A DNA stretch of 12,775 nt, taken from NCBI GenBank assembly GCA_027001995.1, contig JALTLO010000020.1:14009-26783 (forward strand), written 5' to 3'. Made by a program: the position numbers and the translations under genes. This DNA is from Planctomycetota bacterium (GTDB lineage Bacteria > Planctomycetota > GCA-002687715 > DRQF01). Positions 1-12,775 of this stretch are shown here, one piece after another. Under the pieces are notes generated by a model. It was given only the letters and a program-made list of their open reading frames with translations, made no database searches and was not told the origin of the DNA. Position 1 is the stretch's first letter, and each line of letters begins with the position of its first letter.

Positions 1-129
1 ATTGCTGGGATCTTGGGAGGCGGTGGCGGCGGGCGGCCAGACTTTGCTCAAGCCGGGCGCAAGAATCCTGGTGAAGTAGAAGAAGCCTTGGAAGCCGCTC
101 GAGCTCACTTGGCAGCAGTTCTCAGCTAG
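1..129 (+). CDS. alaS: Alanine--tRNA ligase, C-terminal end (DHHA1/C-Ala domain), partial at window edge
   Basis: Frame 1 reads [42 protein letters not shown] (TAG 127-129). GGxGGGRPDxAQAG is the characteristic AlaRS C-terminal motif. Not in the ORF track. Confidence 0.85.
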
Positions 130-149
130 ACGAATCGATGGAGTTCAAG

Positions 150-181
150 AAAAGGGTCCCCGGATTCGGGGACCCTTTTTT
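150..181. terminator. Bidirectional intrinsic terminator between convergent alaS and ettA
   Basis: Perfect inverted repeat AAAAGGGTCCCCG (150-162) / CGGGGACCCTTTT (167-179) with loop GATT. It has a T-tract on both strands and lies between two convergent stop codons. Confidence 0.9.
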
Positions 182-192
182 CGATTAAGACT

Positions 193-1881
193 TTAGAACT
201 TGCGGTGTTTTCCCTTCTTGGATTCTTCACCCAAGCCTTCTTCTTCGCGCTTCATCTTCTTCCAATCAAGATAGGTGTCGTAGTCACCTTCAAAGAAGCG
301 TACTTTGCCCTCACCTTCGAAAGCCATGATGTGTGTGGCGGTTCGGTTGAGGAAGTAACGATCATGGCTGACGACGATGGCGCAGCCAGGGAAGTTTGAG
401 ATGGCTTCTTCAAGGACACGAAGGGTTTGCAAATCCAAATCGTTGGTGGGCTCATCCAACATCAAGACGTTGCCGCCTTGGCGCAGAAGTTTCGCCATTT
501 GTGCTCGATTGCGCTGACCACCGGATAGTTCGCCGATGCGCTTTTGCTGGTCGTTGCCACGGAAGCGGAAACGGCCCACATATGCTCGTGAGCTGATGGT
601 TCCATCGCCGTAAGGGATTTCGTCGCTTCCACCGGTGACTTCTTCAAAAACGGTTTTTGAGTCGTCCAAAGCAGCGCGCCCCTGGTCCACGTAGCAAGTT
701 TGAACTGTCTTGCCGATGGTGATGGTGCCGGTGTCTGGGGTGACCTCGCCGGTGATCATCTTCATCATGGTGGTCTTGCCTGCACCGTTGGGACCAATCA
801 CACCGATGATACCTCCTGGGGGAAGTTCGAAGCTTAAGTTTTCGATGAGGACGTTGTCACCGTAGGCTTTTGAGACATCTTCGAAGACGATGACTCGATT
901 GCCCAATCTTGGCCCCGGAGGAATGGGAATGTCGACGGAGTCCTCTTTGACCTCAAAGTTCTCGTGTTCGCTCATCAAGCGTTCGAATTCGCGGATGCGA
1001 GCTTTACTCTTGGCTTGACGAGCTTTCGGAGTCTGCTTCATCCAGCTCATTTCGCGTTCAAGTATCTTGCGCCGTGACGTGTCGCGGCGCTTCTCAACGC
1101 TGAGCAGTTTGGCTTTCTGTTCGAGGTAAGCGGAGTAGTTACCCTTAAATGGGATTCCCATGCCCCGTTCGATCTCCAGCATCCAACCGTCCGCACCTTT
1201 CAGAACATTGTCAAGGAAGTAGCGATCATGAGTAATCATGATGACGGCGCCTTGGTATTCGGCCAGATGGTGCTCTAACCAATCCACGGCATCAGCGTCC
1301 AAATGGTTGGTGGGCTCATCGAGAAGTAAGAGGTCAGGTTTAGACAGGAGAATTTTACAGATCGCAACGCGCCTTTGCTCTCCACCCGAGAGGGTTGTGA
1401 CGTTGGAGTCCTTGGGTGGAACCCCAAGGGCATGCATGGCGCGTTCTAAGCGGACGTCGATGTTCCAGGCGTCTTGGGCTTCAATTTCGGATTGGAGGCG
1501 ATCGAACTCGGCGTAGGCTTTTTCTGCGGCTTCCCCTTCGAGGTCGCCCATTTCGATGGATAGCTCGTTGTAGCGATCCAAAATGGCATTGATATCAGCC
1601 ACGCCTTCTTGAATGTTGCCCCAGACATCTTTGTCCGGATTGAGAGTGGGCTCCTGGGAGACATAACCCACGGTTTTTCCGTCTGCCAGCTTGGCCTTAC
1701 CTTCGAAATCTGGATCTTCTCCCGCCATGATTCTCATCAAGGTGGATTTTCCGCAGCCGTTGTGGCCAATGACCCCAATCTTGGCGCCTTCGAAGAAGCT
1801 CAACGTAATGCCTTTCAGCACCTCGTTTTCGGCGTATTGTTTGTGCAGGTCTTGAACCTGAAAGATGAATTTTTCGCTCAT
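193..1881 (-). CDS. ettA: ABC-F ATPase, energy-dependent translational throttle protein EttA (ChvD family)
   Basis: 562 aa with two ABC domains (GHNGCGKST, LSGGEQRR, LLLLDEPTNHLD; GPNGAGKTT, LSGGQRNR, LDEPTNDLD) and no TM segments. It carries the EttA-typical LSFFEGAKIGVIG N-terminus, KARQAKSKARI linker and IPPGPRLG. Confidence 0.93.
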   Translation of the reverse strand: MSEKFIFQVQDLHKQYAENEVLKGITLSFFEGAKIGVIGHNGCGKSTLMRIMAGEDPDFEGKAKLADGKTVGYVSQEPTLNPDKDVWGNIQEGVADINAILDRYNELSIEMGDLEGEAAEKAYAEFDRLQSEIEAQDAWNIDVRLERAMHALGVPPKDSNVTTLSGGEQRRVAICKILLSKPDLLLLDEPTNHLDADAVDWLEHHLAEYQGAVIMITHDRYFLDNVLKGADGWMLEIERGMGIPFKGNYSAYLEQKAKLLSVEKRRDTSRRKILEREMSWMKQTPKARQAKSKARIREFERLMSEHENFEVKEDSVDIPIPPGPRLGNRVIVFEDVSKAYGDNVLIENLSFELPPGGIIGVIGPNGAGKTTMMKMITGEVTPDTGTITIGKTVQTCYVDQGRAALDDSKTVFEEVTGGSDEIPYGDGTISSRAYVGRFRFRGNDQQKRIGELSGGQRNRAQMAKLLRQGGNVLMLDEPTNDLDLQTLRVLEEAISNFPGCAIVVSHDRYFLNRTATHIMAFEGEGKVRFFEGDYDTYLDWKKMKREEEGLGEESKKGKHRKF

Positions 1882-2002
1882 GGCATCCGCTTTCTAACTT
1901 AATAGTCATGGGATGATACTCGTCTGGTGTGACGGTTTCGAGTCCTTATAATCAACCTGGAAGCACAATTTTACCGAAGCTGGAACCGAAAAGGATCTGA
2001 AT

Positions 2003-3391
2003 ATGGATTACCGCATCGAAACCGACAGTATGGGCGAGATCAAGGTCCCAACGACTGCTTACTGGGGGGCTCAGACCCAGAGGTCCCGCGGGAATTTCAA
2101 AATTGGCGGCCATCGTTTTCCTCGGGAGTTCATTTATGCCCTCGGATGCGTCAAGAAAGCGTGTGCATCTGCCAACAAAGATTTGGAAAATCTGAAGCCA
2201 GAAGTGGCCGATGCTATTATCGAGGCAGCCAATGAGGTCATGAGCGGAAACTTGGATGAACACTTCCCGTTGGTGGTTTGGCAGACCGGGAGTGGCACTC
2301 AAACCAACATGAATGCCAACGAAGTGATCTCCAATTGGGCGATTGAGAAAATGGGGGGGGAAATGGGCTCCAAGACCCCCGTTCATCCCAACGATCACGT
2401 GAATTGTTCTCAATCCTCCAATGACACCATTCCTACCGCTATGCACGTTGCGGCAGCTGATCGGGTGGTCAACCGCTTGATGCCAGAAGTTTCTCGCCTG
2501 CGGGACACACTGCGGGAGCGTTCGGAAGCATTCAAAGACGTTGTCAAGATTGGCCGGACTCACCTTCAGGACGCCACCCCTGTTACCCTCGGGCAAGAAA
2601 TCTCAGGTTGGGCGACTCAATTAGACCACGGTCTGAAGCGAGTCGAAAACGCTATGCATTTCCTTTGTGAGTTGGCTCAAGGAGGAACCGCTGTTGGCAC
2701 AGGTTTGAACACCCATCCTGAATTCGCAGCGAAAGTGGCAGCAAACATTGCTGAATACACGGGGATTCCATTTCGCACCGCCGAGAATAAGTTCGAAGCG
2801 CTTGCTGCCCATGATGCCGTGGTCGAAATGAGCGGTGCTCTCAAGGTCCTTGCTTGCAGCCTCAACAAGATTGCCAATGATGTGCGCTGGTTGGCCAGCG
2901 GCCCTCGCTGTGGCATTGGCGAAATCGCTATTCCTGAAAATGAGCCAGGCAGCTCGATCATGCCTGGGAAAGTCAATCCAACTCAATGCGAAGCTATGAC
3001 TATGGTCTGCTGCCAAGTCATCGGCAATGATGCAGCCATCACCATGGGTGGGGCTTCGGGTAACTTCGAGCTCAACGTTTATAAGCCCATGATGATCTTC
3101 AATTTATTGGAGAGTACCCGCATCTTGGCTGATGCCTGTGAAAGCTTTAATGACCTGTGCTGTGTTGGTTTGACACCTCGAGAGGATGTGATTGCTGAGA
3201 ACTTGCAACGATCTTTGATGTTGGTGACGGCCCTCAATCCTGTCATTGGCTACGACGATGCCGCTTTGGTGGCTAAGGAAGCCTTCAAGACCGGTAAGAC
3301 ATTGAAGGAAGTGGCTTTAGAAAAGAAGCTCCTGAGTGCAGAAGCATTCGATTTGGCTGTCGATCCGAGCAAGATGCTTGGGCCGAAGTAG
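2003..3391 (+). CDS. fumC: Fumarate hydratase class II
   Basis: 462 aa with [48 protein letters not shown] and the signature [15 protein letters not shown]. Purine-rich RBS (AAAGGA) upstream. Confidence 0.97.
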
Positions 3392-3430
3392 AGTTGAGCT
3401 GAAGGAAATCGCGGTCATGACCGTCAATAT

Positions 3431-3473
3431 GCTTTGGATGTGGTCTGTCGATCACGTCCAAAGCGTTTTCTTG
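3431..3473 (+). terminator. Probable intrinsic terminator of fumC
   Basis: 15-bp stem GCTTTGGATGTGGTC (3431-3445) / GATCACGTCCAAAGC (3450-3464), with two G-U pairs that form only on the + strand and loop TGTC. Followed by GTTTTCTTGTT. Confidence 0.7.
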
Positions 3474-3551
3474 TTATATCTTGTGTGAGATAAGATGCAG
3501 CTCTAAAGAGTTTTTCTCTCTCGTTCGATAGCTGGGTTTGCTGAATGCCAA

Positions 3552-4124
3552 TTGACCCAAATGAGATATCGAATGCGCCAGTCTGTAGGACTTTATCAAC
3601 GGGGATTCTCTGTTCTTGAACTTATTCTCACTGTGACTCTTCTTCTTGGAGTCGCTGCAGTTTGCGTTCCAGGGCCAGCCCCAGAACTTCAGTCGGACGA
3701 AGATCGCATGGCCACGGAAGCCTGCCGTTCCATTGCTCGGGGTTTGGAAGACTACCAGAGTGACACCGGATTTGTGCCGGAAGGGCGAAGTGGAAAGAAG
3801 ACTTTCGCCTGGCTTAGAGGGCCTGGTCCTGAACCCCAATTCAATGATCATCCAGGAGGTCTCGCCAGTGATTTGTCTTGGTTCTTATTGAAAAACAAGA
3901 TGGGTGGCGGAGAGAAGTGGGGCGGACCTTATGTTGAGAATCTCGATGCCGACCCATGGGGGCATAGCTACATCGTGCTTTTCCGCGAGGAAGAAAAAGA
4001 CAACAATGTGTCAGAAGTTTCGCTGACGCGATGGGTGCTGTCCGCTGGTGCAGACGGTATCCTGCAAACAACCGTCCACGATTCCATTTTGTCCGGTGAC
4101 GATCGAGGCGTCGAACTCAATTGA
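3552..4124 (+). CDS. Type II secretion GspG-like pseudopilin (prepilin N-terminal cleavage/methylation protein). True start may be ATG 3561 or 3573.
   Basis: Class III signal QRG|FSVLELIL with E at +5, followed by a hydrophobic helix. The C-terminal half has the GspG-like motifs WGGPY, DPWGHSY and SAGADG. Confidence 0.8.
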   Translation: MTQMRYRMRQSVGLYQRGFSVLELILTVTLLLGVAAVCVPGPAPELQSDEDRMATEACRSIARGLEDYQSDTGFVPEGRSGKKTFAWLRGPGPEPQFNDHPGGLASDLSWFLLKNKMGGGEKWGGPYVENLDADPWGHSYIVLFREEEKDNNVSEVSLTRWVLSAGADGILQTTVHDSILSGDDRGVELN

Positions 4125-4135
4125 ATACCGAGGGC

Positions 4136-7100
4136 TTAGATCGCATCTGACTTCAAGAGTAGAAGCGCTGCTTGTTCCAAGAAACTGCTTGCGGTGAATG
4201 GCTTGCGAATCAGGGCTACGTACTCATCCTTATCGACAACTGTGAGGGGAGAAGTCTCCGAAAATCCAGTCATCATGAGGATTGGAAGTGTTGGATCTTT
4301 TTGTCGCAAGTTACGGACGACGCCGAATCCATCCATCCGTGGCATGCGAATATCACTGATAACCAGAGACCATGATGCTGGATCTTGATCGAAAGCTTCG
4401 ATCCCAGCTTGGCCATCCCCCGCAGTCACCACATCAAAACCAGCATTCTTCAAGATCCGACTGCTGATCCGCAAGATTTCCTGGTCGTCGTCGATGACCA
4501 GGAGTCGTCCACCGCGAGAACGTAGTAGGCTCTTGGCTTTGTCGCTGGGTACAGATTCGATGGGGCCTGCGTAGAGAGGGAAGGTCAATTTCATGACTGT
4601 TCCGCTCTCCTCTTCAGAAGTAAAGGTCAACTTGGCGGAGCATTCACGGGCGATTTTGTCCACCATTGTTAGCCCCAGTCCGCGATGTTGGTTCTTGTCT
4701 TTGGTGGAGAAGAATGGTGCTGTGGCATGGGCCGAGACTTCCCGAGACATGCCGCAGCCCTGGTCTTCGACTGTGATGACAGCAGAATCATTTTCTCTTG
4801 CCGATCGAACAGTGATGCAAAGATCAGAGGGGGCGGCTTCTTCAGCATTTCGGATTAAGTCAAGAAGACAGCGGGTCAGAGCATCCCGAGCCATAAGGAC
4901 GGGTAGGGAATCATCCCAGGAAATCACTTGCAGTTGGATGGAAGGGGCGACCATACTGCGGGCCAATTCCACAGCATCTTCCACTGCGGAAACCAAATTG
5001 ACGTTCGTCCGCAAACCGGAAGTCTCATTGGTGAGCGCGCTGAGCCTCGCGGTTAGATCTCGACCGCGGAGCGCGGATCTTTCAATAGCATCGACGAGCT
5101 CAAGGTTTTCATCGGTTTTGTCTATGGTTTGGTTGAGGAGGGTTGCAGCCCCAAGAATACCACCAACAACATTGTTGAATTCATGTGTGATGTTGTTGAC
5201 CAATAAATTGAGGAGGTCTGTTTTTTGGTTTTGGATGATTGTTTGTTGAAGCTCATGCCTTGCGGTGACGTCAGACATGATTCCGTAGAGTGCCCCATCG
5301 TCATGAGATTCGCCGATGACCGGGCGAATTTGCAGTTCAATCCACTTGACCACGCCGTTACTTTCTTGGCGCCGGAATTCGACGGTTTTACCGCCAAGGG
5401 TAAGCTCGACGTTTCGTAAGGCCTCAATCACGGACTGCCAATCCCGGTTGTCGATGGTGTCGAGCCAAGCTGTTGCATTGGTGGTGAGGCCTTCCGCTGG
5501 TGTTCCTAAGACCTCTAAGACGGCGCCGTCAGCCCGGCAAAGAGCGAAGTTTTGTGCCGCCCCAAAACTGGTCCAAAAAACGATGGGCAGGGTTTCGAAA
5601 ATGCGGGCGATTCGTCTCTGGCTTTCCCGTAAGGCGGCCAAGAGCTTGTTGGCCCCATGGGCTTGCCGAACCAGACTGCGAATCAACTCGAAAAGGTTCG
5701 AGAGACCTCTTCGCGCATTTTCAGATAGTCGTCCCAGAAGAGCACTGACGACGGTCTTGTGACGATTGTCTGCGGGCATCACTTGGAACAAGACATCCCG
5801 GTCTGCTCGGAGGGTTTCCATGATGGTGCGAGCACAACGTTCCGCATCCCGGCAGGCCTCGACCGCTTGGTCACAGGTCTTGGGGTCGTCGGCATAGTAC
5901 ATCGCTAAGATGAAATAGATGTCGCGCAAACTTGCTGGGTCTTGGGCCAAGGCCGCCACGTGGATGGCAAACTCGGCAGCCGGCACAATCCTCTTGTTGT
6001 CGGGCTTTATCTCCCGCAGGATTCTGAGACGCTCCCGAGCGAGTTGAGAGAGCCAAGGGTCATTGGGACAAGGGCGCTCGATGGCGTCGCAATAGGTCAC
6101 GGCTGCGGCGAGGGCAGCCTCCAAGGAGCCTTGGGCACGGAGGGCGCAGACACGGACGAAAACGTCTAAAGAGTGCCATTTCCTTTCGCTGCTGGCGGTC
6201 AAAGGGACGAAGTTGTGAATGAGACTTTGGGCCAGGTGGAGATCACCGGCATGGACACGAGCCAAAGCCTCAAGACGTTGACAATGGGCGGTAAACTTGT
6301 CGCTCTTGTCAAGGTTCTCAAACCTCTTGATTTCAACAATCGCTGCATCGTACTCGCCGCCATGAATCAGGTCTTGGCTTAATGACAGAGCCGCCGATCG
6401 TTGAAGTCTTGGGGGTAAGACATGATCTTCTCCATGGAGTAGCTCAAGCCAAAGAGAAATCGAGCTGGCGTATTGTTGGCGCAGGGAAAGAATCTTAGCG
6501 CCATGCATGGTAATCATGGCTCTTTGGTGAGCGAAGAGTCGGCTATCTTGCTGCAGAGCCAAGTAGCCAGATAGAGACTCGGGGGCGCCTTCTGCAGTTT
6601 CTAAGTGAAGCCTCAGGATAGACTCACAACAGGCGAAAATGTCATATCCAATGACATGGGGAGACTCTCTCACAAACGTCGCAAGGGATTCTTTCGCCTT
6701 CGCTAACTTATTGGTCGACACTTCAAATTCGAATCGACGCATGTGATGCTTCACCGAGAAGAAGTCTTCCCCGACATCGCTGCGGTTTTCACCTAAGATT
6801 TCCTCGAAGCGGGCTATTTCTTGAATATCGCCTTGGCGATAGGCCAATTCAGCGCCCCGGTCAATGAGCATCCGCTTGATGAGGGGGTCTTCGATCTCCT
6901 TCGTGAGTTCCAAGTCAATGGCTTCCATTGAGTCTCTGAGCTCTTCGCAGAAAAGGTCATGGAGCAGGGGTGGGAGGGGTGTTTTGGACTCCAGGAAAAA
7001 GCGATCCATCAATTCAAGGCGAGCTTGGGAATAGCGATTCCGTGGGTACATCCACAACAAGAGCATTAGTTCTTTCGTGCTGATCATTTGCATCAGACGT

Positions 7101-7177
7101 TGAATCTGTCCAGGTGTTTGATGGCCATAACACCAGGAGCGCACGACTTCTTTTGCTGGGAGGAGTTCTTGTCCCAT
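4136..7177 (-). CDS. Hybrid sensor histidine kinase/response regulator (long helical TPR-like N-terminus, PAS, HisKA, HATPase, REC)
   Basis: H box ITHEFNN, N box LLDLIRNAEEA, G1 VEDQGCGM, F box PFFSTK, G2 RGLGL. Receiver domain LVIDDD...VISDIRMPRMDG...MTG...RKPF. PAS/PAC segment (VEFRRQESNGVVKWIE...GIMSDVT). SD-like AGAGGA 5 nt before the ATG. Confidence 0.9.
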   Translation of the reverse strand: MGQELLPAKEVVRSWCYGHQTPGQIQRLMQMISTKELMLLLWMYPRNRYSQARLELMDRFFLESKTPLPPLLHDLFCEELRDSMEAIDLELTKEIEDPLIKRMLIDRGAELAYRQGDIQEIARFEEILGENRSDVGEDFFSVKHHMRRFEFEVSTNKLAKAKESLATFVRESPHVIGYDIFACCESILRLHLETAEGAPESLSGYLALQQDSRLFAHQRAMITMHGAKILSLRQQYASSISLWLELLHGEDHVLPPRLQRSAALSLSQDLIHGGEYDAAIVEIKRFENLDKSDKFTAHCQRLEALARVHAGDLHLAQSLIHNFVPLTASSERKWHSLDVFVRVCALRAQGSLEAALAAAVTYCDAIERPCPNDPWLSQLARERLRILREIKPDNKRIVPAAEFAIHVAALAQDPASLRDIYFILAMYYADDPKTCDQAVEACRDAERCARTIMETLRADRDVLFQVMPADNRHKTVVSALLGRLSENARRGLSNLFELIRSLVRQAHGANKLLAALRESQRRIARIFETLPIVFWTSFGAAQNFALCRADGAVLEVLGTPAEGLTTNATAWLDTIDNRDWQSVIEALRNVELTLGGKTVEFRRQESNGVVKWIELQIRPVIGESHDDGALYGIMSDVTARHELQQTIIQNQKTDLLNLLVNNITHEFNNVVGGILGAATLLNQTIDKTDENLELVDAIERSALRGRDLTARLSALTNETSGLRTNVNLVSAVEDAVELARSMVAPSIQLQVISWDDSLPVLMARDALTRCLLDLIRNAEEAAPSDLCITVRSARENDSAVITVEDQGCGMSREVSAHATAPFFSTKDKNQHRGLGLTMVDKIARECSAKLTFTSEEESGTVMKLTFPLYAGPIESVPSDKAKSLLRSRGGRLLVIDDDQEILRISSRILKNAGFDVVTAGDGQAGIEAFDQDPASWSLVISDIRMPRMDGFGVVRNLRQKDPTLPILMMTGFSETSPLTVVDKDEYVALIRKPFTASSFLEQAALLLLKSDAI

Positions 7178-7293
7178 ATCTATCCTCTGCCCAATTGTCT
7201 CGCTGGCCTGCCTTCATCTCTTCCCGTTCTTGACGACGATCTTGTGATCAAGCCCGGGGATCAGAGCTTAGACTTTCTGCGCATTTTATTCTG

Positions 7294-7866
7294 CTACTGT
7301 TCATCGGTGATTTTGTCGCGCTCCAGGCGAAAATCATCCAGGGTCGAGAGAACAGATGCTGGGTTGTCGAATTCTTGAAATAGCAGCCGTGAAGGCGTTC
7401 TGGAGAATCGTTCGAGATCGAAGCGATCCAGCATCGCCAAGAATGGTTGCCAATAGTTTTCCGGGTTGAACAAAAGCAGAGGCTCTGGGGCCATATTCAA
7501 ATGCTTGAGTGTTAAGATTTCATTGAATTCGTCCAGGGTTCCGCAACCTCCCGTTAAAGCAAGGTAGGCATCTGCGTGTTTCTCCATTATTTCCTTCCGT
7601 ATCCGCAAGCTCTCAACCTCGATGATTTCGTCAGATTGAGGAAAAGGCAGACAGCGACCGGCGAATGAACTGGGGATCACGCTTATGACTCTTCGGCCTT
7701 GCTTCTTGAAAGTTTCGGCGACAATGGCCATGAGACCCATATTGCTGCCCCCGAAGACAAGATCCCATCCTGCTTGGGCTATTGATCGGGCAATTTGCCT
7801 GGCCCAGATTCGGTATTTTTCGTCACATGCACTGCTGGAAGCAGCGAAAACACAAATTGTCGGCAT
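7294..7866 (-). CDS. LOG family protein (TIGR00730-like Rossmann-fold nucleotide phosphoribohydrolase), 190 aa
   Basis: From ATG 7866: MPTICVFAASS...LVFGGSNMGLM...RKEIM...ADAYLALTGGCGTLDE, a variant of the LOG PGGxGTxxE motif. The ORF-track extension to 8028 looks non-coding. Confidence 0.88.
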   Translation of the reverse strand: MPTICVFAASSSACDEKYRIWARQIARSIAQAGWDLVFGGSNMGLMAIVAETFKKQGRRVISVIPSSFAGRCLPFPQSDEIIEVESLRIRKEIMEKHADAYLALTGGCGTLDEFNEILTLKHLNMAPEPLLLFNPENYWQPFLAMLDRFDLERFSRTPSRLLFQEFDNPASVLSTLDDFRLERDKITDEQ

Positions 7867-7982
7867 AGTTAACTTTCTGGAACTTTGCTTGAGATCAATA
7901 CTTAGGACGTTTGGCTCAGGGTTTTTTGAGAATAGTTGAGCATTTCTGCGCCGTTTTCGGCGGTGTTGGCGTCTATAGCTAT

Positions 7983-8095
7983 GGAATGGGTTCAGTAGAA
8001 GTCGTGTGACTGACTCCCACCTCGACAAACGGCAAATGTAACAACATCATCAATCTCTCCTACTAGGTCAGTCACACTTCTTCTCGCCCTGTTCT
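7983..8095. repeat. Long imperfect inverted repeat (candidate structured RNA)
   Basis: GTGTGACTGAC (8004-8014) is the exact reverse complement of GTCAGTCACAC (8067-8077). Pairing extends through AGAAG (7997-8001) / CTTCT (8080-8084) and GGAATGGG (7983-7990) / CCTGTTCT (8088-8095, with G-U pairs). Confidence 0.6.
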
Positions 8096-8216
8096 TCGAT
8101 TCAATTCTCCCCATAAACAATGAGAAAAGAAATACGATGAGATGCCAAGGTATGTCAACTGGTGTCTATCAGGCTTCCTAACCTGAAAGATCACAGGGCT
8201 TGAAATGGGCTCAATG

Positions 8217-8254
8217 AAAAGGGGCTTCCAACGAGAAAGTTGGAAGCCCCTTTT
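8217..8254. terminator. Intrinsic terminator, potentially bidirectional, downstream of the 8296..8631 gene
   Basis: Perfect 16-bp inverted repeat AAAAGGGGCTTCCAAC (8217-8232) / GTTGGAAGCCCCTTTT (8239-8254) with loop GAGAAA. Confidence 0.88.
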
Positions 8255-8295
8255 GAATTTGAAACATGAAATCCCCGAAAAATGCTCAGGCGGGG

Positions 8296-8631
8296 TTATT
8301 CGCCTTCAGCGCCGAATTCTTCATCCTCTGGCATGAGTTCCAAAGCAAAAACCAAGATGGGAATATTGACTTGGACTGGAACTAAGAGGGGAGCCACGGG
8401 GCCAATGCGTTCCGAATCTGTGCCGCGAAGGCGAGGGCGATCTAGAACCTTCTGCATGACCAGGGCCTTAAACTCGTTGAAGCTGACGCCAAATTCGATG
8501 CACAAACGATAGATGTCGTTGGCCAACGTTTTGGCAATCTCCGGGAACCCTGGGTCGCCGGCGTTCAAGCCCTTGAATTCTGGGCTGAATGCTTGGTTAA
8601 GAATCGCTAAATAGGTCTGCTCTTTTCTCAT
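8296..8631 (-). CDS. Hypothetical protein, 111 aa, acidic C-terminal tail
   Basis: ATG start preceded by purine-rich GAAAGTGAGAA, protein-like composition, and a strong terminator about 40 nt downstream. No family recognised. Confidence 0.7.
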   Translation of the reverse strand: MRKEQTYLAILNQAFSPEFKGLNAGDPGFPEIAKTLANDIYRLCIEFGVSFNEFKALVMQKVLDRPRLRGTDSERIGPVAPLLVPVQVNIPILVFALELMPEDEEFGAEGE

Positions 8632-8789
8632 GGCATTCTCACTTTCGTCATGAGTACGGTCAAAAGGCCGTGCTCAATAGAAGATACGTGAGCCAATTCG
8701 CCAAGAAAGAAAACAATTCTTTGAAGAAATAGATAACTTCAGGCGTGTCTATGGGGCATCATGACCCCAATTTACGTTCGAATTCGCAC

Positions 8790-8897
8790 TTTGAGCCCGA
8801 AACCTGCCATTTTGGACTGAGGGAATCATTTTTGAGCCCGTTGGAATTCTTCCGTAAAGTCCGCCGTTCTATTCGTGCTCGATCTGGCTTTGAGCCC
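8790..8897. repeat. Three direct copies of TTTGAGCCC in the divergent promoter region (candidate regulator-binding sites)
   Basis: Exact 9-mer at 8790-8798, 8831-8839 and 8889-8897. Confidence 0.55.
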
Positions 8898-9021
8898 AAT
8901 CTTGGGAGGGGGTATCCTCGACAGGATTCTTTTTCTGGGGGCTCGTATTTCAGTGCTGATCGGGTAGATATCCACACGGCTCTGTTTTGTTCTGACTTAG
9001 TTCTTCCGAGTGAGTTTGTCC

Positions 9022-11400
9022 ATGAAGCACATAAGTGGCTTGTTTCTTTTCTTCCTCATGGCTGGAGTCCTCCAGGCCCAGGGAGGTTCTTCTCAAGTGA
9101 AGATCTCCCAAGTTGTTTTTGAACCCAACGAGATTGCTGCGGGTGGTACGGCGGAAATGGTGGTGACAGTGCGTGTCAGCCCAGGTTGGCATATCTACAC
9201 CATTGAAGAGCACTCGGGCCAGGAGCCTACGGGGTTTCGTGTGACCACCGATGGGGCGTCGATCAAAGGGCCAGTGAAAGAGCCTCAACCTCACAAGAAA
9301 ATGCAATCCTGGGGTGACACCAATTACTGGCATGAAGGTGAAGCAGTTTTTCGTATTCCCGTGTCTTTCGACCAAAAGTTGAAGGGGCAAGTCAATGTCC
9401 GGGGTGTGATGGATTTCATGGCTTGCAATGCGAAAGCCTGTCTGCCTCCTGATTCTTTGAAATTCTCTGGGGCCATACAGATTGGCTCTAAGGGAAGAGG
9501 GGCGTCAAACGGAGGGGGCATCAGTGGGGCAGCCGGTCGTCAGCTTCTCGGCAAGATGAACGAAATCCTGGAGCTCAATAAGAAACAAGGGGAGAAGATT
9601 CTCGACTTGGAAGAGGCCATCAATGAGCTCAAACCGAAACCCCCAGAGTTGCCACCCGAGCCTCCTTCATGGAGCTTGTCAGATGTCAGTGTCGAAATGC
9701 AGAGCAACAAGGTTCGTGCCAGCAAACGCATTGGCGGTACGATTCGTTTTTCAACTCCTGAGAACGTGAAACTCGAGGCAGCCTCTGAGATCTTCATTGA
9801 CGAATCAACAGGGTCGAAAAAGGTCGAAGGTATTGATGTCGTGGCACTCAGAACTGATGGGACTGGTAAGCAACATGAGGTCGATTTCGAATTGATAGCT
9901 TCAGCGCTGGCGAAAAGTGGAGTTGAAAACCTTGAGCTCTCGATTGTCGTGCCCATGGATATCGAAGGGGTCGCTTTTGAAAAAGAAGCCGTCGCCCTTC
10001 CCATCGAAATTGAGTTTGGTTTGCCCAGTGTTTGGACATGGGTGCTGAAGGCGGCAATCGCGGCGCTCTTGGCACTCCTAACACCTTGCGTGTTTCCTAT
10101 GATCCCGGTGACGATGTCATTCTTTACCAAGCAGGCTGAGAAAGAGCACAAGAACCCACTCCTGTTGCCAACTGTCTACGTCATCGGCATTGTCACGAGC
10201 TTTGTTGGCATCGGCGTTGGCTTTACTATGCTGTCGAAAGTGTCAGCCAGTTTGAGCCCACAGTTCTTGGCCACAAATGGCTGGCTCCAAGGTTTCTTTG
10301 GTCTCCTCTTTGTCTTGTTTTCTTTGTCCCTGTTCGGCATGTTCGAACTGCGTCCTCCTGCGTTCTTGATGAACAAAGCCAGCGGCGTGCAAGGAAAGGG
10401 CGGCATTGGCGGAACTTTGGGAATGGGGCTTCTGTTCTCGCTCACAAGTTTCACTTGCACGGCACCTTTGGTTGGGGCCATTTTGGTGGATGCTGCGGCC
10501 AGCGAAGAATGGCTGTTTCCCATCGTCGGCATGTTTACCTTTTCGCTGATCTTAGCGACGCCGTTTTTCTTCTTGGCGCTCTTCCCTAAGATGATGAAAA
10601 GCATGCCCAAGAGTGGCGGATGGTTGAACTCCGTGAAAGTGACGCTTGGTTTCCTTGAGCTGGCCTTTGCTCTCAAGTTCATCGGAGCTATGGACGCTTA
10701 CTTTGGTCTGGGAATCTTCACCCGTACCGCCATCCTTTGGATGTGGGTTGTCATTTTTATCATGAATGGCCTCTATCTCCTGGGTGTGGTTCGCTTCAAG
10801 GACGATGGCAAACTTGACCGTGTCGGTGGGATAGGGGGCACCATTGCGGTGTGCTTCCTCGCCTTGGGACTCTACTCGATGAATGGCGCTCAAGGTGCGC
10901 AAATGCCTTCCCTTCTGGAAAGCTTGATGCCGCCGAGCCTTGAGGAGTCGACAGGCACAGGGATGCTGGGATGGCCGAACCACATCAGTGATGACCCGGA
11001 AACAGCTTTCGCTCGGGCCCGTGAATTGGGAGTTCCAGTATTTGTTGATTTTACCGGTTATACGTGACCAAATTGCCGCGAAATTGAGACCCGTGTGTTC
11101 TCAAAGCAAAAAGGTAAATCTCGGCTGGTGATGGATAAAATGGTGGTGCTTTCCCTTCATACAGATGGTAAAGGGAATCGTCGAAATGAGTTTGCCGCCT
11201 GGCGTGACAAACTGACTGGTACGTCTTCGAACCCGGTCTATGTGGTGATGGATCCCTTCGAAAAGGACAAAGTTCTTTTTGACACGGACTACAATGTGGC
11301 TAAGGATGACGAACTCTTCGCTGCGAAGTTGGGGAAGGCTAATCGCCGTTTCTTAAGGGCACTTAAGGGACGGGGTCTGAAAGCAGAAGTGAAGAAGTGA
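9022..11400 (+). CDS. dsbD: Thiol:disulfide interchange protein, DsbD family, predicted selenoprotein (TGA 11065-11067 = Sec, UxxC motif), about 792 aa
   Basis: Signal peptide MKHISGLFLFFLMAGVLQA. DsbD-alpha-like domain (PGWHIY; CNAKAC, Cys at 9424 and 9439). DsbD-beta TM domain (LLTPCVFPMIP, Cys at 10087; SFTCTAP, Cys at 10456; MPKSGGWLNSVK). The thioredoxin domain PVFVDFTGYT-[TGA]-PNCREIETRVF...VVLSLHTD continues in the same frame to TGA 11398-11400. Confidence 0.88.
11084..11104 (+). promoter_or_regulatory. Putative bacterial SECIS element
   Basis: Hairpin TTGAGA (11084-11089) / TCTCAA (11099-11104) enclosing CCCGTGTGT, with an extra C-G pair possible using a bulged U. The stem begins 16 nt after the in-frame UGA, a typical position for bacterial SECIS. 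Confidence 0.6.
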
Positions 11401-11885
11401 GTAGTTTTATTCGTTTTTCGGGTTGGGCCGCCAATGTTTTGTTGGCGGCCCTGCTCATAGATGGAATCTATCCTTGGATCGGTGGTCTAGGCTTGCACAT
11501 CCGATGGGGGCTTGGGGTGTGTTTGTTTCTGCCGCTTATCTATCTTCTACCCTACTTTCACCTGATTGGCGTTGGTGCTCGCCTTAAGGCCAGAATCGAA
11601 AAGGGAGGGGAAGACGTGGCTCAGGCTTTTCAATTGGCCCTGCGGCTGAAGGCTCGGCTGTTCTTTCCCGCTTTATTGGCGGTGATCTTGTGCATCACTG
11701 GCCCGATTCTTGGATTCTTCCAGATGGGGGGGCGAATACCCCCCATGGTCCATGGAATCTTCATGACGGTGTTTATCGTGGTGCACGTCGTCACTTGGGC
11801 CCGTTCTTTGTTCATTCTTGGATTGGCAAGGGAACTGAATTCTTTTAACACCAACCCGGATGTTGGCGCTGGACCGAAGTTATGA
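11397..11885 (+). CDS. Hypothetical integral membrane protein (about 4 TM helices), 162 aa
   Basis: The GTG start overlaps the dsbD stop (GTGA, 11397-11400). Four hydrophobic segments, with His residues in or near the helices (GLHI, YFHL, MVHG, VVHV). Confidence 0.75.
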   Translation: MSSFIRFSGWAANVLLAALLIDGIYPWIGGLGLHIRWGLGVCLFLPLIYLLPYFHLIGVGARLKARIEKGGEDVAQAFQLALRLKARLFFPALLAVILCITGPILGFFQMGGRIPPMVHGIFMTVFIVVHVVTWARSLFILGLARELNSFNTNPDVGAGPKL

Positions 11886-11957
11886 GAGGATGCGTGGGTG
11901 GGTGGAATCCCTGCTGCGTGATCGCGCCGATTTGCTGCAGTAAATACGACATAGACG

Positions 11958-12590
11958 ATGGCACAAGAAAACCATAGAACAACTCAACAGTTAGTTCTGC
12001 GAATTCATGGTGGGGACAAAGAGGCTTTTGACCTTTTGTTCATGCGCTACTACCCCCGTATTAAATTGGCGGTTCGGCTTCAGATGCTGGACAAACTGAA
12101 AGCGCAGGTCGAACCTGAAGATGTCATTCAAGAGATCTATATCGAGGTGTACAAGAACTTTCACAAGTTCGAATACTCTGATCCTGATTCTTTCTTCAAG
12201 TGGGTGACGAAGGTTGTTGGCTGGAAGATCAAGGACTTTGATAAGTACTTCTTCAAGACCGCGAAGCGCCAGCCCCACGAGCTGTCACTGCAGCAGTCGC
12301 TAGCTGAAGCGGACACGTCGACCTTCGAGATTTGTGACAACGTCGCAGCTCAACAAAGCACCCCGAGTCAGATCGTTATGGAAAAGGAAGGTTTTCAGAT
12401 GCTCGAAAAAGCACTTGAGAAGCTCCCTGAAAAATTTCGGCGGGTGATTACCTATCGTCAAGTGATGAAAATGAGCGCGGCGGAAACAGCTTCGCAGATG
12501 GATATGCAGGCTAATGCTGTGAACGTGCTTTTTCATCGGGCACAGCAAAAACTGCATAAAGTCCTTCGCGAGATGGCTTATTTCGGATGA
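11958..12590 (+). CDS. ECF (group 4) sigma-70 factor, resembling planctomycete kinase-associated ECFs
   Basis: Region 2: GDKEAFDLLFMRY...VEPEDVIQE...FFKWVTKV. Linker with STPSQ. Region 4: ALEKLPEKFRRVI...SAAETASQM...AVNVLFHRAQQKL. Confidence 0.92.
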   Translation: MAQENHRTTQQLVLRIHGGDKEAFDLLFMRYYPRIKLAVRLQMLDKLKAQVEPEDVIQEIYIEVYKNFHKFEYSDPDSFFKWVTKVVGWKIKDFDKYFFKTAKRQPHELSLQQSLAEADTSTFEICDNVAAQQSTPSQIVMEKEGFQMLEKALEKLPEKFRRVITYRQVMKMSAAETASQMDMQANAVNVLFHRAQQKLHKVLREMAYFG

Positions 12591-12775
12591 CCGACTTCTC
12601 TTCGGATGAAAACCAGTTGGCAGAGCTCATCGGCAGCATTCAAGATCGCATGAATGACGGTCAGGACGTTGATTTGGAGGTCGTCAAGAAGGAATTTCCG
12701 AAGTTTGCCCATGAGCTTGAAACCTATTTCAATTGCGGTTCCCTCTTTGAACAGGCCTTGGATGACAAGGCTCGT
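12587..12775 (+). CDS. Probable serine/threonine protein kinase, N-terminal part (truncated by window edge)
   Basis: ATGA overlap with the sigma stop. Open to the window end: MTDFSSDENQLAELIGSIQDRMNDGQDVDLEVVKKEFPKFAHELETYFNCGSLFEQALDDKAR. This resembles the helical N-terminal extension (G..xD......P..A.EL) of planctomycete kinases encoded after ECF sigmas. The kinase domain itself is not visible. Not in the ORF track. Confidence 0.6.
   Translation, partial: MTDFSSDENQLAELIGSIQDRMNDGQDVDLEVVKKEFPKFAHELETYFNCGSLFEQALDDKAR

Follow-up and report, generated by a model that had tools for sequence, protein, structure and literature searches.

A DsbD-type electron transporter of Planctomycetota with a predicted selenocysteine in its thioredoxin-like active site

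Background

The textbook pathway for moving reducing power across the inner membrane of bacteria is DsbD. The E. coli protein consists of a signal peptide, an alpha domain of Ig-like fold that contains a Cys pair, a membrane (beta) domain containing two Cys, and a thioredoxin-like gamma domain with a redox pair at the C terminus. Its presumed relay runs from thioredoxin to beta, to gamma and then to alpha (PMC3322552). The same source describes the ScsB class, which has the alpha-beta-gamma layout, eight membrane segments and a larger N-terminal region of two Ig-like folds. ScsB is reported there from proteobacteria and Chlamydia, with Cys only, and its alpha domain is said not to be alignable with that of DsbD. 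The DsbD family also includes 'No_alpha' forms and alpha proteins that stand alone (PMC3322552).

Several described selenoproteins have related domains. TsoB (NF045694, rhodanese/DsbD fusion-like) has a DsbD-type membrane domain, and is listed with a rhodanese domain, a UxxxxU motif and two Sec residues (PMC13188914, Table 1). The Trx7/PDZ (seleno)protein NF041199 is a soluble, exported PDZ protein whose Thioredoxin_7-type domain has a Sec-containing redox motif, listed as CxxU (PMC13188914). The UxxC thioredoxin-fold selenoproteins, i.e., Sec-thioredoxin (PF00085), a 'Thiol:disulfide interchange protein' (PF13098) and the DsbG-like and DsbA-like proteins, have Sec in place of the N-terminal Cys of CxxC (PMC13188914, Table 1).

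Results and discussion

The sequence analyzed here, referred to as the window, is a 12,775 nt stretch of a Planctomycetota genome (contig JALTLO010000020.1, assembly GCA_027001995.1). An ORF at 9010..11067, of 685 aa counted from a GTG and 681 codons from the ATG at 9022, ends in ...VFVDFTGYT followed by TGA (11065–11067). Past this TGA the same frame reads CCA AAT TGC CGC and is free of stops until the TGA at 11398–11400. When translated with TGA as Sec (U), 9022..11400 on the plus strand is a single open frame of 792 residues with no frameshifts or extra stops. The first TGA is residue 682 counted from ATG 9022, and this start agrees with the MKH/MKY... N-termini of same-genus relatives. The end of the 685-aa ORF, its in-frame extension that takes in a separately called 101-aa ORF, the position of residue 682 and the presence of the other catalytic Cys had all been noted in a preliminary description of the window, and translation bears them out. 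The Cys are C135 and C140 (CNAKAC), C356 (LTPCVFP) and C479 (SFTCTAP). In the neighboring genes (ABC-F ATPase, fumarase, pilin-like protein, hybrid histidine kinase and LOG-family protein) no redox link was found.

Table 1. Features of the predicted read-through gene, in window positions
Feature	Position	Strand	Evidence or remark
Complete read-through gene, DsbD-type selenoprotein (predicted)	9022..11400, including the true TGA stop 11398-11400	+	Pfam DsbD_N, DsbD_TM and Thioredoxin_7 all above cut-offs
Signal peptide, residues ~1-20, MKHISGLFLFFLMAGVLQAQ	9022..9081	+	Read from sequence; model has N-terminal helix 2-19, then a low-confidence stretch; cleavage site inferred
Alpha domain, Ig-like, residues ~26-154	9097..9483	+	PF11412 DsbD_N, 35.5 bits (cut-off 25)
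Alpha redox pair C135, C140	9424-9426, 9439-9441	+	Both invariant in 36 aligned sequences
Long linker helix joining two Ig-like domains, residues 171-203	9532..9630	+	AlphaFold2 model; low confidence at ~157-176
Second Ig-like domain, all-beta, without Cys, residues ~220-332	9679..10017	+	Modeled strands, pLDDT mostly >85
Beta (membrane) domain, 8 predicted helices, residues ~337-623	10030..10890	+	PF02683 DsbD_TM, 94.9 bits (cut-off 27.1); phmmer match to CcdA 5vkv
Beta-domain Cys C356, C479	10087-10089, 10456-10458	+	Both invariant in 36 aligned sequences
Gamma domain, thioredoxin-like, residues ~654-783	10981..11370	+	PF13899 Thioredoxin_7, 33.9 bits (cut-off 27)
Active-site motif U682-P-N-C685	11065..11076	+	TGA 11065-11067 (Sec codon, predicted), TGC 11074-11076; U682 and C685 in invariant columns
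Candidate SECIS hairpin	11084..11104	+	Arms 11084-11089 / 11099-11104; C.U mismatch 11090/11098; C-G pair 11091/11097; loop CGUGU 11092-11096
Spurious 101-aa ORF (GTG start), a piece of the gamma domain and no separate gene	11095..11400	+	Entirely within the Thioredoxin_7 match and modeled fold

Domains and comparison with known systems

The protein had been described from the window as a three-domain DsbD. Pfam matches to alpha, beta and gamma uphold this, with the refinement that the alpha region comprises two Ig-like domains, so that the architecture resembles that of ScsB. The AlphaFold2 model has a mean pLDDT of 85 and places U682 between a strand (673–678) and a helix (683–693), which is the position of CxxC in thioredoxins. 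In this model, about eight long helices lie between residues 337 and 623. The alpha domain gives Foldseek matches to DsbD-alpha structures (6dnv, 1l6p and 1vrs_A, TMt about 0.6). The closest solved structure to gamma is PDB 3f9u, the C-terminal domain of a putative exported cytochrome c biogenesis-related protein from Bacteroides fragilis that has Cys and not Sec (sequence E 3.9e-6; Foldseek TMt 0.74, rmsd 2.7, 151 columns). With the whole model as query, Foldseek ranks the two-Ig N-terminal domain of ScsB first (6c29_A, E 1.3e-7), at a TMt of only 0.37. All six redox positions (C135, C140, C356, C479, U/C682 and C685) are invariant in 36 sequences.

The protein has the features of the DsbD superfamily: a two-Cys DsbD_TM/CcdA membrane domain, an alpha domain of Ig-like fold that carries a redox Cys pair, and a thioredoxin-like gamma domain with a redox pair. 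In this superfamily, eight membrane segments place alpha and gamma on the same (outer) side. The signal peptide, domain order and presumed relay are as in E. coli DsbD; the differences are that the first gamma redox residue is a predicted Sec instead of Cys, the alpha pair is C-x4-C, and an additional Cys-free Ig-like domain and a long helix are found between alpha and beta. The NCBIfam model for DsbD proper (NF001419) scores 107.1 bits against a cut-off of 330, and the protein is thus a superfamily relative and not an ortholog-level member. The ScsB class resembles it in overall layout, in the predicted number of membrane segments and in the modeled pair of Ig-like folds, but here the first Ig domain matches Pfam DsbD_N, in addition to the low TMt to 6c29.

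The selenoproteins with related domains differ more. The best NCBIfam match is TsoB (NF045694), which covers the membrane domain only (residues 340–587) and scores 109.1 bits against a cut-off of 805. Unlike TsoB, this protein has no rhodanese match in Pfam, and its single predicted Sec belongs to the UxxC motif of the thioredoxin domain. NF041199 matches residues 655–710 weakly (18.8 bits, cut-off 300), and no PDZ match is found with Pfam. The UxxC thioredoxin-fold selenoproteins are, when compared by description only, single-domain soluble or exported proteins of other Pfam families, with no membrane electron transporter listed among them.

Conservation of the TGA

Of 30 homologous loci that were compared, 25 have a match to the gamma domain and five have none. 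Within these 25, the window and 20 loci of other genomes, at 30–73% identity in the gamma domain, share a TGA in one alignment column, and TGT or TGC replaces it in four (L024–L026 and L030). The segment DFTGYGCVNCR of PDB 3f9u aligns with DFTGYT-U-PNCR, with a Cys opposite the Sec codon. This pairing of Sec and Cys at one site, and the presence of the TGA in relatives, had been anticipated in the preliminary description. In the order to which the window belongs, the gene is found in all 23 genomes examined; 20 have TGA and three, from one genus, have Cys. SelA is present in all 23 genomes. Because the three Cys-form genomes (G009, G014 and G018) retain SelA, Sec is not obligatory for function, and a loss of the Sec trait in these genomes was rejected as the origin of the Cys form.

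Fifty matches came from a strict motif scan across species genomes. Eight are chance matches and 42 are real DsbD genes with beta and gamma domains that read through the TGA; by record label, 36 are from Planctomycetota, four from Armatimonadota and two from 'uncultured bacterium'. The TGA is conserved from the same genus through another order to another phylum. Two of the Armatimonadota members apparently have no alpha domain.

Selection downstream and sequence support

Comparison of coding sequences indicates that the approximately 110 in-frame codons after the TGA are under purifying selection. Ratios of dN/dS were computed for seven pairs, four of which are saturated at synonymous sites, and the figures are from the other three. 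The post-TGA ratio is 0.011 for the L009/L010 pair (107 codons, dS 0.735) and 0.176 for L006/L007. The L008/L013 pair is looser, with 0.588 downstream and 0.232 upstream of the TGA. Relaxed selection past the TGA had been named beforehand as a sign of a nonsense mutation, and on the whole this check favors the Sec reading.

Support for the TGA itself comes from contigs, not raw reads. A contig from another study (X5) is about 94% identical to the window, spans the TGA site and has 47 differences in 751 nt with no gaps. Of 44 differences 40 are listed and none of these is at 11065–11067, which speaks to the earlier concern over an assembly error; 13 of the 19 listed differences after the TGA are at third codon positions. 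A second contig (X1) is identical to the window, but it is possibly the source of the assembly and is therefore not independent. Runs X2 and X3 are uninformative on the TGA because they cover only 11240–11450 and 10732–10962.

Selenocysteine machinery

The genome carries selA, the wing domain of selB, selD and a tRNA-Sec(UCA), all of which had been proposed as search targets. The selD gene has an in-frame TGA of its own. No tRNA other than tRNA-Sec has a UCA anticodon. TGA is otherwise an ordinary stop, as it terminates four of nine window ORFs checked, and no in-frame TGA is present in the other eight.

Candidate SECIS hairpin

A candidate hairpin is located 17–40 nt past the UGA, and its loop begins 24 nt after the UGA. 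The bSECIS model specifies a loop of 3–9 nt, a stem of 4–16 bp, a G within the first two loop positions, a UGA-loop distance of 16–37 nt and an MFE of -7.5 kcal/mol or lower (PMC13188914, Fig. 2 legend). The window hairpin is within the model in loop (CGUGU, 5 nt, G second), stem (6 bp, a mismatch and 1 bp) and spacing, but its energy of -4.1 kcal/mol misses the MFE limit. This hairpin is the weakest of its clade; when folded alone it has a z of -1.55, and 20 of 200 shuffles fold equally well. The 57-nt context has -8.0 kcal/mol. Hairpins of relatives lie within all limits of the bSECIS model, with energies of -10.8, -11.1 and -9.3 kcal/mol and z from -3.8 to -2.8.

Base pairing is conserved in both clades that were compared. 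In the clade of the window (10 sequences), the share of paired cells is 91.3%, compared with 85.6% in shuffles; in the sister clade, with 19 sequences, the corresponding figures are 97.6% and 77.3%. None of 500 shuffles reaches the score in either clade. Compensatory changes are present in four of seven pairs in the sister clade. In the window's own clade only the outer pair has clean covariation; pair 21–39 reads GC in five, CG in three and UA in one, by changes at two wobble positions. Part of the stem, GAGA/UCUC, is dictated by conserved Glu and Phe codons.

A 71-nt segment of the window has no energy excess over dinucleotide shuffles (z -0.18). With synonymous-codon shuffles of the 48 nt after the UGA, the window has a z of +1.73, and the mean over 48 Sec sequences is -0.87 compared with -0.58 in upstream controls; this control is biased for the window because codon usage was pooled from mostly GC-richer relatives. 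An E-value-mode Rfam scan of 10950–11250 found no SECIS family and only two chance snoRNA matches (E 1.2 and 9.1).

Interpretation of the TGA

The TGA at 11065–11067, an apparent stop, almost certainly encodes selenocysteine at a DsbD-type active site. This reading of the codon, put forward in the preliminary description, is supported at the sequence level by the Sec/Cys pair, the conservation of the TGA, the machinery, contig X5 and the selection downstream. Other readings have to be weighed against it. An assembly of 204 contigs with 92% completeness, compared by way of contigs, could in principle carry a TGA in error for TGC or TGT, or the organism could use a code in which UGA is Trp or Gly. 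The recurrence of the TGA across many independent assemblies argues against an error, as do the gap-free X5 contig and the identical, though possibly not independent, X1 contig. Homologues show Cys at the site and neither Trp nor Gly. An alternative genetic code was rejected on the use of TGA as an ordinary stop in the window ORFs and on the tRNA-Sec as the only UCA tRNA. The probability of either an error or a recoded UGA is considered to be close to nil. It is just as improbable that the TGA is a nonsense mutation in a decaying pseudogene followed by a chance ORF. Gene callers do split the gene, and for close relatives the public records end at this codon, but the TGA recurs in 20 loci of relatives and in 42 species genomes of two phyla, dN/dS downstream is as low as 0.011, the other catalytic Cys are all invariant, and frameshifts and further stops are absent.

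The UGA might also act mainly as a stop, giving a 681-residue protein of alpha and beta that lacks a functional gamma domain, with Sec read-through as a minor or conditional event in a selenium-sensing switch. Sec insertion in bacteria generally has a low efficiency and faces competition from release factor 2. The low stability of the window hairpin is in agreement with such a switch, and domain-lacking proteins exist in the DsbD family, apparently including the two Armatimonadota members noted above. However, the product would end within the thioredoxin fold, after the first strand and without either gamma redox residue, and the 110 codons downstream are under in-frame purifying selection. 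Twenty of the 23 genomes from the order retain the TGA, and the full-length product must therefore matter. A stop that is read through only on occasion is very unlikely, slightly less so than the error and pseudogene readings.

Proposed function

The preferred reading, held with high confidence, is that 9022–11400 is one gene for a DsbD/ScsB-type transmembrane thiol:disulfide electron transporter in which the first residue of the gamma CxxC motif is Sec. SelB and Sec-tRNA(Sec) would insert Sec at UGA 11065–11067, and the small hairpin past the UGA may guide the insertion. From the model and by analogy to E. coli DsbD, we infer the membrane topology, direction of electron flow, kinetic benefit and substrates. 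Electrons would pass from cytoplasmic thioredoxin to the membrane pair C356/C479, and next to the gamma pair U682/C685, which would alternate between selenol/thiol and selenenylsulfide forms. The alpha pair C135/C140 would then pass them to envelope substrates, for which disulfide isomerases, cytochrome c maturation factors and peroxiredoxins are candidates. In gamma, Sec would occupy the exposed position that makes the attack. Since a selenolate surpasses a thiolate both as nucleophile and as leaving group, both exchange steps at gamma would be expected to be faster.

Distribution and annotation

The 119 prokaryotic selenoprotein families tabulated in 2026, whose thioredoxin-fold entries were compared by description, do not include a three-domain DsbD (PMC13188914). 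The earlier guess that such a protein is uncatalogued holds as far as this table extends. DsbD is also absent from the Planctomycete selenoprotein list in Table S9 of PMC4807772, where 12 of the 14 supplementary files were covered. On the read-through protein, every NCBIfam model stays below its cut-off.

Sec-DsbD probably represents a distinct, uncatalogued selenoprotein family that is the standard envelope electron hub in one order of Planctomycetota (20 of 23 species genomes) and is also present in Armatimonadota, with some members having two Sec, one in an extra N-terminal thioredoxin domain and one in gamma. If Sec-DsbD is indeed standard there, envelope disulfide reduction and the processes that depend on it would be selenium-dependent by way of a selenenylsulfide relay outside the cytoplasm, and these lineages would need selenium for envelope redox maintenance. 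The coexistence of Sec and Cys orthologues within one order provides a natural comparison of selenium and sulfur at the gamma relay position, which bears on why selenocysteine serves thiol-disulfide exchange at all.

Since the gene is recorded as truncated and is missed by NCBIfam models, the selenoproteomes of Planctomycetota and Armatimonadota are likely to be undercounted, and a dedicated model for the Sec-DsbD family would fix many records. The misannotation expected from the window alone, a shortened DsbD, is seen in all seven of the closest database clusters, whose entries show a truncated protein; two of the clusters are named 'CcdA'. Public records of close relatives have the name 'cytochrome c biogenesis protein CcdA' and cover only 52% of query region 560–792.

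Reading frame and domain structure

The gene is real, and its product is very probably a selenoprotein. The ORF as first called ends ...VFVDFTGYT TGA and has 685 aa counted from a GTG, or 681 codons from the ATG at 9022. Past this TGA the frame reads P-N-C-R-E-I-E-T-R-V-F and remains open until a second TGA (11398–11400), absorbing a separately listed ORF. Translation confirms the preliminary description on these points, including the position of the TGA within the read-through product. ATG 9022 is the likely start codon, because the resulting N-terminus, MKHISGLFLFFLMAGVLQAQ, is signal-peptide-like and relatives of the same genus open with MKHLS... or MKYLS... at the aligned position.

Features of the gene, its product, its neighbours and the Sec-trait cluster
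Feature	Location	Strand	Details
Upstream ORF	8296-8631	-	111 aa
ORF ending at in-frame TGA	9010..11067	+	685 aa
Read-through gene (dsbD)	9022..11400	+	792 residues
Helix and Cys-free Ig-like domain	9532-10017	+	residues 171-332
In-frame TGA	11065-11067	+	residue 682
Hairpin, 5' arm	11084-11089	+	UUGAGA
Hairpin, loop	11092-11096	+	CGUGU
Hairpin, 3' arm	11099-11104	+	UCUCAA
Absorbed ORF	11095..11400		101 aa
Downstream ORF	11397-11885	+	162 aa, hydrophobic
ECF sigma factor gene	11958-12590	+	210 aa
Last ORF	12587-12775	+
DsbD_N	residues 38-146		Pfam 35.5 bits, above cut-off
DsbD_TM	residues 339-554		Pfam 94.9 bits, above cut-off
Thioredoxin_7	residues 658-745		Pfam 33.9 bits, above cut-off
N-terminal helix			AlphaFold2 model
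Ig-like beta domain	residues about 26-154		AlphaFold2 model
Long helix	residues 171-203		AlphaFold2 model
Second all-beta domain	residues 220-332		AlphaFold2 model
Long membrane helices	residues 337-623		AlphaFold2 model, about eight
Thioredoxin-type domain	residues 654-783		AlphaFold2 model
Sec-trait cluster	C148:21981-24413		head to tail
selA	C148:21981-23075
selD	C148:23158-24084		one in-frame TGA
tRNA-Sec	C148:24316-24413		98 nt

The AlphaFold2 model was built with a 36-sequence alignment as input (mean pLDDT 85, pTM 0.67). Its top Foldseek match in the PDB is 6c29_A, the two-Ig N-terminal domain of ScsB (E 1.3e-7, TMt 0.37). Matches are also found to DsbD-alpha (6dnv, 1l6p and 1vrs_A, TMt about 0.6) and to the DsbD-gamma-like domain 3f9u (TMt 0.74, rmsd 2.7, 151 columns). 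Six redox positions are invariant in the alignment: C135 and C140 in the N-terminal alpha domain (C-x4-C), C356 and C479 in the membrane (beta) domain, and U/C682 and C685 in the C-terminal gamma domain. The other catalytic cysteines are intact, as had been noted earlier. The model places U682 between strand 673–678 and helix 683–693, the predicted equivalent of the classic place of the first residue in a thioredoxin CxxC. From the Pfam domains, the model, the Foldseek matches and the invariant redox positions, the product is therefore classified, by sequence and predicted fold, as a DsbD/ScsB-type alpha-beta-gamma transporter; the superfamily classes are those defined in PMC3322552. A helix and a Cys-free Ig-like domain separate alpha from the membrane domain, and relatives of other families have two or three DsbD_N-like matches in tandem.

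TGA, a probable selenocysteine codon, and cysteine at residue 682

The read-through protein was searched in 40 related genomes and the window's own, with the aligned codon placed by tblastn. Thirty loci were returned, 5 of them with no gamma match and outside the count. TGA occupies exactly the U682 column in 21 of the 25 loci with a gamma match, i.e., the window and 20 relatives (30–73% identity), some of its own genus and the most distant of a different order. The remaining four (L024, L025, L026 and L030) have TGT or TGC. The sequence of PDB 3f9u also has Cys opposite U682 (DFTGYGCVNCR compared with DFTGYT-U-PNCR). Both expectations of the preliminary description, Cys opposite the TGA in homologues and TGA kept in related genomes, are thus borne out. 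The gene is present in all 23 genomes examined of the window's order, with TGA in 20 and Cys in three. The three Cys-form genomes (G009, G014 and G018, with loci L024–L026) belong to one genus inside an otherwise Sec-using order. SelA is found in 23/23 genomes of the order and is kept in these three; a switch from Sec to Cys, or the reverse, therefore does not go along with losing the Sec trait.

An assembly error in place of TGC or TGT would also account for the TGA. A contig from sequencing run X5, of another study, covers 10700–11450 with 47 differences from the window and no gaps. Among the 40 differences listed, none is at the TGA and 19 are within 11068–11397, 13 of them in third codon positions; the comparison is between contigs. 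The contig from run X1 is identical to the window but is not counted as independent, because X1 may be its source. A nonsense mutation would instead be followed by relaxed selection past the TGA. The three unsaturated pairs of loci have downstream dN/dS values of 0.011 (L009/L010, 107 codons, dS 0.735; 0.017 upstream), 0.176 (L006/L007, dS 1.79, near saturation; upstream saturated) and 0.588 (L008/L013, the weakest case; 0.232 upstream). Synonymous sites are saturated in the other four pairs, with pN (0.25–0.35) well under pS (0.80–0.93).

Decoding of UGA also depends on the Sec machinery, and all four components named in the preliminary description are found in the window's genome: selA, a 693-aa frame containing the wing domain specific to SelB, selD (which itself has a TGA in frame) and, shortly past selD, tRNA-Sec(UCA), the only tRNA with a UCA anticodon in this genome. 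The selB gene is on contig C17, away from the compact cluster of the other three. Of 9 ORFs checked in the window, 4 terminate in TGA, and the 8 besides dsbD have no TGA in frame. Sec/Cys pairing, TGA conservation, downstream selection and Sec machinery together support, with high confidence, the earlier proposal that the UGA is decoded as Sec.

Candidate SECIS hairpin

Downstream of the UGA is a hairpin with a 6 bp stem, a C.U mismatch, one C-G pair and a 5 nt loop with G at its second position; the distance from UGA to loop start is 24 nt. The Fig. 2 legend of PMC13188914 gives for bacterial SECIS elements a stem of 4–16 bp, a loop of 3–9 nt, a G within the first two loop positions, a UGA-loop distance of 16–37 nt and an MFE of -7.5 kcal/mol or lower. 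The hairpin is within these limits except for the MFE, which is -4.1 kcal/mol for the hairpin alone and -8.0 in a 57-nt context. Alone it has a z of -1.55, and 20 of 200 shuffles fold equally well. Same-clade relatives have an unbroken 8–9 bp stem in the same place (-10.8 and -11.1 kcal/mol, z -3.8 and -3.7).

Across the window's clade (10 sequences), 91.3% of cells pair compared with 85.6% in shuffles, and 0/500 shuffles reach this. The outer pair 21–39 is the only clean evidence here, because the inner stem GAGA/UCUC is partly set by conserved Glu/Phe codons. This pair is GC (5), CG (3) or UA (1); it varies through changes in the third base of the Ile/Val codon and of the Ser codon, both of them synonymous wobble positions. 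In a sister clade, represented by 19 sequences with the motif N-U-K-N-C and its relatives, the hairpin is 6 nt nearer the UGA with loop GGA; 97.6% of cells pair compared with 77.3% in shuffles, none of 500 shuffles reaches the score, and compensatory changes occur in 4 of 7 pairs, some where amino acids are replaced in both arms. The same 13–40 nt zone holds separate hairpins in other clades. The homologous hairpin does not form in the Cys form L024. Since kinship inflates shuffle statistics, these values are taken as support and not proof.

Known families and distribution

The protein passes no model in NCBIfam release 20. It scores 107 bits against DsbD proper (cut-off 330), 109/805 bits against TsoB, a rhodanese/DsbD fusion-like selenoprotein, in the membrane domain only, and 18.8 bits against the Trx7/PDZ (seleno)protein (cut-off 300). 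Table 1 of PMC13188914, a 2026 review, has 119 prokaryotic selenoprotein families or subfamilies, including Sec-thioredoxin, 'Thiol:disulfide interchange protein' (PF13098), DsbG-like, DsbA-like, TlpA-like, Trx7/PDZ and TsoB. Compared by description, no family in that table is a DsbD/CcdA of three domains whose gamma has UxxC, and the text mentions 'DsbD' a single time, for TsoB. None of the 13 candidate selenoprotein entries in Table S9 of PMC4807772, for a planctomycete genome, is a DsbD. No paper describing a Sec-bearing DsbD/CcdA-type protein was found in the open-licence full texts searched, in keeping with the earlier remark that Sec in a three-domain DsbD is not among the commonly cited families.

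The seven nearest clusters in a large protein collection span just 52% of query region 560–792 and therefore end where the TGA stands; 'cytochrome c biogenesis protein CcdA [Planctomycetota bacterium]' is the name of two of these. Matches over the full length come from Cys forms. The Sec-DsbD is mis-annotated as truncated and is missing from the catalogues compared.

A scan of prokaryote genomes, one for each species, with the strict DNA pattern D-F-T-G-[YF]-x-TGA-x-N-C gave 50 matches. Eight are in unrelated frames and were rejected as chance. The other 42, all from metagenome-assembled genomes, have a DsbD membrane domain upstream and, in frame past the TGA, a thioredoxin domain extending over 87–114 codons; by record title 36 are Planctomycetota, 4 Armatimonadota and 2 'uncultured bacterium'. 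Fifteen were loci already obtained, and the total is 48 distinct Sec and 4 Cys sequences. Judged from these sequences, the Sec-bearing variant of the DsbD/ScsB-type transporter is widespread in Planctomycetota and present in Armatimonadota.

Among the Armatimonadota, L072 and L108 have alpha. L067 and L111 have just about 390–400 codons ahead of the TGA with no alpha-domain match, and look like beta-gamma forms without alpha. In genome G004 (L012 / L070) the frame shifts between the membrane-domain match (query 80–627) and the gamma match (623–789, including the TGA), the result of a frameshift in that genome or of a mistake in its assembly. Three sister-clade loci (L089, L098 and L109) have a second TGA in the same frame, about 663 codons upstream of the gamma TGA, within an extra N-terminal Thioredoxin_7-like domain (LVDFNGRY-TGA-GPCRKME). 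In its column 8 other loci have Cys (LVDFNGxNCxPCR). Each of the three products would be a selenoprotein twice over, having two UxxC motifs.

Proposed function and gene neighbourhood

Among bacterial selenoproteins the commonest change is Sec in place of the first cysteine in a thioredoxin-fold CxxC, and the finding is for this reason less surprising. The new points are Sec in a central membrane electron hub and the dominance of the Sec form over the Cys form across a whole order. The first gamma Cys of E. coli DsbD is C461, presumably the residue whose mixed disulfide with alpha is captured in 1vrs. With Sec in gamma, the selenolate would be the attacking group and a selenenylsulfide the oxidised state, and both gamma exchange steps should be faster. 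Alpha and gamma would lie outside the cytoplasm, because an even number of membrane helices is predicted after the putative signal peptide. By analogy with E. coli DsbD, electrons would travel from thioredoxin in the cytoplasm to the Cys pair of the membrane domain, then to gamma, alpha and finally envelope substrates, the order given in PMC3322552.

No redox clue was found among the neighbouring genes. The upstream ORF on the opposite strand is in the same place in relatives (30–65% identity) and has no match in a Pfam search. The hydrophobic ORF, which shares the GTGA at the dsbD stop, is found again directly 3' of dsbD in the window's family (39–59% identity). The ECF sigma factor gene is a neighbour of dsbD in many of the order's genomes and, at 60–94% identity, is more conserved there than dsbD itself. 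The last ORF has an ATGA overlap with this gene and may encode its anti-sigma factor.
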